Below, piece after piece: positions 1-64,000 of a DNA stretch of 64,000 nucleotides. Origin of the DNA: Turneriella sp. Lineage in GTDB: Bacteria > Spirochaetota > Leptospiria > Turneriellales > Turneriellaceae. The stretch covers positions 160,001 through 224,000 of the forward strand of contig CBDIID010000003.1 of the NCBI GenBank assembly GCA_965279515.1, read 5' to 3'. Made by a program: the position numbers and the translations under genes. A model generated the notes under the pieces. The model worked only from the letters and a program-made list of their open reading frames with translations. It searched no databases and was not told where the DNA came from. How positions within the stretch are numbered: position 1 is the first letter of the stretch; every line of letters starts with the position of its first letter.

Positions 1-39
1 TCCAAGTATCTGTATTAGATGCGCGAACGGTTTGCTCAT
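1..39 (-). CDS. 5' end of a cassette ORF (MSKPFAHLIQILG...), truncated by the window edge
   Basis: ATG at 39-37 just after core site GTTGTGT (56-50); frame open to the window edge. Confidence 0.5.
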   Translation of the reverse strand, partial: MSKPFAHLIQILG

Positions 40-49
40 GGCTAATTTC

Positions 50-265
50 ACACAACGTGGAATTTACCTGACGTTTGGTGACACTTGTGTCATTAATTCA
101 ACCAGAAAAGCCGCCTTGTGTCACCAAATGTGCCCGGAGCGCCTCGCGGCAAAGCACAAAACAAGCGTCCCGCTTGTGCTTTGTCCGCGATCTTCTGGCG
201 CGTAGGGCCGAGCACCCGAGGAGCCACGGCACCGCAGGGAGCGCAGCAGGTAAATTTTGTTGGGC
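50..265 (-). repeat. attC-like repeat R1 (type A)
   Basis: acacaac...aatttacctg...caggtaaatt...gttgggc; 216 bp with internal stems. Confidence 0.9.
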
Positions 266-269
266 GAAG

Positions 270-1745
270 TCATTCTGCTAACGTTCGAGCTTGGTTCTTA
301 AGGTAAAGAAAAAGGCTGAATATCGCCGACCTTGCTATTCGCGTTAAGGAATCTAGGTCTTTCAAAAGTTGCTCTCTTGATACCTTTTTTATTGGGCCAC
401 TTGCCGTTTCAAAGATTGAACTCTTGGTCAATATCAGGGTGGAATGCTCAAGGATGTTACGGTATTCCTTAAAGAAGCGAAGTTCGCCAGTCTTCGATTG
501 AAGGTCCGTGGCAATGCTGTATAAGGCTATGAGATTGAAATTTCCCTCGCTGAACACGGCGTTCTTAATTGTGGGGTAATTTCGCCAGAAAGATTCGAAG
601 AGAACTGATTCGGCAGCGTGGAATTTGATATTATGGCAAAGCATCAGGCCAACTGCAATTTTGTCGAAAACACCATAAATGTAGCGGAACCCGGAAATCA
701 AGCTTAAGTCTGGCGTAAGGGTGGGAAAAAATTCCAAATTTGAAGTCGTGGCTTGATACAGGAGAGAACGACCAATATGAAAATCTACGATAATGCGATC
801 AAATATATGCTTAATGTTGACCGCCGATCGAAGCGAGCGGTTCTTAATGATCTTTAATGTCTCACTTTTGTCAGCAAGAATGTCGTTTCGACCTGCGGAA
901 CAGGAACAATAGTTACTATGTTGTGAAAGGAAAAGACCTCTCTTCAAGCAAAATGATGCCAAATCACCGTAGGAAGTATCATCCAAAACATACTCGAATC
1001 GGTGGCGCCGATCATCCTGTGTGAATTTGAAGCCCATACGCTTCAAGATTTCCCGGATGTATTTTAATTTGGTCCTTAGAAAATCTTTGCTGCCATATGG
1101 CGTAGCAAGGCGAATGGCTTTTCGGAGATGGTGAGACATAGAGAAAAGCATCTGGGGAGTGAACCGGTCCGAAAGATCATTTAACAGCTCCAAAGCCGTT
1201 ACCTTGCTAGCATGTGCTTCAAATCGATCTGGATTTATACTAAGGGCCTGTGAGTAGAAAAATAATGCTTCCGTTACTCGACCGGTGCAATTCAAGGCAT
1301 TTGCGATATTTACGAGAAGCTGGTCCTTCATGTCCTCATCATGGTCAGATAATTGTTTTAGACTGCGCCAATAATGATTTTTAGCTTCTATGACGGTTTG
1401 TAGGTTTTCAGCTGAATAATCGTTGTTTGAATGTCGCCTATGGTCAAATATCGCCTTTTTAGCATTTCCGAGATTGTACTGGAATGAAGACTTTGAATAA
1501 TATTTCTCATATCGCTGCACTTGAATGATCGCTAAACCTTTTTCAATGATATCAAGCCGCATTTGGTACGCGCCAATGTCAGTTAGAAGACAACCAGCTT
1601 TGTAATGAGAATTAATCTTGAAAATCGAGTCTTCGAGTCTTGGAAAAATATTCTCCAAGAAATTCAGAACCAAAGCCATTGCTTCGGCACTATTACCTTC
1701 ATCTACTAAGCGGTCTGCTGTTTCTAGATCAGAATGTATCGTCAT
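270..1745 (-). CDS. TPR + HEPN protein (LA2681-like), cassette C1
   Basis: TPR-like helices (YNLGNA, ANALNCTGRVTEALFFYSQAL) and C-terminal RxxxxH motif (YRNILEH). Start set at MTIHSD because the ORF-track TTG lies in the core site. Confidence 0.75.
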   Translation of the reverse strand: MTIHSDLETADRLVDEGNSAEAMALVLNFLENIFPRLEDSIFKINSHYKAGCLLTDIGAYQMRLDIIEKGLAIIQVQRYEKYYSKSSFQYNLGNAKKAIFDHRRHSNNDYSAENLQTVIEAKNHYWRSLKQLSDHDEDMKDQLLVNIANALNCTGRVTEALFFYSQALSINPDRFEAHASKVTALELLNDLSDRFTPQMLFSMSHHLRKAIRLATPYGSKDFLRTKLKYIREILKRMGFKFTQDDRRHRFEYVLDDTSYGDLASFCLKRGLFLSQHSNYCSCSAGRNDILADKSETLKIIKNRSLRSAVNIKHIFDRIIVDFHIGRSLLYQATTSNLEFFPTLTPDLSLISGFRYIYGVFDKIAVGLMLCHNIKFHAAESVLFESFWRNYPTIKNAVFSEGNFNLIALYSIATDLQSKTGELRFFKEYRNILEHSTLILTKSSIFETASGPIKKVSREQLLKDLDSLTRIARSAIFSLFLYLKNQARTLAE

Positions 1746-1772
1746 GCGGTCTTGTCTTGGCAGAATGATTTC

Positions 1773-1988
1773 GCCCAACGCGGAATTTACCTGACGTTTG
1801 GTGACACCTGTGTCATTAATTCAATCAGGAAAGCCGGTTTGTGTCACCAAATGTGCCCGAAGCGCCTCGCGGCAAAGCACAAAACAAGCGTCCCGCTTGT
1901 GCTTTGTCCGCGATCTTCTGGCGCGTAGGGCCGAGCACGCGAGGAGCTACGGCACCGCAGCGAGCGCAGCAGGTAAATTTTGTTGTGC
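1773..1988 (-). repeat. attC-like repeat R2 (type A)
   Basis: gcccaac...gttgtgc, 216 bp, near-identical to R1 and R3. Confidence 0.9.
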
Positions 1989-1994
1989 GATGAT

Positions 1995-2684
1995 TCAGCG
2001 GGCTTTGGGTGTCAGCGCCTTGGGGAAAATGGCAAAAAAAGCCCCTTGCAACTGACACATCATAACTAAATTTAAGCCATTAGCCCTGATGAAAACTTTA
2101 CCCTTATTAAAGTACGTCAATGATTTGCCTGAAAATTTGGCCATGCTTCTGTGTTGCTTTGCGGCCTTAATGAAATCGAAAGCCGCGTTTTTGGGCAAGT
2201 CCCTATCTGCAACCTGACTACTGAGCAGAGCATCCAATGAAACTTGCTCGTCAGATTTATGGGCTATAACAGGAAAATTCTTTGCCAATTTTACGCCGTA
2301 TTCTTCGGTTAGACTCAAAGTTTCATATCCTGAATTTCCAAGGGTATTCGCTTGGTCAATTTCCCAATATTTGCCAATCAGAAAATCTTGGGCTTTTACA
2401 GTGGAAAACTGAAAGGCGGTGCCATTTAAGAACTGTTGGATGGTATCACACATTTCAGGAATCTCTGGTTTCGAAGCACAATTCAGAGCAGTAGCATATC
2501 TGGCTATTTCTGTATCTGTGACGTCTGTCTTAACTTCAGCTTGGTCATAAGGAACTCCGCCCCTGTTATAAAGGTCTTCCATGCCAAATTCGCGCAATGC
2601 CATTTCTCGCCTGCTATGCCGACATGAGTATAAAACTAGCGCGGAAGAAAAGAGTATGGTCAGAGTTCTTAAGTCTTTGTTCAT
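1995..2684 (-). CDS. Putative lipoprotein, cassette C2
   Basis: MNKDLRTLTILFSSALVLYSC signal peptide with lipobox-like Cys. Confidence 0.65.
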   Translation of the reverse strand: MNKDLRTLTILFSSALVLYSCRHSRREMALREFGMEDLYNRGGVPYDQAEVKTDVTDTEIARYATALNCASKPEIPEMCDTIQQFLNGTAFQFSTVKAQDFLIGKYWEIDQANTLGNSGYETLSLTEEYGVKLAKNFPVIAHKSDEQVSLDALLSSQVADRDLPKNAAFDFIKAAKQHRSMAKFSGKSLTYFNKGKVFIRANGLNLVMMCQLQGAFFAIFPKALTPKAR

Positions 2685-2723
2685 TTTAGATCCCAATAAT
2701 CATATCTGGCCCGCTGAATTTTC

Positions 2724-2939
2724 GCACAACGCGGAATTTACCTGACGTTTGGTGACACTTGTGTCATTAATTCAATCAGGAAAGCCGCCTTGTGTCACCA
2801 AATGTGCCCGAAGCGCCTCGCGGCCAAGCACAAAACAAGCGTCCCGCTTGTGCTTGGTCCGCGATCTTCTGGCGCGTAGGGCCGAGCACGCGAGGAGCTA
2901 CGGCACCGCAGCGAGCGCAGCAGGTAAATTTTGTTGGGC
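2724..2939 (-). repeat. attC-like repeat R3 (type A)
   Basis: gcacaac...gttgggc, 216 bp. Confidence 0.9.
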
Positions 2940-2955
2940 GAAGTGCATTTTCGGA

Positions 2956-3966
2956 TTATGGTTTGCTAAGAATTTTCGTCTTTATTCGATCAAACAGATT
3001 CTGTTTCTTTTCTGGATTTGATCGATCGAAGACTCCATAATGGGCGCGGGCGATTACTAGATGGGGGAATTTGCGCTCAACCACCTCTGCAATATGGTTG
3101 TATAGCTCAATAAGGCTTTTCATCGCGCGCAGGCATTCATCGCGATCAAGTGGGACAATACCCTCGTGAATCAGCCGGTTTCGTAAGTCATATAAGTCAT
3201 TCTTCCAACGGATTACAAACTCGTTTTTTGTGTAGGACAAGTCGGCATCTACGTTTTTCCCAATATGGCGTTCCAGTTTCGGCTTAAGCGTATTTTCTTC
3301 AATGATCTCATCAATCTCTGCATCATTTCGCTGCTGGATTTTGAGGATATTCCGTAATAATTTGTTTACATATATTTCAAATGAGGTTTGGAGATCAATA
3401 ATGCCCATTTTGTACTGGGAGTTCGCCAGCTTTTGCTTCCCTAAGAAGAAATGCTCGTTGACCCTACTTAGGTCAAGTTTATCGTTCCAACGCCTGAGTA
3501 TTTCAATACTATTTGTAAAGTTTTCCTCTGTAAAAGATTCGAAATTGTGATCGTGTAATTTTCCCGGATCAGTAACATACATCGTAATCTGACCCCCAAT
3601 CTCAACAGGAATCAACATTGGAAGATCTGTTATCCCAATCGGAACCAGGTGCATAATTTCCTTTTCCGCAACCAATGCGGCCAAAATGGAATTTATCTCA
3701 TAAATACCTAAGTGCACGAACCTCTGTATCTGCGCTTCAGAAAAATCAGACATCTTTTTATTCTCGAATGCAGGAAATTCTACTTCCACTAGAGTGAAAT
3801 CCAGTTCCGACTCTACGCCAATATTCTCGTAATAGTTTGGAACAGAGCTTCTGCCTCGGCGCTTAGAGAAAGAAATTATTATAATATGATCTCTCGCATA
3901 ACCTATTTCGAGGCTCAATTTTTGAGGAGCGGGAATATTGTATGGCAGGAGGTAGATAATTTTCAT
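2956..3966 (-). CDS. HEPN-domain protein, cassette C3
   Basis: C-terminal LRNRLIH (RxxxxH) preceded by an SFEIYV helix; ATG at 3966 directly after the cassette terminal repeat. Confidence 0.7.
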   Translation of the reverse strand: MKIIYLLPYNIPAPQKLSLEIGYARDHIIIISFSKRRGRSSVPNYYENIGVESELDFTLVEVEFPAFENKKMSDFSEAQIQRFVHLGIYEINSILAALVAEKEIMHLVPIGITDLPMLIPVEIGGQITMYVTDPGKLHDHNFESFTEENFTNSIEILRRWNDKLDLSRVNEHFFLGKQKLANSQYKMGIIDLQTSFEIYVNKLLRNILKIQQRNDAEIDEIIEENTLKPKLERHIGKNVDADLSYTKNEFVIRWKNDLYDLRNRLIHEGIVPLDRDECLRAMKSLIELYNHIAEVVERKFPHLVIARAHYGVFDRSNPEKKQNLFDRIKTKILSKP

Positions 3967-3977
3967 AAATGCATTTC

Positions 3978-4193
3978 GCCCAACGTTGGATTTTACGCTG
4001 ACGTTTTTTGACGCCTGTGTCATTTATTCAATCTGTAAAGCCGAATCGCGTCAAAAAATGTGGTCGTAGCGGCTCGCGGCGACGCGCGAAAACACACCTC
4101 CCGGTGTGCGCGTCGTCCGCGATCTTTGCCGCGAAGACCCGAGCACGCGACCCAACGGAGTGGTCGCGGCGCAGCGCGTAAAATTTGTTCTCT
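3978..4193 (-). repeat. attC-like repeat R4 (type B, variant last arm)
   Basis: gcccaac...ttttacgc...gcgtaaaa...gttctct, 216 bp. Confidence 0.88.
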
Positions 4194-4280
4194 GCCGTAG
4201 CTGCACTTGTGAGCCTAGGCACGGATGCCTAGGCGACTAAGATCGGTAAAGTTACCGCCGGCATTCTACTTATTTCGGAT

Positions 4281-4895
4281 ATGAGCTCTTGCTCAAAAAC
4301 AATGTTTACGGCTTTCGAAGCCATAATTTCTGGTCAGGCTTTTCTTATGAGTCTTAATTCCTTATTTAATTTTCGTATCTCATGTACATGTTTCTTACTA
4401 CTGCTTTTTAGTACTTCCATAAAAGCGGCTGAATTGCCTGGATTTGATGTCGGAGTTTTAGGCAATGTATATGATACCATTAAGAGTGATGGCAGACCTC
4501 TGGCCTGGGGTAGTGGAGCTGGTGCTCTCGTTCACTGGCAATGGTCCGCGGATTGGCGAAGCGGAATGCAGATTGGATGCATAAGCGTCTGTGCTGGTAA
4601 TCTTGAAATCGGTTATCGAGCACAAACAATCTCTTATTCTCGGTTTCGGTATCCAGAACGACTGATTTATTATATCATCGGTTTGGGTATTCATGAAGTT
4701 TGGTTGCGTTTTGTCACGGGGATCAATTCAGTTAAGAACTATGATTCGCAACTTGGACTCGGTGTTGGATTCAGTGTGCACGCGTTTAAAATAGGCGATT
4801 TCTTCTTATCCTACGGAATAAATTTCTACATCATTAATGAATATATGGCATTTGGCTTAGGTCAAGCTTTTGCAGCTCTAGCGTTTCGGCTCTGA
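4281..4895 (+). CDS. Hypothetical exported/outer-membrane protein, inverted cassette C4 (start may be 4347)
   Basis: Only long ORF in the cassette; signal-like segment and alternating beta-strand pattern. Confidence 0.5.
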   Translation: MSSCSKTMFTAFEAIISGQAFLMSLNSLFNFRISCTCFLLLLFSTSIKAAELPGFDVGVLGNVYDTIKSDGRPLAWGSGAGALVHWQWSADWRSGMQIGCISVCAGNLEIGYRAQTISYSRFRYPERLIYYIIGLGIHEVWLRFVTGINSVKNYDSQLGLGVGFSVHAFKIGDFFLSYGINFYIINEYMAFGLGQAFAALAFRL

Positions 4896-4965
4896 GGAGA
4901 GATAATACATAACTGCGACGCGGCACCGCCACGGAGGGCGGTGAAAGAAAAAGTGCAGCTATGGC

Positions 4966-5179
4966 AGAGAACGTGGAATTTACCTGACGATTGGTGACAC
5001 TAGTGTCATTAATTTAATCAGGAAAGCCGAATTGTGTCACCAATTGTGCCCGGAGCGCCTCGCGGCAAAGCACAAAACAAGCGTCCCGCTTGTGCTTTGT
5101 CCGCGATCTTCGGCGCGTAGGGCCGAGCACGCGAGGAGCTACGGCACCGCAGCGGCGCAGCAGGTAAATTTTGTTGGGC
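4966..5179 (-). repeat. attC-like repeat R5 (type A)
   Basis: agagaac...gttgggc, 214 bp. Confidence 0.9.
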
Positions 5180-5222
5180 GAAGTGCACTTCAGTCGGCGA
5201 AAGCATGTTTTAGCAAAGACTA

Positions 5223-5723
5223 TTAGTCTTTTAAACTAGATTTAATAATTTTTATAAGGCTTACAAGATAAATGACCAGAACGCCTGCGATTGACCAAAC
5301 CTCAGGCGATTTGACCCAATCCATAAGAACGAACGGTGCAAAGAACATTGCCCAAAAACTGGGATTCCGAATTTCTTCTCTTCTTGCTAGGGATGTTATG
5401 AGATTTTCAGCAGGCTTGAAATTAGCATAGTAAATGGCTAAGAAAAACAGAAATATCGAAAACAGGGTAAAAACTATGAAATATAGAGCAAAAATCTTAG
5501 AGAATCGATCTTGAATTCCTAATTTGTAGGCACAAACCAGTACCGATATCGAATAAACAAGAATGTAATAATTGAACCAACCGTAAAAACTGCTAGGAGA
5601 ATTATCCGTGAAAGGATTGAAAATTAGATAAAGCAAGATCAAAGCTGATGCTATCAAAAATGCAGCAAAACATGCAATTGCTCTAGATTGACCTGACTTT
5701 TCATAAGTAATAGAGTTTCTCAT
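5223..5723 (-). CDS. Membrane protein (~4 TM), cassette C5
   Basis: 166 aa with several hydrophobic helices. Confidence 0.65.
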   Translation of the reverse strand: MRNSITYEKSGQSRAIACFAAFLIASALILLYLIFNPFTDNSPSSFYGWFNYYILVYSISVLVCAYKLGIQDRFSKIFALYFIVFTLFSIFLFFLAIYYANFKPAENLITSLARREEIRNPSFWAMFFAPFVLMDWVKSPEVWSIAGVLVIYLVSLIKIIKSSLKD

Positions 5724-5793
5724 CAGGTATAAAGGACTAAGTTAGAATAAAATGTATTTGTCTATAGCAATGAATTATTACTCTGTGCATTTC

Positions 5794-6010
5794 GCCCAAC
5801 GTGGATTTTACGCTGACGTTTTTTGACGCTTGTGTCATTTATTCATTTTGGAAAGCCGAATCGCGTCAAAAAATGTGGTCGTAGCGGCTCGCGGCGACGC
5901 GCAAAAACACACCTCCCGGTGTGCGCGTCGTCCGCGATCTTTGCCGCGGAGACCCGAGCACGCGAGGAGCTACTGCACCGCAGCGGCGCAGCGCGTAAAA
6001 TTTGTTGGGC
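5794..6010 (-). repeat. attC-like repeat R6 (type B)
   Basis: gcccaac...gttgggc, 217 bp. Confidence 0.9.
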
Positions 6011-6027
6011 GCAGTAAACCTTCGGTT

Positions 6028-7038
6028 TCATAAGGATCGCATGCTGAGGGATAGATTCAGAGACATTTCCAGTGTCGTATCTTTGAGTATCAGTTCTATG
6101 GCTAGCTGTAACGATTCCAGAGCTTCCAGCATGTCAATATTCCTTCGATTCAAACTATGGGCCACGTCATTTCTCAATTGTCTAAGTTTATCAATTCTTT
6201 TCAATACGCTGATATCGATAACTTCTGCGATTTCTAAAATATTGCTCATAACGCCCGCTGTAAAATCTCGACCCTCAAGAAACTTGCGTCTGTCTGCATT
6301 TATTCGCGAACTAGAGTCACGTAGATTAGTCAAGTACGTAGAATATGTATCTTTAAGTATTGCTTCAACAATGAACCAGGAAAGCACAATTGTCAGTCTG
6401 TAATTAGTCTTCTTGAACTCACTTATGGCTTTGCTCAGCGAATATATGGATTCTGAAAGGCTGGGCGAAGCACAGACAGCAATAAATAGTTCAAACGTGG
6501 ATTGGAGAATCGTCAAGGGCAAAGGCCAGCGAGAAGTTAATCCGAAGCTAGCTCTTAAGGGAAGACCTGGTCGATGTGTACTCCTGAATCGCTGCATGAA
6601 GTAATGGCCAACAACCGAGTTTGGTGGTATACCGGCACTGGTTTGGTTATTTTCCTCGTATGTGGTGCGCTGAGCGTCAGTTGAGGTTATTTCTCGAAAC
6701 TCAAACTGGGCAGATTTTTTTTCTCTAACTGTTACGCCATCGAGAATTAGAGTGTAGATGTTGCATAACTTAAGATACTCATTCCAAAGTTTTGCTCCAT
6801 GTTCAAAATCAGCGGGCTCGTTCTCACCCTTAACTTGCCCTTCTAATTTTTCATGACTAATCTCAACCATGCCATCACGTGCAACTCGAACAATTATGCC
6901 GTCTTTAGAATGACTTGAAACGATTTCAGAAAAATATTCTTCAAAATCCGGTCTGAGTTCTAATTCAGCCCAATTCGGCTCCTCGCCTGCCCAGAACGGG
7001 GGATTAGTGTAAAAATAAGTAAAATTTGCTTTGCTCAT
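6028..7038 (-). CDS. HEPN-domain protein, cassette C6
   Basis: C-terminal LRQLRNDVAH (RxxxxH) and upstream SWFIVE helix. Confidence 0.72.
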   Translation of the reverse strand: MSKANFTYFYTNPPFWAGEEPNWAELELRPDFEEYFSEIVSSHSKDGIIVRVARDGMVEISHEKLEGQVKGENEPADFEHGAKLWNEYLKLCNIYTLILDGVTVREKKSAQFEFREITSTDAQRTTYEENNQTSAGIPPNSVVGHYFMQRFRSTHRPGLPLRASFGLTSRWPLPLTILQSTFELFIAVCASPSLSESIYSLSKAISEFKKTNYRLTIVLSWFIVEAILKDTYSTYLTNLRDSSSRINADRRKFLEGRDFTAGVMSNILEIAEVIDISVLKRIDKLRQLRNDVAHSLNRRNIDMLEALESLQLAIELILKDTTLEMSLNLSLSMRSL

Positions 7039-7064
7039 TCGGTCTTATGCACTAGGTTTATTGC

Positions 7065-7280
7065 GCCCAACGTGGAATTTACCTGAGGTTGAGTGACGCT
7101 TCGTTCAACTTTGTGTTCTGTAAAGCCATATTGCGTCACTCAATCTGCCCGAAGCGCCTCGCGGCAAAGCACAAAACAAGCGTCCCGCTTGTGCTTTGTC
7201 CGCGATCTTTTGGCGCGTAGGGCCGAGCACGCGAGGAGCCACTGCACCGCAGCGAGCGCAGCAGGTAAATTTTGTTGTCT
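7065..7280 (-). repeat. attC-like repeat R7 (type A')
   Basis: gcccaac...gttgagtgacgc/gcgtcactcaat...gttgtct, 216 bp. Confidence 0.9.
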
Positions 7281-7294
7281 GCAGTTCTGGGCCA

Positions 7295-7960
7295 TTAGTG
7301 GATATCTATCGTCACTGCACCAAATAAGCCAGTGGCGTACTCAACATGGGCTTTTTCTCCTTGTCTTGTCCTTAAATAGACTGCTTTGCTCACACTTAAG
7401 TACAGGTTTTCAGAACCATTGCCATGCGTCAGCACCAGGTGATTACGCGGTCCCTTGCCATTTGTTTCGTATCTTTGAACTACATTCATTTTCTCAATTC
7501 TGCGTTCCTTAATGCTCACCATATTAAGCAACGCGATGAAGAAAATAGTCGGCAGAGAGAAAAGGGCTGCGTAGTAAGCAATGCGCGGTATCCTGAATTC
7601 ATACTGGTAGCCGCGGAAAGTAAGAGCCCCGTAAAAAATCAGCATGAATGCAGCTAAGAATAATAGCCCAAAAAAAAGGATTGGGAGGAAATTGAGCCAA
7701 TTAGCGGACGAGACCACAATACCGAAAAGAAAATTTGATACGATTATCCCTACTATCGGGGCCCGCAATGGCAAAGGCTCAAAGTAGAGCGGTCTTCGAG
7801 TAAAACCCACGGAAATAATAATGATTACTAGGTTTAGGCCAGAAGCAAGTAGAATTCGAAAATTGTTCTGTGGATCCGTGAAAATTAGAATCAAAATGAA
7901 AATCAAGTAAGAGTATTCTCGAACTTTACTGGACTCAAAGTATTTATAAAGTAGTTGCAT
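7295..7960 (-). CDS. Membrane protein, cassette C7
   Basis: ~5 TM segments plus a small soluble C-terminal domain. Confidence 0.65.
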   Translation of the reverse strand: MQLLYKYFESSKVREYSYLIFILILIFTDPQNNFRILLASGLNLVIIIISVGFTRRPLYFEPLPLRAPIVGIIVSNFLFGIVVSSANWLNFLPILFFGLLFLAAFMLIFYGALTFRGYQYEFRIPRIAYYAALFSLPTIFFIALLNMVSIKERRIEKMNVVQRYETNGKGPRNHLVLTHGNGSENLYLSVSKAVYLRTRQGEKAHVEYATGLFGAVTIDIH

Positions 7961-7979
7961 ATGCTTGGCCCAGAATTGC

Positions 7980-8195
7980 AGACAACGTGGAATTTACCTG
8001 AGGTTGAGTGACGCTTCGTTCAACTTTGTATTCTGTAAAGCCATTTTGCGTCACTCAATCTGCCCGGAGCGCCTCGCGGCAAAGCACAAAAACAAGCGTC
8101 CCGCTTGTGCTTTGTCCGCGATCTTCTGGCGCGTAGGGCCGAGCACGCGAGGAGCTACGGCACCGCAGCGGCGCAGCAGGTAAATTTTGTTGTCT
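7980..8195 (-). repeat. attC-like repeat R8 (type A')
   Basis: agacaac...gttgtct, 216 bp. Confidence 0.9.
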
Positions 8196-8224
8196 GCAGT
8201 TCGCCTTTAAAAAAATCATTGGGG

Positions 8225-8842
8225 TTATTCTGATTGTATGTAGGTGAATTCTAGTATGGGCTTTCGGGCCTGTTCACGCTGGATAAGACTTCTTAGCTGT
8301 TTTAGTTCGGTCTTGACTTTTTCTAGTTCATGCTCTTGCTTGAGTTTTTCCAGAGCGTTCGTTTCTTTCCTGATCATAGTGATTAATCGCTTCTCTGAAT
8401 TCTCAAATAAGGTGACCGAGGAAGGGGCATAATCAGGTTCTTCCTGACTTTCCTCGTAATGGCTGCGGCTATTTGAATAAGATTCAACTTTGAACTTGTA
8501 CTGGGAGTATAAAGCGTCAAGAATGGAAATCAACCTTTCCTGAGGACATTCGAACCCTGCTGCGCCACCAGTAAGATGATTCATGTGCAGCTCCTTGCCG
8601 AATTTCTCTTTCAGATAATTGATAACCTTGAAAACATCCGTAGGCCCGCTGATTGCTACGCGTAATGTTGGAATTAATTGATAACTAGGTTGCATCGCAA
8701 CTGAGCTAAAAATGGGCCTAAACGCCTCATAAGTCATAGGTCGATCTTGGGCTATTGTTTGCCGGCCAGTACAATAGGCGCTAAGCAGCACCGAAAGCAG
8801 GAAAACTGTATTCTTTTTTCGGTTCCAAATTCTTAGTTTCAA
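8225..8842 (-). CDS. Putative lipoprotein with coiled coil (possibly DUF4349-like), cassette C8
   Basis: CAGGAG RBS before a TTG start; LLSAYC lipobox-like; C-terminal coiled coil. Confidence 0.6.
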   Translation of the reverse strand: MKLRIWNRKKNTVFLLSVLLSAYCTGRQTIAQDRPMTYEAFRPIFSSVAMQPSYQLIPTLRVAISGPTDVFKVINYLKEKFGKELHMNHLTGGAAGFECPQERLISILDALYSQYKFKVESYSNSRSHYEESQEEPDYAPSSVTLFENSEKRLITMIRKETNALEKLKQEHELEKVKTELKQLRSLIQREQARKPILEFTYIQSE

Positions 8843-8865
8843 AAAAATCTCCTGTGGCGAATTGC

Positions 8866-9081
8866 AGACAACGTGGATTTTACGCTGACGTTTTTTGACG
8901 CTTGTGTCATTTATTCAATCTGTAAAGCCGATTTGCGTCAAAAAATGTGGTCGAAGCGGCTCGCGGCGACGCGCAAAAGCAAGCGTCCCGCTTGCGCGTC
9001 GTCCGCGATCTTTGCCGCCGAGACCCGAGCACGCGAGGAGCTACGGCACCGCAGCGGCGCAGCGCGTAAAATTTGTTGGCT
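8866..9081 (-). repeat. attC-like repeat R9 (type B with A-type tip)
   Basis: agacaac...gttggct, 216 bp. Confidence 0.9.
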
Positions 9082-9113
9082 GAAGTGATGCGTTGGGAGA
9101 TTACGCTTTGCCG

Positions 9114-9674
9114 CTATTTTAGAACCTTCGATTTTCGTTTATCAACGTCACTTAAGTAAAGAAACCCGGGAACGGTACCGCTATTTGTACCCCCCTTAAA
9201 AGGAACTGTAGCTCTGAATTTGAGGGGAAACATCTGTTTTGCATTCTTTTTGAGGGCCTTGTAATTTTCTTTCAATTCTGCCGCCTCGGGTTTTATTATT
9301 CCGTTCCAGAACGCAATTTGTTTAGTCCTGGCAATAATTATCGGGTGAACATAACCCAAATCTACCGTATCACTTGGTGTAATGTAACCAATAAAGGCTG
9401 TTCCATCGGCGCTGATAAATTCGGCCCGGACAACAAGTTGACCGGTAAATTCAGTAATTTCCTTGAGATCTGGGCGAGGGCGGACGGTAGCTTCATCTTG
9501 ACCTTCAATACCTTCTTCGTCCAAGGCAAATTCCCATACCGGACATTGCTCGATATCTGAGATTTTCAAATCGTATACTTGTTTTCGGATTCGCATCTGT
9601 GCCGCCAAATTCGTGACCAATAGTATCAATGTAATAAGTGGGGGAAGAGCTCGTCTGGTCAGAGAAATTATCAT
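9114..9674 (-). CDS. Hypothetical exported protein, cassette C9
   Basis: 186 aa ORF with a signal-peptide-like N-terminus; fills the cassette. Confidence 0.65.
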   Translation of the reverse strand: MIISLTRRALPPLITLILLVTNLAAQMRIRKQVYDLKISDIEQCPVWEFALDEEGIEGQDEATVRPRPDLKEITEFTGQLVVRAEFISADGTAFIGYITPSDTVDLGYVHPIIIARTKQIAFWNGIIKPEAAELKENYKALKKNAKQMFPLKFRATVPFKGGTNSGTVPGFLYLSDVDKRKSKVLK

Positions 9675-9702
9675 GTAAACATCTTAGTCATCGCATCATT
9701 TC

Positions 9703-9920
9703 AGCCAACGTGGATTTTACGCTGACGTTTTTTGACGCGTGTGTCATTTATTCAAACTGTAAAGCCGATTTGCGTCAAAAAATGTGGTCGTAGCGGCTCG
9801 CGGCGACGCGCGAAAACACACCTCCCGGTGTGCGCGTCGTCCGCGATCTCTGGCCGCGGAGACCCGAGCACGCGAGGAGCTACGGCACCGCAGCGGCGCA
9901 GCGCGTAAAATTTGTTGTCT
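9703..9920 (-). repeat. attC-like repeat R10 (type B)
   Basis: agccaac...gttgtct, 218 bp. Confidence 0.9.
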
Positions 9921-9994
9921 GAAGTAATTGCGCCTGCAAGCCTGGCCAAGGAGGGCCAGGCGGCTAATTAAGATAAAATTTTAGGCTCATAAAT

Positions 9995-10510
9995 TCAGAT
10001 AAATGACGGTACAAGTATATCTATTCCTTTGAGATTTATTCGCGATAGGATTTCCTTTCCGCGGGGAGAAATAAATAGCCTAGGCTTATTTATTTCATAA
10101 TAAACCAGCTCGTCTTTCAGTACATTATCTTTGAACACCGGTTCATCAATAACCAAAATGTTTCCGGAAGAGCCATAGGTGATCTGGGAACTCCCTTGAT
10201 CCAAGCAGCTTCTATGATTTTTGCATGCGAATAGGAATATCTCGGTATCATCGCACATTAATCTGTGAAATGTACCGTCATTGCTTAACGCGGAAAATAG
10301 CTCAGGAATTTTCTTGCCAATTACAGTTAGCCCGACACTTGTATCAATATCTGGCATGGGTCGTGTTTTTGCATAAGCCCATGAGACCTTAGTGTTTTTG
10401 AGGACGTTTGGGCTGAATCGCCCAAAACGCAGTGCGTCATCGATTTCGTTTTGATTTGAGAACAAGAGTTGCTGATATCTGTTCTTAGGCGAAAGTATGT
10501 ATGGCTTCAT
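9995..10510 (-). CDS. Imm11/DUF1629-like immunity protein, cassette C10 (first in the array)
   Basis: CLDxxxS...I...PVF...LFIS...LKG pattern typical of the Imm11 family (recognised by eye). Confidence 0.55.
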   Translation of the reverse strand: MKPYILSPKNRYQQLLFSNQNEIDDALRFGRFSPNVLKNTKVSWAYAKTRPMPDIDTSVGLTVIGKKIPELFSALSNDGTFHRLMCDDTEIFLFACKNHRSCLDQGSSQITYGSSGNILVIDEPVFKDNVLKDELVYYEINKPRLFISPRGKEILSRINLKGIDILVPSFI

Positions 10511-10668
10511 TAGACGCCCCTGGCAAATAAATCAATATTCTCGAGATTGATTTTATATGGCAAATCATGTTGTCACTCAAAAGGAATTTCATATAAGAAA
10601 ATGCCCTCCCTTGCCTTGCGCGCAGCGTCGCCAAGGATGGCGACGAAGTATATAGGCGCAATTATTTC

Positions 10669-10688
10669 AGACAACGTCTATTAGCTGA
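10669..10688 (-). other. attI-like site (array start)
   Basis: Minus strand TCAGCTAA-TAGAC-GTTGTCT: a core site with no attC body behind it; CAGCTAA resembles the CAGGTAA inner box of the repeats. Confidence 0.6.
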
Positions 10689-10811
10689 ATTGCGTATAAT
10701 TGCCAAAATGTCAATAATCTGGCGAAAAGCGAGGGGGATTTGGTGTTTTCGCGCATTGCGTAAAAGATCCATGTTCTTCCCAGGCGGGGGGCGCCTTTTG
10801 CGATGAGAGAG

Positions 10812-11750
10812 CTAGCGCTCTTTACACGATTCTTTGTAAATAATCACCCACGGTCGCTCCTGGATGCATTTGATGAACGAGCGGCTGTATTCGATGGTGA
10901 GGCGAATGTTGTCGCGTAGTTGTTTGCTCTCTTTATTGAATTTGCCGAGTGTGCCGCGGTTTGTGCTGAGGGCTTTTTCCAGGTATTCGAGGTTGCGGGC
11001 CATGGCGGCGGTGTTTGAGACGAGTTCGGCGAGGCTTTGCTGTTGGGCGGTGAGAATTTCTTCGCTATTGCGGGCGATGAGAGAGATGTTGGTTTTGAGG
11101 CCTTCGAACTGTTCTGAGATCGTGGAAAAGTAACTTTTTGCACCGGAGAGGGTGACGTTGAGGTCATCGCGGTTTTCGGCGACGACGGCGTCGATGTTGG
11201 CGCGCAGGATGCTGGCTTTGGCAAAAATCTGTTCGGCGACTTCGCCGGCGCTCTTGCCTTCAAACCAGCTGGAGAAGGACAGCATCATCTGTTCGAAGGA
11301 GGGCGGCGAGATGCCACGCACGATTTGGCCGGGCTGGATGGTTTTATCACCTGCCATCATTTCCTTGAACTGGACGTTGATGTATTTCTGGCCCATGAGG
11401 TTATTGCTGAAGATCGCGATCTGCGTTTCTTTCGTGTCGGGCATCACATTCTTGAGACTGTTTTCAAGATAGACGCGGACATAGGTCTGCTGGTCTTTCT
11501 GGAAGATATCCTGCACATAACCGACCTGGCGGCCGCCGGCGAGCAGGACGCGGGCATTTTTGGTGAGATTACTGAGGAAAGAAAACGCGACGTCGATGGT
11601 GAAACCCGAGCGGGCAGTGTGGATACGCGCGCCGACGATGGCGCCGATGACGAGGACAAGAAAGCTGAGCAGTACATAGGAACCGACGCGGATCGAGCGG
11701 CGGCGGGCGGCTTCGACGGGGCTCAGGGCAGGCTTGGCGGCCGCAGACAT
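10812..11750 (-). CDS. mlaD: MCE/MlaD family protein
   Basis: N-terminal TM, MCE motif (V..AGGRQVGYV, LMGQKYIN), helical C-terminus. Confidence 0.85.
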   Translation of the reverse strand: MSAAAKPALSPVEAARRRSIRVGSYVLLSFLVLVIGAIVGARIHTARSGFTIDVAFSFLSNLTKNARVLLAGGRQVGYVQDIFQKDQQTYVRVYLENSLKNVMPDTKETQIAIFSNNLMGQKYINVQFKEMMAGDKTIQPGQIVRGISPPSFEQMMLSFSSWFEGKSAGEVAEQIFAKASILRANIDAVVAENRDDLNVTLSGAKSYFSTISEQFEGLKTNISLIARNSEEILTAQQQSLAELVSNTAAMARNLEYLEKALSTNRGTLGKFNKESKQLRDNIRLTIEYSRSFIKCIQERPWVIIYKESCKER

Positions 11751-12640
11751 TAATTGCCTTTGTTGAGAAAGAGAGAGGGATTTTCTTCGAGCTTACGGAA
11801 CAGCTCGCGCGCGTGGTAGGCGGCTTCGTTGGCGTTCTTGTAGAGTTCTTCGTCCTGGATAAGTTTACCGACCGAGCCGCGGCCTGAGTTGACGCGCTGT
11901 GTGATGAGGTTGAGGTCGCGCGAAATTTTCGACATGTTCTCGAGCATGATCTGTATGTCTTGTTTGTTCTGGTTCGAGATGTCGGTAAAGTTTTTCGAGA
12001 GGATGTTGAGTTTTTGCATGAGAGTATCAAGCTGGGCGGAGAGTGAGGTGAACGATTCGCGCGCCTGTTTGATGGTCTGGCGGATATCCCCCCGGTTTTC
12101 ATTCACGATGCCGTTGAGATTGGAGAGGAATGTCTCGGTTTCTTTCATGATCTCGGCCAGAACCTGGCCGCCGTTTTTACCGTCGAACCAGCTGGAGAAC
12201 GCCATCATCATCTGGTCGATGGAGGGCGGGTCGATGCCGACCCATTCATCGCCGTTCTGGAAGAAGACTTCGTTGGGTTTGGCTTCGGGGATGGTGATGT
12301 TGATATACTTTTGGCCCATGAGGCCGGTGGTATAGATGGCGAAGACGGTTTCGACGCGCTTGGGAATTTTGCCGAGCAGGTCTTTTTTTAGGGAGATTTG
12401 TACGTAGGTTTTGAGGTCTTTCTGGTAGATGTTTTCGACATAACCGACGGGCAGGCCGCCTGAGATACGCACGGGGGCACCGTTCGAGAGGTTGTTGAGG
12501 AACCGGAAGCGCAGGTTGAGGCGCAGCCCGTCACCGGAGACTTGCCAGCGGCCGAGAATGGCCAGCAGGCTGACGAATGTCGCCACGGAGATAAGGGTCA
12601 TGACGCCGACGGCGACCTTGGTTTTTCTGTCTTTATCCAT
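11750..12640 (-). CDS. mlaD: MCE/MlaD family protein
   Basis: GAPVRISGGLPVGYV and TTGLMGQKYI motifs. Confidence 0.88.
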   Translation of the reverse strand: MDKDRKTKVAVGVMTLISVATFVSLLAILGRWQVSGDGLRLNLRFRFLNNLSNGAPVRISGGLPVGYVENIYQKDLKTYVQISLKKDLLGKIPKRVETVFAIYTTGLMGQKYINITIPEAKPNEVFFQNGDEWVGIDPPSIDQMMMAFSSWFDGKNGGQVLAEIMKETETFLSNLNGIVNENRGDIRQTIKQARESFTSLSAQLDTLMQKLNILSKNFTDISNQNKQDIQIMLENMSKISRDLNLITQRVNSGRGSVGKLIQDEELYKNANEAAYHARELFRKLEENPSLFLNKGN

Positions 12641-13398
12641 TATAAAATCGGTATCGGGCCTTCGGCTGAACCTTCTACAAATTGGCGTATCACAGGGTCA
12701 TCCGATTTTCTAAAATCATCGGGGGTGCCGATGAGGCGGAATACCCCGTCATAGAGCATGGCGACGCGGTCGGCGGTACGGAACACCGATTGCATATCGT
12801 GAGAAATGACGATCGAGGTGACGCCGGTTTTCGTGTTGAGGCTGCGGATGAGGTCGTCGACGGCGGCGCCGAGAATGGGGTCAACGCCGGTCGTGGGTTC
12901 GTCGTAGAGCACGATTTCGGGATTGAGGGCAATGGCGCGGGCGAGGCCGACGCGTTTTTGCATGCCTCCTGATAAGGCGGATGGATTGATGTGTTCGACG
13001 TCTTTGAGGCCGACGAGGCCCAGTTTCTCCCGAACGAGTGCGGCGATTTCGGCTTCTTTCATACGCGTAAAACGGCGCGGAGCGAAGGCGACATTTTCAT
13101 AGACCGACATCGAGTCGAAGAGGGCGGCCATCTGGAAGAGGACGCCCATTTTTTTACGCAGGATATTGAGGTCGTCGTCACCGAGGCTATGGACATCGGC
13201 ACCGTCGATGAGCACGCGGCCTGAGTCGGGGCGCAGGAGGCCGGTGATATTTTTGAGCGTGACGGATTTGCCCGATCCGCTTTTGCCGATGATGTAGATA
13301 ATTTCGCCGCGCATGATGTCGAGGTCGACGCCGCGCAGAACGTGTTTGTCGCCGAAACTTTTGACGAGGTTTTCGAGGCGGACGTGGACGTCAGGCAT
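12640..13398 (-). CDS. mlaF: ABC transporter ATPase MlaF
   Basis: GKSGSGKS, LSGGMQKRVGLARA, LYDEPTTG. Confidence 0.93.
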   Translation of the reverse strand: MPDVHVRLENLVKSFGDKHVLRGVDLDIMRGEIIYIIGKSGSGKSVTLKNITGLLRPDSGRVLIDGADVHSLGDDDLNILRKKMGVLFQMAALFDSMSVYENVAFAPRRFTRMKEAEIAALVREKLGLVGLKDVEHINPSALSGGMQKRVGLARAIALNPEIVLYDEPTTGVDPILGAAVDDLIRSLNTKTGVTSIVISHDMQSVFRTADRVAMLYDGVFRLIGTPDDFRKSDDPVIRQFVEGSAEGPIPIL

Positions 13399-13416
13399 TT
13401 GGGACGCCCCATTTTT

Positions 13417-13518
13417 TTGAAAAGCCGCTCAAAAATACCGGGCCTCGCAACTTGCCGCGCAAGTTGCTGCTAAAGCGCTTCGCTGCCCGGTACTTTTGGA
13501 AGCCGCGCGGCTTTTCAA
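13417..13518. repeat. Nested palindromic (REP/MITE-like) element between mlaE and mlaF
   Basis: ttgaaaagccgc/gcggcttttcaa; taccgggc/gcccggta; gcaacttgc/gcaagttgc. Confidence 0.65.
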
Positions 13519-13539
13519 GCAAGTTGCAATCCGCATAAG

Positions 13540-14349
13540 TCATAATCCAAATAACTGAAAAATATACGTAATGAAATAGTCCGACACGATGATCATCATA
13601 AAGGAGAACACGACAGCCTGGATCGTCGCCTGGCCGACACCTTCGGCGCCGCCGCGCGCGCGAAAGCCCGAGAAGCACGAGATGAGCGCGATCTCGGCAC
13701 CGAAGAAAAAGGTTTTGCCGACACCCGAGACAAGGTCTTTGCTGTGTACGAGCGTGCGCGCCGAATCGAAGTAGAGATTGTAGGGTATGTCGAGGCTGAT
13801 ATTCGAAATGAGCGCGCCGCCGAAAACGCCGACAACGATGGCCATGACGGTAATCATGGGAATGCAGATGAGCGCAGCGAGAAAGCGCGGTACCGAGAGG
13901 TAGTGCACGGGGTTTGTGGCGAGCGTTGCGAGGGCGTCGATCTGTTCGGTGACCTTCATGGTACCGACTTCGGCGGCGATCGATGAGCCGACGCGGCCGG
14001 CAAGCAGGACGGCGGTGAGTACGGGGGCAAGTTCGCGCACCATGGCGAGGGAAATACCACCGCCCATGAAGGTTGAAATACCCTGGATCTGTTGCTCCAT
14101 GGGGCCGCCGAGCTGCAGCGCCATGACCATGCCGACGAAGAAGGAGCTGACGACGCCGACGGGAATCGATTTTACACCGATCTCGCCCATCTGGTAGAGC
14201 AGGTTACGGAAGTCAAAGGGGCGGGCGAAGACGAAACGAAAGGTTTGGCCAGCGAAAATCGCAAAGCCGCCGAGGGCTTCGAGAAGTCCTAAAACGCCGC
14301 CGCCGATTCTTTCAGCGAGGGGGATTACTTTGCGCGGCAGTCTCTTCAT
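13540..14349 (-). CDS. mlaE: ABC permease MlaE
   Basis: RELAPVLTAVLLAGRVGSSIAAEVGTMKVTEQIDAL. Confidence 0.95.
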   Translation of the reverse strand: MKRLPRKVIPLAERIGGGVLGLLEALGGFAIFAGQTFRFVFARPFDFRNLLYQMGEIGVKSIPVGVVSSFFVGMVMALQLGGPMEQQIQGISTFMGGGISLAMVRELAPVLTAVLLAGRVGSSIAAEVGTMKVTEQIDALATLATNPVHYLSVPRFLAALICIPMITVMAIVVGVFGGALISNISLDIPYNLYFDSARTLVHSKDLVSGVGKTFFFGAEIALISCFSGFRARGGAEGVGQATIQAVVFSFMMIIVSDYFITYIFQLFGL

Positions 14350-16967
14350 TCGACGGTGGTTTCGATACGATCTAAGAGCCAGTCTTTATTCTTGCGTTGA
14401 ATCGGCGACCGACAATACGCGCAGGATTCACTGTCGGTTTCGGGCAGCGGCGCGCCGCAGGTGTCGCAGCTATGGTCGGCAAAACCTGAGCCTTGCTGGT
14501 CTTTTGGGTCAACGGTTAAATGCAGCAAAGATTCCCGATGGCGGATTTCCTTGTCGCCAGGGCCCTGCGCCGACCATTTGATACGCACCGTGGCGGTGAC
14601 GGGTGAAGCGTCGCCGTTAAAATCCTCGAGGTCGGCGGCACCGACAGAGACGTCTTTCCACGGCGCGGCGGCGCGTGTATTTTTGAGGTAGTCGTCCGTG
14701 GCATCGCGCAAGAGGAAATCCTTCTTGCCGGTAATGCCGGTTATGACATCGCGCCAGAAGATAAAGGAGGCACGGTCTTCGACGCGGTCAGCGCTCATGC
14801 CTTTTCCGGACATCTGTTTACGCTTGCCCTTGCTGTATTCCACTTCCTGGGTAATTTCGGCGAGCACCCAGTCAAAGGTGCCTGAGCCCATGACGGCAGC
14901 GCAGCTCTTGCACTTGGTGATTTCGCCTTCGCCGGTAAAGGGCGTGCCGCAATGGCTGCAGGCATCGATACTCTCCTGGACGGATGTTTTCGCGTTACTG
15001 CGGCGCATGAAGGTGTAATATTCGACAAAGCTATTGCAGGGGGCCTTGTGCGCTGCCTGGGCTGCTTCTGCCTGCGTCAGCGCTGCATCGACCATAACAT
15101 CGCGCGCTTCGGCATCGAGACGAACAACGATGGCATCGAAAGGCCCGGAAAGCTGGTGCGCGACGATATGAAATGCACGGATCTTGAAATCTGCCATGGC
15201 ATTTTGCCGTTTTTCATGCTCGCGCATGATTTTCAGCTGTGTGCGGAAGCGGTTATAGACGCCCTGCGAGAGATAGCGGCGGCACTCACGCATATCGCCG
15301 GCCGACCAGGCATGCTGGATTTTTTCGGCAATCAGGCGGCCGCGGGTTTTGAAAGCTTCGGCATCGAAGGCGGGGTCACGCTTTCGTATAGCACTGATGG
15401 CGCTCACTTCCCGGTCATGGGATTTTTGGCGTTCGAGGCGCGCATGTTTCATGCGGCCACGCCAGGAGAAGAAGACGATCAGGGCGACGAGGCCGCCAAC
15501 GATCGAGAGAAAATAGAACCAGAAAACCCAGCGCGGGTATTTGCCGAAGGTATGGTAGTGCGAAAAACCAAAACGGATGCGCGTCAAAAATCCGGGGTCG
15601 GCAATCCGGCCTTCTTCGATCTCGCCGATAAACAGCCATAGGCCGCGCACCTGCGCTTCATCTGGCACGAGTACGATCTTGTTTCCTTCGCGGGTCAGTG
15701 TTGTTTTGACGGGCGACAACTTGCTGCAAGTACCGCCCGATTCGGTTTCGCAGTCAAAGATCTTGCCGCTGAGCTTCACACCTTCAGGCGTTTCGACTGT
15801 GATCTTATTGCGGTCGGTGATAAATGTGGGAGACGTTTGGGTATTTGCGACATAGCGCCCGGTGAGCGCCGGCAACGGCAGGATTACTGTCTGTTTGCTG
15901 TGGGCGTCGCTCAGCCAGGCATGCAGAACCGAATAGCTGAGGCGCGTGGCGTTGTCGGTTAAAACGAAATGGGGATCCGTGTACTCGCTGAAATAACCTT
16001 TGCGAATGCCCGCGAGGCGGCCGAGCAGGTAAACCCTGTCGGCGCTTATACCCAGGGGAAAACGCATTTGCACGCCGGCCATGGGCTTTAGGTAAGAGAT
16101 GTTTTCGCTGATATGCGCCACGGCATCTTTATCGAGGCGTATCGTGGTTTCGAGCCGGCTCATCAGGCTTGCCGCATTCCATGCCTTCCATGCAGCGGCG
16201 CGGTGTGTGGCGCCGTTGAGCGAAATGCGCAAGGTCGTAACGCCTTTCAGCGTTTCTGCAGTAAGTTCCGTTACGCCGGGTAACACCAGCGGTTTCGCAT
16301 CGGGGTTTGCGTACTGCACTTCGATGGCGTCTTCGGCAGAGAGTCCTGTAAATTTCAAATGGCAGTCTGCCGCACCCCGGCAAAGAGGTTCCATGTGTAC
16401 AAGGGCGCCCGCACGCGTCGGAACCGCGGCAATCGACAAGACGCTCGTGAAACTGAGTGTGGTGTCCCCTGCCGGAACAGCAGCGAGTTTAAAATAGATG
16501 GCTTCGGTAGTTTGGCGTGCGCTCTTCATTTGGGTGAGGTCGGCCGCGGCGCTCTGGAGTTGCCATGGCACATTCGGCACGCCGGGTACATAGCGGTACT
16601 CATCGGAGACTGTGCCTTTGATCCTGAGTATCGCCTTTTCCGTTACGGTTAGCTTACCGGGGGCGTCGAATGCGTAGGAGCGTTCAAGCGCTTTAAAATC
16701 GCCCAGTGTTTTATACGAAGGGCCTGAAGAAGTGCTGCCCGATGACGACCGGTAGCCTGAACCAGAAGAAGACGACCGGTACGACCCCGATGAGGGGCGA
16801 CTCGAGGAACTGGAGGAGCTATAAGACGACCGGCCTGATGAAGAACTGGATGAGCTCGACCGCGAAGAGCTGGAACTGCTTGAAGAGCGGTAACTGCCGC
16901 CGCCGCCCGCGCGGGCGAATAAATCAAATGTCAAAATCAATGGAATGAGTAGGGCAATGATGCGCAC
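14346..16967 (-). CDS. Tim44-like domain membrane protein with Ser/Gly-rich N-terminus and zinc ribbons
   Basis: ARAGGGGS + poly-Ser, TM segment, DPAFD...F...IQHAW Tim44-like region, CxxC pairs. Confidence 0.75.
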   Translation of the reverse strand: MRIIALLIPLILTFDLFARAGGGGSYRSSSSSSSSRSSSSSSSSGRSSYSSSSSSSRPSSGSYRSSSSGSGYRSSSGSTSSGPSYKTLGDFKALERSYAFDAPGKLTVTEKAILRIKGTVSDEYRYVPGVPNVPWQLQSAAADLTQMKSARQTTEAIYFKLAAVPAGDTTLSFTSVLSIAAVPTRAGALVHMEPLCRGAADCHLKFTGLSAEDAIEVQYANPDAKPLVLPGVTELTAETLKGVTTLRISLNGATHRAAAWKAWNAASLMSRLETTIRLDKDAVAHISENISYLKPMAGVQMRFPLGISADRVYLLGRLAGIRKGYFSEYTDPHFVLTDNATRLSYSVLHAWLSDAHSKQTVILPLPALTGRYVANTQTSPTFITDRNKITVETPEGVKLSGKIFDCETESGGTCSKLSPVKTTLTREGNKIVLVPDEAQVRGLWLFIGEIEEGRIADPGFLTRIRFGFSHYHTFGKYPRWVFWFYFLSIVGGLVALIVFFSWRGRMKHARLERQKSHDREVSAISAIRKRDPAFDAEAFKTRGRLIAEKIQHAWSAGDMRECRRYLSQGVYNRFRTQLKIMREHEKRQNAMADFKIRAFHIVAHQLSGPFDAIVVRLDAEARDVMVDAALTQAEAAQAAHKAPCNSFVEYYTFMRRSNAKTSVQESIDACSHCGTPFTGEGEITKCKSCAAVMGSGTFDWVLAEITQEVEYSKGKRKQMSGKGMSADRVEDRASFIFWRDVITGITGKKDFLLRDATDDYLKNTRAAAPWKDVSVGAADLEDFNGDASPVTATVRIKWSAQGPGDKEIRHRESLLHLTVDPKDQQGSGFADHSCDTCGAPLPETDSESCAYCRSPIQRKNKDWLLDRIETTVE

Positions 16968-17001
16968 GCGCGATATTAAAAGACGCCCGCCCTATGTAAA
17001 G

Positions 17002-17922
17002 CTAATGGTGTTGGTGGATGTCCTCTTTACCGGTGCAGAATTCAATCGTGCTGTGGTAGATACCCTCGGCGGCGATGAGCTGGCGGATCTGCTTTTTCAT
17101 TTTACCGAGTGTGGTCAGGCTTTCTTTTCCGGTGATAATCACCTGCAGCGTGATGACATGGTTCTCGCCGTCGAGGGTCCAGGTGTGCAGATCTTCGACA
17201 GCTTTGACGCCTTTGAGCGTGCGGATCTTGCCTTCTAGCTCGGTGAGCTTCAGATGCTGCGGCACTTCGAGCAGCAGAATCTTCACAACGCTGCGCAGGT
17301 TCTTGAAGACATTAAAGAGGATAAAGACTGCAATGCCGAGTGAAATGAGCGGGTCCAAAAACGGCAAATTGAAGAAGATCATTAAAATACTGCTGATCAG
17401 TACGGCAATCCAACCCAAAACATCTTCGAGCAGGTGCAGGTAGACGGCACGTTCATTCAGGGAATGACCCGCTTTGACGCGTAACGCAGCAAAGCCGTTG
17501 ATCACGATACCGAGGATCGCCAGGAGGAGCATACCCTTGGCGTTGGCGGGCTGCGGGTTCATGAGCCTGACGGCCGATTCGCGGATGACCAGAGCCACGC
17601 CAATCAGCAGAACGCTGGAAACCACGAGGGCGCCCAGCAGGGAGAAACGTTTATAGCCATAGGAGTAATAGCGGTCACGGGGTTTTTGCGATACCTTTTG
17701 CAGGTACCAGGCGACGCCCAGGGAGAGGGCATCCCCGAAGTCGTGCAGGGCATCGGAGAGAATGGCGACGCTGTTGGTGTAGAGCCCGCCGACGAGTTCG
17801 ATGATGGCGAAGGAGATATTGAGGAAGAGGGCAATCAGCAAATTCTGCGACGAGCGGTCGGCTCCGTGCGAGTGGCCGTGCCCGTGGCTATGGGAGTGTG
17901 TATGCTTATGACTGTGTCCCAT
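17002..17922 (-). CDS. czcD: Cation diffusion facilitator (Zn/Co/Cd efflux, CzcD-like)
   Basis: His-rich N-terminus, SDALHD, HLLEDVLG, DLHTW. Confidence 0.88.
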   Translation of the reverse strand: MGHSHKHTHSHSHGHGHSHGADRSSQNLLIALFLNISFAIIELVGGLYTNSVAILSDALHDFGDALSLGVAWYLQKVSQKPRDRYYSYGYKRFSLLGALVVSSVLLIGVALVIRESAVRLMNPQPANAKGMLLLAILGIVINGFAALRVKAGHSLNERAVYLHLLEDVLGWIAVLISSILMIFFNLPFLDPLISLGIAVFILFNVFKNLRSVVKILLLEVPQHLKLTELEGKIRTLKGVKAVEDLHTWTLDGENHVITLQVIITGKESLTTLGKMKKQIRQLIAAEGIYHSTIEFCTGKEDIHQHH

Positions 17923-17991
17923 TATGGATAACAGCAGGGAAAAAAATTCCTTCAGCGCTGATGTAAAGACTGTTTTCTGAGTGCTGTAAGA

Positions 17992-18103
17992 ACCACTCCG
18001 CCCCTTTGGGGCACCCCTCCATAGGAGGGGAATTTTCATATGTAGATTGCCCCGAGGTTTCCCCTCCTGCGGAGGGGTGGCAGGCGCAGCCTGACGGGGT
18101 GGT
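17992..18103. repeat. REP/REPIN-like palindromic doublet
   Basis: accactccg...cccctcc-ggagggg...cccctcc-ggagggg...cggggtggt. Confidence 0.7.
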
Positions 18104-18117
18104 CTTGGTGGTCTAAC

Positions 18118-18690
18118 TCATTGCGCCAGCGCCCGCAGTTGATTTTCGAGATCTGTCAGGTAGCGCATATCGCGCGTCAGGCGGTAAAGCATCGCGCAGC
18201 CGGTATAGGCGATCATCATCTTACGGGCGACCTCTTCGGCTTCAGCCGCGTCAAAGCCGAATTCGAGCGCCACATCGTTTTGGAATTTTAACCAGCCGCG
18301 TTCGATCTCGATGAGGCGGCCTTCAAAAAAGGCGCGGTCCTTATCGGGAATCTCGCTGGCGAAGACGGAGAAGGGGCAGCCAAAGAATTTGTCCTTACGC
18401 GCCAGGTGTTTCAGCGAACGCACCCAGGAGACCATATAATCTTCAAATGTGTCGCTCCTCGCCTGCAGGCGGCTCAAGAACAAATGGAAGCCCTTTTGCT
18501 GCATCTCAAGGTAGGCTAAACCTAACTCGTTCTTGGATTTGAAATGGTAGTAGAGCGATGGTTTGGTTAGATTCGTGACCTTCGTGATCTGTTCCATGCC
18601 GGTATTGTTAAAACCCTGCGCATAGAAGAGTTGCCCCGCTTTGTTGAGGATCTTAATCCGCGTCGAGTTTTCGTCTGCAAATGAAAACAT
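18118..18690 (-). CDS. TetR/AcrR family regulator
   Basis: LFYAQGFNNTGMEQI...KPSLYYHFKSK helix-turn-helix. Confidence 0.9.
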   Translation of the reverse strand: MFSFADENSTRIKILNKAGQLFYAQGFNNTGMEQITKVTNLTKPSLYYHFKSKNELGLAYLEMQQKGFHLFLSRLQARSDTFEDYMVSWVRSLKHLARKDKFFGCPFSVFASEIPDKDRAFFEGRLIEIERGWLKFQNDVALEFGFDAAEAEEVARKMMIAYTGCAMLYRLTRDMRYLTDLENQLRALAQ

Positions 18691-18691
18691 A

Positions 18692-18720
18692 TTTACAATA
18701 TACCTAACGGTATGTATATG
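18692..18720 (+). promoter_or_regulatory. Sigma70-like promoter with a TetR-type palindrome in the spacer
   Basis: TTTACA-17 bp-TATATG; spacer contains ATACC-TAAC-GGTAT. Confidence 0.5.
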
Positions 18721-18757
18721 ATCAAGCATAAGTTAAATTTTCGCATGCGGAGGGAAA

Positions 18758-19456
18758 ATGGCAACAATGCAGGCTGAAATCTCGGGCAGCTTCTCAAAAC
18801 GCCTCGATGAGCGTGGTGATCTCGAGCTCTGGCTTTTGGGTACGGAGACCATCCCCGAGTTTAATGAGTTCTTGTGGAGAGTTTTTAACCAGGCGTTTAC
18901 GGACGGCACTTACCAGATTCCGCTGGCCGATATCGAAGCGCCCAGCGCCGAATATTTTCACCGTGCCCGGGTCTGCGGCGTGCGCCATAAGTCGGGCCAG
19001 CTGATTGGTACTTGGGGCCTCATTCTCAAGGATCTCAACGATCCCGGGTTTCTTCTGCCCATTGAGAAGCGCTACGGCATCAGCACGGAGAAAATTCTCG
19101 AAAAGATGAATGCGCCCGAGGCGAAATACGTCTTCAATGGCTGGCGCACGGCGGTGGATAAAGATGCGTTAGAGAAGTTCCAGATCGACCGCACCCAGTC
19201 GATTTTTGTCTTCGATTTCCTCTTGCGGGGCCTGACCATGGGCTTTGCCGACGAAGCGAGCCGCTATATCGGCGCAGCCGAAATGGAGATGCTGGTGCTG
19301 AAATACCACCGCCGCGTGGGTATTCCGTGGCAGATCATCGGCGAGCCGGTGAATTTCTGGAATCGCGACCGTTACCCCTGCGCCTTTCGCATGGGTGAGT
19401 ATAAAGAATATATGCGGACGTACCATCCGGAGCGGCATGATTTTCTGTATGGTTAA
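18758..19456 (+). CDS. Hypothetical protein, possibly acyltransferase fold (FeeM/LuxI-like)
   Basis: GGAGG RBS; GQLIGTWGL, LPIE, WRTAVD and YHRRVGIPWQIIG resemble GNAT-type acyl synthases. Confidence 0.5.
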   Translation: MATMQAEISGSFSKRLDERGDLELWLLGTETIPEFNEFLWRVFNQAFTDGTYQIPLADIEAPSAEYFHRARVCGVRHKSGQLIGTWGLILKDLNDPGFLLPIEKRYGISTEKILEKMNAPEAKYVFNGWRTAVDKDALEKFQIDRTQSIFVFDFLLRGLTMGFADEASRYIGAAEMEMLVLKYHRRVGIPWQIIGEPVNFWNRDRYPCAFRMGEYKEYMRTYHPERHDFLYG

Positions 19457-19461
19457 GCTTA

Positions 19462-19563
19462 ACCCCCTCCCGGCTTTGCCGTACTCCCCCTTAGCAGGGG
19501 GAGAGTTTGCTGAACCAAATTCCCCTCCTGTTAAGGAGGGGTGGCACGCAGTGCCGGGGTGGT
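19462..19563. repeat. REP/REPIN-like palindromic doublet, same family as 17992-18103
   Basis: ctccccct-agggggag...ttcccctcct-aggaggggtggca...cggggtggt. Confidence 0.7.
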
Positions 19564-19616
19564 AGGTGGAAAGAATTTCAGCTTTACAAACTCATTTTTT
19601 TCTCTAACCCAGTGGG

Positions 19617-21323
19617 ATGTCTCTCAGCCCCGAACAATATTTTCAGAAATTCCTGACATCCCCCCTGAGCGCCGCCGAAAAGGCTGAGCTCGAAAGCAAA
19701 AAAGCCGCCCTCATGGCCGAGCGCGCCTTCGAGGGCGAGCCTTCGTTTGGTACGGGGGGCATGCGCGCTGTGACGGGGCTCGGTACTAACCGGTTGAATC
19801 TAGCCAATATTGCGCGGCTCAACATTGCGCTTGCGGCGTATTTCAAAAAAAACAAGGCGGCACCACTTTGTGTTCTCGCCTATGATTCACGCCTGACTTC
19901 GGGTGCCTTCAGCCGCCTCAGCTACCATATCCTCAAAGCGCAGGGTTTGGCGGTTAAAATCTTTAAACGCCCGACGCCGACGCCGTTTCTCTCCTTTGCG
20001 GTGCGTGAGCTGAAAGCAGATTGTGGTGTGGTGCTGACCGCCTCGCATAACCCGCCGCAATATAATGGCTACAAAGCCTATGGTGCTGACGGCGGGCAGA
20101 TCATTTCACCCGTCGATAAAGATATTCAAAAGCTTTTTCTCGGCGTAGACTATGCTTCACTGCCCAGTGACCTTGCGGCTTTGGCTGAAAAGGCGATTCC
20201 TGCAGGCGATCTCATCGAAGAAGAGATTGTCGCCGCCTACTGGGCGCGCATTGAGAAAGAAATTTTCTACACGAAAAAACCCAAAAAATCCAAAATTCTT
20301 TACTCGCCACTGCACGGCACAGGCGGATGGATTTTTGAGAAGACTTTTAAACACCTGGGTTATGAAAATTTCCGTGTGCTGCCCGAGCAGGCAGAGCCCG
20401 ACGGCAATTTTCCCACGGTGAAATCGCCGAACCCCGAAGAGCCGTCGGCTTTTGAGCGCCTGCTTGCGGCTGCCGAAAGCGAACGGCCCGACCTGCTCGT
20501 GGCCACCGACCCGGACGCGGATCGCGTCGGTGCGATGGTTAAGAAACCGGTGGGCTACCACTTTCTTACTGGCAACCAGATTGGTTCTCTTCTTTTAGAG
20601 AGTATCGCACGCAAGAAGGCAAAGTCGCTGGCGAAACCCTTTATCTGCAAAACCATTGTCACGACGGAATTGCAGCGCCTGATCGCCGACTCGTACGGCA
20701 TTCAAACCGTCGAGACGCTGACCGGCTTTAAATATATCGCGGAGAAGGTGGCCGTCGATCCCGACAACTATCTGTTCGGCGGCGAAGAAAGTTTTGGTTA
20801 TCTGCCGGTTCACTGGGTGCGCGACAAAGACTCGCTGTCATCGGCTATCGCGTTGGCCGAACTTGCCGAAGACGTCGATCTCGCTAGCGCACTCGATGAG
20901 ATTTATCTGAAGCACGGGTTGTTCCATGAGCTCCTGCACAATATCGATCTGAGTAAAAATCCCGACCTGTTGCCGCAGGTAATGGGCAAATTTTCGGCGC
21001 CGCGAGAATTCGCGGCAGCGGCAAATTTTGGCCGCGAAATCGTCGATGTACTCGACCTCAGAAAATGTGCTCCGGAACCTGAAACCGAGGCTGCGCGCGT
21101 GCTCAAGAAACAGCTGGGTGAGGCGGATGTCATCCAGTTCTGGCTCAAGGATTTTTCGCGGCTGACCATCCGCCCTTCGGGCACCGAGCCGAAAGTGAAA
21201 GCCTACCTGAGCCTTATGGGGAAAAATAAACCTACGGCGGCGAGCCTTGCGGCTGATAAAGACGCGCTTAAGGCTGAAGCGGAAGGCATTCTCAGGAAAT
21301 TTCTCGCTGCACTCGGCGTGTAG
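19617..21323 (+). CDS. pgm: Phospho-sugar mutase (PGM/PMM)
   Basis: FGTGGMR, TASHNP, DPDADR, GEES, RPSGTEPK. Confidence 0.93.
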   Translation: MSLSPEQYFQKFLTSPLSAAEKAELESKKAALMAERAFEGEPSFGTGGMRAVTGLGTNRLNLANIARLNIALAAYFKKNKAAPLCVLAYDSRLTSGAFSRLSYHILKAQGLAVKIFKRPTPTPFLSFAVRELKADCGVVLTASHNPPQYNGYKAYGADGGQIISPVDKDIQKLFLGVDYASLPSDLAALAEKAIPAGDLIEEEIVAAYWARIEKEIFYTKKPKKSKILYSPLHGTGGWIFEKTFKHLGYENFRVLPEQAEPDGNFPTVKSPNPEEPSAFERLLAAAESERPDLLVATDPDADRVGAMVKKPVGYHFLTGNQIGSLLLESIARKKAKSLAKPFICKTIVTTELQRLIADSYGIQTVETLTGFKYIAEKVAVDPDNYLFGGEESFGYLPVHWVRDKDSLSSAIALAELAEDVDLASALDEIYLKHGLFHELLHNIDLSKNPDLLPQVMGKFSAPREFAAAANFGREIVDVLDLRKCAPEPETEAARVLKKQLGEADVIQFWLKDFSRLTIRPSGTEPKVKAYLSLMGKNKPTAASLAADKDALKAEAEGILRKFLAALGV

Positions 21324-21695
21324 TTAATAAGGCTTTTTCAGGCCGGGAAACATGGGGAAGTGTTTGAGATTTAAGGTATGGAGTTTCAGGTAATATAACT
21401 GAGCGGTTGCAGCAATAGCAGCATCGGGTAGTTCAACGGCATGAGATCTGTAATATTGCCTCATATAATCCCCGGCTAGTTCTGCAACTTCCGTATCGAA
21501 AGGCAGAATGCGGAAAGATTCCACGAACCTGCCGACTTTGATTTTTTGCTCCGCAGAGCGCACGCCGCCATACAGTTCGGCAACGCTGATCGACGAGATG
21601 GTTACGCCGTCACCCAGGGAGTCCGCAAAAATTTTCGCCTTTGTAATTCCGCGTAACTGATCAATGAGAATATTGGTGTCTAGAATGCAGTTCAA
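21324..21695 (-). CDS. vapC: VapC PIN-domain toxin
   Basis: LDTNILID, AELYGG, DAAIAATA, NLKHF. Confidence 0.92.
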   Translation of the reverse strand: MNCILDTNILIDQLRGITKAKIFADSLGDGVTISSISVAELYGGVRSAEQKIKVGRFVESFRILPFDTEVAELAGDYMRQYYRSHAVELPDAAIAATAQLYYLKLHTLNLKHFPMFPGLKKPY

Positions 21696-21928
21696 AACTT
21701 GCGCGTCCAGGTTTTTCTCATTGCCTCAAAATCAAAATCGTTGTCTTTCCAAATGCCGGCAACTTCATTCAACACCTTACGTCGGTTTTCTGCGGAGTAT
21801 CTCTTCAAGTGCTCGTCGATCGCCTCGCGGATAATCTCGCTGCGCTTTTTTTTAGTCTGGCGGCTGAGCTGCGTGAGCGCCTTATGTTCATTTTGTGTCA
21901 GGTATACCTGTGTGCGCTTCATCGCCAT
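21692..21928 (-). CDS. RHH/CopG antitoxin (VapB-type)
   Basis: MKRTQVYL...RSEIIREAID; overlaps the vapC start. Confidence 0.85.
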   Translation of the reverse strand: MAMKRTQVYLTQNEHKALTQLSRQTKKKRSEIIREAIDEHLKRYSAENRRKVLNEVAGIWKDNDFDFEAMRKTWTRKF

Positions 21929-21934
21929 ACCTAC

Positions 21935-21962
21935 ATGTATGTCGGCATATACATCATGTCAA
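21935..21962 (-). promoter_or_regulatory. vapBC promoter/operator
   Basis: TTGACA on the minus strand (21962-21957) and ATGTAT...ATACAT inverted repeat. Confidence 0.45.
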
Positions 21963-21996
21963 GACCGTTTGCCAGCTCGCGGCTTTTACGGCGCTT

Positions 21997-22790
21997 TTAG
22001 CGCTCGCTAGCCGCTTTGAGTATTTCATCCCAGATTGGGTCTTTAACGCGCGCGAATTTTTTCGCGTAACCATCACGGCGCTTTTTGACTTTTTCGACCT
22101 GAGAAGGTGTGTAGAGCCAGCCGGTTTCACCCGGCTCGAGCGGTTTGCAACCTTTGCTAAAGTTCATCACATTCGGTCGATCGCCCGAACCCTTGGCTGG
22201 CGGGCAGGAATGGCTGAGGCCAAAGGCATGGCCCAGCTCATGGAGAAATACGCGCTCGTCCTTGCGGAAGCGCTCCCAGTTAATTTGCGCGAACGGCATG
22301 CCGTTGATCTGGCCGCCATAAGAGAGTTTGTCTTTATCATGGTGTTTGATGAAGATGGTGATGCCCTGCGGCGCGCGCACCTTCGGGTCTTTACATTTCC
22401 AGTAATCGCCGTAACGCGTGTTCGTGCGGTTAACAATTGATTCGTAGATTTCGGGGCACGATGAGGTGCGGATGGTCTCGAGTGACGCAAAGGAACGGAC
22501 CTTAAAACGCGCCAAATGTTCACCGGTGGTGCCGGCGAATTTGCGGTTCAGAAGATCTTCAATTGGGCAAAACGTTCCGGTGTGGCCGCCGCAACGGCTT
22601 TTTCATGGTCGGTCATCAGTACAAAATGCAGAGAGAAAAGCGGCAGCTCCTTTTGGTCCACTGCTGACGTTTCGCCCTTAAATTCTCCCGAGGTTTCCAG
22701 TACCGGCGTGTTTTCGTTGCCGTCGTCGTCAGCAGTTAGGGGAAAGGCCGCCAGTACGGCGATCAGCAGCGGAAGGTATTTCAATCGCAT
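21997..22790 (-). pseudogene. Secreted zinc metalloprotease with a 1-nt frameshift near 22562
   Basis: Signal-peptide ORF 22790-22548 continues in another frame (IEDLLNRKFAG...) into an HELGHAFGLSH ORF. Confidence 0.7.
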
Positions 22791-22896
22791 CCACCCAGAT
22801 TTGAATAGAGCATGTCACCGCAATGATTTATCCGCACAACCCACAAAAAAATCTCAAAAAACTTGCCGCCGCGTCGACATATAGTATATTAAACTT

Positions 22897-22968
22897 ATGC
22901 CGATGGCAAGCGCCACTTCTAAATTCAATTCCTCACTCGGCATACTACAGCTATTGCCCCGACTATAA
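22897..22968 (+). CDS. Putative leu leader peptide MPMASATSKFNSSLGILQLLPRL
   Basis: 5 Leu codons in the last 10 (CTC, CTA, CTA, TTG, CTA), directly upstream of a hairpin and leuA. Confidence 0.6.
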   Translation: MPMASATSKFNSSLGILQLLPRL

Positions 22969-22998
22969 TCCGCAGATTGTAATAAGCAATCTGCCGGA
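22969..22998 (+). terminator. Attenuator-like hairpin before leuA
   Basis: tccgcagattg / caatctgccgga stem with a weak T-tract. Confidence 0.5.
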
Positions 22999-23028
22999 AT
23001 TTCCATAAAATTTTTGCTTGGAGGCAAT

Positions 23029-24729
23029 ATGAAAACTGAAATCGTTAATAAATATCAACCTTATAAACCCCTCGAATTACCTGACCGTACCTGGCCCAAT
23101 AAAACCATAACCAAGGCGCCACGCTGGTGCAGTGTCGATTTGCGCGACGGTAACCAGGCTTTGGTTTATCCCATGGATATTCCGGCCAAAGAAGACCTGT
23201 TCCGGTTACTGGTCGAGATTGGCTTTAAAGAAATCGAAGTGGGATTTCCCGCTGCGGCGGATGTGGAATACAATTTCCTGCGGCATCTTGTGGATAAAAA
23301 GATTATTCCCGACGATGTCACAGTACAGATTCTCACCCAGGCGCGCGAGCACCTGATCCGTAAAAGTTTCGAGGCATTGGCGGGTGTCAAAACCGCGATT
23401 GTCCACCTCTATAACTCCACGTCGACCTTGCAGCGCGATGTCGTGTTTGGCATGAGCCGTGAGCAGATCAAAAATCTCGCGGTTGAGGGTGTGAAGCTCG
23501 TGAAGCAGCTCGCGGTCGAATACCGCGCGAAAACCGGCACCGAGTTTTTTCTCGAATATTCTCCCGAAAGTTTTACCGGTACCGAAGTCGACTTTGCCGT
23601 CGAAATCTGTGCTGCCGTCATGGATGTCTGGGAGCCAACGGAGAAGAGTAAGGTGATCCTTAACTTACCGAGCACGGTCGAGATGACGAGCCCGAATCTC
23701 TATGCCGACCAAATCGAGTATTTTATCCGCAACATCAAGAACCGCGACCTGGCGGTGATTAGTTTGCACACGCATAATGACCGCGGCTGCGGTGTGGCGG
23801 CGTCAGAGCTCGCACTCATGGCAGGCGCCGACCGTGTTGAAGGTACACTCTTCGGCAACGGCGAGCGCACGGGTAACTGCGATCTCGTAACCGTGGCGCT
23901 CAATATGCTCACCCAAGGTGTGAATCCGAATCTCAATTTTTCTGACATCAACCGCGTCGCTGAAATCTACGAACGCACGACGCGCATGGGCATCCACGAG
24001 CGCCATCCGTATGTGGGTGAACTTGTCTTCACCGCGTTCTCGGGCTCGCACCAGGATGCGATCAATAAGGGTTTGGCCAAACTCAACGGAAAAGGTTCTG
24101 TTTGGGCGGTGCCGTATTTGCCGATTGATCCGCACGATATCGGCCGCACCTATGAGTCGATCATCCGTATCAATTCGCAATCCGGCAAGGGCGGTGTCGC
24201 CTATGTCATGGAACACGACTTTGGCTGCCGTTTGCCGAAGACGATGCATCCGGAGTTTGCGAAGGTCGTGCAGGTGATCGCCGAGAAGCAGGGTGGCGAA
24301 GTCATGCCGCAGGAAATCAATACCGCGTTTGAGAATGAATATTTAAAGAGGAAATCGCCCCTGGACCTTCAGGGCATCTCCGCCATCGAAGAAAAACCCG
24401 ATAGCGGAGAAGTGAAGATTTCGCTCAGTATCGCATCCGACAAAGCAGGCTTTCTGACGCAGGGAAATTCCGCGTATACAGGGCAGGGCAATGGGCCCTT
24501 GGATGCAGCGCGTGCGGCGATTATGGGTGCAACGGCAAGTAAGCCGAAATTCCAGATCAAAAACTACAGCGAGCATTCGCTGGGTGAAGGTTCGGATGCG
24601 CGCGCGATTGCCTATATTCAGATCGAGCGGGAAGATAAACAGACATTTTATGGTGTGGGTGTGAGCCCCAATATCTCGCGTGCTTCGATTGAGGCGCTCT
24701 TCAGTGCGGTGAATCGGGCATTCGCCTAA
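23029..24729 (+). CDS. leuA: 2-isopropylmalate synthase
   Basis: DLRDGNQAL, HTHNDRG, GNGERTGN, SGSHQDAI; GGAGG RBS. Confidence 0.96.
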   Translation: MKTEIVNKYQPYKPLELPDRTWPNKTITKAPRWCSVDLRDGNQALVYPMDIPAKEDLFRLLVEIGFKEIEVGFPAAADVEYNFLRHLVDKKIIPDDVTVQILTQAREHLIRKSFEALAGVKTAIVHLYNSTSTLQRDVVFGMSREQIKNLAVEGVKLVKQLAVEYRAKTGTEFFLEYSPESFTGTEVDFAVEICAAVMDVWEPTEKSKVILNLPSTVEMTSPNLYADQIEYFIRNIKNRDLAVISLHTHNDRGCGVAASELALMAGADRVEGTLFGNGERTGNCDLVTVALNMLTQGVNPNLNFSDINRVAEIYERTTRMGIHERHPYVGELVFTAFSGSHQDAINKGLAKLNGKGSVWAVPYLPIDPHDIGRTYESIIRINSQSGKGGVAYVMEHDFGCRLPKTMHPEFAKVVQVIAEKQGGEVMPQEINTAFENEYLKRKSPLDLQGISAIEEKPDSGEVKISLSIASDKAGFLTQGNSAYTGQGNGPLDAARAAIMGATASKPKFQIKNYSEHSLGEGSDARAIAYIQIEREDKQTFYGVGVSPNISRASIEALFSAVNRAFA

Positions 24730-24736
24730 AAAAAGA

Positions 24737-24761
24737 CTCCCCACCATGCGGGGAGGGGAGT
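24737..24761. terminator. GC hairpin after leuA
   Basis: actcccc/ggggagt stem preceded by an A-run. Confidence 0.4.
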
Positions 24762-25753
24762 TGAGCACATTGACTAAAATTGAACGGCTGGGCATTTTTT
24801 CTGCTTTTATCTGCACTCTCGGCGCACCGGATTTAGCAGCTATCCGTTGGGAACCAGGCACCGAAGATCGCCGCGGCAATAAATGGGATCTCATGGTGAC
24901 AGACCCCATCACCACGGACTCGTGCAACATGACGGCGAAAGGCCTTTTTGTTATACAGAATTTCACTCTTATTAACATTACCCGCGCGCGCTTTGACGGT
25001 GATGGCAAACCGCAGAAAATCGACGGTTCCGTAGCCGACCAGAACATGACCATCAATCACCAGGTGACTTACGGAATCACCGAAAGATGGGAAGTCGATG
25101 CGATACCTTTTCCGATCGTTATCAACGATAATACGCGCGAAGTGGATGGTCCGCGCCTCAGCATCGGCGACGCTTCGGCGTGGTCGAGGTACCTGCTTTA
25201 CGAACAAAGGATGGAAGCGCGCTGGATACCATCCCTGCTGTTTTTTACACAGATTAAGGTGCCGAGCGGCAGCGTCGATCTGGGCGATGCCACCGGCCGG
25301 CGTACTTTTGGCAACCTCATGACCGAAACGACAGTTGGCTTTAATACCATGTGGGAATTCCGCCCCGTGGTTATTAACCTCAACTTCTGGTATGATCGTA
25401 CTTTCGGGCCTTTTTTCCATGCCCCTTCCGGGGGTGTCTATGAAAGTGCCGGAGATATGGTACAGTTCAATGCTTCGGCCGAGTGGGTCGTGCGCGACTA
25501 TGCGGATGATTCTTCGGTGTTATTTGCTGAGGTGAACCAGATTTATCAGGGAAGATTTAAGGCATTTGGCGCTCCCACGGAGCAGCCGATAGTCTACTCC
25601 ATTCAGGGTACGGTTGGCTTTGCCGAGTTTATTGATAAGGATACCTTTCTGATGGTCTCACTTTCCGTGGTGCTCTACGGTCTCAACACCTATCAAAACT
25701 GGGGACCGTATTTGTCGGCGGGTAAAACCTTTGGTTTTGGTCGCTCCGGTTAG
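24746..25753 (+). CDS. Outer-membrane beta-barrel (MetA-pathway/transporter-like); true start may be ~24770
   Basis: Signal peptide, YGITERWEV, GD motif, KVPSG, terminal beta-strand. Confidence 0.55.
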   Translation: MRGGELSTLTKIERLGIFSAFICTLGAPDLAAIRWEPGTEDRRGNKWDLMVTDPITTDSCNMTAKGLFVIQNFTLINITRARFDGDGKPQKIDGSVADQNMTINHQVTYGITERWEVDAIPFPIVINDNTREVDGPRLSIGDASAWSRYLLYEQRMEARWIPSLLFFTQIKVPSGSVDLGDATGRRTFGNLMTETTVGFNTMWEFRPVVINLNFWYDRTFGPFFHAPSGGVYESAGDMVQFNASAEWVVRDYADDSSVLFAEVNQIYQGRFKAFGAPTEQPIVYSIQGTVGFAEFIDKDTFLMVSLSVVLYGLNTYQNWGPYLSAGKTFGFGRSG

Positions 25754-25768
25754 CCGAAACTCAAACCT

Positions 25769-26316
25769 TCAAAAAGCATAACCGATCGAGCCGCCGAGCC
25801 ACGGCAGGCGCCGCGATTCGACGCCCTGGCTGTCGATGCCCTGGAACATATAACAGGCGAAACGAACCACAAGGCCGCCTTCGCGGGGCAGCCAGGCAAA
25901 CGCGAAGCCCGCGACAGGGGTGAACGGTTGCCCCGTAACTGTGGCGCGCACTCCCGTGCGCTCTGTGCGCTCCGAGCCGATCATGAAATTACCGCCAAAA
26001 AGAATCTCGGCGTGGATGGGCCATGTCGTAAACGGCAGTTGCCAAATGGCGGAGAGCGTTACGGGATAATGTGAAAACTGGCGGTCTTGCCGCCAGCGTC
26101 TACAGGGGGGATTTCGGTATAACTATAACCGACATTGACCATGGCGCGTTCATGGAAGCGGTAACTACCGCGCAGCGAATACCAGATACCCTGGCCATAG
26201 GCTTCGCCACCAACAATAATGCGCGCGAGCTTAGGTTCGGCATCAGCCAGCAATGGTTGTGCTGCGATGGCTATAGTGGCTATGAAAGTGGCTAAAAGCC
26301 GGGAAAACATGGACAT
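25769..26316 (-). pseudogene. Small outer-membrane beta-barrel protein with a 1-nt frameshift near 26063
   Basis: ORF 26316-26059 joins frame VTLSAIWQLPF... and ORF 25984-25769 (ending GYAF) if one C is added to ATCCCGTA. Confidence 0.7.
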
Positions 26317-26352
26317 CCGGTAAGCCAGATGCGAAGTCAGAGGTCAAGAATT

Positions 26353-26426
26353 TGCGAAATACTGGATTCGAACCAGTGACCTCTTCCATGTCAAGGAAGC
26401 GCTCTAACCAACTGAGCTAATTCCGC
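26353..26426 (-). tRNA. tRNA-Val(GAC), CCA not encoded
   Basis: GCGGAAT acceptor stem, D-arm AGCTCAGTTGGTTAGAGC, anticodon arm CTTCC-TTGACAT-GGAAG, GGTTCGAATCC. Confidence 0.96.
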
Positions 26427-26532
26427 TTAATTTCCGCTTTCTGCGTACAGCAGAAATTGACTTTTAGACACTGTGTCAATGAGATTCAAAATCAGAATGA
26501 CAAAATAAACTCAAAACACAAGTCTACCCGCC

Positions 26533-27210
26533 GTGAAGCAATCCCAGTGTCCATCGTGCGGAGCTCCACTTACCTTCGAAAACGCCCATAGCCTTTACGC
26601 GGTTTGCAAGTACTGCCGCACCATGTCGGTGCAAGCGGAAGACGCCCTTAAAGAAGTCGGCAAGACGGCCGCGCTGATCGAAGACGGTTCGCCCCTGCAG
26701 CTCGGCGCCTCGGGCACGATCGATGGCAAAACCTTCACGATTATTGGCCGCATCCAGTATAACTTTGGCCTGGGCTTCTGGAATGAATGGTATATCAATA
26801 TGGCCGAAGATGCAGGCGGGCCGGCGTGGCTCGGCGAAGCGAACGGCATGTATTTTTTCACGCGACAGAAGAAGGATGCCCAACTGAGCGACGCGCTCGA
26901 ATTCGACAAACTTTATGCCGGGGGCTCCGTTTATATCGACGGCAAAGAATTTTATATTAAGGATATCCAGACGAGCAAGGTCGTTTCGGGCGAGGGCGAA
27001 CTGCCTTTTCCCTTTGAGTCTGAGTATGAAGCACCTGTGGTAGACCTCGTGCGGCAGGATGGCACATTTGCGACGCTCGATTTCAGCGAAGACAAAACAA
27101 TCGTCTTTATCGGCAAGGCACTGACTTACAATGACTTACATATGACGCGCGTGCGGAGCGTCTATGGTTTTAAGGCTGCTGACGCCGAAGTTGCAGGAGC
27201 CAAAGCGTGA
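26533..27210 (+). CDS. DUF4178 protein with N-terminal zinc ribbon
   Basis: CPSCGA..CKYC, SPLQLG, WNEW, GEGELPF. Confidence 0.8.
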   Translation: MKQSQCPSCGAPLTFENAHSLYAVCKYCRTMSVQAEDALKEVGKTAALIEDGSPLQLGASGTIDGKTFTIIGRIQYNFGLGFWNEWYINMAEDAGGPAWLGEANGMYFFTRQKKDAQLSDALEFDKLYAGGSVYIDGKEFYIKDIQTSKVVSGEGELPFPFESEYEAPVVDLVRQDGTFATLDFSEDKTIVFIGKALTYNDLHMTRVRSVYGFKAADAEVAGAKA

Positions 27211-28916
27211 GCGAGCGCGTTGGAGATAATTTAGCCCCAAAAGAAGCGGCGCCGGTTACGGCGAAGGGCTTTAAATGCCCGAACTGCGGCGGGCCGGTTA
27301 ACCTCGAGCTGCCCGGCAAATCACAGACGGTCCGTTGCCCTTATTGCAGTTCAATTCTCGAACCCGGCCACGACGTTCTCGTACTCAAAAAGAAATACAA
27401 CGAAAAATTCAGCCAGCACATGTGGATTCCGCTGGGCGCGGAAGGCACGCTTGAAGGCATAAAATTCAAATGCGTGGGCATGGTCGTGCGCGGCGACGAC
27501 GATGGCGGCGAGTGGTCAGAATACCTGCTCTTTAATCCTTACCACGGCTACCGTTACCTTGTTGAAAGTTCAGGACACTGGACATTGATGCAGCAGGCGC
27601 CAGGGTTGGGTTTTGATTCGGGTGGCCGGCCGGGCTGGTATGGGCCAACAGGCAAGATGCAGATCGGCGGCAAGAAGCTGAAATACTTCACACATTACCG
27701 CGCGACGGTGAAAAGTATCATCGGTGAGTTTCCGTGGCAGGCAACCATTGGCGAGATCAATGATGTTACCGAATATATCAATCCCCCTTATGCATCATCA
27801 TGCGAAACGGTAGCGCAGTATTTTGATAAAGCGGGCAAACAGGTCAATCTTGAAAAGCTGCTGCACAAACATAAGGCCAAGGTGCAACAGGCCGAAGACT
27901 CGGACGACGACGAAGAGATCGAAGATGATGACGTCGACGATGTTGCGGATGTCATTCAGAAGCACCAGCTGACGAAGCGCATTACGGAGAGCAACTGGTC
28001 AACGGGTGAGTATAAATACCCCGAAGAAATTCAGGCGGCTTTTGGCCTCAAGGAAATGCCTGAGCGCGTGGGTTTCGGCATGTGCGAGCCGAACCCCGCG
28101 AAAAAACGTTATCTTTTCTCCCTGGCGTGGACGGCTCTCTTGTTCCTTGCCACGACAGCGACCTGCAGCGTCGTTTCGGGCCGCTCTGAGAACAAGGTAG
28201 TGCTTACTAAAGAAGTTAAACTCAATACAGCGGACTTTGAACTGAAGCAGGAAAACGGCACCGATTACCTCGAGTTCAATTTTGAGCCGGGCTCCATCGA
28301 ACTTAATAAAGACACGAACGTCGAGTTTGAATTCCGCGCGAACCTCAACCAGCAGTGGATGAGTCTGAATATCTTTATGATCGACGAGACGACCGGGCAG
28401 GGTTATATCTATGACACCGAGTTGTCGCACTATTGGGGCGGCAGCGGCGATGATTCGTGGTCTGAGGGCAGCGATTCGGCAGACTTTACCACAGATAAGA
28501 TGCCGAAGGGTAATTATTTTGTGTTTGTTGCCGGAGCGACCAACATCGGTGTCGATAATTTTAAACGTTACCTGAACCAATATGGACAGAGGCAGGCCGC
28601 TCCGATTCTGCCGCCGACGCCTCCCCTGGAAAAAGGAAATCCTGGGAAATCCGGGGATGCCCCCAAAAAGAAAACGGAAGCTAAAACAGCGCCACCTCCG
28701 CCGCCAGCCGCACCATCCCCTGCTGCCAATGAAAAACGCGGCAAGTTATTACCGGAAGAGTTTCCGCTCAAGCCAGCTGCGCCGCGCTTTCAGCTGAATA
28801 TGCGGGCAAAGCGCGACGTGGCAGCGATTGGCATGGCCTTCGTGCTGGTGCTGACGCTCCTGGGTTTTAATATCTACTATTACATCCGTTACCGGATGAA
28901 AGAGGGTGAACGATAG
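27207..28916 (+). CDS. DUF4178 membrane protein
   Basis: CPNCGG..CPYC, IPLG, WSEYLL, GEFPW, WSEGS. Confidence 0.8.
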   Translation: MSERVGDNLAPKEAAPVTAKGFKCPNCGGPVNLELPGKSQTVRCPYCSSILEPGHDVLVLKKKYNEKFSQHMWIPLGAEGTLEGIKFKCVGMVVRGDDDGGEWSEYLLFNPYHGYRYLVESSGHWTLMQQAPGLGFDSGGRPGWYGPTGKMQIGGKKLKYFTHYRATVKSIIGEFPWQATIGEINDVTEYINPPYASSCETVAQYFDKAGKQVNLEKLLHKHKAKVQQAEDSDDDEEIEDDDVDDVADVIQKHQLTKRITESNWSTGEYKYPEEIQAAFGLKEMPERVGFGMCEPNPAKKRYLFSLAWTALLFLATTATCSVVSGRSENKVVLTKEVKLNTADFELKQENGTDYLEFNFEPGSIELNKDTNVEFEFRANLNQQWMSLNIFMIDETTGQGYIYDTELSHYWGGSGDDSWSEGSDSADFTTDKMPKGNYFVFVAGATNIGVDNFKRYLNQYGQRQAAPILPPTPPLEKGNPGKSGDAPKKKTEAKTAPPPPPAAPSPAANEKRGKLLPEEFPLKPAAPRFQLNMRAKRDVAAIGMAFVLVLTLLGFNIYYYIRYRMKEGER

Positions 28917-28943
28917 TATGAATGCGATTCAGGACGGTAGCCG

Positions 28944-29144
28944 ATGAAAGATATACGGAAAATGTATATCTATATCCCCGTGACCCTACTGCTGTTCATC
29001 CTGACGCTTGTATCGCTCATTACACAGTCGGGCGGAAAAGACCCGATACTGGCAAAAAATCTCAGCGTGAAGAACATCCGCGCGAACCCGACTTCTTTTC
29101 GCGCGGTTTATATGCCGCGTATTCTGTCAGGCGGAGGCAAATAA
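28944..29144 (+). CDS. Small membrane protein ending GGGK
   Basis: One TM helix; position typical of DUF4178 operons. Confidence 0.6.
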   Translation: MKDIRKMYIYIPVTLLLFILTLVSLITQSGGKDPILAKNLSVKNIRANPTSFRAVYMPRILSGGGK

Positions 29145-29183
29145 CTTGCGCACTATATTAATCACATCAACAAAGAGGTATGT

Positions 29184-29486
29184 ATGAAAAAAATCCTGTT
29201 CTATCTTCTGCTGGCGGCCATTGTCGCTTCGGGGGCCATCTATGCCAACGGGGATCTTCCGCGCATGAAGGCGCCTTTGCTCGACCTCGAGCATATTCTC
29301 GCCGTGCTGATATATTCAGTCATGGGCATCATTATCATGGTGCTGGCGTTTGTGATCATCGACTGGATTCACCCGCGCGACATCTGGGGTGAGATCGCTG
29401 ATAAACAAAACACGGCGATGGCGATTATGTTCGGCTGCATGATGCTGGGGATTGCCATCATCATCGCCGCATCGGTCGTGGGTTGA
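29184..29486 (+). CDS. DUF350 membrane protein
   Basis: IWGEIADKQNTAMAI...GIAIIIAA. Confidence 0.8.
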   Translation: MKKILFYLLLAAIVASGAIYANGDLPRMKAPLLDLEHILAVLIYSVMGIIIMVLAFVIIDWIHPRDIWGEIADKQNTAMAIMFGCMMLGIAIIIAASVVG

Positions 29487-29524
29487 TGGCATTCGCCGCG
29501 CTCTTCTGGCGCGGCGCTTAAACC

Positions 29525-31519
29525 GTGCGTAAATGGATTTTACGCGTTGCTCTCGCTCTGTTGCTGCTGCTCATCTGCAGCGCGGCAGGGTTTATCTATT
29601 TCATCCGTAAGAACTATTCTCCCGAAAAAGTAAAAAAAGAACTCGAGATGGCGATCCGGCAAAAGACCGGTCTCGACATGTCGATTGGTTCGCTGGAATT
29701 CACCTGGACCGGGGATATCAAACTCAGGCAAATCTGCATTCGTAACCCGCTGATGAAAAGCGATCGCTGCCTCATCGCGGCGAATATCACACATCTCGAT
29801 CTGCGTGTGCTGCCGCTTCTAAAAAAACGCATCGAGATCCGGGCGGCGGTGCTCGACGACATGGCACTCAATCTCTTCGTGCTCGAAGAAAAGGCAGCAA
29901 ACGGAAAAAAGACCCTGCTGAAGAGTTGGGAGATCCCCCTGCGCGACGACGCTATCAAAACAGAATCGGGCGCCGTCGCCGAGATGCGGCTCGACGCGCT
30001 CAAGGTCGGGCATGGTGATATCAATCACGAGTATGCGGTTCTGCCCTTGCCGCTGGGGAAAAATCAATTCTCACTTGCGTTCAGCGAAGGCGAAGAGAAG
30101 TCGGTGCGTCTCGATCTTGAATATGCGAACGGTGGCTTTACCGGGTTCAAGCTCAAGGTCGGTTCGCAAAACCTGCTCTCGAGCGTGAAACGCCTGGTGC
30201 GTGAGGGGCAGGCTTTGGATACCGACACGGTTTCCGGCGAATTTGAATGCAAGCGTTGTAATGCGGGCGCATTTGACCGGCGATTGGGGCATGTGACCGG
30301 GAAGTTTGATCTTACCGGAGCGAAGAACAGGATCAGCCTCGAAACAAAAAATACCGAACTTAATGTATTGAGTCCTGTCACGGGCAATTTTAATACGTCG
30401 GCAAAATTTACTGTGACGCTGCCGGCCATGTCGGTGCAGGAAGCTGCGGGCAGTTTATCGACAACCGGGCTTTCCGCAACTTTTCAGAATTTTTCGGTGG
30501 ATACACTCTCGGGCGCCAAGGGTGATTTTGACGCCACCGTAGATTTCGCAGCGGCGCGCGCGCTGCTCAAATTGCCGGCAAATATGACAGGTGTTGCGCA
30601 TGCACATGGCCGCCTCGAAAAAGGCATTGCCTCAGGTGCGCTGCGCGTCAAAAATTTCAGCCTGGCCGCGACGCCGGGGATGGTCGTCGCGTCTCCGGAT
30701 TTTTCGGCGGGCTTTATCGATTCCCGGCTGAGTTTAACGAATCAGCCGTTCAAGCTCAATGAACATAGTCTTTTGGTAACTGGTACGGTATTGCCAGGTG
30801 ATATTTCTTTGCGCATTTCGGCAGATGTTTTGCAATATCAAAAATGGCGTGTGGAAAAATTCACGGGTAATCTGAGGCGAACCGCAAATCAGCTGGAGAT
30901 CCGCGATGCGGCGATGATCTTTGCGCGGGGCCGCCTGACGGCGAATTACCTGCGCAAAGCCGATAGCAAGGCCCAAAACCTGCGCCTCACCGCTGCGGGC
31001 CTTAAAGGCCAGGATCTAAGCAATATCTTTGGCCTCAAGGCGACGGTCTTTGGCGACGTGGGTGCAGAAGCGACGATGAATTTCAGCGGTGATACGGCCG
31101 ATGAAATGCGGCGCAGCCTCTCGGGCAACACCACACTCAAGATCGGCCGCGGCAAAATCAAGGACAGCTTTTTCCAGAAGGGCATGCTGGGCGGACCGCT
31201 GCACAAACTCGAGGAAAAGTTTTCGGACATTGAGTTCGCTTCGCTCACCGCAGAAGTGTCATTTCAGAATGGCCGCTGGAGTGCGCGCCGTGTCTTCTTT
31301 GACGCCGAGGAATGGAATCTGACCTTGCGGGCCGAGGCCGACGCCGAAAACCTGGGCAAGGCCGCACTCGATTTCCGTTTCAGGCAAAGTTTTGTCGAGA
31401 ACGTCGCGAATCCCCTGCACCTGGGCATTGAGGGCCGCAAGGAAGGCGAGTTCTACGAGTTACCCTTCGCCTGCCGCGGCAATGTTTTGTCGGGTGCTTG
31501 TTATAAACAAAACTGGTAG
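29525..31519 (+). CDS. AsmA family protein
   Basis: N-terminal anchor, long beta-rich body, AsmA-like N- and C-terminal patterns. Confidence 0.7.
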   Translation: MRKWILRVALALLLLLICSAAGFIYFIRKNYSPEKVKKELEMAIRQKTGLDMSIGSLEFTWTGDIKLRQICIRNPLMKSDRCLIAANITHLDLRVLPLLKKRIEIRAAVLDDMALNLFVLEEKAANGKKTLLKSWEIPLRDDAIKTESGAVAEMRLDALKVGHGDINHEYAVLPLPLGKNQFSLAFSEGEEKSVRLDLEYANGGFTGFKLKVGSQNLLSSVKRLVREGQALDTDTVSGEFECKRCNAGAFDRRLGHVTGKFDLTGAKNRISLETKNTELNVLSPVTGNFNTSAKFTVTLPAMSVQEAAGSLSTTGLSATFQNFSVDTLSGAKGDFDATVDFAAARALLKLPANMTGVAHAHGRLEKGIASGALRVKNFSLAATPGMVVASPDFSAGFIDSRLSLTNQPFKLNEHSLLVTGTVLPGDISLRISADVLQYQKWRVEKFTGNLRRTANQLEIRDAAMIFARGRLTANYLRKADSKAQNLRLTAAGLKGQDLSNIFGLKATVFGDVGAEATMNFSGDTADEMRRSLSGNTTLKIGRGKIKDSFFQKGMLGGPLHKLEEKFSDIEFASLTAEVSFQNGRWSARRVFFDAEEWNLTLRAEADAENLGKAALDFRFRQSFVENVANPLHLGIEGRKEGEFYELPFACRGNVLSGACYKQNW

Positions 31520-31529
31520 GCTGAAAAAG

Positions 31530-31601
31530 CGCAAAGGCCGCAGAGCTACGCAAAGGTATCGCGCGGAAGATCTTACTTTGCGGAACTTAGCGTACTTTGC
31601 G
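31530..31601. repeat. CGCAAAG/CTTTGCG palindromic repeat between convergent genes
   Basis: cgcaaag, cgcagag, cgcaaag ... ctttgcg, cttagcg, ctttgcg. Confidence 0.6.
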
Positions 31602-31653
31602 TTGTCATTCCGCATGTTACAGGTTGAAATAGATTTTACGTTTATCTGCTAAA

Positions 31654-32877
31654 TCACTTCTGCGTTTCGGCAAAACTCAGTTTGCGCAGCGAGGGAATAA
31701 AAAAGGCAATCGTCAATACGACCAGAATTGTCATCGATCCGCCGAAGACGACGGAGGGCACAAGGCCCATAAACTTCGCTGTCAACCCGCTTTCAAACGC
31801 GCCGATTTCATTCGATGAGGCGATGAAGATCGAATTCACCGCAGCGACGCGCCCGCGCATCGGGTCGGGCGTATGCGTCTGCATGATGGTCGAGCGCATG
31901 ACAACGCTGATATTGTCGACGGCACCCGAAAGCGCCAGGATCACTATCGCCGCAGAGAAATCTTTATTGATGCCAAAAGCAATCATGAGCAGGCCAAAGG
32001 CCGCCACAGCCGTCAGCAGTACTTTACCGGCATGCGCCCGTATCGGTACAAATATCAGGAGGAGTCCCATGACGGCGGCGCCGGCAGCGGGGGCCGCACG
32101 CAGGTAGCCGAGACCTGCAGCGCCGGTCATGTAGATGAGATCGCTGAATGCCGGCAGCAGCGCGACCGCGCCGCCGAAGAGCACGGCAAACATGTCGAGG
32201 CTGATCGCACCGAGGATAACCTTATTGTTAAAAACAAAGTGCAAACCTTCGCGTACGGCATGCGATAGTTTCTCGCGTTTGTTCTGCGGTTTTGCCGGTG
32301 CATGGATGAGATAGAAAAACAGCACCGATGCGATGGTGAGTCCCATGGCAATCTGGTAGCATAACAGCGGTGAAAATTTTTCATAAAAAATACCCGCCAT
32401 TGCGGGGCCGGTGATGAGCGCTACGTGCCAGCCGATGGAATTAAAGACGGCGGCGCGTGCATAATAATCTTTGTGAACAATTTCACCTAAAAGCGCCGAA
32501 CTGGCTGGGGCAATAATGCCGCGGCCCACACCGACGATACCCGTGGCAATAAAGAGCGGCAAAATCGAATCGAGTTTATGTTTGCCTGAAGTGGCGAGCA
32601 GGATAATGACGCTGATCCAGGTAATGAATGAGCCGATGAGGGCAATCCGCCTGCGGTTGAAGCTGTCGGCCCAGTAGCCGCCGATGAGGCTCAAGGCAAT
32701 CGCGGGAATAACTTCAGTGAGAGCGAGATAACCGATGTAGATCGAGTCATGCGTCGCTGCATAGACCTGCCAGTGCGCGATGGTGCCGACGATCTGAAAA
32801 CTCAGCACCATCGTGGTGCGTGCGCCGATAAAAAAAAGGAAATTCTTATTCCTGAGAACTGAAAAATTGGATTTCAC
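31654..32877 (-). CDS. MFS transporter
   Basis: 12 TM segments, GYWADSFNRRR, LDMFAVLFGG, MRGRV. Confidence 0.9.
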   Translation of the reverse strand: MKSNFSVLRNKNFLFFIGARTTMVLSFQIVGTIAHWQVYAATHDSIYIGYLALTEVIPAIALSLIGGYWADSFNRRRIALIGSFITWISVIILLATSGKHKLDSILPLFIATGIVGVGRGIIAPASSALLGEIVHKDYYARAAVFNSIGWHVALITGPAMAGIFYEKFSPLLCYQIAMGLTIASVLFFYLIHAPAKPQNKREKLSHAVREGLHFVFNNKVILGAISLDMFAVLFGGAVALLPAFSDLIYMTGAAGLGYLRAAPAAGAAVMGLLLIFVPIRAHAGKVLLTAVAAFGLLMIAFGINKDFSAAIVILALSGAVDNISVVMRSTIMQTHTPDPMRGRVAAVNSIFIASSNEIGAFESGLTAKFMGLVPSVVFGGSMTILVVLTIAFFIPSLRKLSFAETQK

Positions 32878-32883
32878 GCGGTG

Positions 32884-34500
32884 CTAGAATCCCGTATCGA
32901 GCGCGTCGGCTTCGGGTGGAGTGATACGTAGTACTTTACCGCTCATAATATAGAACGATCTGCCGCCGATACCTTTGCGCAGATATTTGCCGGGGTTCCG
33001 GATAAAGTCACCTGCGTTGAGTTCGAGTGCCGGGGATGAATCCGCGGCGTTTTCGATGATAAGCGCCGGGGTGGCCCGGTTGCGGATCGTCTCTGTCGAT
33101 GAAGGTGATTTCAGTTCGACATAAATCCGCGCAAAGGTATCGACCTTGAGTTTTTGTGCGTCGCGCGCCGTCAGGCTCAGGTAATACGTTTGCCCGTTTT
33201 GGTCGAGGAGTATCCGCCAATCGCTGGTGCCAGAGGGAGCAGTCTTGAATGCCTGGGCGAGCGCATCTTTGAGCGGCGCTCCGTAATACTCGGCATTGCC
33301 TGGGGTAACAACCTTGTTTTTCGAGAGCGCTTCATAGATTTTTACAAGATCAGAGGCGGCTGTCTGCGCCGCATATTTATCGGGGATGACAACGCCGCCT
33401 TCGAAACGCTTCGCTTCTGCATCGCGCAATTCATAGATGCGTCCACCGCGGCGGAAAATAAACCATTCCTGTCCGGTCGCCAGGCCCACCCTGGCACGTT
33501 GCGCAGAAGGCAGGTACGAAGAATTTTCGCCGAGCTCGCGTGCTAACCGTTGCCAAAATGTCTGCACTTCCTGCGTGGCGGTGCTTGAGGGGGCGATCAT
33601 TACCTTTCCCGCGCGCGCGAGACGGCGTATCTGCGCACGCAAATTGATCTGCGTGCGGCTGTCGCGGGGGAAATCCGAAGGAATAAAGACAGTAACCGCA
33701 TTGCGGCCTTCTTGCCGCGCCCGCGCCGATGCTTTGACCGCGCAATCGAGTAAACTGTCGGCCTCGCTATAGCTGCCGAAACCCTCGAAGCGTAATTTTT
33801 CGAGAAACTCTTTCTGGAGAGCCTTATCGCCCTGCGGTTTTAATGTCTGGATTTTACCTTTGCCGTCGGCGAAGCAAAACGACGATTTGACGGAATCGAG
33901 ACTCAGAAAAAGGTTCTTGAGTTGCGGCCAGTCAAAGTAGGCGCCGCCATAGGTGTCGCCCGCAACGACCAGGTCGGCGCTCGATTCTTTAGGCGTCGCG
34001 GGGCTTTTACTGAAACGCTCGGTCAGGTTTTGACCCAATGCGGTGTTGAGATCGTTTCCGGTTGTAACCAGGGTGTCGGTGAGCTGATCGCCTTCGCGGA
34101 AATATACCTTGCTGGTAATCTCAAATTCCGAAGCCATGGATGGCTCAGGGGTCGCGCTGTCACGGATGACATCTCCGCGCGACCCAACGGCTTTGCGGCG
34201 GATACGGCTGAGCAGAATGCGCTCCGCCATACAGGTTTTAGCGACGGCGCGCAACGTTTCGGGGGCGATCTTTTGCGCCATCGTGGTGTTGGCTTGTTTG
34301 AGGCAACCCTCTGCCTCAGCGACCTGTACGATTTCGCCGACACGGCTTACCTTCAGGTAGAGCGCCATTGCACGCGCGAGATCGCCCGCAGCAATGGTGC
34401 TTTCCTGCCCGCCGAGTTCGAGACGGGGTGGCAAGACCAGCCAGCGGTCGGAAAACACCGCGGTGGATGCTAATATAAAGAGGCTAATGTGTCGCAGCAT
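32884..34500 (-). CDS. Hypothetical exported protein
   Basis: 538 aa ORF with signal peptide, coupled to murG. Confidence 0.75.
   Translation of the reverse strand: MLRHISLFILASTAVFSDRWLVLPPRLELGGQESTIAAGDLARAMALYLKVSRVGEIVQVAEAEGCLKQANTTMAQKIAPETLRAVAKTCMAERILLSRIRRKAVGSRGDVIRDSATPEPSMASEFEITSKVYFREGDQLTDTLVTTGNDLNTALGQNLTERFSKSPATPKESSADLVVAGDTYGGAYFDWPQLKNLFLSLDSVKSSFCFADGKGKIQTLKPQGDKALQKEFLEKLRFEGFGSYSEADSLLDCAVKASARARQEGRNAVTVFIPSDFPRDSRTQINLRAQIRRLARAGKVMIAPSSTATQEVQTFWQRLARELGENSSYLPSAQRARVGLATGQEWFIFRRGGRIYELRDAEAKRFEGGVVIPDKYAAQTAASDLVKIYEALSKNKVVTPGNAEYYGAPLKDALAQAFKTAPSGTSDWRILLDQNGQTYYLSLTARDAQKLKVDTFARIYVELKSPSSTETIRNRATPALIIENAADSSPALELNAGDFIRNPGKYLRKGIGGRSFYIMSGKVLRITPPEADALDTGF
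34132..34185. repeat. Palindromic element with GGA-loop hairpins inside a CDS
   Basis: agccATGGAtggct; gggtcgcgc-[tgtcACGGAtgaca]-gcgcgaccc. Confidence 0.6.
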
Positions 34501-35587
34501 GGTTCAGATTCTCTAATATATATCGGGCAATTTTGATTTCGGCGCGAGTCTCGGGCCGTTTTGTTGCATTTCCGGGCGGTTTGCCCAGAAATGCCAGAAA
34601 GGCGGCGAGAGCATTTTCAGCGTGGAACGGCCGTTCGTCGTAAATTACCGACGGCATCTGAGCGATCATCGCTTCGGCATTTGCCTTTTGGTGGTCATCG
34701 GCCGCGAAAGGATAGGGAATCAGGAAGGACGGTTTTTCAGACCAGAGGATTTCAAACAGTGTGCCGCTGCCGCAGCGCGCCACGATAAAATCCGCAGCGT
34801 CGTAGGCGGCAGGCATGTCTTCAATGAAAGGCAGGATCGCATCGCCTTTACGGGCTTTGGGCTTCAGGGCTTCGAATGCCGAGCCACCGGCGGCAATTGT
34901 ACAGTGGTATTTAGTAGCGGTAGGATGCCCCACGAAACTCAGGTAGAGCGCGTTGATGTCGGTCGCACCCTGACTGCCACCGAGGAAGAGAATATTCGGT
35001 TTACCAGCCTTTTTTTTCCGAAGCGGGACATCCGCCTTGTCTTTGAACATCGCACGCAGCGGATTGCCGGTGACGACAAATTTGGAGGCGAGTTTTTTGA
35101 TTTCGGTAAAAGACAGAAACACAGCTTTTGCGAATGACTTACCCCGGCGCGTGACCATGCCCCAGTGGGCATTTTGTTCACAGAGGAAGAGCGGCTTCTT
35201 GTTGAAGATGGCATATGCCACTGCGGGAAAAGAGCTGTAACCGCCCATGCCCAGAACCGCAGTCGCCTGCTCGGCGGTCGCGGCCTGTTTCACGAGGCGG
35301 TAGGCGGAGCGAAAGCGGCGGAAAAAAGCCCATAACTTCAGCGGGTTTTTTGTGAGCCGCGGCGCGTCATAGGCCACGATCGAAACATTTTCATTGCGCG
35401 CAATTCTGATAATATCGGGGTAGTCGATATTTTTCATCAGCGTCGTGAGAATGATTTTGCCGCCGAGAGCAAGCCAGCGTTCAGCGATGCTGATACCGGG
35501 GGTGATATGACCGCCCGTGCCGCCCGCGGCGATCAGCAATGTTTTACCCTGTGCTTCTCCGGAAGCTTGTATGGTCTTTTTCTTCAT
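34484..35587 (-). CDS. murG: MurG glycosyltransferase
   Basis: GGTGGH, GGYSS, EQN, TGNP, GGSQGA, HQKANA. Confidence 0.93.
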   Translation of the reverse strand: MKKKTIQASGEAQGKTLLIAAGGTGGHITPGISIAERWLALGGKIILTTLMKNIDYPDIIRIARNENVSIVAYDAPRLTKNPLKLWAFFRRFRSAYRLVKQAATAEQATAVLGMGGYSSFPAVAYAIFNKKPLFLCEQNAHWGMVTRRGKSFAKAVFLSFTEIKKLASKFVVTGNPLRAMFKDKADVPLRKKKAGKPNILFLGGSQGATDINALYLSFVGHPTATKYHCTIAAGGSAFEALKPKARKGDAILPFIEDMPAAYDAADFIVARCGSGTLFEILWSEKPSFLIPYPFAADDHQKANAEAMIAQMPSVIYDERPFHAENALAAFLAFLGKPPGNATKRPETRAEIKIARYILENLNHAATH

Positions 35588-36825
35588 GATGGTATTGCCG
35601 CGGCACCGAGGCGAGTTTTCACAAGTTCTATCAGCACCTCGCGGTTATTCTCGGCGCGACCCGCTTTCACTTCTTCGAAGACATATTTGAGCATATCGCC
35701 CATCGCGCGCGTCTGTGGCATGCCCATTTCCATGAGTATATGGCCGTCGATGGCAAGATCTTTGATCTTGAATTCTTTTTCTTTTTCGATGATTTCGTCG
35801 ATATGACTGATCAGGTTTTGCAGCGCCTTCGGGAACGCTGTCTTCTTGCCAGAACCCTTGCGGTCGGCGAGGCGCAGCGAGATCAGGTCCTGCAGTTCTT
35901 CAAGCGGGATTTTTTTCACGAACCGGCGCACGGCCTTATCTGACCATTCGTCGGTATAATGGAACATGTGGTTGCGCACGAGGAATTTCACTTTTTGCCC
36001 GACGCCGATCGGCACCGCAAGGCGTTTCATGATCGGCACGACCATGCGCGCTGAATACATTTCATGGTTGTGAAAGCTGGCTTCGCCGTTGGGCCCTTCG
36101 ACACGCGTCGGCACTTTGCCGACATCGTGGAGGAGCGCTGACCAGCGCACGGGTTCATTCAGGTCATAGGCGCCGTCGACCGAATGCAGCAGGTGCTCGA
36201 AGATATCGTGCGCGTGGTAGCGGTTTTGCGCGAGATGCCGGCCGGCAGTGACCTCGGGTAAATAGACTTCGAGCAGGCCCAATTCATCGAGGAATTTCAG
36301 GGCTTTGGAGGGTTTACGCCCGCAGATAATATTCTTGAAGGTATGGCGCCGCAATGTCTGGGGAACATCCAGTGCTGCTTTGGGATCGGAAACCGCCGTC
36401 ACCCCTTTTACCTTTAGTTGCGGAAAGCGCGCCACGAGTACTGCGACTTGCAGCAGATCTTTGAGTTCAGGGCTGCTATGGAATTCCATAGCATCGCCCT
36501 GAACAGAAATGCATGCGGGTATCCACTGGAACTTTTTCGCTGAAAGGACAATCTTGCCCGGCTGGCGGCTGCGTTCCGCAAAACGGATTTCCGTTTCGTG
36601 ATCGGTGACATGCGTTTCTGCGCCTGAGCCACGAACCGCGGCGGTGAAGGCGGCAATCTCTTCGGGGGTGGCCGAAATTTTCAGCGGCAGTGTTTCGCGC
36701 TTCATATCGTCGGCGAGTTTTGTTTCGCTCGCAGCGGTTGTATACCAGTAGCCCTCCCACATGAGCAGGCTCTGGTTTTCAGGTGAATGCGCTGCGGCAA
36801 TGAGCGCAGAGAAAATCTCAGCCAT
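35584..36825 (-). CDS. HD-domain protein resembling the C-terminal part of CCA/poly(A) polymerases
   Basis: LEVYLPEV, QNRYH, ALLHDVGK, FHNHE, LAIDG. Confidence 0.7.
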   Translation of the reverse strand: MAEIFSALIAAAHSPENQSLLMWEGYWYTTAASETKLADDMKRETLPLKISATPEEIAAFTAAVRGSGAETHVTDHETEIRFAERSRQPGKIVLSAKKFQWIPACISVQGDAMEFHSSPELKDLLQVAVLVARFPQLKVKGVTAVSDPKAALDVPQTLRRHTFKNIICGRKPSKALKFLDELGLLEVYLPEVTAGRHLAQNRYHAHDIFEHLLHSVDGAYDLNEPVRWSALLHDVGKVPTRVEGPNGEASFHNHEMYSARMVVPIMKRLAVPIGVGQKVKFLVRNHMFHYTDEWSDKAVRRFVKKIPLEELQDLISLRLADRKGSGKKTAFPKALQNLISHIDEIIEKEKEFKIKDLAIDGHILMEMGMPQTRAMGDMLKYVFEEVKAGRAENNREVLIELVKTRLGAAAIPS

Positions 36826-36838
36826 CGGTACCTGCAAT

Positions 36839-37651
36839 TTAAGCCTTCCGTTCCAGAACGGCAAAGATCGTGTCGCTCAGTGGCGCATGCTCGAGCGCCT
36901 TGCGGTAGAGACGGTTCATAAAACCGATATTGCCGAGGGGAAATCGCTGGGGATGCATACCTTCGGCAAACAGGGCGCGGACAGCAAAACCAAATTGCGC
37001 GCCGACGCGTTTCAAGGCCTTCGGCGAGTAATCGATGGCATGGTCTGTGGGATGGCTTTTATACCATTCGGCACGATGGAAACGAAACATGGGCCCCGTG
37101 GCTGAAGGCAGGGCCAGCAGCAGAAATCCACTGGGGCGTACGAGGCGGGCCAGATGCTGCCAGACTTCTTTTTGCGCGGGCAAATGTTCGAGCACATAGA
37201 ACATGGCCACAACGTCGTATGGCTTTTTATTCTTCTTTTCGTGGTCTTTCGCACCTTTCAGGAAATCCTGCCGCGTGGTTTTCAGGCCGCGCGCGTTGGC
37301 GTATGTTGCCATGGTCTTCGAAATTTCCCAGCCACGTACGATGAAATCCTCATCTTGCATTGCTTTCAGGAAATAACCCGCCGCGGAACCAATTTCGAGC
37401 ACCTGGGGGTGTGTGGTTGGGGAGAAGAGATTTTTTACTTTCTCATAGCGATGCTGGTTGCGTTCAAGAATCGCCTGCCGGTCAGCCATGTACGATTTGC
37501 CGTATTGTGCTTTGTATTCCTTGTCGAAGTAGTCGCTTTCGTAGCGAACCGCGCGATAAGCGAGATTGATGACAAGGCGATCGTTAGGGCATACGGCGAA
37601 CGAGGGGTTATCCAGCGTCTTGAGATTTTCACCGCAAATGGGGCAGGTCAC
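36839..37651 (-). CDS. Class I SAM methyltransferase
   Basis: VLEIGSAAGYF, VLEHL, N-terminal CPIC. Confidence 0.85.
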   Translation of the reverse strand: MTCPICGENLKTLDNPSFAVCPNDRLVINLAYRAVRYESDYFDKEYKAQYGKSYMADRQAILERNQHRYEKVKNLFSPTTHPQVLEIGSAAGYFLKAMQDEDFIVRGWEISKTMATYANARGLKTTRQDFLKGAKDHEKKNKKPYDVVAMFYVLEHLPAQKEVWQHLARLVRPSGFLLLALPSATGPMFRFHRAEWYKSHPTDHAIDYSPKALKRVGAQFGFAVRALFAEGMHPQRFPLGNIGFMNRLYRKALEHAPLSDTIFAVLERKA

Positions 37652-37756
37652 AAGGTTTACGACGGGACTTGAGACACACTGTGAACAAAAAACAAATGGG
37701 CAGGTATGGGGGCTAAAGCGGTTGCATCCGTATAGCGGCTTACCTCCCTGACCGCC

Positions 37757-38599
37757 ATGTCACTTGCAGATATTGCCAAAGCCGCGGGTTCGGTGGCGAG
37801 GCGCTATGCACCCCGCGAAGAAATTTTTCCCCATGGCTCATCCAGCGAAGAGGGTGTCTGTCTCGTGCTGCAGGGCACGGTCGAAGCCTACCAGGGCAAT
37901 GCGGATGATACGACAAGGCCCGTGGCGACTTATACACCCGGCGCGTTTTTCGGTCTTTCTGCCATTTTAGGTATTCCGCGGTTTGAAACTGCCCGGGCCG
38001 GCAATGCCGAAGTCAAGGTACTCTTTCTCAATGAAGCGGACTTCTTGCGTTACCTGCGCGAAGACGGCACGTTCCTTTCGCAGTTGTTTAAGCTGACCCT
38101 GGCCCGCCTGCGGTCGATTCCCGAGCATCTCATCAAAAAGCCCGACGCGGAAATTAAGCCCGATGAGCTGTTTGGTTCAGGGGCGGTTGAGAAGTTTAAG
38201 GAAATCCGCCGCCAGAATCTCGTCGCTCCGGAGTACCTCAATAAAATGCGGAACAAATATGTTTCGGCAGGGAAAAAACTTTTCGACAATGAAAAGGACA
38301 TCGATACCGATGTCTACCTGCTGGTCGAAGGTACAATCGAACAGTACTGGAAAGATGATTCGCTTGTCATTACGCTTGAGCCCGGTGCGCTATTTGGCTT
38401 TCTAAAGGCGGCGGATGACGGCGGCCATGTCTTAACGGCAAAAGCCGGTAAGTCCACCGCCAAGCTGATTGCGCTCGACGATGATATGCTGACGAAGCTG
38501 AGTCATTTGGACCAGAGGCTTGCGTACTCGATCTTTCAGAATATAGTACTTACCATTGCCATTGTGGAGAACCAGATGATCAAGAGGACCGTGCTCTGA
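37757..38599 (+). CDS. Tandem cyclic-nucleotide-binding domain protein
   Basis: Two cNMP motifs (LQGTVE..PGAFFG..PRFETA; VEGTIE..PGALFG). Confidence 0.8.
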   Translation: MSLADIAKAAGSVARRYAPREEIFPHGSSSEEGVCLVLQGTVEAYQGNADDTTRPVATYTPGAFFGLSAILGIPRFETARAGNAEVKVLFLNEADFLRYLREDGTFLSQLFKLTLARLRSIPEHLIKKPDAEIKPDELFGSGAVEKFKEIRRQNLVAPEYLNKMRNKYVSAGKKLFDNEKDIDTDVYLLVEGTIEQYWKDDSLVITLEPGALFGFLKAADDGGHVLTAKAGKSTAKLIALDDDMLTKLSHLDQRLAYSIFQNIVLTIAIVENQMIKRTVL

Positions 38600-38605
38600 A
38601 GCAGA

Positions 38606-39874
38606 ATGGCCTGGGCTTTGAAGTTATGCGTTTGCGTTGTTTATCTTAGTTTAAGTTTTTGCTCACCGCTTTTCGCCGACCTGGCCAACGGCCGCTATCT
38701 GCCCATCGGCGATCGCTCGGCATTTATGGCGAATACAGGCGTTGCCGATGGCCGGGGCTCGATGGCGGTGCTCTTTAATCCCGGGGCGCTGGGTTTTGTC
38801 GAACGCAGCAAAATTTCGCTGAGTGGCAATCTGTATTTCAACCAATGGACCGATTTTGATCCCCTGGTACGCTATGGCGGCGAAAGCCAGAGTGTGCGGA
38901 TCTCTGGATTCAACTCCTTGCCCAATTCTGCTGTGAGTATCTATAAATGGGGCGAAACGACGCTGGCGATATCTGTACTGGTGCCCGAATTCAGTGAAAT
39001 CGGTACGCTGCAGAAAATTGACCTGACAAATTATAAAGCCGTGGTTCAGTTTAACAGCAAGGAACAGGATCTTTGGATCGGGATTACCGTGGCCCGCGTT
39101 TGGCGCGAAAAATACGGGATTGGCCTCTCTGTCTATGGTACGCGTTATGCGCGGCGCTCGGCGATCAGCGTGATTGGCAGCATCGCCTCAGGAGGCTCAT
39201 CGGCCGAACTCACGAGTATCCTCAATATTGAGGGTGCTGCACACAGTGTCGAGAGTGTGCTTGGCGTTTTTGTGAAGCCGGCAGCCTGGTTGGCAGCGGG
39301 GCTTAAATTTGCGCCGCCGGGAATACGCATCAACGGCAGCGGTTCTTATTATGAATCGAGCCGCGCCAATATCGGGGCCACGCAGAATATTCAAACCGAA
39401 GACAGACCGAACATCGGTTATTATTATAGCCGGCCCGCAGAATTGTCGCTGGGTGTGGCGCTGTTTTTCCGTGAAGACCTGCGCTGGTATTTTGACGCCA
39501 ATTTACAGTTTCCGCTTGTTTTTGAGGAATTACCCTCTGCCTCGAGCCGCGGTCTCTATGATTTGCGCCTGACGCCCCGGATTTCAACCGGCCTGGAATT
39601 TCGTATGACCCCGGCGTGGAGTATCCTCTCGGGAATTGCCATACTGCCTTCCGCGGTGCCGGCGCTCGAGCCGCGCTATGCCGGTAGAACAAAGGCGACG
39701 CAGTTTCTCGGCTCAGCGGGTATTATCTACTCAGATGAACATGTCAGAACGGGGCTCGGCGCGTTTTATCTCTACGCAGACGGAGCTCAACAGGTGGATG
39801 CCACACCGGGGAATACCAACCATATACGTTCCATTGCCTTGGGAGCATTACTGACCTCGAGTTATGAGTTTTAA
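38606..39874 (+). CDS. Outer-membrane protein (FadL-like)
   Basis: IGDRSAFMANTGVA...FNPGAL; C-terminal YEF. Confidence 0.65.
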   Translation: MAWALKLCVCVVYLSLSFCSPLFADLANGRYLPIGDRSAFMANTGVADGRGSMAVLFNPGALGFVERSKISLSGNLYFNQWTDFDPLVRYGGESQSVRISGFNSLPNSAVSIYKWGETTLAISVLVPEFSEIGTLQKIDLTNYKAVVQFNSKEQDLWIGITVARVWREKYGIGLSVYGTRYARRSAISVIGSIASGGSSAELTSILNIEGAAHSVESVLGVFVKPAAWLAAGLKFAPPGIRINGSGSYYESSRANIGATQNIQTEDRPNIGYYYSRPAELSLGVALFFREDLRWYFDANLQFPLVFEELPSASSRGLYDLRLTPRISTGLEFRMTPAWSILSGIAILPSAVPALEPRYAGRTKATQFLGSAGIIYSDEHVRTGLGAFYLYADGAQQVDATPGNTNHIRSIALGALLTSSYEF

Positions 39875-39876
39875 GG

Positions 39877-40905
39877 TTAAAACCAGCAACCGGCCTGCAC
39901 CATAAATGCAGTGGCATTGATTTGCAGGTTTCTCGAAGCATCGAGGTTCAGCGTCACCGGGCCGAGCCTGAGTCCGAGGCCGGCAGTGACCTGGTTCGAG
40001 ACCAGAATGGGTTTGAAGGTGGCCGTGTCTTTCAGCACCAGCGTCGCCGTATCGTTGGTGCGGATTGTATCGCTGGCAGTCGCGGTGGATGAAGTCACCG
40101 TAAAATCTCCCGTGACGGTATTTGTCAGCGAAGCGATGCCCGTGTGGATGGAAGTCAGAATGCCCATGCGTCCCGTGAATATCCAAAGGAATGGCTTCGA
40201 GACAATGAGACCTGTCGTCAGGGAGACGACATCCCACTTCAACTTTAATTCGTCGCGGAAGCGGAAATCCCCCCGTGCCGTTGTACCGCTCGCTGCGTCG
40301 CCGTCGGGATCGAATTCGATGTTGCGGATGATATCGCGGAACGAAGCGGTCAGCGTGCCGTGCATGTAACCGATATCGAGCGGCGTAGTGATCGCCGGGC
40401 TGTACCACGCATCGCCGTTCTTTTTCACCTGCCGCGTGAGGGCGACGCCGAGGCTGAACGGCTGCACGGCATAACTGTTCGACGACTGACTGAAGGTTAT
40501 TTCCGGCAGGTAGAATGCGCGAATCTGCAGGGCGAGATTGTCGTTCAGTTTGAATCCGCCGACGATATTGGCCGAGTATAAGATGGATGAATTCAGCCGT
40601 TGTCCCGCGGGAATCCGGTCGGGTTGAATCCACGCCGCAGAGGGTTCGAGCTGAAAGGTTGGCAGCCAGGCTTCCTGGCGCTGCACACCGATCGTCGATG
40701 AGAATGCCGCGGAGTTGACGATGGGCTGGCCCGCAACGGAGGCGAGGCTGTAAAACAGCGCGCCGAGACCGCGGTCGAGCAGAGTCAGCGCCCTCTGCAC
40801 ATTCGCCGCACTGGTATCAAAAGTCGCGTCTGAAACCGTAATCTCAGCACCCAGCCCGGCGGTATACAGGGTCAGCAAGGTCATCGTACGAAAAAATTTC
40901 ACCAT
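39877..40905 (-). CDS. Outer-membrane/surface protein
   Basis: Signal peptide, beta-strands, C-terminal aromatic residue. Confidence 0.6.
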   Translation of the reverse strand: MVKFFRTMTLLTLYTAGLGAEITVSDATFDTSAANVQRALTLLDRGLGALFYSLASVAGQPIVNSAAFSSTIGVQRQEAWLPTFQLEPSAAWIQPDRIPAGQRLNSSILYSANIVGGFKLNDNLALQIRAFYLPEITFSQSSNSYAVQPFSLGVALTRQVKKNGDAWYSPAITTPLDIGYMHGTLTASFRDIIRNIEFDPDGDAASGTTARGDFRFRDELKLKWDVVSLTTGLIVSKPFLWIFTGRMGILTSIHTGIASLTNTVTGDFTVTSSTATASDTIRTNDTATLVLKDTATFKPILVSNQVTAGLGLRLGPVTLNLDASRNLQINATAFMVQAGCWF

Positions 40906-41552
40906 ACGCGGGCCCCTATATAGAAGTTCACCGTAAGGCGTTGCTGTGTTTTCGGAATTTCAATGGCATTGAGTTCGAAACCCAGACCGGCGATCAGGGC
41001 ATCGTCTAAAAATTTCTGGTCGATGCCGGCGCGCAGGTAAAGCGCATACGAGCGGTCGATTTTCGCAAGCGTGTCACGCGCTTCAGGGTAAAGCTCCGAT
41101 GCCTCGTCGAAAGTGAAAGTGCCCAAAGGCGTCAGCGTGCGGTTATAGACCGGAATCTGGAAACCCAGGCCAAAACTCCAGTCGATGCCCCAGTGCCTGA
41201 AAATCTGGCGGAAATCCGCCTTGATTTGCGAATGGCTGGGGTAAAAAAGTTTGCCCTGGTTGTTGCCGTTGTTCGCCGGCAGAACGATATCGTCTGTGTA
41301 CCGCGTGTACTGCGCGCGCAGCGTTACGAGATTGGCATCTTCCCGCCACAATTTCAGGGGCAGGGTAGAGAGGATGGCAAACTCGGCGCCCGCATTCTGT
41401 TTTACAAAATCGTCATTGCTGAGAATTCTGTTAAAGCCCGCGGCGACGGCTACCTGAAACCGGCGTTCAGGCAGGCCGGTATCGGCGCCCAGGCGCAGTG
41501 CGCAGGTAAGTGCCAGGCAAACAGTGAGCGGAATGCGAAACGGAAGCCGCAT
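40899..41552 (-). CDS. Outer-membrane beta-barrel-like protein
   Basis: Signal peptide, C-terminal W. Confidence 0.6.
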   Translation of the reverse strand: MRLPFRIPLTVCLALTCALRLGADTGLPERRFQVAVAAGFNRILSNDDFVKQNAGAEFAILSTLPLKLWREDANLVTLRAQYTRYTDDIVLPANNGNNQGKLFYPSHSQIKADFRQIFRHWGIDWSFGLGFQIPVYNRTLTPLGTFTFDEASELYPEARDTLAKIDRSYALYLRAGIDQKFLDDALIAGLGFELNAIEIPKTQQRLTVNFYIGARVW

Positions 41553-41627
41553 TCGGCTGAGCTTTAAAAACGGCCCGTTGCGGCAAGCTTTGTTATTGAC
41601 GGTGCTGTGCTAAAGTTAAGAGGAAAT

Positions 41628-44600
41628 ATGCGACTGGTACGTCTTTTTTCTGTCTTTTTACTCGCCTCTGCCACCAGCCTATCTGCTCTCGAAATCTTCG
41701 TCAACCGCTCTTATACATCCACTGAAAAGGCACAGGCAACCCTTTATGCTTCGGGCGAGGGCACGCTGTTTCTGCGGCTCTACCGTATCGACAACGTGCA
41801 CGATTACCTCTCTGGCCAGAACAATGCGCATACTGTCGTCGAGAAGAATGAACGCCTGATGCAGCCGGGTTATTTTCTCTGGCGCAGCGTGATCGAAAAT
41901 TTTGAATATTCGCTCTACCAGTTCGCACGCCGTTACATGCGCTCCGACTACCGTAACCGTTTGCGCACCGATCTCGGGCTCGAGAAGTACGCCTTCCCGT
42001 TCCGCGACCGCTTCCCTGAAACGAATCTCTTTGCTCCGCTGGCGTTGCCGATTGTCACCGAGGTGGCGATTCCTGTGCGTGCCCGCCACTGGCAGGCCTT
42101 GAAGCACCAGTTCGGCGACCTCAAGCCCGGCTACTACCTGATCGAAGCATCGCAGGGCCGCCACATCGCGCATTCGCCGTTGGTGGTCTCTGACCTGGCA
42201 ATGGTGGCAAAAACTTCGCCGTACAATGTGCTCATCTATGCGGTGAACCTGACAACGGGGCAACCTGTCGAAAGTGCGACGATCACGGCCTATGCGCGTG
42301 AAAAAGTTAACGAGGCGGAGGTCCATGTGCCGAAGCAGACCTTTGCCCTCAAAGACGGCATCGCCTTCAGTGAAAAAACCGGCTACCTAAAGGACTCACA
42401 GAACACGCTCTATGTGATTCAATCGGGAAAACATTTTGCCTTCTCTGATCTCTATGCGATGGATTCGGCAAAGAATTTATACGAAGCTGCGATCTATTCC
42501 GACCGCCCGGTTTACCGCATCGGCGACACCGTGCAGGTGCGCGCGGTGTTTGTGCGCAAGCAGGCCGCCGCGGCGCATGGCAAGGTCAGATACCAGATCA
42601 AGTCCGGCGACGAAGTGATCCATTCGGGCGAGGCGGATTTATCCCCGGCCGGAAGTCTCAGCTTCCCTTATAAGACGCAAGGCCTCAAGCCCGGTCGTTT
42701 TACGATCCATATGGAACTCGGCGGAGAGACGCATACGGGCAGCTTTCTGATCGAACAGTATAAAAAACCCGAAACCCGCGCGACGATGGTCACAGAAAAG
42801 GCGGTCATCCTGCGCGGCGAGAATGGTATGGCTGAAGTGACGGCGGCTTATTATTCGGGTGAGGCGCTGGCGAAAGCCCCGGTGGAAGTGACGATTGAGC
42901 GGCAGCGCATCAGCTATCCGTGGTGGTATGGTTTTGGCTACGATGAGTATTACGGCGATGCTGACGATTATGGCGGCTGGGAATTTGTCAAAGAATTTCA
43001 GGGCGAGCTCGATGCAAAAGGGAAATTGAAAATCCCGGTTTCGACGGACGGCAAAGACAACGAAGTGTTGCGCGAGGCCGATTTCACGTATCGTATCCGC
43101 GCGAGCGTCAAGGCACAGAACCGCGAAGAGACGCAGGCGAGCACGCGCTTCAAAGTCTACCGCGCGCCGGTAAGCCTCAGGCTTTCGCAGGAGCGCTGGT
43201 ATTTCACACCCACGACGCCGATCGCCTTCAAGGTACTCGCGACGTCGGTATTCGATTCCAAACCCGCGAAGACCGGGGTCAGCGCCGAACTCGTGTTCCG
43301 CCAGTATGATCCTAAGGGTCAGAAATACAATGATGTGCCGGTGACATCGCTGAATCTCGACACGAACGAAGCCGGCGAGGTTTCGGCGGAATTTCCCGCG
43401 CAAAAAAAAGGCGGAGTTTATTTTGTCAGGGTTTCAGCGACACAATCGGGCAGGGCGACGAGTGAAATGCTCGAGACCTATGTCTATGCCGGCAGTGAGT
43501 TTTACGGTGAGAGCGGCGAGACAATTGAACGTCCCGTGAGCATCAGCGCCAACAAGAAACAATATGAACTCTTTGAAACGGCTGAATTCGCCGTGCGCAT
43601 GCCCGTGCAGAAAAAGCTGCCGGTACTCGTGACGATTGAGAACGACCGCATCCGCAAGCATGTTCTGCTGAAAGACAGCGACCCGTCGTTTGTCCATAAG
43701 GAAGAACTCAAAAGCGACATCAGCCCCAATTTTGAAATCAGCGTGACGGCACTCGATTTTGATAAGAACCCGCGGTTCTATTCGGGGCAGGCACAGGTCG
43801 TGCTGCCACCGAAGCACCGCATCATGCGGCTCGAAGTGGTTTCAGACCGTGACCGTTACCGGCCGGGTGAAGAAGCGAATATCGTCGTCAAAGCCTTTGA
43901 CTACAAAAACAATCCGGTCAGCGCCGAATATTCCCTGGGCGTGGTCGATGAAGCCATCTATGCGATCCGGGAAGATTCGCTGAAATCGCTCCCCCTCGTT
44001 TTGAATCCCAAATTGCCATCTTCCGTGGTGACGCACAACTCGCTGGCATTCACCTTTTACGGCTATGGCACGGAAAAGAGTCTCTATGCTCTTTACCGCG
44101 AGCAGATGGCCGAGGCCGCTGCGCTCAGAAAAGGCGAGATGCAAAAGGTGAAGATCCGCAAGAATTTTAAGGATACCGCATATTTCACTGCAACCGGAAA
44201 AACAGGGCCTGACGGCATTGGTAAGTTACGCATTCCCCTGCCCGACAATCTCACCGAATGGCGCATCACGACGCATGCGCATTCAAGCGCCGGCCTCGCG
44301 GGCAGCGAGCGTACAAAACTCGTCGTGGCAAAAGATTTCGCGATGCGCCTCGCGCAGCCGCGTTTTTTGCGCGAGCGTGACGAAGCAAAACTCAGGCTCC
44401 TGGTTTCGAACCAGCTCAAGGAAAAACAAACCGCGACCTTTGAGACGACATTCACAGCGTTAAAACTCGATAAGGAAAAATTTCCGGCGAAGCTCGAAAT
44501 TCCAGCGGGCGAAGAACGTTATGTCGATTTCACGGTGACCGCCCCGTTTTACCCCGCCGACGGCAAGGCGACGCTGCAGTTTATCGCGCGCGCCGAGAAG

Positions 44601-46280
44601 GATAACGATGGCCTCGAAATGACGCTGCCGATTTTACCTTATGGCGTGGAGAATTTTGTCGCTGAGCAAAAGATTTTTGGCGACGACGAGAAGAACTGGA
44701 ATACCCGGCTTGCGCTCGACCGCGATGCCCGGCAGGAACTCGCCGAACTCACAGTGAGTTTTATTCCCGGGGTAGTGCCTTCGATTCTTGAAACACTACC
44801 TTATCTGATCCAGTATCCCTATGGCTGCGTCGAGCAGACACTCTCGACCTTCTTACCCGCGATCTGGGCATCGAAGGCGGCAGAGAAGCTGAAGCTGCCA
44901 TTGCCAGTGAAAACTGCGCAACTGAAAGACATCACCGATCAGGGGCTCAAAAAGCTCTATGGCTACCAGCACGGCGACGGCGGCTGGGGCTGGTGGTCGG
45001 ATGACCCGACGGATATCTATATGACCTCGTATACCCTCTGGGGTCTGAACGAAGCGGCGCTTGCCGGCATTGCGGTCGATAAAAAAGCAATGGCGCGCGG
45101 CGTGAAATATCTCACCGAACAACTGACGCTGCAGACCCTCAAAGATCTCAAAGACAGCTATACGATACACCGCCTGCTGTTTGCGCAGCTGGTCGGTGTC
45201 AACCTTGCGAAAAAATCGCCGGTGGCTGACAAAATCAAAACCGAATGGACGCAGCTTATCGAAAAAGGTTTTAACGAACCCGCGGGTCTGGCTTTAATCG
45301 TGCAGGGCGCTGCCCACGCGAAATGGAAAGATCTGCGCAATAGCGCGCTCACAAAGCTCGTTTCGCTCAAAAAGTCGAATGCGCAAGGCGCCTATTTCGA
45401 ACATCCGAATAAAAATGGCTATTATTGGTACAGCGACCGCGAAGAGACCACCGCGCAGGTTTTAAACGCGCTGCTCGCCGCCGACGTCAAACAGGCCAAT
45501 CTGTCGGAGCGCGAACTGGTCAGCTATCTTATCACGCAGAAAAAGCAACACCGCTGGCGTAGTACAAAACTCTCGGCCCTGATTACAAAAGCTTTCGCCG
45601 AATATGCCGCGAAGACGGGTGAAAAACTGAGCACGGTCAAAGTGGCGGCCGAGGTCGACGGCGCCCGCCGCGACACCGAATACAATCCTAAAAAACCCAA
45701 GGCAGGGGATCTGCAGCTGACGTTTAAGACCAACAGCCGCGATTTAAAGGTGAAGGTCAACCGCTCGGGTTCGGGTTTCTTTCTGGCGCGCGCCGAATGG
45801 AAACACTACCTCAACAAACCGCTGATCGTACCCCGCGAAGGCAGCTTCAAAGTGGCGCGCCGCTTCTTCGGCGTGAATAAAAATCAAAACCAGTATTCGA
45901 AGGGCGAAGCAAAATATCAGTTTAAGCCAGGCGAACTTGTCATGACAGAAATTGATCTCAAGGCCGACAAGGGCAGTGAGTACCTGCTGCTCGAAGACAT
46001 GATTCCTGCGGGCTTTGAGCAGCTAAACGCGAACGAGCTTGCCGACATGGGTGTGCTGCGCTATGACAATTATGCCAACAGCCCGGCGTCGGTGACCCGG
46101 CTCGACGACCGCGTGGGCCTGGCGAAGACGCAGATCGTGAAAGAAAATTTCACGCCGCGCTCGTTCTACCGCGCGGTTTTCCCGGGCAAATACCAGACGA
46201 TGCCGGCGCAGGGCGGCCTCATGTATTATCCCGAAACGTTTGCCTATTCAGCGTCGGATGTCATCACGATTAGCGAATGA
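41628..46280 (+). CDS. Bacterial alpha-2-macroglobulin
   Basis: SDRPVYRIGD, LPDNLTEWR, thioester YPYGCVEQ, DGGWGWW. Confidence 0.93.
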   Translation: MRLVRLFSVFLLASATSLSALEIFVNRSYTSTEKAQATLYASGEGTLFLRLYRIDNVHDYLSGQNNAHTVVEKNERLMQPGYFLWRSVIENFEYSLYQFARRYMRSDYRNRLRTDLGLEKYAFPFRDRFPETNLFAPLALPIVTEVAIPVRARHWQALKHQFGDLKPGYYLIEASQGRHIAHSPLVVSDLAMVAKTSPYNVLIYAVNLTTGQPVESATITAYAREKVNEAEVHVPKQTFALKDGIAFSEKTGYLKDSQNTLYVIQSGKHFAFSDLYAMDSAKNLYEAAIYSDRPVYRIGDTVQVRAVFVRKQAAAAHGKVRYQIKSGDEVIHSGEADLSPAGSLSFPYKTQGLKPGRFTIHMELGGETHTGSFLIEQYKKPETRATMVTEKAVILRGENGMAEVTAAYYSGEALAKAPVEVTIERQRISYPWWYGFGYDEYYGDADDYGGWEFVKEFQGELDAKGKLKIPVSTDGKDNEVLREADFTYRIRASVKAQNREETQASTRFKVYRAPVSLRLSQERWYFTPTTPIAFKVLATSVFDSKPAKTGVSAELVFRQYDPKGQKYNDVPVTSLNLDTNEAGEVSAEFPAQKKGGVYFVRVSATQSGRATSEMLETYVYAGSEFYGESGETIERPVSISANKKQYELFETAEFAVRMPVQKKLPVLVTIENDRIRKHVLLKDSDPSFVHKEELKSDISPNFEISVTALDFDKNPRFYSGQAQVVLPPKHRIMRLEVVSDRDRYRPGEEANIVVKAFDYKNNPVSAEYSLGVVDEAIYAIREDSLKSLPLVLNPKLPSSVVTHNSLAFTFYGYGTEKSLYALYREQMAEAAALRKGEMQKVKIRKNFKDTAYFTATGKTGPDGIGKLRIPLPDNLTEWRITTHAHSSAGLAGSERTKLVVAKDFAMRLAQPRFLRERDEAKLRLLVSNQLKEKQTATFETTFTALKLDKEKFPAKLEIPAGEERYVDFTVTAPFYPADGKATLQFIARAEKDNDGLEMTLPILPYGVENFVAEQKIFGDDEKNWNTRLALDRDARQELAELTVSFIPGVVPSILETLPYLIQYPYGCVEQTLSTFLPAIWASKAAEKLKLPLPVKTAQLKDITDQGLKKLYGYQHGDGGWGWWSDDPTDIYMTSYTLWGLNEAALAGIAVDKKAMARGVKYLTEQLTLQTLKDLKDSYTIHRLLFAQLVGVNLAKKSPVADKIKTEWTQLIEKGFNEPAGLALIVQGAAHAKWKDLRNSALTKLVSLKKSNAQGAYFEHPNKNGYYWYSDREETTAQVLNALLAADVKQANLSERELVSYLITQKKQHRWRSTKLSALITKAFAEYAAKTGEKLSTVKVAAEVDGARRDTEYNPKKPKAGDLQLTFKTNSRDLKVKVNRSGSGFFLARAEWKHYLNKPLIVPREGSFKVARRFFGVNKNQNQYSKGEAKYQFKPGELVMTEIDLKADKGSEYLLLEDMIPAGFEQLNANELADMGVLRYDNYANSPASVTRLDDRVGLAKTQIVKENFTPRSFYRAVFPGKYQTMPAQGGLMYYPETFAYSASDVITISE

Positions 46281-46666
46281 TTTTCAGAGGCGCGGGTTTA
46301 TTACTGGTCTTTGCGGTAAGTTTGTTTGCCGCTAAACCGCGGCTTTACCGCCTTGCTGTCGCGACGCCCGATGGCAAAATCAGCGAGCAGGTTTTGGATT
46401 TACTCGAGCGCGGTTTACCCGGCATCGGGATTTCGGTAGTCAAAAGCCGCGAGCGTTATGCACGTCAGCCGCACCTGCCGGTACCGGTCTGCGAGCGCGC
46501 CGAGTATTACCTGTTCTCGCCCGGTGAAGAACTTTTGGCCATCGGTTGTGTAGAGGATGCTTTTCCTGCCTTAATTATCCCTACAGTGACAAACGCCACC
46601 AAAAGCTATGAAGCCGAGGTTAAAGCGGGGAGAAATCCCACGGTGCTTGCGGGGCGGTTGCGTTGA
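46277..46666 (+). CDS. Hypothetical exported protein
   Basis: ATGA overlap with the A2M gene; signal peptide. Confidence 0.55.
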   Translation: MIFRGAGLLLVFAVSLFAAKPRLYRLAVATPDGKISEQVLDLLERGLPGIGISVVKSRERYARQPHLPVPVCERAEYYLFSPGEELLAIGCVEDAFPALIIPTVTNATKSYEAEVKAGRNPTVLAGRLR

Positions 46667-46669
46667 ATT

Positions 46670-46687
46670 TTCTTGACAAATCAAGAA
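46670..46687 (+). promoter_or_regulatory. Palindromic operator over the -35 box of the toxin-antitoxin pair
   Basis: TTCTTGA-CAAA-TCAAGAA containing TTGACA. Confidence 0.5.
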
Positions 46688-46706
46688 GATTCATGAATTT
46701 TGTGGT

Positions 46707-46919
46707 ATGGCTACGGTCAAATTTGCGACCCTTTTAGAAAAACCTATTAAGGCCAAGCTCACGGCTTACGCGAAAGAATCGAATCAATCCATTTCAGGCA
46801 TTGTCAATGATGCGCTTGACTTGTATTTTAAGCAAAGAATGGTGCGCAGTAATTTCAGGGAAGCTGCCGAACTGGTCATATCGGAAAACCGCGAACTCTT
46901 AACACGGCTGGCAAAATAA
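46707..46919 (+). CDS. RHH antitoxin
   Basis: 70 aa ending ENRELLTRLAK, upstream of doc. Confidence 0.75.
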   Translation: MATVKFATLLEKPIKAKLTAYAKESNQSISGIVNDALDLYFKQRMVRSNFREAAELVISENRELLTRLAK

Positions 46920-46934
46920 GTTTTCACCAGCATA

Positions 46935-47312
46935 ATGCCCGATATTCAATACATCACCATTGAAGAGGCGTTGTTTCTTCATGAACGGTTGATTGCGGAG
47001 TTCGGCGGTTCACCGGGGCTGAGGGATCCGGGACTGCTCGATAGTGCATTACATCGGCCAAGGTCCGGCTATTACGCAACCCTATTCGATCAGGCTGCAG
47101 CACTCCTGCAGAGTCTCGCGCTGAATCATGCGTTTATAGACGGCAATAAACGCATGGCGATTGCTGTTCCTTTTGTCTTTTTGCGCATGAACGGTGTCCG
47201 CATCCATTGTAAGGCTGATGAGGGTGAGAAATTCCTCATTCGCAGCGTCATAGAAGGTAAAACTCCCGTCACGGACATAGCCAACTGGCTCAGAAATCAC
47301 GTGAAAGAGTAA
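46935..47312 (+). CDS. doc: Doc/Fic family toxin
   Basis: GLRDPGLLDSAL, NHAFIDGNKR. Confidence 0.9.
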   Translation: MPDIQYITIEEALFLHERLIAEFGGSPGLRDPGLLDSALHRPRSGYYATLFDQAAALLQSLALNHAFIDGNKRMAIAVPFVFLRMNGVRIHCKADEGEKFLIRSVIEGKTPVTDIANWLRNHVKE

Positions 47313-47342
47313 TTCTATTGACAGCCTCCCCAGTACCAAAAC

Positions 47343-47358
47343 TGGTATGGAATTTGCA
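47343..47358 (+). promoter_or_regulatory. Sigma54 -24/-12 promoter
   Basis: TGGTATGGAATTTGCA (GG-N10-GC). Confidence 0.65.
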
Positions 47359-47371
47359 TGAAGGATAGACC

Positions 47372-50300
47372 GTGATACGGGCTTCTCTGACCCATTTGAC
47401 CGAGTACGAGTACGATCGCCCGGTTTCCCTTTCGCCGCATGTGATTCGCCTGCGCCCGGCGCCGCACACCCGCACGCATATCGAGTCGTATTCGCTGACG
47501 GTGCTGCCTGAGAAACAGTTTATGAACTGGCAGCAAGACCCGTTCGCCAACTGGCAGGCGCGCTTGGTGTTTCCCGAGAAAGCCAGAAAGCTCAGTGTGC
47601 GCGTCGATCTTGTCGCACAGATCAAGGTTTTTAACCCCTTCGATTTTTTCGTCGAAGAATCGGCGTCGCGTTTCCCGTTCGAATACGACGAGGCGCTGAA
47701 GCTCGAGCTTGCACCCTATCTCAAGGCATCTGAAGAATCTCCTGAACTGGCGTCTTTTGTTGCCGCTTTCAGGGCAGAGGGAAAAAACACCGTCGATTTT
47801 CTGGTGGCGATCAACCAGTACGTGAAGAACGCTGTGGGTTATATTATTCGCCTCGAACCCGGTGTGCAAACGGCCGCCGAGACGCTGAACTTAAAATCCG
47901 GCTCATGCCGTGACAGTGCGTATCTGCTCGTGCAACTCGCGCGCCACCTGGGCCTCGCCGCCCGCTTTGTTTCAGGTTATCTGATACAGCTGAAAGCCGA
48001 CGCACCGGGCACGGGGGAGTTCAGAGGCCCCGAAAGCGATTTTACCGACCTGCATGCCTGGGCCGAGCTCTACATACCCGGCGCGGGTTGGGTAGGCCTC
48101 GATGCAACTTCGGGACTCTTTGCCGCCGAAGGGCATATACCGCTCGCAGCGACGCCGGAACCCACGAGCGCGGCGGCGATCTTCGGTTTCACCGAACCCT
48201 GCACTTCAAAACTGAATTTTAAAATGGAAGTCACGCGGCTCTCCGAAACGCCGCGCGTCACGAAACCTTATACAGAAGAGACCTGGGCCGAGATTCTAAA
48301 GCTTGGAGAGAAACTCGATAAGGAACTCGAAAAGTCCGGCATGAAACTTTCGATTGGCGGCGAGCCGACGTTTGTTTCGGCGACAGACCGTGAAAGCCGG
48401 CAATGGAATTTTGACGCGCTGGGCAAAGACAAGTACGATCTCGCGGAGAAATTGCTCGAGCGCCTCTATGGCATCTATTGTAAGGGCGGCATCATTCTGC
48501 GCTCGCAGGGCAAATGGTATCCCGGCGAGCCATTGCCGCGCTGGTCGATCGACGCCTTCTGGCGGCGTGACGGCAAGGCGTTATGGAATGACCTGACACT
48601 GTTGGGATTTTCAGACGATAAAAAGCCGGCCTACCATGGCGTCGCCGACGCCAAACGCTTCATCGAGGTGCTGGTAGAAAAGCTGTCATTGCCGCCCGAG
48701 TGTATCCACACCGCCTATGAAGATCCCGCACATTATGTGCATGCCGAGTCGAAACTGCCTGAAGAATTTACACGCGCCATCGAGGGCAATTCTTTCGAGG
48801 AAATTGAAAGGCGGCGGCTCTTAAAAATTCTCGATCAGGGTTTAGGCGAACCGGCGGGTTATGCATTGCCCTTAACCTTCAACAAGACGAGCAAGGTCTG
48901 GGAAAGCGCACTCATCAATTTCCGCCGCGGCTTTTTGAGCCTGTTGCAAGGTGATTCACCCCTAGGGCTCAGGTTGCCGCTGGCGTCGATCAGCGATGCC
49001 TTTGAGCCCGACTATGAATCGGATCCTTTTGAAAGAAAGCATGGCATCGAGCAGATCAAGGCGAAGGGCAGGGTGCGCAAGAAACCTGTGCGTACCTTTC
49101 TGTGCGTCGAAGCGCGTGCAGGCTACCTGTGTATTTTTTTACCGCCTTTAACAGGCCTCGATGAATTTATTGCCCTCATCAGCGAAGTCGAAGCGGCTGC
49201 GAAAGCGACGGGAGTGATTTTGCATCTCGAGGGTTATCCGCCGCCGAAAGATGAGAAGCTGAATTTTTTCCGCATCACACCCGACCCTGGCGTCATCGAA
49301 GTCAACATGTTCCCCTCGGCGACGATTGCGGAACTCACACGCAAGACGCAGGTCGTCTATGACGAGGCCGAAAAGATTGGCCTGACGACCGACCGCTATA
49401 TGCTCGATGGCCGGCCATCCGCAACGGGTGGCGGTAACCACATTACGGTAGGAGCGCTACATCCCGAAGACAGTCCGTTCCTGAGGCGCCCCGACCTGCT
49501 CGCGTCGCTGATTGCTTATTGGCAAAACCATCCCGCTCTCTCTTATCTCTTCAGCGGTCTTTTTATCGGACCGACCTCGCAGGCGCCGCGCATCGACGAG
49601 GCGCGTGACGGCAACCTCTATGAGGCAGAGATTGCACTCAAGGAATTGCGCCGCGTCACGAAGGATGCCATGCCGTGGCAGATCGACCGCATCTTGCGCA
49701 ACGTGCTCGTCGACATGACGGGGAACACGCACCGCGCAGAGATTTCGATCGATAAGCTGTATGCTCCCGGATCAACGACGGGTCGCCTGGGCCTCGTGGA
49801 GCTCCGCGGTTTTGAGATGCCGCCGCATGCGCGCATGAGCGTCACGCAGCAATACCTCGTCGCGGCGCTCATTCTCATGTTCTGGCGTGAGCCCTACAAG
49901 GCAAGGCTTATGCCGTGGGGAAATGCGCTGAAAGACAAGTGGCTTTTGCCATACTACCTGCAAAAAGATTTCCGCAGTATTCTCGACGACCTGAAAAAAT
50001 CGGGATTTGCTTTTGCCGATTACCATTTTTCGCCGTTTTACGAGTTCCGGTTCCCGCTCTATGGCAGGTATAAATTCGAAAAGATGGAGATCGAGCTGAG
50101 AATGGCGCTCGAACCCTGGAATGTGCTGGGTGAAGAAACCATGTCGGGTAACGTGTCACGCGCGGTCGATAGTTCGGTCGAGCGTGTGCAGCTCATGGCG
50201 AAAAACTTCGACGCCAACCGCTACATTATCGCCTGCAATGGTTATGAGACCGTAATGCAATTTGCGCCCGAAGAAAATGCCTATGTGGGGGGCGTGGTGT

Positions 50301-50584
50301 TCAAGGCCTGGTCGCCGCCATTTACCCTGCACCCGACGATTCCGGTGCATGCGCCGCTACAGTTTGCGATTTACGATAAAGTGAATAAAAAGTATGTCGG
50401 TGGCTGCAGCTACCATGTCGCGCACCCGGGGGGCAGGTCGTATGAAACGTTCCCGGTCAACGCCAACGAGGCCGAAAGCCGCCGTTTGTCGCGTTTTAAT
50501 GAGCAGGCCAAATATCCATCCCACCCGCCGGAGAAGCTCGGGCATGAGTCTTATGTTCATACGCTTGACTTGCGGTTAAGCTAA
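47372..50584 (+). CDS. Transglutaminase + DUF2126 (putative amidoligase) protein
   Basis: GSCRD, DLHAWAE, GGEPTFVS, TPDPGVIEVN, GGGNH. Confidence 0.9.
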   Translation: MIRASLTHLTEYEYDRPVSLSPHVIRLRPAPHTRTHIESYSLTVLPEKQFMNWQQDPFANWQARLVFPEKARKLSVRVDLVAQIKVFNPFDFFVEESASRFPFEYDEALKLELAPYLKASEESPELASFVAAFRAEGKNTVDFLVAINQYVKNAVGYIIRLEPGVQTAAETLNLKSGSCRDSAYLLVQLARHLGLAARFVSGYLIQLKADAPGTGEFRGPESDFTDLHAWAELYIPGAGWVGLDATSGLFAAEGHIPLAATPEPTSAAAIFGFTEPCTSKLNFKMEVTRLSETPRVTKPYTEETWAEILKLGEKLDKELEKSGMKLSIGGEPTFVSATDRESRQWNFDALGKDKYDLAEKLLERLYGIYCKGGIILRSQGKWYPGEPLPRWSIDAFWRRDGKALWNDLTLLGFSDDKKPAYHGVADAKRFIEVLVEKLSLPPECIHTAYEDPAHYVHAESKLPEEFTRAIEGNSFEEIERRRLLKILDQGLGEPAGYALPLTFNKTSKVWESALINFRRGFLSLLQGDSPLGLRLPLASISDAFEPDYESDPFERKHGIEQIKAKGRVRKKPVRTFLCVEARAGYLCIFLPPLTGLDEFIALISEVEAAAKATGVILHLEGYPPPKDEKLNFFRITPDPGVIEVNMFPSATIAELTRKTQVVYDEAEKIGLTTDRYMLDGRPSATGGGNHITVGALHPEDSPFLRRPDLLASLIAYWQNHPALSYLFSGLFIGPTSQAPRIDEARDGNLYEAEIALKELRRVTKDAMPWQIDRILRNVLVDMTGNTHRAEISIDKLYAPGSTTGRLGLVELRGFEMPPHARMSVTQQYLVAALILMFWREPYKARLMPWGNALKDKWLLPYYLQKDFRSILDDLKKSGFAFADYHFSPFYEFRFPLYGRYKFEKMEIELRMALEPWNVLGEETMSGNVSRAVDSSVERVQLMAKNFDANRYIIACNGYETVMQFAPEENAYVGGVVFKAWSPPFTLHPTIPVHAPLQFAIYDKVNKKYVGGCSYHVAHPGGRSYETFPVNANEAESRRLSRFNEQAKYPSHPPEKLGHESYVHTLDLRLS

Positions 50585-50589
50585 CCGGA

Positions 50590-53133
50590 ATGAATACCCC
50601 GACTGTGATGAGCACAGAGCCCAAGAGTATGAGCCCCGTCAGCGGTTATGCGCCGATTCCGGGGGCATTTGACGAGCTACTCGATAGCCGCGGCATGCCG
50701 CGGGAAAAATACAAATTCATCCTCAATTCGTATGAAGAAATCGGTGAGGTCGAACTCACACAAAGGCGCAAGGAACTCACGCGCCTGCTGAAAGAGAACG
50801 GCGTCACCTATAATGTCTATGGCAGCGGCGACGAGAAAAAGCGCCTGTGGTCGCTCGACCTCATGCCGTTTCTCATGGAGAGCGCCGAGTTCAGTGCACT
50901 CGAGCGCGGGCTGATACAGCGCGGCGAATTGCTGAATGCGCTGTTCAAGGACCTCTATGGGCCGCGCCGTCTCTTATTCGATAAGATCGTACCCCCTGAA
51001 GTTGTCTATGCAGCGCAGGGCTATTTGCGTCCGTGTTTTGGCCTCTACCAGCAGCGCGAACGCGAGCTGCTGTTTTTCTCGAGCGATCTGGCGCGGCGCG
51101 CCGACGGTACCTTCGTGGTGATCGGCGACCGCGCACAAGCGCCGTCGGGCACGGGGTATGCGCTGGAGAACCGCATTGTGCTTTCGCGGGTTTTTCCCAG
51201 CCTTTATCGTGACAGCGAAGTGCACCGCGTCGCGATGTTCTTTCGCACGCTGAGAAAATCTCTCATCGCCCAGGTGCGCAACAGCACAAACCGCGAGCCG
51301 CTGGTGGTGCTGCTCACCCCCGGGCCGGGCAATGAAACCTATTTCGAGCACGTCTTTCTCGCCGGCTATCTCGGTTATACCCTCGCGCAGGCGACCGACC
51401 TCACCGTGCGCAACAACCGGGTCTATATCAAAACCGTCGAAGGGCACCAGCAGGTGGATGTCATTCTGCGCAGGACAGACGATATCTTCATGGATCCGCT
51501 CGAGCTTAAGGGCGACTCTCTTCTCGGAATACCGGGTATTCTCGAAGCGATCCGTAACGGCAACGTTGCCGTTGTGAACCCGCTGGGTTCGGCGGTGCTG
51601 GAAAACCGTTCGCTTACGGCCTATTTTCCCCAGCTCTGCAAATTCTATTTCGGCGAGTCGCTGATCTTGCCCGACAGTGAGACCTATTACCTGGGCGACG
51701 AAGAGCACCGCCGCGTTGTGCTCGCCGATCTCAACCGTTTTGTCATCAAACCCGCCGCGCGCAACGTCGTTGGCCAACGCCATCATTATCCGGCGAATAT
51801 GAGTTGGGTCGACCGTGAGGCGTTTCTCATGCGCCTCAGTGCCGCGCCGCAGAACTATATTGCGCAGGAAATCGTACCCGGCTCTTCCATTCCGGTTCTC
51901 AACAGCGACAACCAGATGGTCGCCGGCAAGTGTGTGATACGCACCTTCCAGGTGGCTTCCGATTCAGGTTACCAGGTGATGCCGGGCGGCCTCGCGCGGG
52001 TTTCGACGCGCACCGAGGAACTCATTGTCACGAACCAGAGCGGGGCAGGCAGCAAAGACATCTGGATACTCGCTTCAGAGCCGCAGAAGGATGTCTCTCT
52101 GCTGCGCGAAGTTTCACCCGAATCGCGCATTTCTCGCAAAGCGGCGGGCAGCGTTCCCAGCCGTATTGCCGACAATATCTACTGGATGGCGCGTTATGCC
52201 GAACGCGCCGAGAATCTGTCGCGCCTGTTAAAACACGTCATTGCCAAAGTCACGCAAATCGAGGACTTCTCAAGTCCCGAAGACATTACCAAGCTTCTCA
52301 AGATGGTAACGCATGTCACCGGCGAATATCCGGGCTTTATCGGCGACGATTCGGCCGAACTTATCCAGCACCCCGAAAATGAACTGCGCCGCCTGATCTA
52401 TGACAGTGCGACGAGCGGCAGCGTGCGTTACAACGTGCTGTCGCTGATACGTGCGTCGCAGAATTTGCGCGACAACCTCTCTGACGATATGCGCCGCGTG
52501 ATTTCGCAGCTAGAGGCCGAACCCTATGCCTCGACGGTTTTTTCGGTGCAGCATGCCCATCTCTTTGATGTGGTGATCTATCTCTCTTCGATTGCCGGCC
52601 TTTCGCAGGAAAATATGAGCCGCGAGGTGGGATGGCACTTTTTGGAACTCGGGCGGCGCATCGAACGCGCCGCATTTACCCTGCGCGTGCTGAAATCCTT
52701 CGTTTCGCTGGGTAACATCTACGATAAATTCATTGTCGAAAATCTACTGAGTATCAATGACATACGTATCACGTATACGCGGCGTTATGGCCACCGCATC
52801 GAAACCGACTCCGTACTCGATATTCTGCTCTTCGACGAGACCAACCCGCGCTCGTTGGGCTATCAGCTCGCCAAGATACAGGAATATGTGCCGATCTTGC
52901 CCGCCAAAACAGAAGGTTCACGGCCGGTGACGGAAAAAATTGCCCTGAAGCTCTTCACTGCTTACCGCACGACGGACATCCGCGAGATTTTTGCGCACGA
53001 AAATCCTGCGAGCGAATTAAATCCGTGGCTCAATGAACTCAGCGAATACATCGGCGAACTGGGCCGCACCCTGGCCGACACGTATTTCACCTACGTCGAA
53101 GAACAATACCGCATCGGGGAGATGAACGGATAA
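50590..53133 (+). CDS. Circularly permuted ATP-grasp type 2 + alpha-E fusion
   Basis: QAPSGTGYALENR, MPGGLARV, SKDIW, YAERAE, GRRIER. Confidence 0.9.
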   Translation: MNTPTVMSTEPKSMSPVSGYAPIPGAFDELLDSRGMPREKYKFILNSYEEIGEVELTQRRKELTRLLKENGVTYNVYGSGDEKKRLWSLDLMPFLMESAEFSALERGLIQRGELLNALFKDLYGPRRLLFDKIVPPEVVYAAQGYLRPCFGLYQQRERELLFFSSDLARRADGTFVVIGDRAQAPSGTGYALENRIVLSRVFPSLYRDSEVHRVAMFFRTLRKSLIAQVRNSTNREPLVVLLTPGPGNETYFEHVFLAGYLGYTLAQATDLTVRNNRVYIKTVEGHQQVDVILRRTDDIFMDPLELKGDSLLGIPGILEAIRNGNVAVVNPLGSAVLENRSLTAYFPQLCKFYFGESLILPDSETYYLGDEEHRRVVLADLNRFVIKPAARNVVGQRHHYPANMSWVDREAFLMRLSAAPQNYIAQEIVPGSSIPVLNSDNQMVAGKCVIRTFQVASDSGYQVMPGGLARVSTRTEELIVTNQSGAGSKDIWILASEPQKDVSLLREVSPESRISRKAAGSVPSRIADNIYWMARYAERAENLSRLLKHVIAKVTQIEDFSSPEDITKLLKMVTHVTGEYPGFIGDDSAELIQHPENELRRLIYDSATSGSVRYNVLSLIRASQNLRDNLSDDMRRVISQLEAEPYASTVFSVQHAHLFDVVIYLSSIAGLSQENMSREVGWHFLELGRRIERAAFTLRVLKSFVSLGNIYDKFIVENLLSINDIRITYTRRYGHRIETDSVLDILLFDETNPRSLGYQLAKIQEYVPILPAKTEGSRPVTEKIALKLFTAYRTTDIREIFAHENPASELNPWLNELSEYIGELGRTLADTYFTYVEEQYRIGEMNG

Positions 53134-54012
53134 ATGGCCGAGTACGAAGTTACGCACACGACCCGTTACACCTACAGCGAGCGAGTGAGCCACTGCCATA
53201 ACGTGGGTTATCTGGCGCCACAAAGCGATGCGCACCAGGAATGCCGCGATTCGGGTATCAGTGTCTCGCCATACCCGACCATTCTGCGCCAGCACAACGA
53301 CTATTTCGGCAATAAGTTCTATTATTTTTCCGTCGAAGAGCCGCACGATGAGCTCGAGGTCGTGGGCAAAACCCGCGTCATCACGAAACCCAACCTGTTC
53401 AACGCCTGGGACGATTCACCCGCCTGGGAAAATGTCGCCGCCGCCTTAAGAAATCCCAACAGCGAAGCCGAGATACGCGCGCAGGAATTCACGCTGCCTT
53501 CACCGTTCGTGCCGCGCCCCGAACATTTCGTCGAATTTGCCCGCGAAGTTTTCACGCCGCAAAAGCCGGTGCTGCGCGCCGCACTCGATTTTGCGGTACG
53601 CATCTACAAGGAATTTAAATACGAGCAAAAGGCCACGACGATTCTTACGCCGCTGACCCATGTGTTTGAAAAACGCAAGGGCGTCTGCCAGGATTTTGCC
53701 CATCTCTCGATTGCGGCGCTGCGCTCCATCGGCCTTGCGGCACAATACGTGAGCGGTTACATTGAAACATTTCCGCCGCAGGGAAAAGAAAAACTGCGTG
53801 GCAGCGACGCGAGCCATGCGTGGTTCTCGATCTTTGTGCCCGATATGGGTTGGGTTGATTTTGACCCGACGAATGGCAAGGCGATTACCGAAGAATTTAT
53901 CGTCACAGCGCGTGGCCGTGATTTCGGCGACGTTTCGCCGCTGAAGGGCATCCTGTTTGGTGGCGGCAAGCACGTGCTGAAGGTCGAAGTCGACGTGCAC
54001 CGCGTCGCCTGA
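53134..54012 (+). CDS. Transglutaminase family protein
   Basis: GVCQDFAH, SHAW, FDPTN, GRDFGDV. Confidence 0.92.
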   Translation: MAEYEVTHTTRYTYSERVSHCHNVGYLAPQSDAHQECRDSGISVSPYPTILRQHNDYFGNKFYYFSVEEPHDELEVVGKTRVITKPNLFNAWDDSPAWENVAAALRNPNSEAEIRAQEFTLPSPFVPRPEHFVEFAREVFTPQKPVLRAALDFAVRIYKEFKYEQKATTILTPLTHVFEKRKGVCQDFAHLSIAALRSIGLAAQYVSGYIETFPPQGKEKLRGSDASHAWFSIFVPDMGWVDFDPTNGKAITEEFIVTARGRDFGDVSPLKGILFGGGKHVLKVEVDVHRVA

Positions 54013-54023
54013 AATTTCGAACG

Positions 54024-54683
54024 ATGTTGTGGAAAAGCCTGGGCATCTGCGTTCTTTGTTTGAGTAGCAGTGCTCTTTCAGCCGACTGGCGCGTCTATGG
54101 CGGTATCAACTCCAGCAGTTTAGAGAGTACCTTAAAATATTCAACGGTTTTTTATGATGCGGGTGGCGCCGCCGCCGCGACGGGCTCGGCCTCTGCCGCG
54201 CAAAAGCTGGGCTTTCAGGTCATGACGGGATATGAGTGGCGTCCCTCGTTATACGTGGCTTTTGAACCGCGGGTCGGTTATTACCGGGAAGGGGCGCAGG
54301 CAGATATCTACGCGTCCGGATTTGCGACGAGTGTCATCCACCATATCGACTATCTCACGACTTCGCTCTTTGCGAAATTTTATCTGCTGAGGTTCGACGC
54401 GACGCAGTTTTTTATCGGCATCGCGCCGACGTATTCCTTCGTCGCCTACAAAAAGCTCGAATATAATTTCCGCGGCACAAAAACCGAGTCGAGTGTGCTC
54501 GAACCCCGCCCGTCGATACCCGGTATTGCCCTGTCTCTGGGGCAGATCATCTATGCCGGTAAGAATAAGTTCCTGGTCGATTATGTTTTCCGCCTCGGCT
54601 GGGATGTTTTCCCCAATTCAGCTCCTACAATTTCGGCAGTCAGCCATCAATTCACCCTGGGCTATGCCTTTTCCTTGAACTGA
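54024..54683 (+). CDS. Outer-membrane beta-barrel protein
   Basis: Signal peptide; LGYAF near the C-terminus. Confidence 0.6.
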   Translation: MLWKSLGICVLCLSSSALSADWRVYGGINSSSLESTLKYSTVFYDAGGAAAATGSASAAQKLGFQVMTGYEWRPSLYVAFEPRVGYYREGAQADIYASGFATSVIHHIDYLTTSLFAKFYLLRFDATQFFIGIAPTYSFVAYKKLEYNFRGTKTESSVLEPRPSIPGIALSLGQIIYAGKNKFLVDYVFRLGWDVFPNSAPTISAVSHQFTLGYAFSLN

Positions 54684-54697
54684 GCAATTAAAGCTTT

Positions 54698-54713
54698 TGG
54701 CGCCATTTTTGCT
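54698..54713 (+). promoter_or_regulatory. Sigma54 -24/-12 promoter
   Basis: TGGCGCCATTTTTGCT (GG-N10-GC). Confidence 0.65.
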
Positions 54714-54748
54714 GTAATATTGCAGGGCTGGGCCCGGGGTGGTAATAC

Positions 54749-56176
54749 ATGATGATGCAGCGTTATACGATGGCGCAGGCGTTTGATGAGATGATGACGA
54801 AAGAGGGCGCGATTCGCCCGCAATACCAGAGCCTGGGTGGCAGGCTCGAAACCCTCGGTGTTCCCGAACTGGTAAAACGCAAGACCCGCGCTGAGAAAGC
54901 GCTTTTTTCATCCGGCATCACTTTCACGCTATATGGCGAAGAGGGTTCTGAAGACCGTATTCTGCCCTTTGATATTATTCCGCGTATCGTGCGCGCCGAC
55001 GAATGGGAGAAGCTCGAAGGCGGTCTCGTGCAGCGCACGCTGGCGCTCAACGCTTTTCTCTCAGACATTTACGGCAAACAGCACATCGTCAAAGATAAGA
55101 TTATCGATCTCGAAGTCGTCGAGTCGAGCCCCGGCTATTTGCCGCAATGCGCGGATGTCAAACCGGCAAAAGGTATCTATACCAATATCTCCGGCACTGA
55201 CCTGGTGCGTGGCGAAGACGGCAAGTACATGGTACTCGAGGATAACCTGCGTTGCCCTTCGGGCGTCAGTTATGTGCTCGAAAACCGCGAGGTGATGAAG
55301 CAGATCTTTCCCGAACTGTTCTCTAACCTGCGCATTCGCCCGGTGTCGAATTATCCGTTCCGCCTGCGGCAGGCTTTGGCTTATCTCAGCGAAAAATCCA
55401 ACCCAACGATTGCGCTGCTGACTCCCGGTGTTTTTAATTCGGCGTACTTTGAGCACTCCTATCTCGCGCAGCAAATGGGGATTTCACTCGTTGAAAATAA
55501 GGATTTAGTCGTCGAAAACGACAAGGTCTATATGAAGACGATCCGCGGCCTCAAACAGGTCGACGTCATCTACCGCCGCACCGATGATACGTTCATTGAC
55601 CCGACAGTGTTCCGCAAAGATTCCCTGATGGGCGTTCCCGGCATCTTCAAGGCCTACCGCAAAGGCAATATCGCCATCGCGAATGCGCCGGGCACCGGTG
55701 TTGCCGACGACAAGGTTGTCTATGCCTACGTTCCTGAGATGATACGGTATTATCTCAAGGAAGAACCGATCATCAACAACGTACCGACGTATCTCTGCTT
55801 CCGTGACAAGGACCGCAAGTATGTGCTGGAGAATCTCGACAAGATGGTCGTCAAGGCGGCGAATGGGGCGGGCGGTTATGGTATGCTGATCGGTCCGCAT
55901 GCATCGCAAAAAGAACGCGACGAGTTCCGGGAAAAAATCCTCACTGACCCGCGCGGTTATATCGCGCAGCCGATGATTGCGCTTTCGACCGCACCGACGG
56001 TGATCGATTCAGAAATCGAAGCGCGTCATATCGACCTGAGGCCCTATATTGTGTTCGGTAAAGATTGTTATGTTCTGCCTTCAGGTCTTACCCGCGTGGC
56101 GCTCAAAAAAGGTTCGCTTGTCGTGAACTCGTCGCAAGGCGGAGGAACAAAGGACACATGGGTTTTAGAAAGTTAA
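54749..56176 (+). CDS. Circularly permuted ATP-grasp type 2 protein
   Basis: LEDNLRCPSGVSY, NSAYFEH, VVNSSQGGGTKDTWV. Confidence 0.92.
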   Translation: MMMQRYTMAQAFDEMMTKEGAIRPQYQSLGGRLETLGVPELVKRKTRAEKALFSSGITFTLYGEEGSEDRILPFDIIPRIVRADEWEKLEGGLVQRTLALNAFLSDIYGKQHIVKDKIIDLEVVESSPGYLPQCADVKPAKGIYTNISGTDLVRGEDGKYMVLEDNLRCPSGVSYVLENREVMKQIFPELFSNLRIRPVSNYPFRLRQALAYLSEKSNPTIALLTPGVFNSAYFEHSYLAQQMGISLVENKDLVVENDKVYMKTIRGLKQVDVIYRRTDDTFIDPTVFRKDSLMGVPGIFKAYRKGNIAIANAPGTGVADDKVVYAYVPEMIRYYLKEEPIINNVPTYLCFRDKDRKYVLENLDKMVVKAANGAGGYGMLIGPHASQKERDEFREKILTDPRGYIAQPMIALSTAPTVIDSEIEARHIDLRPYIVFGKDCYVLPSGLTRVALKKGSLVVNSSQGGGTKDTWVLES

Positions 56177-57139
56177 ATGCATATTTTAAGCCGCGTCGCA
56201 GATTCTATATACTGGCTTAACCGCTACGTCGAACGCGTAGAAAACTATGCGCGGCTCATCGAAACCTACCAGCAACTTTCCCTCGAAAATGCCGATGTCA
56301 CAGATCCCCTGTGGCTGGCGCTCGTCGAATCGACGGCCGACACGCAGGGGTTTCAGGAAACGTACGACGAAATCAAACAAGAGCATGTCATCGAGTATTT
56401 AACCTTCAACAGGAAAAATCCCAATTCGATCATTTCATGCCTGTACCTGGCGAAAGAAAATGCGCGGTCGATCCGCGAAAAGATCAGCAAGGATATGTGG
56501 GAGGCCATCAATGAACTTTATAACACGGTTTCGGATCACATCACCAATAACCCCGAAGAACTTTTAAGCCATACGCGCACGAGTGCCTTTTTCCGTGACA
56601 TCCGCCGCAGCTGCCACGCATTTTATGGCATCTCCGACGGCACGCTGAACCACGATGAGACGTATTATTTTGCGCTGCTGGGGCGGGCCATCGAGCGTTC
56701 CGACAAAACAACCAGGATCCTGGATTTACAATCCTACATGCTCACGCAGGAAACCCAGGTCCAGTTTGGCGAAGGCCAGATTTTCCTGGGCCTGGCGCTT
56801 TTGAAAGCCACGAGCGCACATGAAATGTTTAACCAGGCATATTCAAAAATAACAGTTGAGAATATTTTGGAGTTTTTACTGCTGAGTCGCACCTTCCCGC
56901 GCGCAATCATTGCCAGTCTGTTGCAAATTGAGTTCGCATTGCGTTGCCTGGCTGGTGAACAGAAAGGTTTTTTCATTAATGCGGCGCAAAAGAAGGTGCA
57001 GAGGCTGCTGCTCGAGACACGGCACATCGATGTCGGCACGTTGGTGGGTGGCGGTCTCAATGCCTATCTCGACAATCTGCAGGTGCGTCTCAACGAAATC
57101 GGGATTGAAATCACGAATACCTATTTCACCGCGGCGTGA
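56177..57139 (+). CDS. Alpha-E domain protein
   Basis: LSRVADSIYWLNRYVERVEN, GRAIERSD. Confidence 0.9.
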   Translation: MHILSRVADSIYWLNRYVERVENYARLIETYQQLSLENADVTDPLWLALVESTADTQGFQETYDEIKQEHVIEYLTFNRKNPNSIISCLYLAKENARSIREKISKDMWEAINELYNTVSDHITNNPEELLSHTRTSAFFRDIRRSCHAFYGISDGTLNHDETYYFALLGRAIERSDKTTRILDLQSYMLTQETQVQFGEGQIFLGLALLKATSAHEMFNQAYSKITVENILEFLLLSRTFPRAIIASLLQIEFALRCLAGEQKGFFINAAQKKVQRLLLETRHIDVGTLVGGGLNAYLDNLQVRLNEIGIEITNTYFTAA

Positions 57140-57211
57140 TGCCGGTGCTTTCATTGCCTGAATACTCTCTTTATACTTTACAGACTATTCCTGATTTCGA
57201 AGTTTTTTGTA

Positions 57212-58513
57212 GTGCGCGATACAACGGAGGAGATCATCGACCTATCGCGCCTTGACCCGAATCTCTCCGGCAGCCCGTTTCCCTATTTTCAACCGATTAT
57301 TTCGATCGAAGATAAAAAGGTTGTTGGTTACGAAGTGCTGGCGCGCGGTAAAGATGCGCAGGGCAATATTACCTCCCTGGGTTATCTCTTCGAAAAGTAT
57401 GCCGACAGCAAAATTGCCATAGAACTCGATCTTTTTGTGCGTGAACTGGCCTTTAAACAGTACAGCGCATCGAGTATTGCCAGCGGTAAGCGCCTCTTTA
57501 TCAATGTTTTGCCGCGCTGGCTGAACTACACCTACCGCGACGACCTAAGCGATGTCATCGACCCGCTGATGAACCAGCTCGCGCAGTTTGCCATCAGCCC
57601 CGAAAGTATCGTCGTCGAGATTACCGAAGGCGAATATTTGCAGCATCCCGATACCATGACGCGGGCTATCCACGAACTCAAGAATTGCGGCTTTGATATT
57701 GCAATCGATGATTTTGGCGCGGGCTATTCGAACATGAGCCGCATCGGCCAGATGCGCCCTAAATTTATCAAGCTGGATCTCCACCTGATCCGCAAGGGTT
57801 TTTCTGACCTGGTTTATAAAGAAATCCTGAATTCACTGGCATTCCTGTCTGAAAAAATCGGCGCGATACTGCTTGTTGAAGGTATCGAACACGAAGAAGA
57901 AGTCTATGGCGCGCTCGATATCGGCGCGCGTTACCTGCAGGGTTATTTTCTGGGCTTTCCTGAAGCGGCGTTTTCGAATCTCGATGAATTACAGCAGATC
58001 TTGCACGACTATATGCGCGATTTTACGGCGCGTAAGCTCACACACATGCAGAGCCTGATGTATTTTAAGTCCATTACCTCGGACTATTTCGACGCGCACC
58101 TGAAAGAGCTGTTTTTACCCGATCTTTCGACGGCAGAGGCGATGTTCCGGCCGATCGAGCCGCACAGCTTTCCGGCGTTTCTGCGCGATCACCTGCGCCT
58201 GGTCTATTTTATCAATGCACAGGGTGTGCAGATGAGCCCGAACTATAAGCTGATGCGCGACGACGACGGTTTCCGCTGGCAGACCGAAGGCAGCTACATG
58301 CATAAGGATTGGTCGTGGCGGCCGTACTTTCTCGAGTTTATGGCGCGCCGCGAATCAGACGGTACACAGCGCAATTATTCGGAAGTTTACCGCGATATCA
58401 AGTCGAGCGAACCGATTGTAACCCTCGTGCACTCCTATGGCGATGATTGCCTGTTATGCCTCGACTTCTCTGTCGCGCATATCCACAACCCCCTCTGGCA
58501 CCGGAAAATCTGA
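57212..58513 (+). CDS. EAL domain protein with YkuI-like C-terminal domain
   Basis: FQPI, EVLAR, IDDFGAG, EGIE, QGY, WSWRPYF. Confidence 0.88.
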   Translation: MRDTTEEIIDLSRLDPNLSGSPFPYFQPIISIEDKKVVGYEVLARGKDAQGNITSLGYLFEKYADSKIAIELDLFVRELAFKQYSASSIASGKRLFINVLPRWLNYTYRDDLSDVIDPLMNQLAQFAISPESIVVEITEGEYLQHPDTMTRAIHELKNCGFDIAIDDFGAGYSNMSRIGQMRPKFIKLDLHLIRKGFSDLVYKEILNSLAFLSEKIGAILLVEGIEHEEEVYGALDIGARYLQGYFLGFPEAAFSNLDELQQILHDYMRDFTARKLTHMQSLMYFKSITSDYFDAHLKELFLPDLSTAEAMFRPIEPHSFPAFLRDHLRLVYFINAQGVQMSPNYKLMRDDDGFRWQTEGSYMHKDWSWRPYFLEFMARRESDGTQRNYSEVYRDIKSSEPIVTLVHSYGDDCLLCLDFSVAHIHNPLWHRKI

Positions 58514-58520
58514 TTTTTTA

Positions 58521-59771
58521 TTACAATGGCCGCCCGACCTGGCCTAATGGTGAGCCGTCGGGGGCTGTATAAGCTATCGGCTGTTCATTTCGACGCATTG
58601 GTAGCTGATGGATTTTCTTATACGCGGCGAATACTTCTTCGATGGAAATTAATTTCATACATTGATTGTCTCCCTTGCAGGGCGGGGTTAGAAATTCATG
58701 CACGCATGGACTGCAATATACAGACCTGGTGATGGGGAGGCAGAAGTCATTTAAGCCATAATGCTCGGGTGAACACGGACCAAAAAGAGCAATGGTTTTT
58801 TTCCTCATCGCCAGCGCCATGTGGAGTGGCCCCGTATCGTTCGTAATCATAGCGTAAGCGCCTTCAATCAGCACAATAAGCTCGAATAAGTTCAATTTCC
58901 CGCTTGTGTCGACAACCCGCGGATCGCCAATAAAGGCAGAGCTGATGGAGTTGACGAACCCGGCTTCAGAGCTTGCGCCTATCAGTACGATCTGGGTGCT
59001 CCTGTCTGATCGGAGGATCCTTGTCATGAGACCAAGAAATCTATCCGGGGACCATCGGCGCTCAATTCTCAGATCGGAGGCATTTGGATTGATAATCAGA
59101 TACCTGCGCTTGGGCGAGAGATTGAATTTCTCCAGAAGGAAAGCCTTTCCCTGGATCCGTTTTTCGTGTGGCAGTGCGAGTTTCTGCAGTTCGCGCTCCT
59201 CTTGTTGGCAATGAAGGAGTCTTGCGAACTGGAGGTATACTTCGGAAATGGGGGCATTAATATTGAAATAAACCATATGGGAATACATACCCATTCTGTA
59301 ACGTTTATCGCTTTTGAAATATCCAAAGCGATTCTTTGCCAGACTTAAGGTCGCAATAATATTACTGAAGTTGGAATAGATCTCCAGATCAATGTAGACA
59401 TCCGGCCTTTTTGACCAAAAAAACAGGATAACACCGATAGAACTCAAAGCGGTTTGCACTAATCCCGAATCGTCAATAGTCCGGATCTCATTAACTGAGG
59501 GAATCATGCCTAATAGCTCCCTGTTTTTCTTGATTGTTACGAAGGTAAGCCGGGCCTTAGGGTAACGATGTCTGAGAGTCTGCAGCAGGGGAGTCGCTTG
59601 AATGATACTGCCGAGCCCCAGAAATTTACAGACAACGATATGATTAAAATCGCGGGTAAGGGTGTGATCGATCCTGAGTATCTTCCCCGCAAGACGAACA
59701 ACCAGGTTCAGGGCCCAAACGATGAACACTCCCAGTTTCTGATCAATCAATATTTTGGCTTGTACGCGCAC
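58521..59771 (-). CDS. Glycosyltransferase family 9 (heptosyltransferase-like)
   Basis: TNDTGPLHMA, ALFGP, CSPC. Confidence 0.85.
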   Translation of the reverse strand: MRVQAKILIDQKLGVFIVWALNLVVRLAGKILRIDHTLTRDFNHIVVCKFLGLGSIIQATPLLQTLRHRYPKARLTFVTIKKNRELLGMIPSVNEIRTIDDSGLVQTALSSIGVILFFWSKRPDVYIDLEIYSNFSNIIATLSLAKNRFGYFKSDKRYRMGMYSHMVYFNINAPISEVYLQFARLLHCQQEERELQKLALPHEKRIQGKAFLLEKFNLSPKRRYLIINPNASDLRIERRWSPDRFLGLMTRILRSDRSTQIVLIGASSEAGFVNSISSAFIGDPRVVDTSGKLNLFELIVLIEGAYAMITNDTGPLHMALAMRKKTIALFGPCSPEHYGLNDFCLPITRSVYCSPCVHEFLTPPCKGDNQCMKLISIEEVFAAYKKIHQLPMRRNEQPIAYTAPDGSPLGQVGRPL

Positions 59772-59828
59772 TCCCTGCTAAGGGAGTTTTTTCCTTGACA
59801 TGTCAAGAATATCTCCTTGCATTTTTGA

Positions 59829-61115
59829 ATGTTCAGTGCTGCCACCGGCAAAAAAATCCTGATATTTGCGGCTGTTTTTGCGTACGGTCTGGTTGTATTC
59901 CGCGCCTCAACCATTTCGGGAATTAATTCAGGTAGCGGTAGGAACTCAATTTTCGGAGATGCCTTTAGCGATAATAATACAAATTCCGCCGCACGGTTTT
60001 TTAAGGAATATGGCTTCTTAAAAACCTACCTTCTTCCGGTGCATAATTATGACGGTGTCCGCAAAGGTGAAAAGCCCCTTGTTTACACACATTATCCCGC
60101 GGTACCTGATATTCTTGCGGGTGTCTATGCCACTGTACTTCATTCCACCGATGAACGGGTTTTGAGGATTTTTCCTGTATTGCTTAGTTTGCTTTTGTTG
60201 GTCCTGATCTTTAAGACCCTGAAGAAACTCATACCGGATGAAAAATTTATGATCGGTGTCATTGCCCTCATACTTTCCAATTATTTTATCGCCTGGGCTG
60301 ATAACCTCCACAAACATCTTTATGAGTCGCTAATTGAATGGGCTTATTTTTTTGTTTTATTAAAGCATCACGAGAATAATTGCAGGAAGACCGGGTATTT
60401 GATTCTATTGTGCCTCCTCATGCTGCTAGGTGTGAATATTTCCTTTGAAACTCCCGTATTCATCGGATCATTAACCCTGGGCTTTGCAATTTTTCTGCAA
60501 AGAAAAATATTCACAAAGGAAACACTGATTCTAGGGATCATGTTGCTTCTTGGGTTTTCTCTTCATTTCTGGCAAAATGCCGAATATTTTGGCTCGGCAC
60601 GTGCCGCGTTCGAAGATTTAAAAAAGACATTTGTTACCCGAACTACAGGAATTGATATGGGGGATGGCGTAGAGCGGAAATTTGGGATTGCCGATCTCTG
60701 GCAGGTGCCGGTTTATTCGCTTAACCGCATGGAACGCTATTTTGTTCTTCCGGGGTGGCTGATGGTTTTCTGGAGTTTTTTCAGTTTGCCTAAATTAAAG
60801 CGCGAAGCCCCTCAAACCTTTAAGATTGTTCTGGCGCTATTTCTGGCATCGATTAGCTGGTTTGTGGTAATGTCTCAGCATGCCGTAATTCACCCATTCA
60901 CTGTCAGGCATGTAGGGCCGCTCTATGCGGTTTGTATCTGCTATTTTCTTCCGGATTTTCTGGCGAGCTTTAAACGGCACAGGCAAGAGAAAAAACATTG
61001 GAGAACGTTGATGGACGTCCTCGTTATTATTTATGGGGCTGGAATGTTTCTGACTCAAAGCGTTCTGGATCTATACCTGCGGAATGGTTTCCTCTATCCG
61101 CATTTAGGGAAATAG
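59829..61115 (+). CDS. Multi-TM membrane protein, GT-C glycosyltransferase-like
   Basis: Many TM segments, YTHYP loop motif. Confidence 0.55.
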   Translation: MFSAATGKKILIFAAVFAYGLVVFRASTISGINSGSGRNSIFGDAFSDNNTNSAARFFKEYGFLKTYLLPVHNYDGVRKGEKPLVYTHYPAVPDILAGVYATVLHSTDERVLRIFPVLLSLLLLVLIFKTLKKLIPDEKFMIGVIALILSNYFIAWADNLHKHLYESLIEWAYFFVLLKHHENNCRKTGYLILLCLLMLLGVNISFETPVFIGSLTLGFAIFLQRKIFTKETLILGIMLLLGFSLHFWQNAEYFGSARAAFEDLKKTFVTRTTGIDMGDGVERKFGIADLWQVPVYSLNRMERYFVLPGWLMVFWSFFSLPKLKREAPQTFKIVLALFLASISWFVVMSQHAVIHPFTVRHVGPLYAVCICYFLPDFLASFKRHRQEKKHWRTLMDVLVIIYGAGMFLTQSVLDLYLRNGFLYPHLGK

Positions 61116-61130
61116 TTTTCCCCAGAAACC

Positions 61131-62168
61131 TCAGAACAGAATGTCTTGACCCACATCCAGAATACAGATGTTCTCCGGAGCAAGCCGTTTAGCTTCTGCT
61201 GCAGAAATAGTCTCGCGTTTTGGCTGATCCCAGTCTTCGTCGGCGAGGTCGTATGTGCCCCAGTGGATACCCAGCATTTTTCGCGCGGCAAGATCTTCAT
61301 AGGCGCGGATTGCTTCGTCGGGGGACACATGCACTTCGCGCATAAACCAACGCGGCAGGTAGGCGCCGATCGGCATGAGTGTCAGGTGGATGTCCGGGAA
61401 TTCCTGGGCGATTTCCGTAAAATGCGGCGAATAAGCCGTGTCGCCGGCGAAGTAGATATGCTTCAAAGGCTCATGGAATGAGATCATGAAAGATGCCCAC
61501 AGCGTTTCGTTGCGGTCGGTGGCGCTTCTGCCGGAAAAATGTTTTGCGGGCAGGCAGGTAACAGTGAATTTCCCCATGTCGATCTGCTGCCACCAATCGA
61601 GTTCATGTACCTCGGCGAAACCAAAACCTTTTATCAGCGATGCAACGCGCAGCGGTACAAAGATCGGCGGGTTTTCACGCGCCGCGAGAAACTTCAGCGT
61701 ATCGCTCTCGGCGTGATCATAATGATTGTGCGAGAGCACAATGGCGTCGATACGGGGGAGATCCGCAAGGTCTAGCGCCCGCGCACACAGGCGCTTCGGG
61801 CCCGCAAATTTGACAGGTGAAACACGGTCGCCGAAAACGGGATCGGTGAGAATATTCAAACCGCCGGCCTGCAAAAGCACGGCGGCATGGCCGAGCCAGA
61901 TCGCGCGGGCTTCAATGGCGGCCGGAATTAAATCGTTGCGGCTTAATGTGCGCACTGCCGCAGGTTCGCCGCGCCGGCTGCCCGCTAGGCCTTTACGCAG
62001 CAACCAACCCGCAACATCCAGCGCTTTGTGGCGGATATCGCCGCTCTGCGGATCGAATTTTTCTGATTCAGAATCGGGATGTGCACCCCAGATGTTGCGG
62101 AACTTTTTGCCGTTATGGTGCCGGGTATCGTAACGCGGCAGGTTTCTGATCTCCAGGGTGTTCAGCAT
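61131..62168 (-). CDS. MBL-fold hydrolase (NAPE-PLD/RomA-like)
   Basis: WLGHA, SHNHYDH, FAGDT, IHWGT. Confidence 0.88.
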   Translation of the reverse strand: MLNTLEIRNLPRYDTRHHNGKKFRNIWGAHPDSESEKFDPQSGDIRHKALDVAGWLLRKGLAGSRRGEPAAVRTLSRNDLIPAAIEARAIWLGHAAVLLQAGGLNILTDPVFGDRVSPVKFAGPKRLCARALDLADLPRIDAIVLSHNHYDHAESDTLKFLAARENPPIFVPLRVASLIKGFGFAEVHELDWWQQIDMGKFTVTCLPAKHFSGRSATDRNETLWASFMISFHEPLKHIYFAGDTAYSPHFTEIAQEFPDIHLTLMPIGAYLPRWFMREVHVSPDEAIRAYEDLAARKMLGIHWGTYDLADEDWDQPKRETISAAEAKRLAPENICILDVGQDILF

Positions 62169-62219
62169 CTAAGGGATGCAATACAGCGTTTCGAGAGAGC
62201 ACGTAAACGAAAACCGCAA

Positions 62220-62642
62220 TTAGCCGGGGCTGTGTTCGCGCAGATACCGGAGTAACACGAGTTTCGCCGCTTCAGAGTCCTGGGCGCGGTGTTTCTTTTT
62301 GCGGCCAAGCCCCGTTTCCTGCAGCAGTTCATCCGCTTCCTGGCTGCTATAGGATTCATCGACGAAATCCATCCGCATTCCCGGTATGGCCGCAGCGAGT
62401 TTATCGCCAAAGGCCCGGATTTGCCGGTGGATATCACCCTCAACATCGGAAAAAGGGAAACCCAGGAGCATGCGGGTTACTTTTTCTGCGCGGATGGCCT
62501 TGTGGATTTCGATGACGGGATCCGTGCGCCCCGCGTCGATGGTGCCCAGCGCGCGCGCGGTGATGCCCGGGAAATCGGCTACAGCGAGGCCGATGAATCT
62601 GGAGCCATAGTCGATGCAGATGAGGCGTTCGGAATCACTCAC
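62220..62642 (-). CDS. ruvX: YqgF/RuvX nuclease
   Basis: IDYGSRFIGLA, VDESYSS, DSEAA. Confidence 0.88.
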   Translation of the reverse strand: MSDSERLICIDYGSRFIGLAVADFPGITARALGTIDAGRTDPVIEIHKAIRAEKVTRMLLGFPFSDVEGDIHRQIRAFGDKLAAAIPGMRMDFVDESYSSQEADELLQETGLGRKKKHRAQDSEAAKLVLLRYLREHSPG

Positions 62643-63201
62643 CGTCGAAAAGTTTTAACTGGTTAGCGTCGGTGACCTGGGCGATGTAGGGCAGGTTGCG
62701 CATGAAGCCCTTGTAATCCATGCCGACGCCGACGACGAATTCATCGGAGACCTCGAATGCCTTGTACTTCACCGGATAGACCAGCTTGCCTTGCGCAGCG
62801 ACGTTTTTGGGTTTGATGAGCAAGGTGGCGATTTCAACGGATGCCACGCCGCGGCCCTTGAGCAGGTCTACCATACACTGCAGCGTGAGGCCCGTATCGA
62901 TGATATCTTCAGCTATTACGACATGCTCGCCATGCGGGTCGTCACTGAGGTCTTTGAGGATTTTAATATTACCTGAAGAAGTCGTGGCCTTGCCATAGCT
63001 CGAAATTTCCATAAAATCGATTTTGACCGGCATCTCAATCGCCCGGATAAGATCGGCCATAAAAACGAAACAGCCCCGCAGAGCGCCGATCACACGCACA
63101 TGGCTTTTACCCGCATAATCCGCAGTGATTTGTTTCCCGAGTTCGGCGACGCGGGCCTCGAGTTCCGCCTTGGATATCAGCGGTGGAATAGGTTCATACA
63201 T
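62635..63201 (-). CDS. hpt: Hypoxanthine phosphoribosyltransferase
   Basis: EDIIDTGLTL, FVVGVGMDY, RNLPYI. Confidence 0.94.
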   Translation of the reverse strand: MYEPIPPLISKAELEARVAELGKQITADYAGKSHVRVIGALRGCFVFMADLIRAIEMPVKIDFMEISSYGKATTSSGNIKILKDLSDDPHGEHVVIAEDIIDTGLTLQCMVDLLKGRGVASVEIATLLIKPKNVAAQGKLVYPVKYKAFEVSDEFVVGVGMDYKGFMRNLPYIAQVTDANQLKLFDGE

Positions 63202-63206
63202 GGTCG

Positions 63207-63692
63207 TCAGATTCCCGATTCACCGACGAGGCGGCCGTAGGTGCGTATCAGGTCGGTGATGGTGATGACCCCCATGAGTTTTTCGCCTTCAACCACCGGA
63301 ATAGTGCGTTGGCCGTAGGTCGTGAAGAGCCGCGCCGCAGAATCCAGCGAATCGGTTGGTTTCAGGGAATGCAAAATCGGTTTTTCGATCAGGCTTTCGA
63401 GCGAAGAGCGCAGGTAATCCATCTTGTCAGAAAAACTTTCCACATAACTTTTATGTAACAGGTCAAAGGCACTCAATACCGACCAGGGTTTGCCGTCTTT
63501 CATGACAATGAGGCCGTGGATGTTGTTCTCGATCAGCGTACGCGCAGCGGTCGCCAGCAAATCACCGGCATCCAGGGTGATGACATCTGCCTTCATCACA
63601 TCGCGGACGCGCGTATGGCGGATCTTGGAAAGCCGCGCATGCAGGGAATTCAGTGTTTTATGTTCAATACTATCGTGTTTCGCCTGTTCCAT
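63207..63692 (-). CDS. CBS domain pair protein
   Basis: VRDVM...; PVVEGEKLMGVITITDL. Confidence 0.85.
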   Translation of the reverse strand: MEQAKHDSIEHKTLNSLHARLSKIRHTRVRDVMKADVITLDAGDLLATAARTLIENNIHGLIVMKDGKPWSVLSAFDLLHKSYVESFSDKMDYLRSSLESLIEKPILHSLKPTDSLDSAARLFTTYGQRTIPVVEGEKLMGVITITDLIRTYGRLVGESGI

Positions 63693-63702
63693 GGATATCC
63701 TG

Positions 63703-64000
63703 TCAGCGGAACACAATGTTACGCTTTAAAACCTCTTTATTTAATTCGTGTTGAATGCGATAGCGGATGTTCTGGTTGATCTCTTTGACAAAACGCGCGT
63801 CTTTGATATCTTTCTTATTGTATTTGCTGAAGTCGATCGCCGGCAAAATTTTAATTTTCCATTTTGCCGGAAACGGAATCCAGTTCAGGGGCAGGGGAAT
63901 CGATGCGCCCATCGATTCCTTAAACAGATCGATCTTCGCGAGATTGATATTACTTTCTTCGGCGCCGATGATGGCAACCGGTACCACGGGTGCCTGCTGC
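63703..64000 (-). CDS. Lysophospholipid acyltransferase family protein, 3' part
   Basis: PVVPVAIIGAEE...PLP..P motif; truncated at the window edge. Confidence 0.7.
   Translation of the reverse strand, partial: QQAPVVPVAIIGAEESNINLAKIDLFKESMGASIPLPLNWIPFPAKWKIKILPAIDFSKYNKKDIKDARFVKEINQNIRYRIQHELNKEVLKRNIVFR

What the first reader, a model, noticed from the sequence alone, without database searches (positions are those of the whole stretch)
1..10690. Integron-like cassette array likely to be missed by standard detection
Seen: ten 214-218 bp repeats alternate with single unrelated, AT-rich ORFs, nearly all co-oriented with very short leaders. The start core of each cassette matches its own end core (GTTGGGC, GTTGTGC, GTTCTCT, GTTGTCT, GTTGGCT) rather than its neighbour's, which is the signature of insertion as circles at G^TT. 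Known: this is integron architecture, typical attC sites are roughly 55-141 bp, and IntegronFinder's default upper attC size is 200 bp as I recall. Inference: this is a sedentary gene-capture array of an atypical class in a Leptospiraceae-like genome.
Basis: partly seen in the sequence, partly recalled or inferred. Interest (0 to 1): 0.87.

Follow-up and report, generated by a model that had tools for sequence, protein, structure and literature searches.

The report
Giant integron-like array, non-standard integrase
These ten repeats are the front end of a 75-cassette store of swappable genes built like a bacterial integron, but its recombination sites fold into large four-armed DNA structures and its likely enzyme lacks the protein segment thought essential for integrons.

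Summary
Observation confirmed and larger than reported. The ten repeats (206-210 nt AAC-to-GTT) are the leader end of an 80-kb array of 75 sites; a second array has 52. Cassette ends match their own cassette in 383 of 406 cases. The same cassettes recur with other neighbours in congeners, whose arrays reach 218 sites. Both arrays start at one attI-like site (window 10673). None of 20 family genomes has a canonical IntI. In 9 of 11 assessable relatives the attI-like site lies just upstream of a divergent tyrosine recombinase that is IntI-related but lacks the 40-residue I2 insertion. Here that gene is intact but lies 0.9-2.8 Mb from the arrays, behind a motif found exactly only at lexA, recA, a PA0069-family gene and itself. 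The sites fold into a covariation-supported four-way junction with no canonical extrahelical bases. Best reading: an integron variant run by an I2-less, probably SOS-controlled integrase acting in trans (0.8); activity is not shown. I found no description in the searched literature. This scan has noted the same class before, in this genome and in others.

The parts
54..261 (+). attC-like site 1 (AAC..GTT; + strand is the 'bottom' strand relative to the cassette genes)
259..1779 (-). cassette body with TPR + LA2681-like HEPN protein (ORF 270-1778)
1777..1984 (+). attC-like site 2
1982..2730 (-). cassette body, ORF 1995-2696, no Pfam/NCBIfam hit
2728..2935 (+). attC-like site 3 (folded: basal stem plus three arms, z -7.9)
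2933..3984 (-). cassette body, ORF 2956-3966, no family hit
3982..4189 (+). attC-like site 4
4187..4972 (+). cassette body with the one oppositely oriented ORF (4281-4895)
4970..5175 (+). attC-like site 5
5173..5800 (-). cassette body, hydrophobic ORF 5223-5723
5798..6006 (+). attC-like site 6
6004..7071 (-). cassette body, ORF 6028-7038
7069..7276 (+). attC-like site 7
7274..7986 (-). cassette body, hydrophobic ORF 7295-7960
7984..8191 (+). attC-like site 8
8189..8872 (-). cassette body, ORF 8225-8842
8870..9077 (+). attC-like site 9
9075..9709 (-). cassette body, ORF 9114-9674
9707..9916 (+). attC-like site 10
9914..10675 (-). leader-proximal (newest, by inference) cassette body, ORF 9995-10510
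10673..10696 (+). attI-like primary site; the same site heads the second array and lies upstream of the integrase in relatives. The integrase itself is outside the window (C3:2926093-2927193, minus)

Best explanation
An integron variant. Cassettes circulate as circles closed by their own ~208-nt site and are inserted at, and excised from, an attI-like site by crossover inside the shared AAC/GTT triplet. The enzyme is a 366-aa IntI-related tyrosine recombinase without the I2 insertion. In most congeners it sits divergently beside the attI-like site; here it is detached and serves two arrays in trans. It most likely cleaves the folded AAC-bearing strand of the site and makes a single strand exchange resolved by replication. 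Strand choice would come from a G.T-closed asymmetric spacer and a conserved four-way junction next to the L box instead of extrahelical bases read by I2. Expression is probably under LexA. Shown: arrays, cassette signature, reshuffling, site fold, attI-integrase linkage in relatives, missing insertion, intact catalytic residues, shared promoter motif. Inferred: that this enzyme does the recombination, the single-strand pathway, action in trans, LexA binding.
For: Arrays of 75 and 52 sites here, 218 in G007, 49 in G016. Own-end match 383 of 406, including the attI junction in 6 of 6 arrays. 24 cassette families of 2-4 copies; for every one the copies have different neighbours, 12 span genomes, with ends at GTT/AAC. 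attI-like site: exact 15-mer pattern occurs twice in the genome, once at each array head; clear match within 1.4 kb upstream of the integrase in 9 of 11 assessable relatives, weak in 1, none in 1; attC-like sites further upstream on the same contig in 7. No TIGR02249 hit over cut-off in 20 of 20 family genomes. Integrase aligns to VchIntIA (2a3v) in two pieces with a gap 41 residues shorter; Arg-to-His distance 93 against 133 in 28 of 30 canonical spirochaete IntI (2 not measurable); R225, H316, R319, H342, Y351 invariant in 12 of 12; top Foldseek hit 2a3v; quick tree puts IntI with these proteins, apart from XerC/D, support 99. Fold: 35 of 55 pairs with compensatory changes in 29 diverse sites, 0 of 500 shuffles as high; stem triplet pairs in 351 of 355 sites across 7 common types. 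attI and attC share only the 3-base core, while two-exchange tyrosine recombination needs spacer homology (PMC2727003, passages). The 15-mer motif occurs exactly 4 times, before lexA, recA, a PA0069 radical SAM gene and the integrase, and a GTTC-N7-GTTC form precedes the integrase in 9 of 13 family orthologs. About 19 toxin-antitoxin loci and gene-less cassettes, as in Vibrio arrays.
Against: No recombination was observed; no excised circle could be shown. [quoted passage not shown] In this genome and in G009 the integrase has no attI beside it. Homologs in 13 of 13 genomes of four large f3 genera and 2 of 2 of f59 have no array in the 20 kb upstream, so the protein family also exists without adjacent arrays. 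The motif is missing upstream in G011, G004 and G010 (G017 is cut) and differs from the Leptospira LexA1 box TTTG-N5-CAAA (PMC3789691, passages). G014's integrase is frameshifted beside a site-bearing array. The tree is a quick one with spirochaete IntI only.
Confidence: 0.8

Rival explanations
1. Same enzyme and cassettes, but recombination is of the classical double-strand, two-exchange kind; the long inverted repeats matter only for accessory binding or transcription.
For: The enzyme lacks the helix that is said to block the second exchange (PMC7790495). The attI-like central region is 6 nt by my reading, Xer-like.
Against: Base pairing, not sequence, is conserved through the basal stem and arms. 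attI and attC spacers share no homology beyond AAC(G), and the bases outside the core differ between cassettes (25 different 4-mers).
Confidence: 0.08
2. The arrays are CALINs built by a canonical IntI that has been lost or visits on mobile DNA; the I2-less recombinase is a bystander.
For: No integrase lies next to either array in this genome. Canonical IntI exists in other spirochaetes (36 of 301 genomes over cut-off).
Against: 0 of 20 family genomes and 0 of 61 f3 genomes carry one. The I2-less gene occupies the intI position in 9 of 11 relatives at several chromosomal locations. 100%-identical duplicates imply recent activity. The sites lack the canonical L-box extrahelical base.
Confidence: 0.06
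3. Another recombinase acts on the sites: the 311-aa tyrosine recombinase at C3:2781270, XerC/D, or a transposase.
For: The 311-aa protein is also a weak TIGR02249 match and lies 24 kb from a small decayed cluster. An IS481-type element is confined to the arrays.
Against: The similar-length recombinases in congeners lie away from the arrays in the closed genomes G007 and G016; the 311-aa gene lacks the LexA-type motif. Most cassettes carry no IS.
Confidence: 0.04
4. The repeats are REP- or MITE-like elements inserted between genes of an island.
For: 12 of 139 site ends lie outside the arrays, mostly decayed.
Against: One orientation per array, one site per cassette, own-end complementarity, a dedicated leader site and reshuffled order.
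Confidence: 0.01

Closest known systems
Sedentary chromosomal integrons (Vibrio cholerae superintegron with VCR sites and VchIntIA, PDB 2a3v; Treponema integrons)
   Same: Divergent integrase, attI, long array of AT-rich cassettes, crossover at GTT/AAC, conserved G after AAC, folded bottom strand with asymmetric central spacer, toxin-antitoxin and gene-less cassettes, probable SOS control.
   Different: Integrase lacks the ~40-residue I2 insertion and has an extra ~60-residue N-terminal three-helix domain. Sites are mostly 185-218 nt with a conserved four-way junction, not a free terminal structure. Spacer is 2 nt asymmetric, no canonical L-box extrahelical G. Cores are often not GTTRRRY (GTCT, CTCT, GCCC are common). 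Pairing extends beyond the 7-mer core. Here the integrase is unlinked and two arrays each keep an attI.
CALIN (cluster of attC sites lacking integron integrase; PMC4889954)
   Same: No integrase beside either array in this genome.
   Different: Each array keeps an attI-like site; an intact cognate recombinase is elsewhere on the chromosome and beside the array in relatives; far larger than the mean of 5-6 sites.
XerA/XerC/XerD and other I2-less tyrosine recombinases
   Same: Catalytic domain without the insertion; best NCBIfam hit is XerA (196 bits, under its cut-off of 220).
   Different: The genome has separate XerC and XerD; this protein ends in the IntI-like SPL motif and groups with IntI in the tree; its partner sites are structure-defined.

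Membership tests
Integron (IntI/attI/attC) | Tyrosine recombinase with intact catalytic residues | tested here: met
   R225, H316, R319, H342, Y351 invariant in 12 of 12 orthologs; PF00589 over cut-off
Integron (IntI/attI/attC) | IntI-specific insertion (I2 helix, intI_Cterm region) | tested here: not met
   41 residues shorter than VchIntIA between the aligned pieces; Arg-His distance 93 vs 133; TIGR02249 161 bits vs cut-off 265
Integron (IntI/attI/attC) | attI site between integrase and first cassette | tested here: met
   Conserved site heads both arrays and lies upstream of the integrase in 9 of 11 assessable relatives; function not tested
Integron (IntI/attI/attC) | Integrase gene adjacent and divergent to the array | tested here: inconclusive
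   Met in 7 relatives with sites on the same contig; not met in this genome or G009
Integron (IntI/attI/attC) | Cassettes bounded by complementary cores, crossover in GTT/AAC | tested here: met
   383 of 406; 10 of 10 in the window
Integron (IntI/attI/attC) | attC folds into a stem with R and L boxes and an unpaired central spacer | tested here: met
   Covariation in 35 of 55 pairs; basal stem formed in 77 of 80 sampled sites, AAC strand more stable in 71 of 80
Integron (IntI/attI/attC) | Two or three extrahelical bases on the R''-L'' arm of the L stem | tested here: not met
   L stem fully paired in the commonest types; an optional bulged base lies on the other arm in about a third of sites; an invariant bulged A lies in arm 3 past the junction
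Integron (IntI/attI/attC) | Match to the IntegronFinder attC covariance model | not testable with these tools
   Program and model not available; no Rfam match at E<=1
Integron (IntI/attI/attC) | Pc promoter driving the array | tested here: inconclusive
   No sigma-70 match upstream of attI; 2 weak matches inside the first cassette vs 1.0 expected
Integron (IntI/attI/attC) | Single-strand recombination resolved by replication | not testable with these tools
   Inferred from structure conservation and lack of spacer homology
CALIN | No cognate integrase | tested here: inconclusive
   True by IntI profile; a candidate cognate enzyme without I2 exists at C3:2926093
REP/MITE repeats | Dispersed copies independent of gene boundaries | tested here: not met
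   127 of 139 site ends in two arrays, one per cassette

The most novel reading that the evidence does not exclude
A second class of integron, possibly preserving the state before I2 was acquired. Its integrase recombines folded single strands without I2 by recognising a Holliday-junction-like four-way junction built into each site next to the L box, perhaps through its extra N-terminal helical domain. It is SOS-controlled through a direct-repeat LexA box and can run several arrays from one distant gene. Such systems would be invisible to IntI- and attC-model searches.
Probability: 0.35. Interest if true: 0.92.

Novelty: new variant of a known kind. Interest (0 to 1): 0.8.

Why it matters
The I2 insertion is used to define integron integrases and is said to be what made single-strand cassette recombination possible. 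Arrays of up to 218 sites tied to an enzyme without it make that claim directly testable, and supply the natural sister or ancestral form that the evolution studies lacked. It also means integron surveys undercount large gene-capture systems, here 3% of a chromosome, full of unknown, toxin-antitoxin and defence-like genes. The conserved four-armed site is a new substrate geometry for tyrosine recombinases.

Tried and rejected
Rfam: no match to the window's first 11 kb. Exact attI 15-mer in relatives: 0 of 19; found only with a profile. The search for related loci with the integrase returned one ortholog and otherwise distant I2-less recombinases, not IntI; the first tree therefore held no IntI and its 'I2plus' labels were pattern artefacts, so it was replaced, whose careful search did not finish. 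The Arg-His pattern mis-measured G007, G016 (43) and the 311-aa protein (77); alignment A1 shows no insertion in G007 and G016. N-terminal domain: no Atlas hit; fold search best Z 5.4, several integrase N-domains near the top, not significant. The 194-nt gene-less cassette shows no sigma-70 match and no excess RNA folding in the one copy tested (z -0.6); gene-less cassettes in G007 do not alternate with genes (38 adjacent pairs vs 30.7 expected). No site in viral contigs; no close integrase in plasmids (best about 35-39%). Joints in laid contigs were all of the 'between: not known' kind at repeats and give no evidence of excision; no RNA holder listed. PADLOC: 0 of 10 window proteins, 4 of 24 others hit. 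Literature: nine answered searches plus one on the tool default listed no paper on an I2-less integron or on integrons in this genus; most were seen as listings only, and subscription journals are not covered.
Full report
OBSERVATION. The window is C3:160001-224000 of a three-contig, 99.99% complete genome. The ten repeats are present as described: 206-210 nt from AAC to GTT, 214-218 with the four variable core bases on each side. Each gap holds one AT-rich ORF, nine on the minus strand. All ten cassette bodies begin and end with inverted copies of the same 7-9 bases. Only one window protein has a solid family hit, a TPR plus LA2681-like HEPN protein. Contigs of two public runs reproduce seven listed cassette bodies and the leader end without differences.

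SCALE. The window holds the leader end of an array spanning C3:90771-170687, with 75 sites. A second array at C3:3734379-3805413 has 52. A profile of the site end finds 139 matches on the chromosome, 127 in these arrays, all on one strand, and none on the two small contigs. The repeat is found in 12 of 13 congeners and 1 of 6 other family members. Fetched arrays hold 218 sites in G007 and 49 in G016. Of 439 paired sites, 311 exceed 200 nt; the median is 208.

CASSETTE BEHAVIOUR. The four variable bases after GTT match the far end of the same cassette in 383 of 406 bodies and the left end of the same site in only 57; shuffles give about one in seven. So each site in the array is a hybrid of two cassettes joined within AAC/GTT, as circles inserting there would leave. 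The 434 bodies fall into 311 families. Of 24 families with 2-4 copies, all show different neighbours between copies, 12 span genomes (72-99% identical), and several duplicates within a genome are 100% identical. Order is not fixed and movement is recent.

LEADER SITE. Both arrays end at the same sequence, window 10673-10687 and C3:3805399; the pattern occurs only twice in the genome. Its left flank matches the far end of the first cassette in 6 of 6 arrays, and a profile of it scores 32 and 30 at these places against at most 21 elsewhere (the profile included them). It does not fold like the repeats. It is the attI equivalent.

THE RECOMBINASE. The genome has four tyrosine recombinases and none passes the integron-integrase cut-off; nor does any of 20 family genomes. 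In relatives, an ortholog of the 366-aa protein at C3:2926093-2927193 lies directly beyond the attI-like site, pointing away from the array. Among 11 relatives where the upstream region is assembled, 9 have a clear site within 1.4 kb, 1 a weak one and 1 (G009, the closest ortholog, 63%) none; G017 and G018 end too early and G012 gave no match. In this genome the gene has no attI beside it and lies 0.9 and 2.8 Mb from the arrays. Catalytic residues are invariant. It aligns to VchIntIA in two pieces with 41 residues missing between them, and the catalytic Arg-His distance is 93 against 133 in 28 of 30 canonical spirochaete IntI. The missing part is the I2-bearing insertion. It keeps the IntI-like C-terminal SPL, its model's best match is 2a3v, and a quick tree of 80 rows groups IntI with these proteins apart from XerC/D (support 99; position of IntI within the group unresolved; every second IntI, a quarter of the representatives and a fifth of the loci were used). 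It has an extra N-terminal three-helix domain of unknown fold relation.

REGULATION. An exact 15-base direct-repeat motif (GTTC-N7-GTTC type) occurs four times on the chromosome: before lexA, recA, a PA0069-family radical SAM gene and the integrase. The same type precedes 9 of 13 family orthologs. That GTTC-N7-GTTC is a LexA box in Alphaproteobacteria is recalled. SOS control of canonical integrases is in print (PMC3108266, listing and one passage). LexA binding here is inferred.

SITE STRUCTURE. On the AAC-bearing strand the site folds into a basal stem and three arms. In 29 diverse sites, 35 of 55 pairs show compensatory change, 93% of cells pair, and no shuffle or slid control approaches this (relatedness inflates such counts, and one pair was added by me). 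The four helices meet with no unpaired base, with near-invariant sequence at the junction and an invariant bulged A in arm 3. The central spacer has 4 bases against 2, closed by G.T pairs that would be A.C mismatches on the other strand; that strand is less stable in 71 of 80 sites. The canonical extrahelical G of the L box is absent. Published work shows that EHB-less VCR sites still recombine with reduced strand specificity, that spacer shape matters, and that two-exchange recombination needs spacer homology (PMC2727003, passages). attI and attC here share only the core, which favours a single exchange on a folded strand.

CARGO. Of 150 ORFs from the arrays outside the window, about 19 loci are type II toxin-antitoxin modules, mostly opposite in orientation; others include transposases, ankyrin, KAP NTPase and PDC-S39 defence-like genes, and many have no family. 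Gene-less cassettes recur: 194 nt (13 copies, all in the arrays), 280 and 375 nt in G007 (82 of 216 bodies), about 335 nt in G013. Gene-less cassettes are known from Vibrio arrays (10.1101/2023.11.21.568050, listing and abstract start).

RANGE. Homologs occur in 112 of 151 genomes of the class. Of 20 checked 20 kb upstream or to the contig end, five (G141, G354, G352, G329, G325) have AAC..GTT repeat sites, two of them with the same arm-3 motif; 15, including all 13 from the four large f3 genera, have none. Single full-length sites of this type occur in f3 genomes G342 and G111, which points to cassette transfer between families.

KNOWN VERSUS NEW. It works like a sedentary chromosomal integron but fails two defining tests: the I2 insertion and canonical extrahelical bases. 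The literature treats I2 as necessary (PMC7790495, passages) and dismissed I2-less recombinases near attC sites (PMC4889954, passages). That survey's table lists its one Turneriella genome with no CALIN, In0 or integron entry (supplement rows; one file unreadable); earlier scan notes name this genus for the window's genome, which I did not verify. My searches found no description, within an open-access library. The scan has reported the same class in CPR bacteria, phages, Flavobacteriaceae, another spirochaete and other windows of this genome; these are unchecked notes, and my reading was recorded before I saw them.

VERDICT. Real, large and active-looking; a new variant of the integron. Confidence in the I2-less integrase explanation 0.8; interest 0.8.

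Noticed in passing
G000 C3, both arrays (e.g. 136.7-138.0 kb, 143.1-144.4 kb, 3740.5-3741.8 kb): An IS481-type element (401-aa rve transposase; family name recalled) has 8 near-full copies, all inside the two arrays (3% of the chromosome); six end 15-16 nt before the AAC of a site, and its end sequence also lies at both array tails. It looks targeted to cassette junctions.
   Followed up: partly
G000 C3:3785089-3799772 (array 2; L222-L223): Two long blocks of ordinary chromosomal-type genes (ClpP, DsbD, thioredoxin, AraC sensor, glutathione peroxidase) lie between sites inside the array.
   Followed up: no
G000 C3:111115 and 12 more places; G007 array; G013 array: Repeated gene-less cassettes of four unrelated sequence types, up to 38% of the G007 array; function unknown.
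   Followed up: partly
relatives G007-G019: Genes downstream of the integrase map to at least 7 different loci of G000, so the integrase-attI platform has moved repeatedly; the tail of G016's array matches the tail of array 2 here.
   Followed up: partly
G000 C3:1909097, 2805273-2807818, 3059312, 4811501-4812539 and others: Small clusters of decayed or lengthened sites outside the arrays, possibly insertions at secondary sites.
   Followed up: partly
G011 C1 (L050-L051): A second attI-like site with sites upstream and no integrase beside it, as in G000.
   Followed up: no
f3 genera g8, g9, g10, g13: Most carry one I2-less homolog whose match starts only at about profile position 75-97 of 359 and which has no array in the 20 kb upstream; its substrate is unknown.
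   Followed up: partly
window 270-1778: TPR plus LA2681-like HEPN protein, a plausible anti-phage nuclease; no PADLOC hit.
   Followed up: no
window 10812-14349: Operon resembling mlaE/mlaF with two tandem MlaD-like genes, transcribed toward the attI-like site; annotation by eye from the translations. It could read through into the array.
   Followed up: no
G013 (L021), between attI-like site and integrase: A MazEF-like pair lies between the leader site and the integrase (read from sequence).
   Followed up: no

Follow-up and report, generated by a model that had tools for sequence, protein, structure and literature searches.

Xer-dependent dif modules of Acinetobacter plasmids are discrete gene modules bounded by Xer-type sites, the dif sites being short double-stranded dif-like sequences used by the host XerCD. 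These modules are not known to have a folded site of ~200 nt, arm pairing across module ends, or a dedicated recombinase. CTXphi is not known to encode a recombinase or to form cassette arrays. The CTXphi-type XerCD reaction is presented in the Discussion of Escudero 2016 as the only known one resembling cassette recombination, and the same paper describes the phage stem as free of EHBs. For integrons, the integrase IntI is defined by an additional domain in the accounts of Larouche and Roy 2011 and Cury 2016, the R box of the attC site is given as 7 bp (Loot 2017), and extra spacer bases on the AAC arm are described as marking the top strand in canonical attC sites (Nivina 2016). Clusters of attC sites without an integron integrase are termed CALIN by Cury 2016.

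The genome has two giant arrays, in which 127 cassette bodies were defined, and the DNA analyzed here (the window), a 64,000-nt stretch of contig CBDIID010000003.1 of Turneriella sp., contains the end of one of them. We consider it probable (about 0.6) that the complementary arms at the ends of these bodies belong, as its outer part, to the recombination site of an integron-like system, in which the system's own XerA-like recombinase reads the arm and a G.T pair marks the strand.

Organization of the array end

The window begins with the right end of a partial body (1..56, + strand), followed by cassettes C1 to C10, whose interiors and bodies are given on the + strand. The attC-like interior travelling with C1 (57..258, 202 nt) has AAC and GTT boundaries and a four-way-junction fold with compensatory changes, and such left repeats are common to duplicated bodies. 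Interiors with these boundaries and fold lie at 1780..1981 (C2), 2731..2932 (C3), 3985..4186 (C4, a second sequence variant), 4973..5172 (C5), 5801..6003 (C6), 7072..7273 (C7), 7987..8188 (C8), 8873..9074 (C9), and 9710..9913 (C10). The two ends of each body had been described as an inverted repeat of 16 to 22 bp, which proved correct for all ten. The body of C1 (259..1779) has arms at 259-278/1760-1779 (20 bp), C2 (1982..2730) at 1982-2003/2709-2730 (22 bp), C3 (2933..3984) at 2933-2950/3967-3984 (18 bp), C4 (4187..4972) at 4187-4208/4951-4972 (22 bp), C5 (5173..5800) at 5173-5188/5785-5800 (16 bp), C6 (6004..7071) at 6004-6021/7054-7071 (18 bp), C7 (7274..7986) at 7274-7294/7966-7986 (21 bp), C8 (8189..8872) at 8189-8205/8856-8872 (17 bp), C9 (9075..9709) at 9075-9092/9692-9709 (18 bp), and C10, the array's final cassette (9914..10675), at 9914-9935/10654-10675 (22 bp). 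These arms are Watson-Crick (WC) paired over their full length except at position 11, counted from the G of GTT, where a left-arm G stands opposite a right-arm T in 10/10, and at position 10 of C2, where the single additional mismatch is T.T. Pairing continues beyond the arm end in 0/10.

The ORFs of C1 (270..1778, minus strand; HEPN_LA2681 and TPR) and C2 (1995..2696, minus strand) have their stop codons inside the left arms, as originally noted, and the C4 ORF (4281..4895, + strand) lies on the opposite strand from those of the other cassettes. Cassettes to the left of the window carry the feature too. The sequence that had been predicted there for the start of the partial body was found letter for letter: gttgtgtgaagttagcc stands directly after the repeat ending at contig position C3:159521. 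From C3:159522 onward it forms the left-arm partner of the right arm at ~39-56 (...ggctaatttcacacaac), in a body of 159522-160056 with a stem of 18 and G.T at position 11.

At the other end, C10 is followed by GTCTATT (10676..10682, + strand), which is likely to be left over from the attI-side junction; similarity to the junctions of relatives ends after these 7 nt, and an Mla transporter operon comes next. In 6/6 relatives examined, the AAC/attI end of the array is occupied by the gene for an orthologue of a 366-aa recombinase. In the three of these whose junctions were displayed, the AAC end has a conserved motif, and the order is last cassette, AAC followed by GTCTATTCCCTG..GGCGGG, and recombinase gene.

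A fixed stem with an invariant G.T pair

Genome-wide, the 127 bodies comprise 96 distinct left arms. Each of positions 1 to 18 bar 11 is WC paired in 79 to 96 of the 96, and position 11 is G.T in 123/127 bodies (92/96 distinct arms) and WC in none. Two properties were absent from the preliminary description. The stem ends sharply at position 18, after which pairing is at background (WC in 34 to 45 of 96 at positions 19 to 22, and in 19 to 37 of 96 further on), and the first 12 positions are semi-conserved, with G8-C in 95/96 and T12 in 86/96. At positions 13 to 18, all four bases are used and are still paired in 79 to 93 of the 96 distinct arms. Arms fail to match in some 20/127 bodies of this genome. 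In five genomes of the genus, 169 distinct arm pairs were compared, of which 167 have G.T at position 11. The stem structure is under selection.

Chance, or the ordinary common ancestry of neighboring repeats, has nothing in its favor besides the semi-conserved first 12 nt; it is refuted by the controls and keeps next to no probability. When 100,000 random GTT.../...AAC pairs were drawn from the window and scored for WC pairs at positions 4 to 18, the mean was 3.8, and at least 12 were reached at a rate of 4e-5. At positions 13 to 20, true partners pair at 6.4/8 and non-partner arms at 2.2/8. A strict signature (GTT, G8-C, G11.T, and 18 bp, with at most one mismatch) gave 109 matches in the 4.84-Mb chromosome, 106 in the two arrays and 3 beside stray repeats, and none away from repeats.

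An IS481-like IS was also encountered, with 10 of its 11 copies inserted 18-19 nt from AAC in a single orientation. It is a second element reading the same landmark as the cassette system.

Cassette unit, strand, and folding of the site

Among duplicated bodies (48 pairs), mean identity is 0.92 for the left repeat and 0.76 for the right, the left being more similar in 42 pairs and the right in 6. Identity breaks between AAC and G at both unit ends in 5/5 of the pairs displayed. As a part of the preferred reading, the mobile unit is probably the attC-like interior plus the body, and its limits, read on the + strand of the window, lie at AA^C. The initial assignment of the + strand as the bottom strand agrees with this cassette structure, since duplicates carry the left repeat and lose identity at the AAC/G boundary on both sides. 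The extra spacer bases, which here share an arm with AAC, count against that assignment. Outside position 11, the arms contain 19 G.T and 8 A.C pairs (p = 0.05), a small excess, so it is chiefly the invariant pairs and the crossover position that carry the strand argument.

DNA folds were computed for 92 cassettes in three forms, with mean energies of -76.8 kcal/mol for the circular + strand, -71.7 kcal/mol for the circular - strand, and -62.3 kcal/mol for the array (hybrid) form. In 92/92, the + strand folds more stably than the - strand. The circle is more stable than the array form in 90/92, by a mean of 14.5 kcal/mol, which supports the original view of a stem extended in the excised circle relative to the integrated hybrid. 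Also supported is the original claim that the arms are cassette ends whose pairing requires the excised cassette to fold as a single strand. Judged from these energies, the stem may act as a directionality switch. In the consensus fold derived from the ten repeats of the window, compensatory changes occur at 14 pairs, and the spacer contains invariant G.U pairs. The folded site is made up of an R arm that is long and duplex-like; a short spacer, asymmetric with 2 additional bases on the AAC arm and containing two G.T pairs; an L stem of 10-13 bp; and three hairpins. In one register of the consensus fold, 3 nt are unpaired on the arm opposite AAC, so EHB-like bases are possible and the term duplex-like applies to no more than the R arm, the spacer, and the initial 10 bp of the L stem.

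The arms might instead pair in the transcript and process, stabilize, or insulate the cassette message, given that G.U is a good pair in RNA and that arms flank both sides of each ORF. Such an RNA-level role is very improbable. The G.T strand is antisense to 9/10 window ORFs, so the sense RNA would have C.A; the arms can meet only by spanning the entire body or in the circle; and the feature follows the crossover point and the recombinase gene rather than promoters or terminators. No match to an RNA family was found.

The array-linked recombinase and the spread of the signature

No IntI above the cut-off was detected in this genome or among 20 genomes of the family, and the same model found IntI in 29/301 genomes of the phylum. 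The array-linked recombinase lacks the ~45-aa IntI insert (the additional domain), and its scores are 161-192 bits on TIGR02249 (cut-off 265) versus 196-222 bits on the XerA model. In a recombinase tree whose backbone is without resolution, IntI forms its own clade, with 0 of the array-linked recombinases inside. By these comparisons the linked tyrosine recombinase is XerA-like and without the IntI additional domain. The view of these sites as ordinary attC sites with an add-on fails on both the absence of IntI from genome and family and the nature of this enzyme. In the present genome, the recombinase gene lies at C3:2.926 Mb, far from both arrays, and no intact attI-like motif was found; the arrays here may be inactive.

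At 14/20 further loci of the phylum, the signature neighbors homologous recombinases that also lack the IntI additional domain, and in 14/14 the AAC end is toward the recombinase gene. Of the other six, one (L158) is without any ORF found and five have little flank, the contig ending near the gene. A wider scan found the signature in 3/79 loci (MAGs labelled Spirochaetota and Firmicutes and one unclassified MAG). With no requirement at positions 8 and 11, a relaxed scan of further loci gave G.T at position 11 in 57/59 arm pairs and G-C at position 8 in 58/59, and the stem is unchanged beside interiors of 82-370 nt that differ in sequence. In two canonical IntI arrays, end complementarity is 5-9 bp (14 cassettes) and 8-10 bp (4 cassettes, by eye), and the strict signature has 0 matches. 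The absence of matched long arms there accords with the original distinction, and with end complementarity of 5-10 bp in IntI arrays, the window system is not a canonical integron. The arms, first read as specific to each cassette, are instead a fixed stem of ~18 bp with conserved G8 and G11.T, shared between phyla. This argues for read-out by the recombinase over a cassette-specific curiosity, and the signature proves to be the mark of an integron-like system of wide occurrence, with a recombinase that is missing the domain defining integron integrases.

In a purely thermodynamic account, the arms would stabilize a large branched hairpin and bias the reaction to integration with no base- or wobble-specific recombinase contact, and the conserved G8 and G11.T would be inherited from a common ancestral site. 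The higher stability of the circle and the long, branched interiors fit this account, which we hold to be unlikely: G8 and G11.T are kept beside interiors of 82-97 nt and in lineages sharing little interior sequence, the stem is ~18 regardless of interior length, and a canonical IntI array with sites of ~130 nt has just 8-10 bp. In addition, position 11 is WC in 0/169 arm pairs, for which neutral inheritance gives no explanation.

The arms could also be a footprint of cassette genesis, left by a templated packaging step, such as fold-back copying of ~18 nt, and later merely tolerated. A chance 6-nt match at positions 13 to 18 is unlikely for every new cassette, an 18-nt limit this sharp could come from a molecular ruler, and identical arms occur on differing bodies (169914 versus 3734588, body identity 0.65). 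As a full explanation it is quite improbable, since no candidate enzyme or intermediate was seen and the pattern has persisted in different phyla and through long divergence, with compensatory variation, for which continued selection on pairing is needed. Such an origin is compatible with a site read by the recombinase and is no alternative to the function proposed for it.

A model for site recognition

In the model that we infer for recombinase read-out, excision would bring the body ends to flank the ~200-nt interior, where they would zip into a stem of ~18 bp continuing the AAC/GTT pair. The array's own XerA-like tyrosine recombinase, without the IntI additional (I2) domain, would bind the R arm, cleave at AA^C, and exchange single strands. 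Positions 2 to 12 would form an arm of Xer-like length that is contacted base-specifically at A2, A3, C8, and T11 on the cleaved strand, and positions 13 to 18 would serve as sequence-free duplex. With an invariant G opposite T at position 11, the bottom strand would stay paired and the top strand would get a C.A mismatch, which is proposed to help choose the strand and hence the orientation of insertion. Because the site halves in the array come from different cassettes, the arm is just partly paired there, and this should disfavor excision relative to integration.

Relationship to known systems

The system resembles integrons, above all sedentary chromosomal ones, in that single-ORF cassettes, most of them promoterless, are arrayed in a common orientation, and an imperfect palindrome delimited by ...AAC and GTT... 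follows each one. Also shared are the mobile unit of ORF and downstream site with AAC boundaries, a tyrosine recombinase gene at the attI end, and, as in sedentary integrons, site interiors that are similar within one genome. As Nivina 2016 describes for attC sites, folding favors the bottom strand over the top. Unlike in integrons, the IntI-defining additional domain is missing from the recombinase, the R-box pairing is ~18 bp with fixed G8 and G11.T rather than 7 bp, the interiors are 200-211 nt against the 57-141 bp stated for whole attC sites, and the spacer is short, mostly paired, and carries its additional bases on the AAC arm. Taken literally, the published definition makes the two arrays here CALIN-like, as attC-like clusters without IntI nearby. 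The absence of IntI is not due to loss, since none occurs in the whole family and relatives have a different recombinase at the array end.

With the Acinetobacter dif modules, the system shares discrete gene modules bounded by Xer-type sites. It would resemble CTXphi integration, as that reaction is described, in a Xer-type recombinase without an I2-like domain acting on a hairpin whose stem mimics duplex DNA, and its sites come near those of CTXphi in their long perfect arm of Xer-like length. It differs from CTXphi in having a dedicated recombinase gene at the array end and hundreds of stockpiled cassettes.

Layout and scale of the cassette array

Ten complete cassettes (C1 to C10) and part of an eleventh occupy positions 1 to 10675 of the window. 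Neighboring bodies, i.e., the gene parts between a left arm beginning with GTT and a right arm ending with AAC, are separated by repeats of 200 to 204 nt bounded by ...AAC and GTT..., and the ORFs lie on the minus strand in nine of the ten bodies. The remaining cassette, C4 (body 4187 to 4972), has its ORF (4281 to 4895) on the plus strand, opposite to the other nine, and a cassette at C3:108092-108814 (C3 with a colon denotes a contig position) apparently has the same ORF orientation. Pfam matches above the curated cut-off were limited to two ORFs of the window bodies, with HEPN_LA2681 in C1 and none clear elsewhere. The 502-aa product of C1 (259 to 1779) combines TPR repeats with an LA2681-like HEPN domain at its C terminus, a domain type frequent in defence or toxin systems. 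At the Rfam gathering threshold, only a tRNA (26353 to 26426) was matched in the window, the repeats having no match. An Mla-type ABC transporter operon without a recombinase lies to the right of position 10675.

The window spans C3:160001-224000 of the source genome. The repeat profile has 152 matches in this genome, mainly in two arrays (C3:~93,007-169,913 and C3:3,734,385-3,804,585), and 127 bodies with defined boundaries, carrying 96 distinct left arms, were delimited genome-wide. The arms do not match in about 20 of the 127 bodies (stem of ≤9 without a simple mismatch), several of which have IS insertions or a fused or rearranged look.

Among bodies duplicated in different contexts (48 pairs), the mean identity is 0.92 for the left repeat and 0.76 for the right one, with the left repeat the more similar one in 42 pairs and the right repeat in 6. 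The identity of the duplicated units ends at AAC|G on both sides in all five printed pairs, which locates the crossover to the shared AAC(G) and not to a phosphate. The sharing of left repeats together with the breaks at AAC|G indicates that the mobile unit comprises the interior, the attC-like repeat between bodies, and the body adjoining it on the right side of the plus strand. Read on the minus strand, this unit is an ORF followed by its site, i.e., a canonical cassette; the plus strand is the bottom strand, and the crossover is at the AAC of its 5' arm.

Several variants of bodies and repeats were also noted. A body of 194 to 195 bp without an ORF of the scanned size (G000:C3:111115-111308, G000 being the source genome) has at least 12 further copies distributed over both arrays; it shows G.T pairs at both positions 8 and 11, and its constant partner is a third sequence variant of the repeat. 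GC-rich short hairpins lie just inside both arms of C4 (4213 to 4234 and 4929 to 4945) and C10 (9940 to 9961 and 10637 to 10655), with loops such as CAAGGAGG or CACGGATG; they also occur in many cassettes elsewhere with the arm gttgtctgaagtaattgcgcct, and these hairpin-bearing ends are common to bodies of differing content. Two repeats (G000:C3:99166-99368 and 100043-100251) are chimeric, with the 5' half of one variant, the 3' half of another and mismatched inner-stem halves, and probably arose by homologous exchange between repeats.

A long end stem with a fixed G.T pair

The preliminary description held that the two arms of each cassette pair over 16 to 22 bp and that G on the left arm faces T on the right arm at position 11, counted from the G of GTT. 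All ten arm pairs of the window were confirmed, with pairing of 16 to 22 bp that stops at the reported ends, and the G.T at position 11 is the sole non-Watson-Crick (WC) pair besides a T.T at position 10 in C2. The sequence predicted to lie left of the window for the partial cassette agreed exactly with the genome, and the cassettes left of the window, as anticipated, also have the feature, since G.T occupies position 11 in 92 of the 96 distinct left arms genome-wide and a WC pair in none (0/96). Each of the other positions from 1 to 18 is WC paired in 79 to 96 of these arms, whereas positions 19 to 22 are paired in only 34 to 45 and later ones in 19 to 37; the stem length has a mode of 18 and a range of 16 to 22. 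Among random GTT.../...AAC pairs drawn from the window, a fraction of 4e-5 have at least 12 of 15 positions WC paired.

Positions 1 to 12 show partial sequence conservation (G8-C in 95/96 arms and T12 in 86/96), and AAC and GTT are invariant (96/96 at positions 2 and 3), in agreement with the integron-type bounds RYYYAAC...GTTRRRY. Positions 13 to 18 use all four bases and covary, and over positions 13 to 20 partner arms pair at 6.4 of 8 positions and non-partners at 2.2 of 8. A strict scan for this signature (GTT, G8-C, G11.T and 18 bp with ≤1 mismatch) gave 109 matches in the 4.84-Mb chromosome, all of which lie within the arrays or beside stray repeats.

A coding cause of the fixed bases was rejected, since ATG occupies cassette-start positions 11 to 13 in only about 22 of the 96 arms, and stop codons occupy positions 12 to 14 in a minority only. 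A reading of the junctions as double-stranded dif-like sites was likewise rejected, because the arms are 200 nt or a whole body apart and are therefore brought together by folding alone. Apparent skips from left arm to right arm, with sides of 20 to 37 nt, occur in contigs of four sequencing runs; inverted arms and repeats yield the same pattern in short-read contigs, so that the skips are neutral on the existence of circles.

Folding of the excised and array forms

As the preliminary description had supposed for the bottom strand, the plus strand of cassettes circularized in silico folds more stably than that of the array. With DNA parameters, 92 cassettes gave mean energies of -76.8 ± 3.8 kcal/mol for the circular form versus -62.3 ± 5.1 kcal/mol for the array (hybrid) form. 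The minus strand of the circular form gave -71.7 ± 4.1 kcal/mol, and the plus strand was the stabler in 92/92 cassettes, an advantage of 5 kcal/mol that probably stems from G11.T and the spacer G.T pairs combined.

The fold consists of an outer stem, a stem of 10 to 13 bp and three hairpins, and two bases directly 3' of AAC are unpaired. A consensus fold of the ten window repeats contains 59 pairs, 14 of which show compensatory changes, and invariant G.U pairs in the spacer. The spacer has 4 versus 2 nt with two G.T pairs. From the spacer through the initial 10 bp of the L stem, the AAC arm has two unpaired bases and the opposite arm has none; in one register of the consensus fold, 3 nt are unpaired on the opposite arm further in.

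Distribution of the hallmark

Of 13 other genomes in the genus, 12 contain the repeats, which also occur in one further genus of the family. The arms show the same behavior in the four relatives G002, G005, G011 and G013; in G002, G.T is found at position 11 in 46/46 bodies and the stem reaches at least 16 bp in 39/46, and in five genomes pooled, G.T occupies position 11 in 167 of 169 distinct arm pairs.

Homologues of the array-linked recombinase were detected at E ≤ 1e-45 in 46 of 301 genomes of the phylum, and 14 of 20 loci fetched from this set contain the signature. The AAC end points toward the recombinase gene in 14/14 of these, with the gene divergent in some loci and its 3' end abutting the array in others. 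Of the six loci without a match, one (L158) gave no ORF, and the other five have little flank, with contigs ending near the gene. A scan free of the criteria for positions 8 and 11 yielded 59 arm pairs, of which 57 have G.T at position 11 and 58 have G-C at position 8.

Farther afield, 79 loci around distant recombinase relatives, a mix of XerA-like and IntI-like proteins from which the window's own group was excluded, yielded the strict signature in three. These are a MAG labelled Spirochaetota with an interior of 84 nt, a MAG labelled Firmicutes in which 4/4 cassettes (interiors of 255 to 370 nt) have T.T at 10 and G.T at 11, as in window cassette C2, and an unclassified MAG; all three matches adjoin recombinases of 290 to 357 aa that score 221 to 231 bits on the IntI model. 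A relaxed scan gave one possible extra locus (L078) and further matches in L142 and L121. At L078:10945-11668 (UBA5388, a MAG labelled Firmicutes), one arm pair adjoins a recombinase relative and has A.C at positions 8 and 11 on one strand, equal to G.T on the other; this pair possibly represents another variant of the hallmark. A relaxed-scan match in L102 is a large inverted repeat and was taken as noise, and the repeats of L067, considered as an array of this kind, are repeated genes.

Array-linked recombinases and the attI region

The source genome (completeness of 99.99%) contains four tyrosine recombinase genes, none of which reaches the IntI cut-off (TIGR02249, 265 bits), the best score being 93 bits per piece. 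The array-linked recombinases score 161 to 231 bits, also below the cut-off, and positive controls scored 488 and 507 bits. No IntI over the cut-off was found in 20 genomes of the family, and the same search found one in 29 of 301 genomes of the phylum.

The array-type recombinase of the source genome (366 aa, C3:2926096-2927193), with orthologues in 13/13 genomes of the genus, reaches 161 bits with the IntI model and 196 bits with the XerA model. In alignment, it is without the IntI insert of about 45 aa, and among solved structures XerA (4a8e) is a slightly better match than IntI4 (2a3v). Its predicted structure (mean pLDDT of 78.5) has a three-helix extension at the N terminus and, at residues 60 to 83, a disordered linker. 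The nearest database relatives are from organisms named at source as Turneriella sp., Spirochaetes and Leptospiraceae bacterium, followed by recombinases of about 270 aa from candidate-phyla bacteria. In two trees, IntI formed one clade (support of 100/99 in the first and SH-aLRT of 99 in the second) that included none of the array-linked recombinases, with the backbone between recombinase groups unresolved in both; one row of the first tree (G143_IntI), a wrongly picked ORF with a branch length of 8 to 10, was excluded from the second. The XerC/D-like genes of the source genome (C3:4832357-4833196 and 1401151-1401969) branch apart from the array-linked recombinase.

In 6/6 relatives examined, the AAC end of the array is flanked by the recombinase gene, with transcription leading away from the array, and a conserved junction sequence follows the last AAC in the three relatives printed (G002, G005 and G007). 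In the source genome, the gene is at C3:2.926 Mb and the arrays are at 0.09 to 0.17 and 3.73 to 3.80 Mb, so they are unlinked. Both ends of both arrays have only IS481-like transposases and housekeeping genes and no recombinase. A probable junction remnant of 7 nt, GTCTATT, lies at window positions 10676 to 10682, and a pattern search allowing 2 mismatches found no intact attI-like motif in the source genome. The array-type recombinase gene itself is intact yet isolated, with a partial degenerate repeat (2929088-2929180) 1.9 kb away; an alpha/beta-hydrolase-like ORF occupies the place of the attI and first cassettes of the relatives.

IS481-like insertions at the stem edge

An IS of about 1.3 kb encoding a 401-aa IS481-like DDE transposase (e.g., C3:156640-157974) is found 18 to 19 nt from the right-arm AAC, in a single orientation, in 10 of the 11 places with its end motif. 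These are at C3 90760, 99137, 138035, 144413, 157964 and 159289 on the side of the first array, left of the window, and at 3734355, 3741827, 3750263 and 3766283 in the second array. This distance places the insertion at the outer stem edge. The IS1111-attC group has a similar site specificity, and the IS481-like transposase belongs to a different family.

Proposed mechanism and origin

The anatomy of the sites suggests how such recombinases might use them. The paired arms would supply the folded bottom strand of the excised cassette with a long, duplex-like R arm. Sequence conservation ends at position 12, and the stretch from the AA^C cleavage point to this position would form an arm of 11 bp, the remaining six pairs being sequence-free; the arm of Xer sites is also 11 bp long. 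A recombinase without the I2 domain would plausibly depend on such a duplex mimic. The fixed G opposite T would keep the bottom strand paired and give the top strand C.A, and in the array the R arm is a hybrid that would be only partly paired, so cassettes should be held in place. The Discussion of Escudero 2016 makes the duplex-mimic point for CTXphi and XerCD and speculates on a Xer-like ancestor of integron integrases.

The arrays may represent a non-degenerate, second widespread lineage of cassette platforms, in which XerA-like recombinases that never had I2 read a long duplex-mimicking R arm and a fixed G.T instead of extrahelical bases, and from which canonical IntI integrons were perhaps derived by domain gain and shrinkage of the arm to 7 bp. 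This reading is given a probability of roughly one in three; if true, it would supply the Xer-like intermediate imagined in that Discussion.

The defining feature of IntI integrases is the additional I2 domain, reportedly essential for activity, which is also invoked for recognition of the folded single-strand site and for avoidance of a second strand exchange. The cassette arrays described here, of more than 100 units, are linked to recombinases without it; they extend to one genus (at least 12 of 13 genomes), 14 of 20 further phylum loci and a MAG labelled Firmicutes, and their hallmark, an end stem of 18 bp marked by G8 and G11.T, can be scanned for. If the recombinase is active, the system would be a natural test of the purpose of the I2 domain, a directly testable candidate for the Xer-to-integron transition and a new class of structure-specific recombination sites, with a large unannotated pool of cassette genes missed by IntI-keyed tools.

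Comparison with known systems

In the freely available articles searched, no earlier description of the hallmark system was found, and the abstract of PMC3607928 gives Treponema as the only spirochaete clade known to have integrons. According to Nivina 2016, attC sites are 57 to 141 bp long, with an R box of RYYYAAC/GTTRRRY and a spacer that has 5 to 6 unpaired nt in each arm, and their extrahelical bases lie on the bottom-strand arm opposite AAC; Loot 2017 describes the R box as a full 7 bp long. Two arrays adjoining true IntI genes (TIGR02249 scores of 507 and 488 bits) bore out the supposition that canonical cassettes are without long arms: 14 cassettes of a genome from the same phylum have end pairing of 5 to 9 bp with a mode of 8, 4 cassettes of a Calditrichia MAG with sites of about 130 nt have 8 to 10 bp by eye, and the relaxed signature scan gave no matches in either.

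The Turneriella arrays share with integrons the AAC/GTT bounds, which in integrons are RYYYAAC...GTTRRRY with crossover at G^TT, equal to AA^C in the bottom strand. Integron recombination proceeds on the folded bottom strand and is resolved by replication; the data bearing on this point for the Turneriella sites are folding energies and covariation. Integrons use an IntI with the additional I2 domain, which the recombinases of Turneriella-type arrays do not have, and their outermost pairing is the 7-bp R box, whereas pairing in the Turneriella arrays extends to position 18. The location of the array and attI next to the integrase gene is matched in the relatives but not in the source genome. 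CALINs have at least two attC sites with no integron integrase nearby; the source genome has no IntI nearby or anywhere. Xer/dif or IMEX systems, in contrast, use the housekeeping Xer of the host and a single dif-like site of about 28 bp, unlike the Turneriella sites, which are hairpins of about 240 nt in more than 100 copies.

Follow-up and report, generated by a model that had tools for sequence, protein, structure and literature searches.

A stretch of 64,000 nucleotides from Turneriella sp. (GCA_965279515.1 CBDIID010000003.1:160001-224000; hereafter the window) carries, between positions 50 and 9920, a giant repeat that an earlier note had described as attC-like and as folding into several branches. 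What kind of element is this, does its fold act as DNA or as RNA, and which enzyme would use it? The repeat is real. We located ten copies (R1-R10, Table 1), and their folds lie far from chance: DNA folding gave z-scores of -7.0 and -5.4 for the plus and minus strands of R3 and of -6.3 and -5.8 for those of R6, with 0/200 shuffles in each case. An AAC/GTT triplet bounds the inverted repeat in 10/10 window copies, and 129 of 132 full-length matches in the same genome were trimmed to AAC...GTT. The plus strand of the window is the attC-like bottom strand of the sites R1-R10.

Table 1. Repeats, cassettes and array head in the window, with positions counted from its first nucleotide.
Feature	Position	Strand	Description
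R1	50-265	+	Type A; AAC at 54; arm 2, 71-131; arm 3, 132-208; arm 4, 209-246; GTT ends at 261
R2	1773-1988	+	Type A
R3	2724-2939	+	Type A; arm 2, 2745-2805; arm 3, 2806-2882; arm 4, 2883-2920
R4	3978-4193	+	Type B; arm 4 of the C(GGA)G triloop family
R5	4966-5179	+	Type A
R6	5794-6010	+	Type B
R7	7065-7280	+	Type A'
R8	7980-8195	+	Type A'
R9	8866-9081	+	Mosaic: closing stem and arm 2 of type B, arm-3 tip of A type
R10	9703-9920	+	Type B
Cassette R1-R2	259-1779	-	502-aa TPR + LA2681-like HEPN gene, 270-1778; ends paired over 26 nt
Cassette R2-R3	1982-2730	-	233-aa ORF, 1995-2696, no family; ends paired over 23 nt
Cassette R3-R4	2933-3984	-	ORF, 2956-3963, no family; ends paired over 18 nt
Cassette R4-R5	4187-4972	+	Longest ORF reversed, 4281-4895 (+); ends paired over 24 nt
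Cassette R5-R6	5173-5800	-	166-aa ORF, 5223-5723; ends paired over 16 nt
Cassette R6-R7	6004-7071	-	336-aa ORF, 6028-7038, weak HEPN-like matches; ends paired over 18 nt
Cassette R7-R8	7274-7986	-	221-aa ORF, 7295-7960; ends paired over 21 nt
Cassette R8-R9	8189-8872	-	205-aa ORF, 8225-8842; ends paired over 19 nt
Cassette R9-R10	9075-9709	-	186-aa ORF, 9114-9674; ends paired over 22 nt
Array's first cassette	9914-10675	-	171-aa ORF, 9995-10510; ends paired over 25 nt; ends match a shared hairpin-framed cassette type
attI-like site	10673-10694	+	Array head; AAC, then GTCTA-TT-NNNN-G; by sequence only

All of the stems quoted earlier are present in the repeats: the closing stem (aatttacctg/caggtaaatt in type A, attttacgc/gcgtaaaat in type B), arm 2 (tttggtgacac/gtgtcaccaaa in A, ttttttgacgc/gcgtcaaaaaa in B, ttgagtgacgc/gcgtcactcaa in A') and arm 3 (gccc/gggc versus ggtc/gacc, gcgcc/ggcgc versus gcggc/gccgc, caaagcac/gtgctttg versus cgacgcgc/gcgcgtcg, and the shared tcgcgg/ccgcga). 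The short fourth arm is there as well. Some of the description nevertheless needs revision. A length of 214-218 nt holds for the ten window copies, but for only 82 of the 125 full copies in the genome's two arrays (range 194-226 nt). Instead of three subtypes there are far more: grouping 336 distinct copies, drawn from this genome and six relatives, at 85% yields 59 clusters. Arm 2 does close a loop, although its size is not fixed near 30 nt and ranges from 12 to 43 nt across copies, and in type B the closing stem has 10 bp, not 9, and contains a bulged T.

The cassette ends tell how the repeats divide the array. Ends are complementary across each gene, with a 4/4 match for 108 of 118 neighbours in this genome (15 when shuffled) and 198 of 210 in the relatives; within one repeat, the same test gave 14 and 27, respectively, and the shuffle maxima were 27 and 34. 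Of 260 distinct cassettes, 92% have ends that pair for 15 nt or more, compared to 3.5% after shuffling, and position 11 of the paired ends is a G·T in 236/246. The resulting outer stem, about 18-25 bp, is cassette-specific and joins both ends of one cassette; 221 distinct end 18-mers, each self-matched, occur among 265 cassettes. Because the ends are complementary for about 18-25 bases, the true site is longer than the ~216-base repeat. Crossover is confined to four bases beside the AAC/GTT triplet, which is consistent with the integron G|TT point without fixing the exact bond. The ends depart from the RYYYAAC/GTTRRRY consensus, the commonest being GTTGTCT (34), GTTCTCT (18) and GTTGTGC (16). 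To judge from these boundaries, the repeats are almost certainly attC-type cassette sites, each cassette consisting of a gene and one site. The outer stem had escaped the earlier note, as had the attI-like site and the non-IntI recombinase described below.

Among unframed cassettes with a clear ORF, 158 ORFs run in the top-strand orientation versus 33 reversed. Near-identical cassettes (97-100%) are common to both arrays, and cassettes that lack a gene but have long paired ends have spread to 11 copies. A hairpin frame is shared by cassettes with unrelated genes.

Each site has four arms, the closing (L) stem and arms 2, 3 and 4, in a branched layout. They meet in a four-way junction that has no unpaired linker and whose pairs are complete in 344 of 349 parsed copies. 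The L stem is an uninterrupted 10 bp in 244/349, and in the remainder a single base bulges out of the 5' strand; on the L'' arm, which is the other strand, the two or three conserved extrahelical bases of attC were not found in the 349 parsed copies. An asymmetric unpaired central spacer, 4-5 nt versus 2 nt, is seen in 348/349. The interior of the L stem measures about 175-180 nt in the commonest classes, and the four-way layout is conserved, with the arm-2 tip alone varying. Arms 3 and 4, about 110 nt, protrude from the 3' strand, as do the extrahelical bases of classical attC. The L stem and the start of arm 2 (TT-NNNN-G-A-N-G·T) mirror the R arm (TT-NNNN-G-N-N-G·T), so that arm 2, as far as its variable tip, is a continuation of the usual attC hairpin. 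The branch formed by arms 3 and 4 interrupts the predicted binding arm L between G8 and G11·T, two positions of the mirrored motif.

Compensatory changes had been claimed for the stems, and selection for the fold; in a covariation check using junction-anchored counts, the compensation holds over many subtypes. In the L stem, 18 established haplotypes are 98% Watson-Crick versus 71% when permuted, and for 27 arm-2 haplotypes the values are 91% versus 48%. On the plus strand, arm 2 contains 27 G·T versus 0 A·C, and its pair 3 is G·T in 299/308. Both sides of arm 3 change in 16/17 pairs, with a covariation of 0.58 versus 0.18 (0/500 shuffles; slid controls at most 0.19), a value that is favoured because the RNAalifold structure used in this test came from the same alignment. 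A G·A lies beside the arm-3 base in 170/202 haplotypes. In arm-4 families b and c, 129/136 copies and 36/41 haplotypes end in a C(GNA)G triloop, all four bases being seen at N in one family, and the commoner family, 4a, has c(YACG)g loops (cUACGg or cCACGg) in 186/210 copies. Arm lengths are kept, mostly 74-79 nt for arm 3 and 32-35 nt for arm 4. The junction-closing pairs are invariant, making covariation uninformative on them, and a single C-G pair closes arm 4 ahead of a GA/GCA loop, at a spot that is partly open in MFE programs. The two closing-stem strands, ~190 nt apart, stay matched (NMI 0.92), whereas the adjacent arm 4 is shuffled against them (NMI 0.36); hence, common ancestry is not by itself enough to account for the pairing. 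This contrast supports selection, and the fold is very probably selected on the bottom strand.

Might the inner arms nonetheless be a neutral, variable terminal structure, matched through hairpin-templated copying or mild selection for any stable fold? Templated correction could yield compensatory pairs without function, the arm-2 tip does vary, and the self-matched end 18-mers suggest that the outer stem, at least, arises by copying. Imperfections should be lost under such a process, yet the G·T and G·A positions, the triloop and the arm lengths were all kept during base turnover, and we regard neutrality as highly improbable. As for the choice between a single-stranded DNA scaffold and a structured RNA, both entertained earlier, the G·T pairs, G·A loops and C(GNA)G triloops lie on the strand antisense to most cassette genes, which favours folded single-stranded DNA. 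Energy does not separate the two, since the bottom strand folds more stably in 120/120 under DNA and RNA parameter sets alike. Tandem G·A loops suit RNA as well. A fold acting as RNA, be it an antisense transcript, a processing signal or a template for cassette formation, could also account for the plus strand folding well as RNA (R3, z -6.2), and the cUACGg/cCACGg loops of arm 4a match the RNA YNMG class in the available text of PMC2346598. We still consider it improbable, as the structured strand is antisense to most genes, the sense strand folds worse (R3, z -3.6) and the outer stem brings together both ends of a single cassette, which is what recombining a circle requires. Moreover, the other arm-4 family has GNA triloops, described in the available text of PMC13037366 as a DNA mini-hairpin with much less stable RNA counterparts (a figure given for the tetraloop form), and no Rfam family matched within window positions 1-11000, apart from one chance match (E 1) outside the repeats. 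The selected fold thus probably acts as DNA.

The ten repeats of the window end a 74-site array; a second array in the genome has 51 sites. At the head of the first is an attI-like site with a 6-bp central spacing, and a 2-mismatch copy of it heads the second (C3:3805399). By sequence, attI-like sites were found at these two arrays, at five relatives' array heads and twice more beside the recombinase; an exact pattern search gave no match in the 5 relatives, whose sites were identified by direct reading. No recombinase gene lies next to the array head, where MlaD/ABC/MlaE genes start at 10812, and none adjoins either array in the Turneriella sp. genome. A search for a Pc promoter at 9900-10850 returned 2 weak matches, equal to chance.

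A candidate tyrosine recombinase is encoded at C3:2926093-2927214, detached from both arrays, and the nearest repeat trace there is a decayed fragment 1.9 kb away. Among 14 genomes with the gene, it heads an array and is transcribed away from it in 7, and has the attI-like site alone beside it in 2; no repeat was found beside it in 5, Turneriella sp. included (one contig was too short to tell). A close orthologue, 63% identical and with the same neighbours, has no repeat within 8 kb and was not counted separately; the other matches to the locus belong to an unrelated integrase family. The protein is 40 residues shorter than IntI and lacks the I2 insertion: its motif spacing is 93 aa versus 133 in 9 spirochaete IntI, and it has 23 residues versus 64 between aligned blocks of PDB 2a3v, its top structural match. 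In a quick tree without bootstrap, its clade groups with IntI against Xer. The N-terminal 90 residues gave no informative Atlas match, and Pfam lists no HARP family. Canonical IntI (TIGR02249) fell below the cut-off in this genome and 5 relatives, none exceeded it in 37 sampled genomes of the class's neighbouring family, and 24/251 genomes of the phylum have it. A probable SOS box precedes the recombinase: this exact 15-mer has 4 copies genome-wide, the other three lying upstream of recA, a lexA-like gene and a PA0069 radical SAM gene. Only the exact 15-mer is informative, the generic GTTC-N7-GTTC motif showing no genome-wide enrichment (94 versus 69-210 in controls). Recombinase and repeat are each present in 13/19 genomes of the family, in the same two genera, and in 0/5 genomes of its other four genera. 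The repeat was not found in plasmid and phage collections, and plasmid recombinases are just 36-38% identical among the matches listed (15 of 22 records). The contigs examined break at the repeats, so contig joints are no evidence of excision.

It is probable that this I2-less recombinase acts on the sites, and we consider it likely that they form an integron-type cassette system of Turneriella-like spirochaetes, with a branch replacing the extrahelical bases. On the circularised cassette, the bottom strand (window plus) would form an outer stem of ~18-25 bp, a spacer of 4 versus 2 nt, a bulge-free 10-bp L stem and the four-way junction. The enzyme, presumably under SOS control, would bind this folded single strand and carry out a single strand exchange between its AAC and double-stranded attI, leaving the junction to be resolved by host replication. 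Branch and G·T wobbles would set strand choice and orientation, replacing the base-flipping read by I2, and in Turneriella sp. the detached enzyme would act in trans on both arrays. That the recombinase itself reads the branch as a substitute for extrahelical bases is a tentative proposal, to which we give somewhat less than an even chance.

Other divisions of labour can be envisaged. XerC integrates folded CTX phage single-stranded DNA, the attI-like site shows an Xer-like central spacing of 6 bp and the candidate lies far from both arrays in Turneriella sp., as would fit use of the sites in trans by XerC/XerD or by a 301-aa recombinase (C3:2781195), with the I2-less gene merely a frequent neighbour. 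This seems unlikely in view of that gene's divergent position at the array head in 7 genomes, its family range matching that of the repeat, the attI-like site between it and the first cassette, and the lack of a GTTC-N7-GTTC box in the 160 nt before the 301-aa gene. Within the same cassette system, arms 3 and 4 might instead be a host signal, a priming site or SSB-resistant scaffold on single-stranded DNA that aids the excised circle's survival, copying or junction resolution. They swap freely among L-stem types (NMI 0.36), like a separate module, gene-less cassettes with long paired ends have reached 11 copies, and arm 4 has the GNA mini-hairpin motif, which is known from phage G4 and ssiA priming sites and binds SSB poorly (PMC13037366, available text). 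Against this, the branch sits exactly within the predicted L binding arm (G8 to G11·T), where a bound monomer would meet it; we assign the host signal a minor, though real, chance.

The preferred reading, an integron-type system, agrees with sedentary chromosomal integrons (Vibrio cholerae VCR, VchIntIA, PDB 2a3v) in its gene-plus-site cassettes, AAC/GTT triplet, ends re-forming an R box on the circle, asymmetric spacer, folding bias toward the bottom strand, probable SOS box and, where the divergent recombinase heads the array, an attI-like site between the two. Unlike attC, whose known terminal part is 20-100 nt, variable and unconstrained in shape, Turneriella sites comprise 194-226 nt plus an 18-25-bp outer stem, with no conserved extrahelical base in the L stem, a conserved four-way branch, a spacer offset of +2, and R boxes that are often not RYYYAAC/GTTRRRY (commonest GTTGTCT and GTTCTCT). 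The classical attC spacer is 6/5. Compared with IntI, the recombinase is about 40 residues short in the IntI-specific region. On CTX phage attP, an I2-less recombinase acts on a folded single strand, a forked hairpin, as is proposed here; however, CTX-type elements have one site each and use host XerC/D, whereas Turneriella has many cassette sites and, probably, a dedicated enzyme. Single-stranded Xer-exploiting elements have been named ss-IMEX (PMC7790495, available text).

Like CALIN (bioRxiv 10.1101/030866), both Turneriella arrays lack an adjacent recombinase, but they keep an attI-like head, number 74 and 51 sites versus a CALIN average of 5, and have an intact candidate enzyme elsewhere in the genome. 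In that survey, Cury et al. hold recombinases without the IntI domain beside attC sites not to be IntI. The rAID-1 elements of Bacteroidales (bioRxiv 10.1101/471110), compared here by description, are partial prior art. They are recognised by an XerD-like recombinase >44% identical to BF9343_RS08045, their mostly immunity genes lie downstream of and co-directional with it, and the available text describes no site structure, crossover or attI. Where a recombinase heads them, Turneriella-type arrays lie upstream of it, and it is transcribed away from them. The literature searched, mostly without subscription papers or bioRxiv supplements (e.g. the rAID-1 fig. S4 motifs), held no description of giant branched cassette sites.

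Oversized four-armed integron-type sites and their probable I2-less enzyme point to an overlooked second form of gene-capture system. The I2 helix docks extrahelical bases and is held to have given IntI single-strand recombination, intermediates being said to be lacking (PMC7790495, available text). There is close to an even chance that we are dealing with a second integron class, an IntI sister lineage that never had or has lost I2, recombining single-stranded sites in which a DNA four-way junction carrying DNA-specific motifs replaces extrahelical bases, and that the cassette-specific 18-25-bp end stems are written at cassette making. If so, it would be the missing Xer-IntI intermediate, invisible to surveys based on IntI and attC models. 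If the system is active, the origin of single-strand recognition becomes directly testable, a natural DNA four-way junction serves as a recognition element, and large cassette reservoirs are currently being missed. The hairpin frame common to unrelated genes, like the end sequences matched within each cassette, is relevant to the origin of new cassettes. These arrays of 50-75 cassettes carry the boundary signature of integrons, yet their sites have no extrahelical bases and their candidate enzyme no I2.

The repeats R1-R10 lie at the positions reported in the earlier note; their length, R box to R box, is 214-218 nt, and all of the stems quoted there were found in them. The constancy of length holds for these ten copies and not across the two arrays of this genome, where the range is 194-226 nt and 82 of 125 copies measure 214-218. 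A profile built from the ten copies gave 168 matches (E up to 10) in this Turneriella genome. Array 1, which ends inside the window, has 74 full-length trimmed repeats and array 2 has 51; the remaining matches are scattered and for the most part partial. Small clusters of decayed or enlarged repeats off the arrays contain copies of up to 274-308 nt, with an extra hairpin inside arm 3 in one. Elsewhere in the family, 13 of 19 genomes carry the repeat, as against none of 21 genomes outside it, and the Rfam search suggested earlier returned no match to the repeats. The comparison set comprised 20 regions from six relatives, covering the relatives' arrays in part; 372 full-length matches gave 366 after trimming, 361 within the size range and 349 parsed (12 unparsed).

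The 4 nt past the GTT of a repeat match the 4 nt ahead of the next repeat's AAC for 108 of 118 neighbours in this genome and 198 of 210 in relatives. Inside a single repeat, the same comparison gives chance agreement (14 and 27, with shuffled means of 15 and 21). Such an end match across the gene is the integron signature, whereby sites in the array are chimeric and the stem would be re-formed on the circle. Pairing of cassette ends runs far past the 7-bp box: among 246 cassettes, 208-239 have a Watson-Crick pair at each of positions 4-10 and 12-18, and 236 have G·T (+ strand) at position 11. Ends are paired over at least 15 nt in 92% of 260 cassettes, compared to 3.5% when shuffled, and 221 distinct end 18-mers are seen among 265 cassettes. 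Because 9 of 10 cassette ORFs in the window are on the - strand, the + strand corresponds to the attC bottom strand. An attI-like site heads both arrays and is conserved in relatives. Near-identical cassettes are common to the two arrays; across genomes, homologous cassettes retain their ends but differ in repeat subtype. Judged from sequence, the repeats are cassette recombination sites with established boundaries.

In 344 of the 349 parsed copies, four helices are joined by Watson-Crick closing pairs with zero unpaired bases. None of these closing pairs varies, and one stands alone ahead of a GA/GCA loop; hence, the perfect four-way junction is treated as a model only. The L stem together with the start of arm 2 (TT-NNNN-G-A-N-G(·T)-T) mirrors the R arm (TT-NNNN-G-N-N-G(·T)-T), and therefore the main hairpin consists of the outer stem, spacer, L stem, arm 2 and its variable tip (12-43 nt). 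Arms 3 and 4 are modeled as a branch on the 3' strand of this hairpin. The classical extrahelical base is absent from the L stem of the parsed copies.

Single repeats fold far better than shuffles on either strand, and best on the + strand. To assess compensatory change, pairs in the L stem and arm 2 were counted outward from the junction, independently of any alignment. For the 18 L-stem haplotypes seen at least twice, 98% of pairs are Watson-Crick, versus 71% when permuted (maximum 82%); with singletons included (42 haplotypes), the values are 92% and 69%. Arm 2 (27 haplotypes, 41 copies of a bulged family excluded) gave 91% versus 48%, with 27 G·T and 0 A·C pairs (69 and 13, respectively, including singletons). 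Both sides of arm 3 change in 16 of 17 pairs among 18 subtype representatives, from the 18 of 39 clusters with at least two members; the covariation of 0.58 was reached by 0 of 500 shuffles, and slid controls gave at most 0.19. Arm 4 shows two pair swaps, CGC/GCG versus CCC/GGG (156 and 50) and GC/GC versus GG/CC (339 and 7). Stem shuffles ignore relatedness, and an NMI comparison was added as a test that relatedness should oppose. Across 319 distinct copies, NMI between the 3' L strand and its distant partner is 0.92, compared to 0.36 with the adjoining arm. Repeat modules evidently recombine while stem partners remain matched. This covariation bears out the earlier proposal of selection on the fold, and we conclude that the repeats are a real feature whose fold is selected.

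The fold quite probably acts as DNA. Its imperfections (G·T wobbles, G·A, C(GNA)G triloops) suit the + strand: G·A lies next to the arm-3 base in 170 of 202 haplotypes, and, among 136 copies of arm-4 families b and c, 129 have C(GNA)G triloops with compensated closing pairs (GAA 45, GTA 37, GGA 32, GCA 15). According to the accessible text of PMC13037366, only GNA formed a DNA mini-hairpin among 64 GCNNNGC fragments, and the RNA counterparts are much less stable. What speaks for a structured RNA instead is the commoner arm-4 family, in which a TACG/CACG loop sits on a C-G closing pair (186 of 210); in the available descriptions these loops belong to the RNA YNMG class. A stable DNA loop class, cCNNGg, is named in the title of a work cited in the accessible part of PMC2275088, and folding energies have no power to separate DNA from RNA.

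The recombinase under study, a tyrosine recombinase without the I2 insertion, is encoded far from both arrays. Four proteins in this genome match Phage_integrase, none over the IntI cut-off, and two of them look like XerC and XerD. The recombinase gene is an open 366-aa frame with 38-53% identity to array-head relatives; compared with IntI, its product is short by 40 residues in the I2 region, and its closest homologues carry the name Turneriella. A quick tree places the recombinase clade (support 94) with IntI (100) against Xer (99), and the top structural match of the model is VchIntIA (pLDDT 74, pTM 0.49). The N-terminal extension (residues 1-90) is helical and variable and matched no family; it is missing from CPR-like homologues, which are about 270 aa long. 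Among 14 genomes with the gene, 7 (G002, G011, G013, G005, G007, G012, G003) have it at the array head, transcribed away from the array; 2 have the attI-like site only, at a contig end, and in 5, this one included, no array was seen beside it. Right after the attI-like site in the window, two MlaD genes, an ABC ATPase and MlaE occupy the place where the recombinase would be expected. In G005, the stretch from the attI-like site to the recombinase contains two small genes that presumably resemble an AbrB/MazE-PemK/MazF pair.

An exact 15-mer of GTTC-N7-GTTC layout precedes a lexA-like gene (scoring below its family cut-off), recA, a PA0069 radical SAM gene and the recombinase, and has no further occurrence in this genome. 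A GTTC-N7-GTTC box is close to the recombinase gene start at 10 of 14 loci; we take it to resemble the alphaproteobacterial LexA box. The 15-mer is a candidate SOS box of the genus, and the recombinase may be under SOS control.

Eleven near-identical gene-less cassettes (~194 nt) across both arrays have long paired ends and a better fold on the bottom strand; a 47-member family in G011, a relative, is mostly 280-376 nt and unlike them in sequence. The small gene-less cassettes are possibly selfish mini-cassettes or carriers of promoters or RNAs. A common ~50-nt hairpin frame at both ends encloses unrelated genes in 25 of 265 cassettes from six genomes (11 reversed, 5 forward, 9 unclear; unframed, 33, 158 and 49), and may provide the chassis on which cassettes form. 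Two cassette genes in the window have HEPN-like domains; matches among cassette genes include an LA2681-like HEPN with TPR (E 1e-16) and a weak CARF-HEPN PADLOC match, suggestive of defence or toxin functions. GC skew of C3 suggests an origin near 2.8 Mb and a terminus near 0.3 Mb, by which the bottom strands of both arrays would tentatively be the lagging-strand template; the caveats are a dnaA position of 4.28 Mb and a flat gene-strand bias. That arrangement is rare in large chromosomal integrons, according to the accessible text of PMC8946536.

Coordinates of features (C3, contig CBDIID010000003.1; window, C3 160001-224000; L003 and L032, sequence pieces holding named loci)
Feature	Sequence	Position
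Array 1	C3	~93-170 kb
Array 2	C3	3.73-3.80 Mb
attI-like site	window	10673-10694
MlaD (two), ABC ATPase, MlaE	window	10812-14349
Recombinase	L003	7094-8194
Recombinase	C3	2926093-2927214
Small gene pair (G005)	L032	5700-6600
Exact 15-mer	C3	4316038, 2600652, 4249241, 2927215
Gene-less cassettes (examples)	C3	111121, 115380, 155539, 3735537, 3772918
Hairpin-framed cassette	window	9914-10675
HEPN-like cassette genes	window	270-1778, 6028-7038
Off-array repeat clusters	C3	1909097-1910230, 2805272-2808610, 2881524-2885509, 3059312-3061955, 3630678-3634302, 4810707-4812538

The cassette boundaries, fold constraint, strand bias, attI-like sites, enzyme position and missing insertion are all established at the sequence level. 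We propose that the I2-less recombinase would act on the repeats, with single-strand exchange at cassette sites, and that the branch would have a role in recombination. A literature search turned up neither giant nor branched attC sites, nor anything on Turneriella, and the accessible part of PMC3108266 held nothing relevant to the repeat system. attC features for comparison are described in available portions of PMC8946536 and 10.1101/030866, and integron integrases in those of PMC7790495; PMC8352920 was a further text in the comparison. Excerpts of PMC8138268 describe an 'integron-like' subgroup with an insertion termed 'essential for integron function' although 'not fully conserved'. For Bacteroidales, rAID-1 is already a published case of an integron-like array whose recombinase is not IntI (10.1101/471110); its description, in the accessible text, is without site anatomy. 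The repeat system appears to work like an integron but departs from the classical form in two defining features, I2 and the extrahelical bases. Because of these departures, we do not class it with the classical integrons and regard it instead as a new, variant form of integron.
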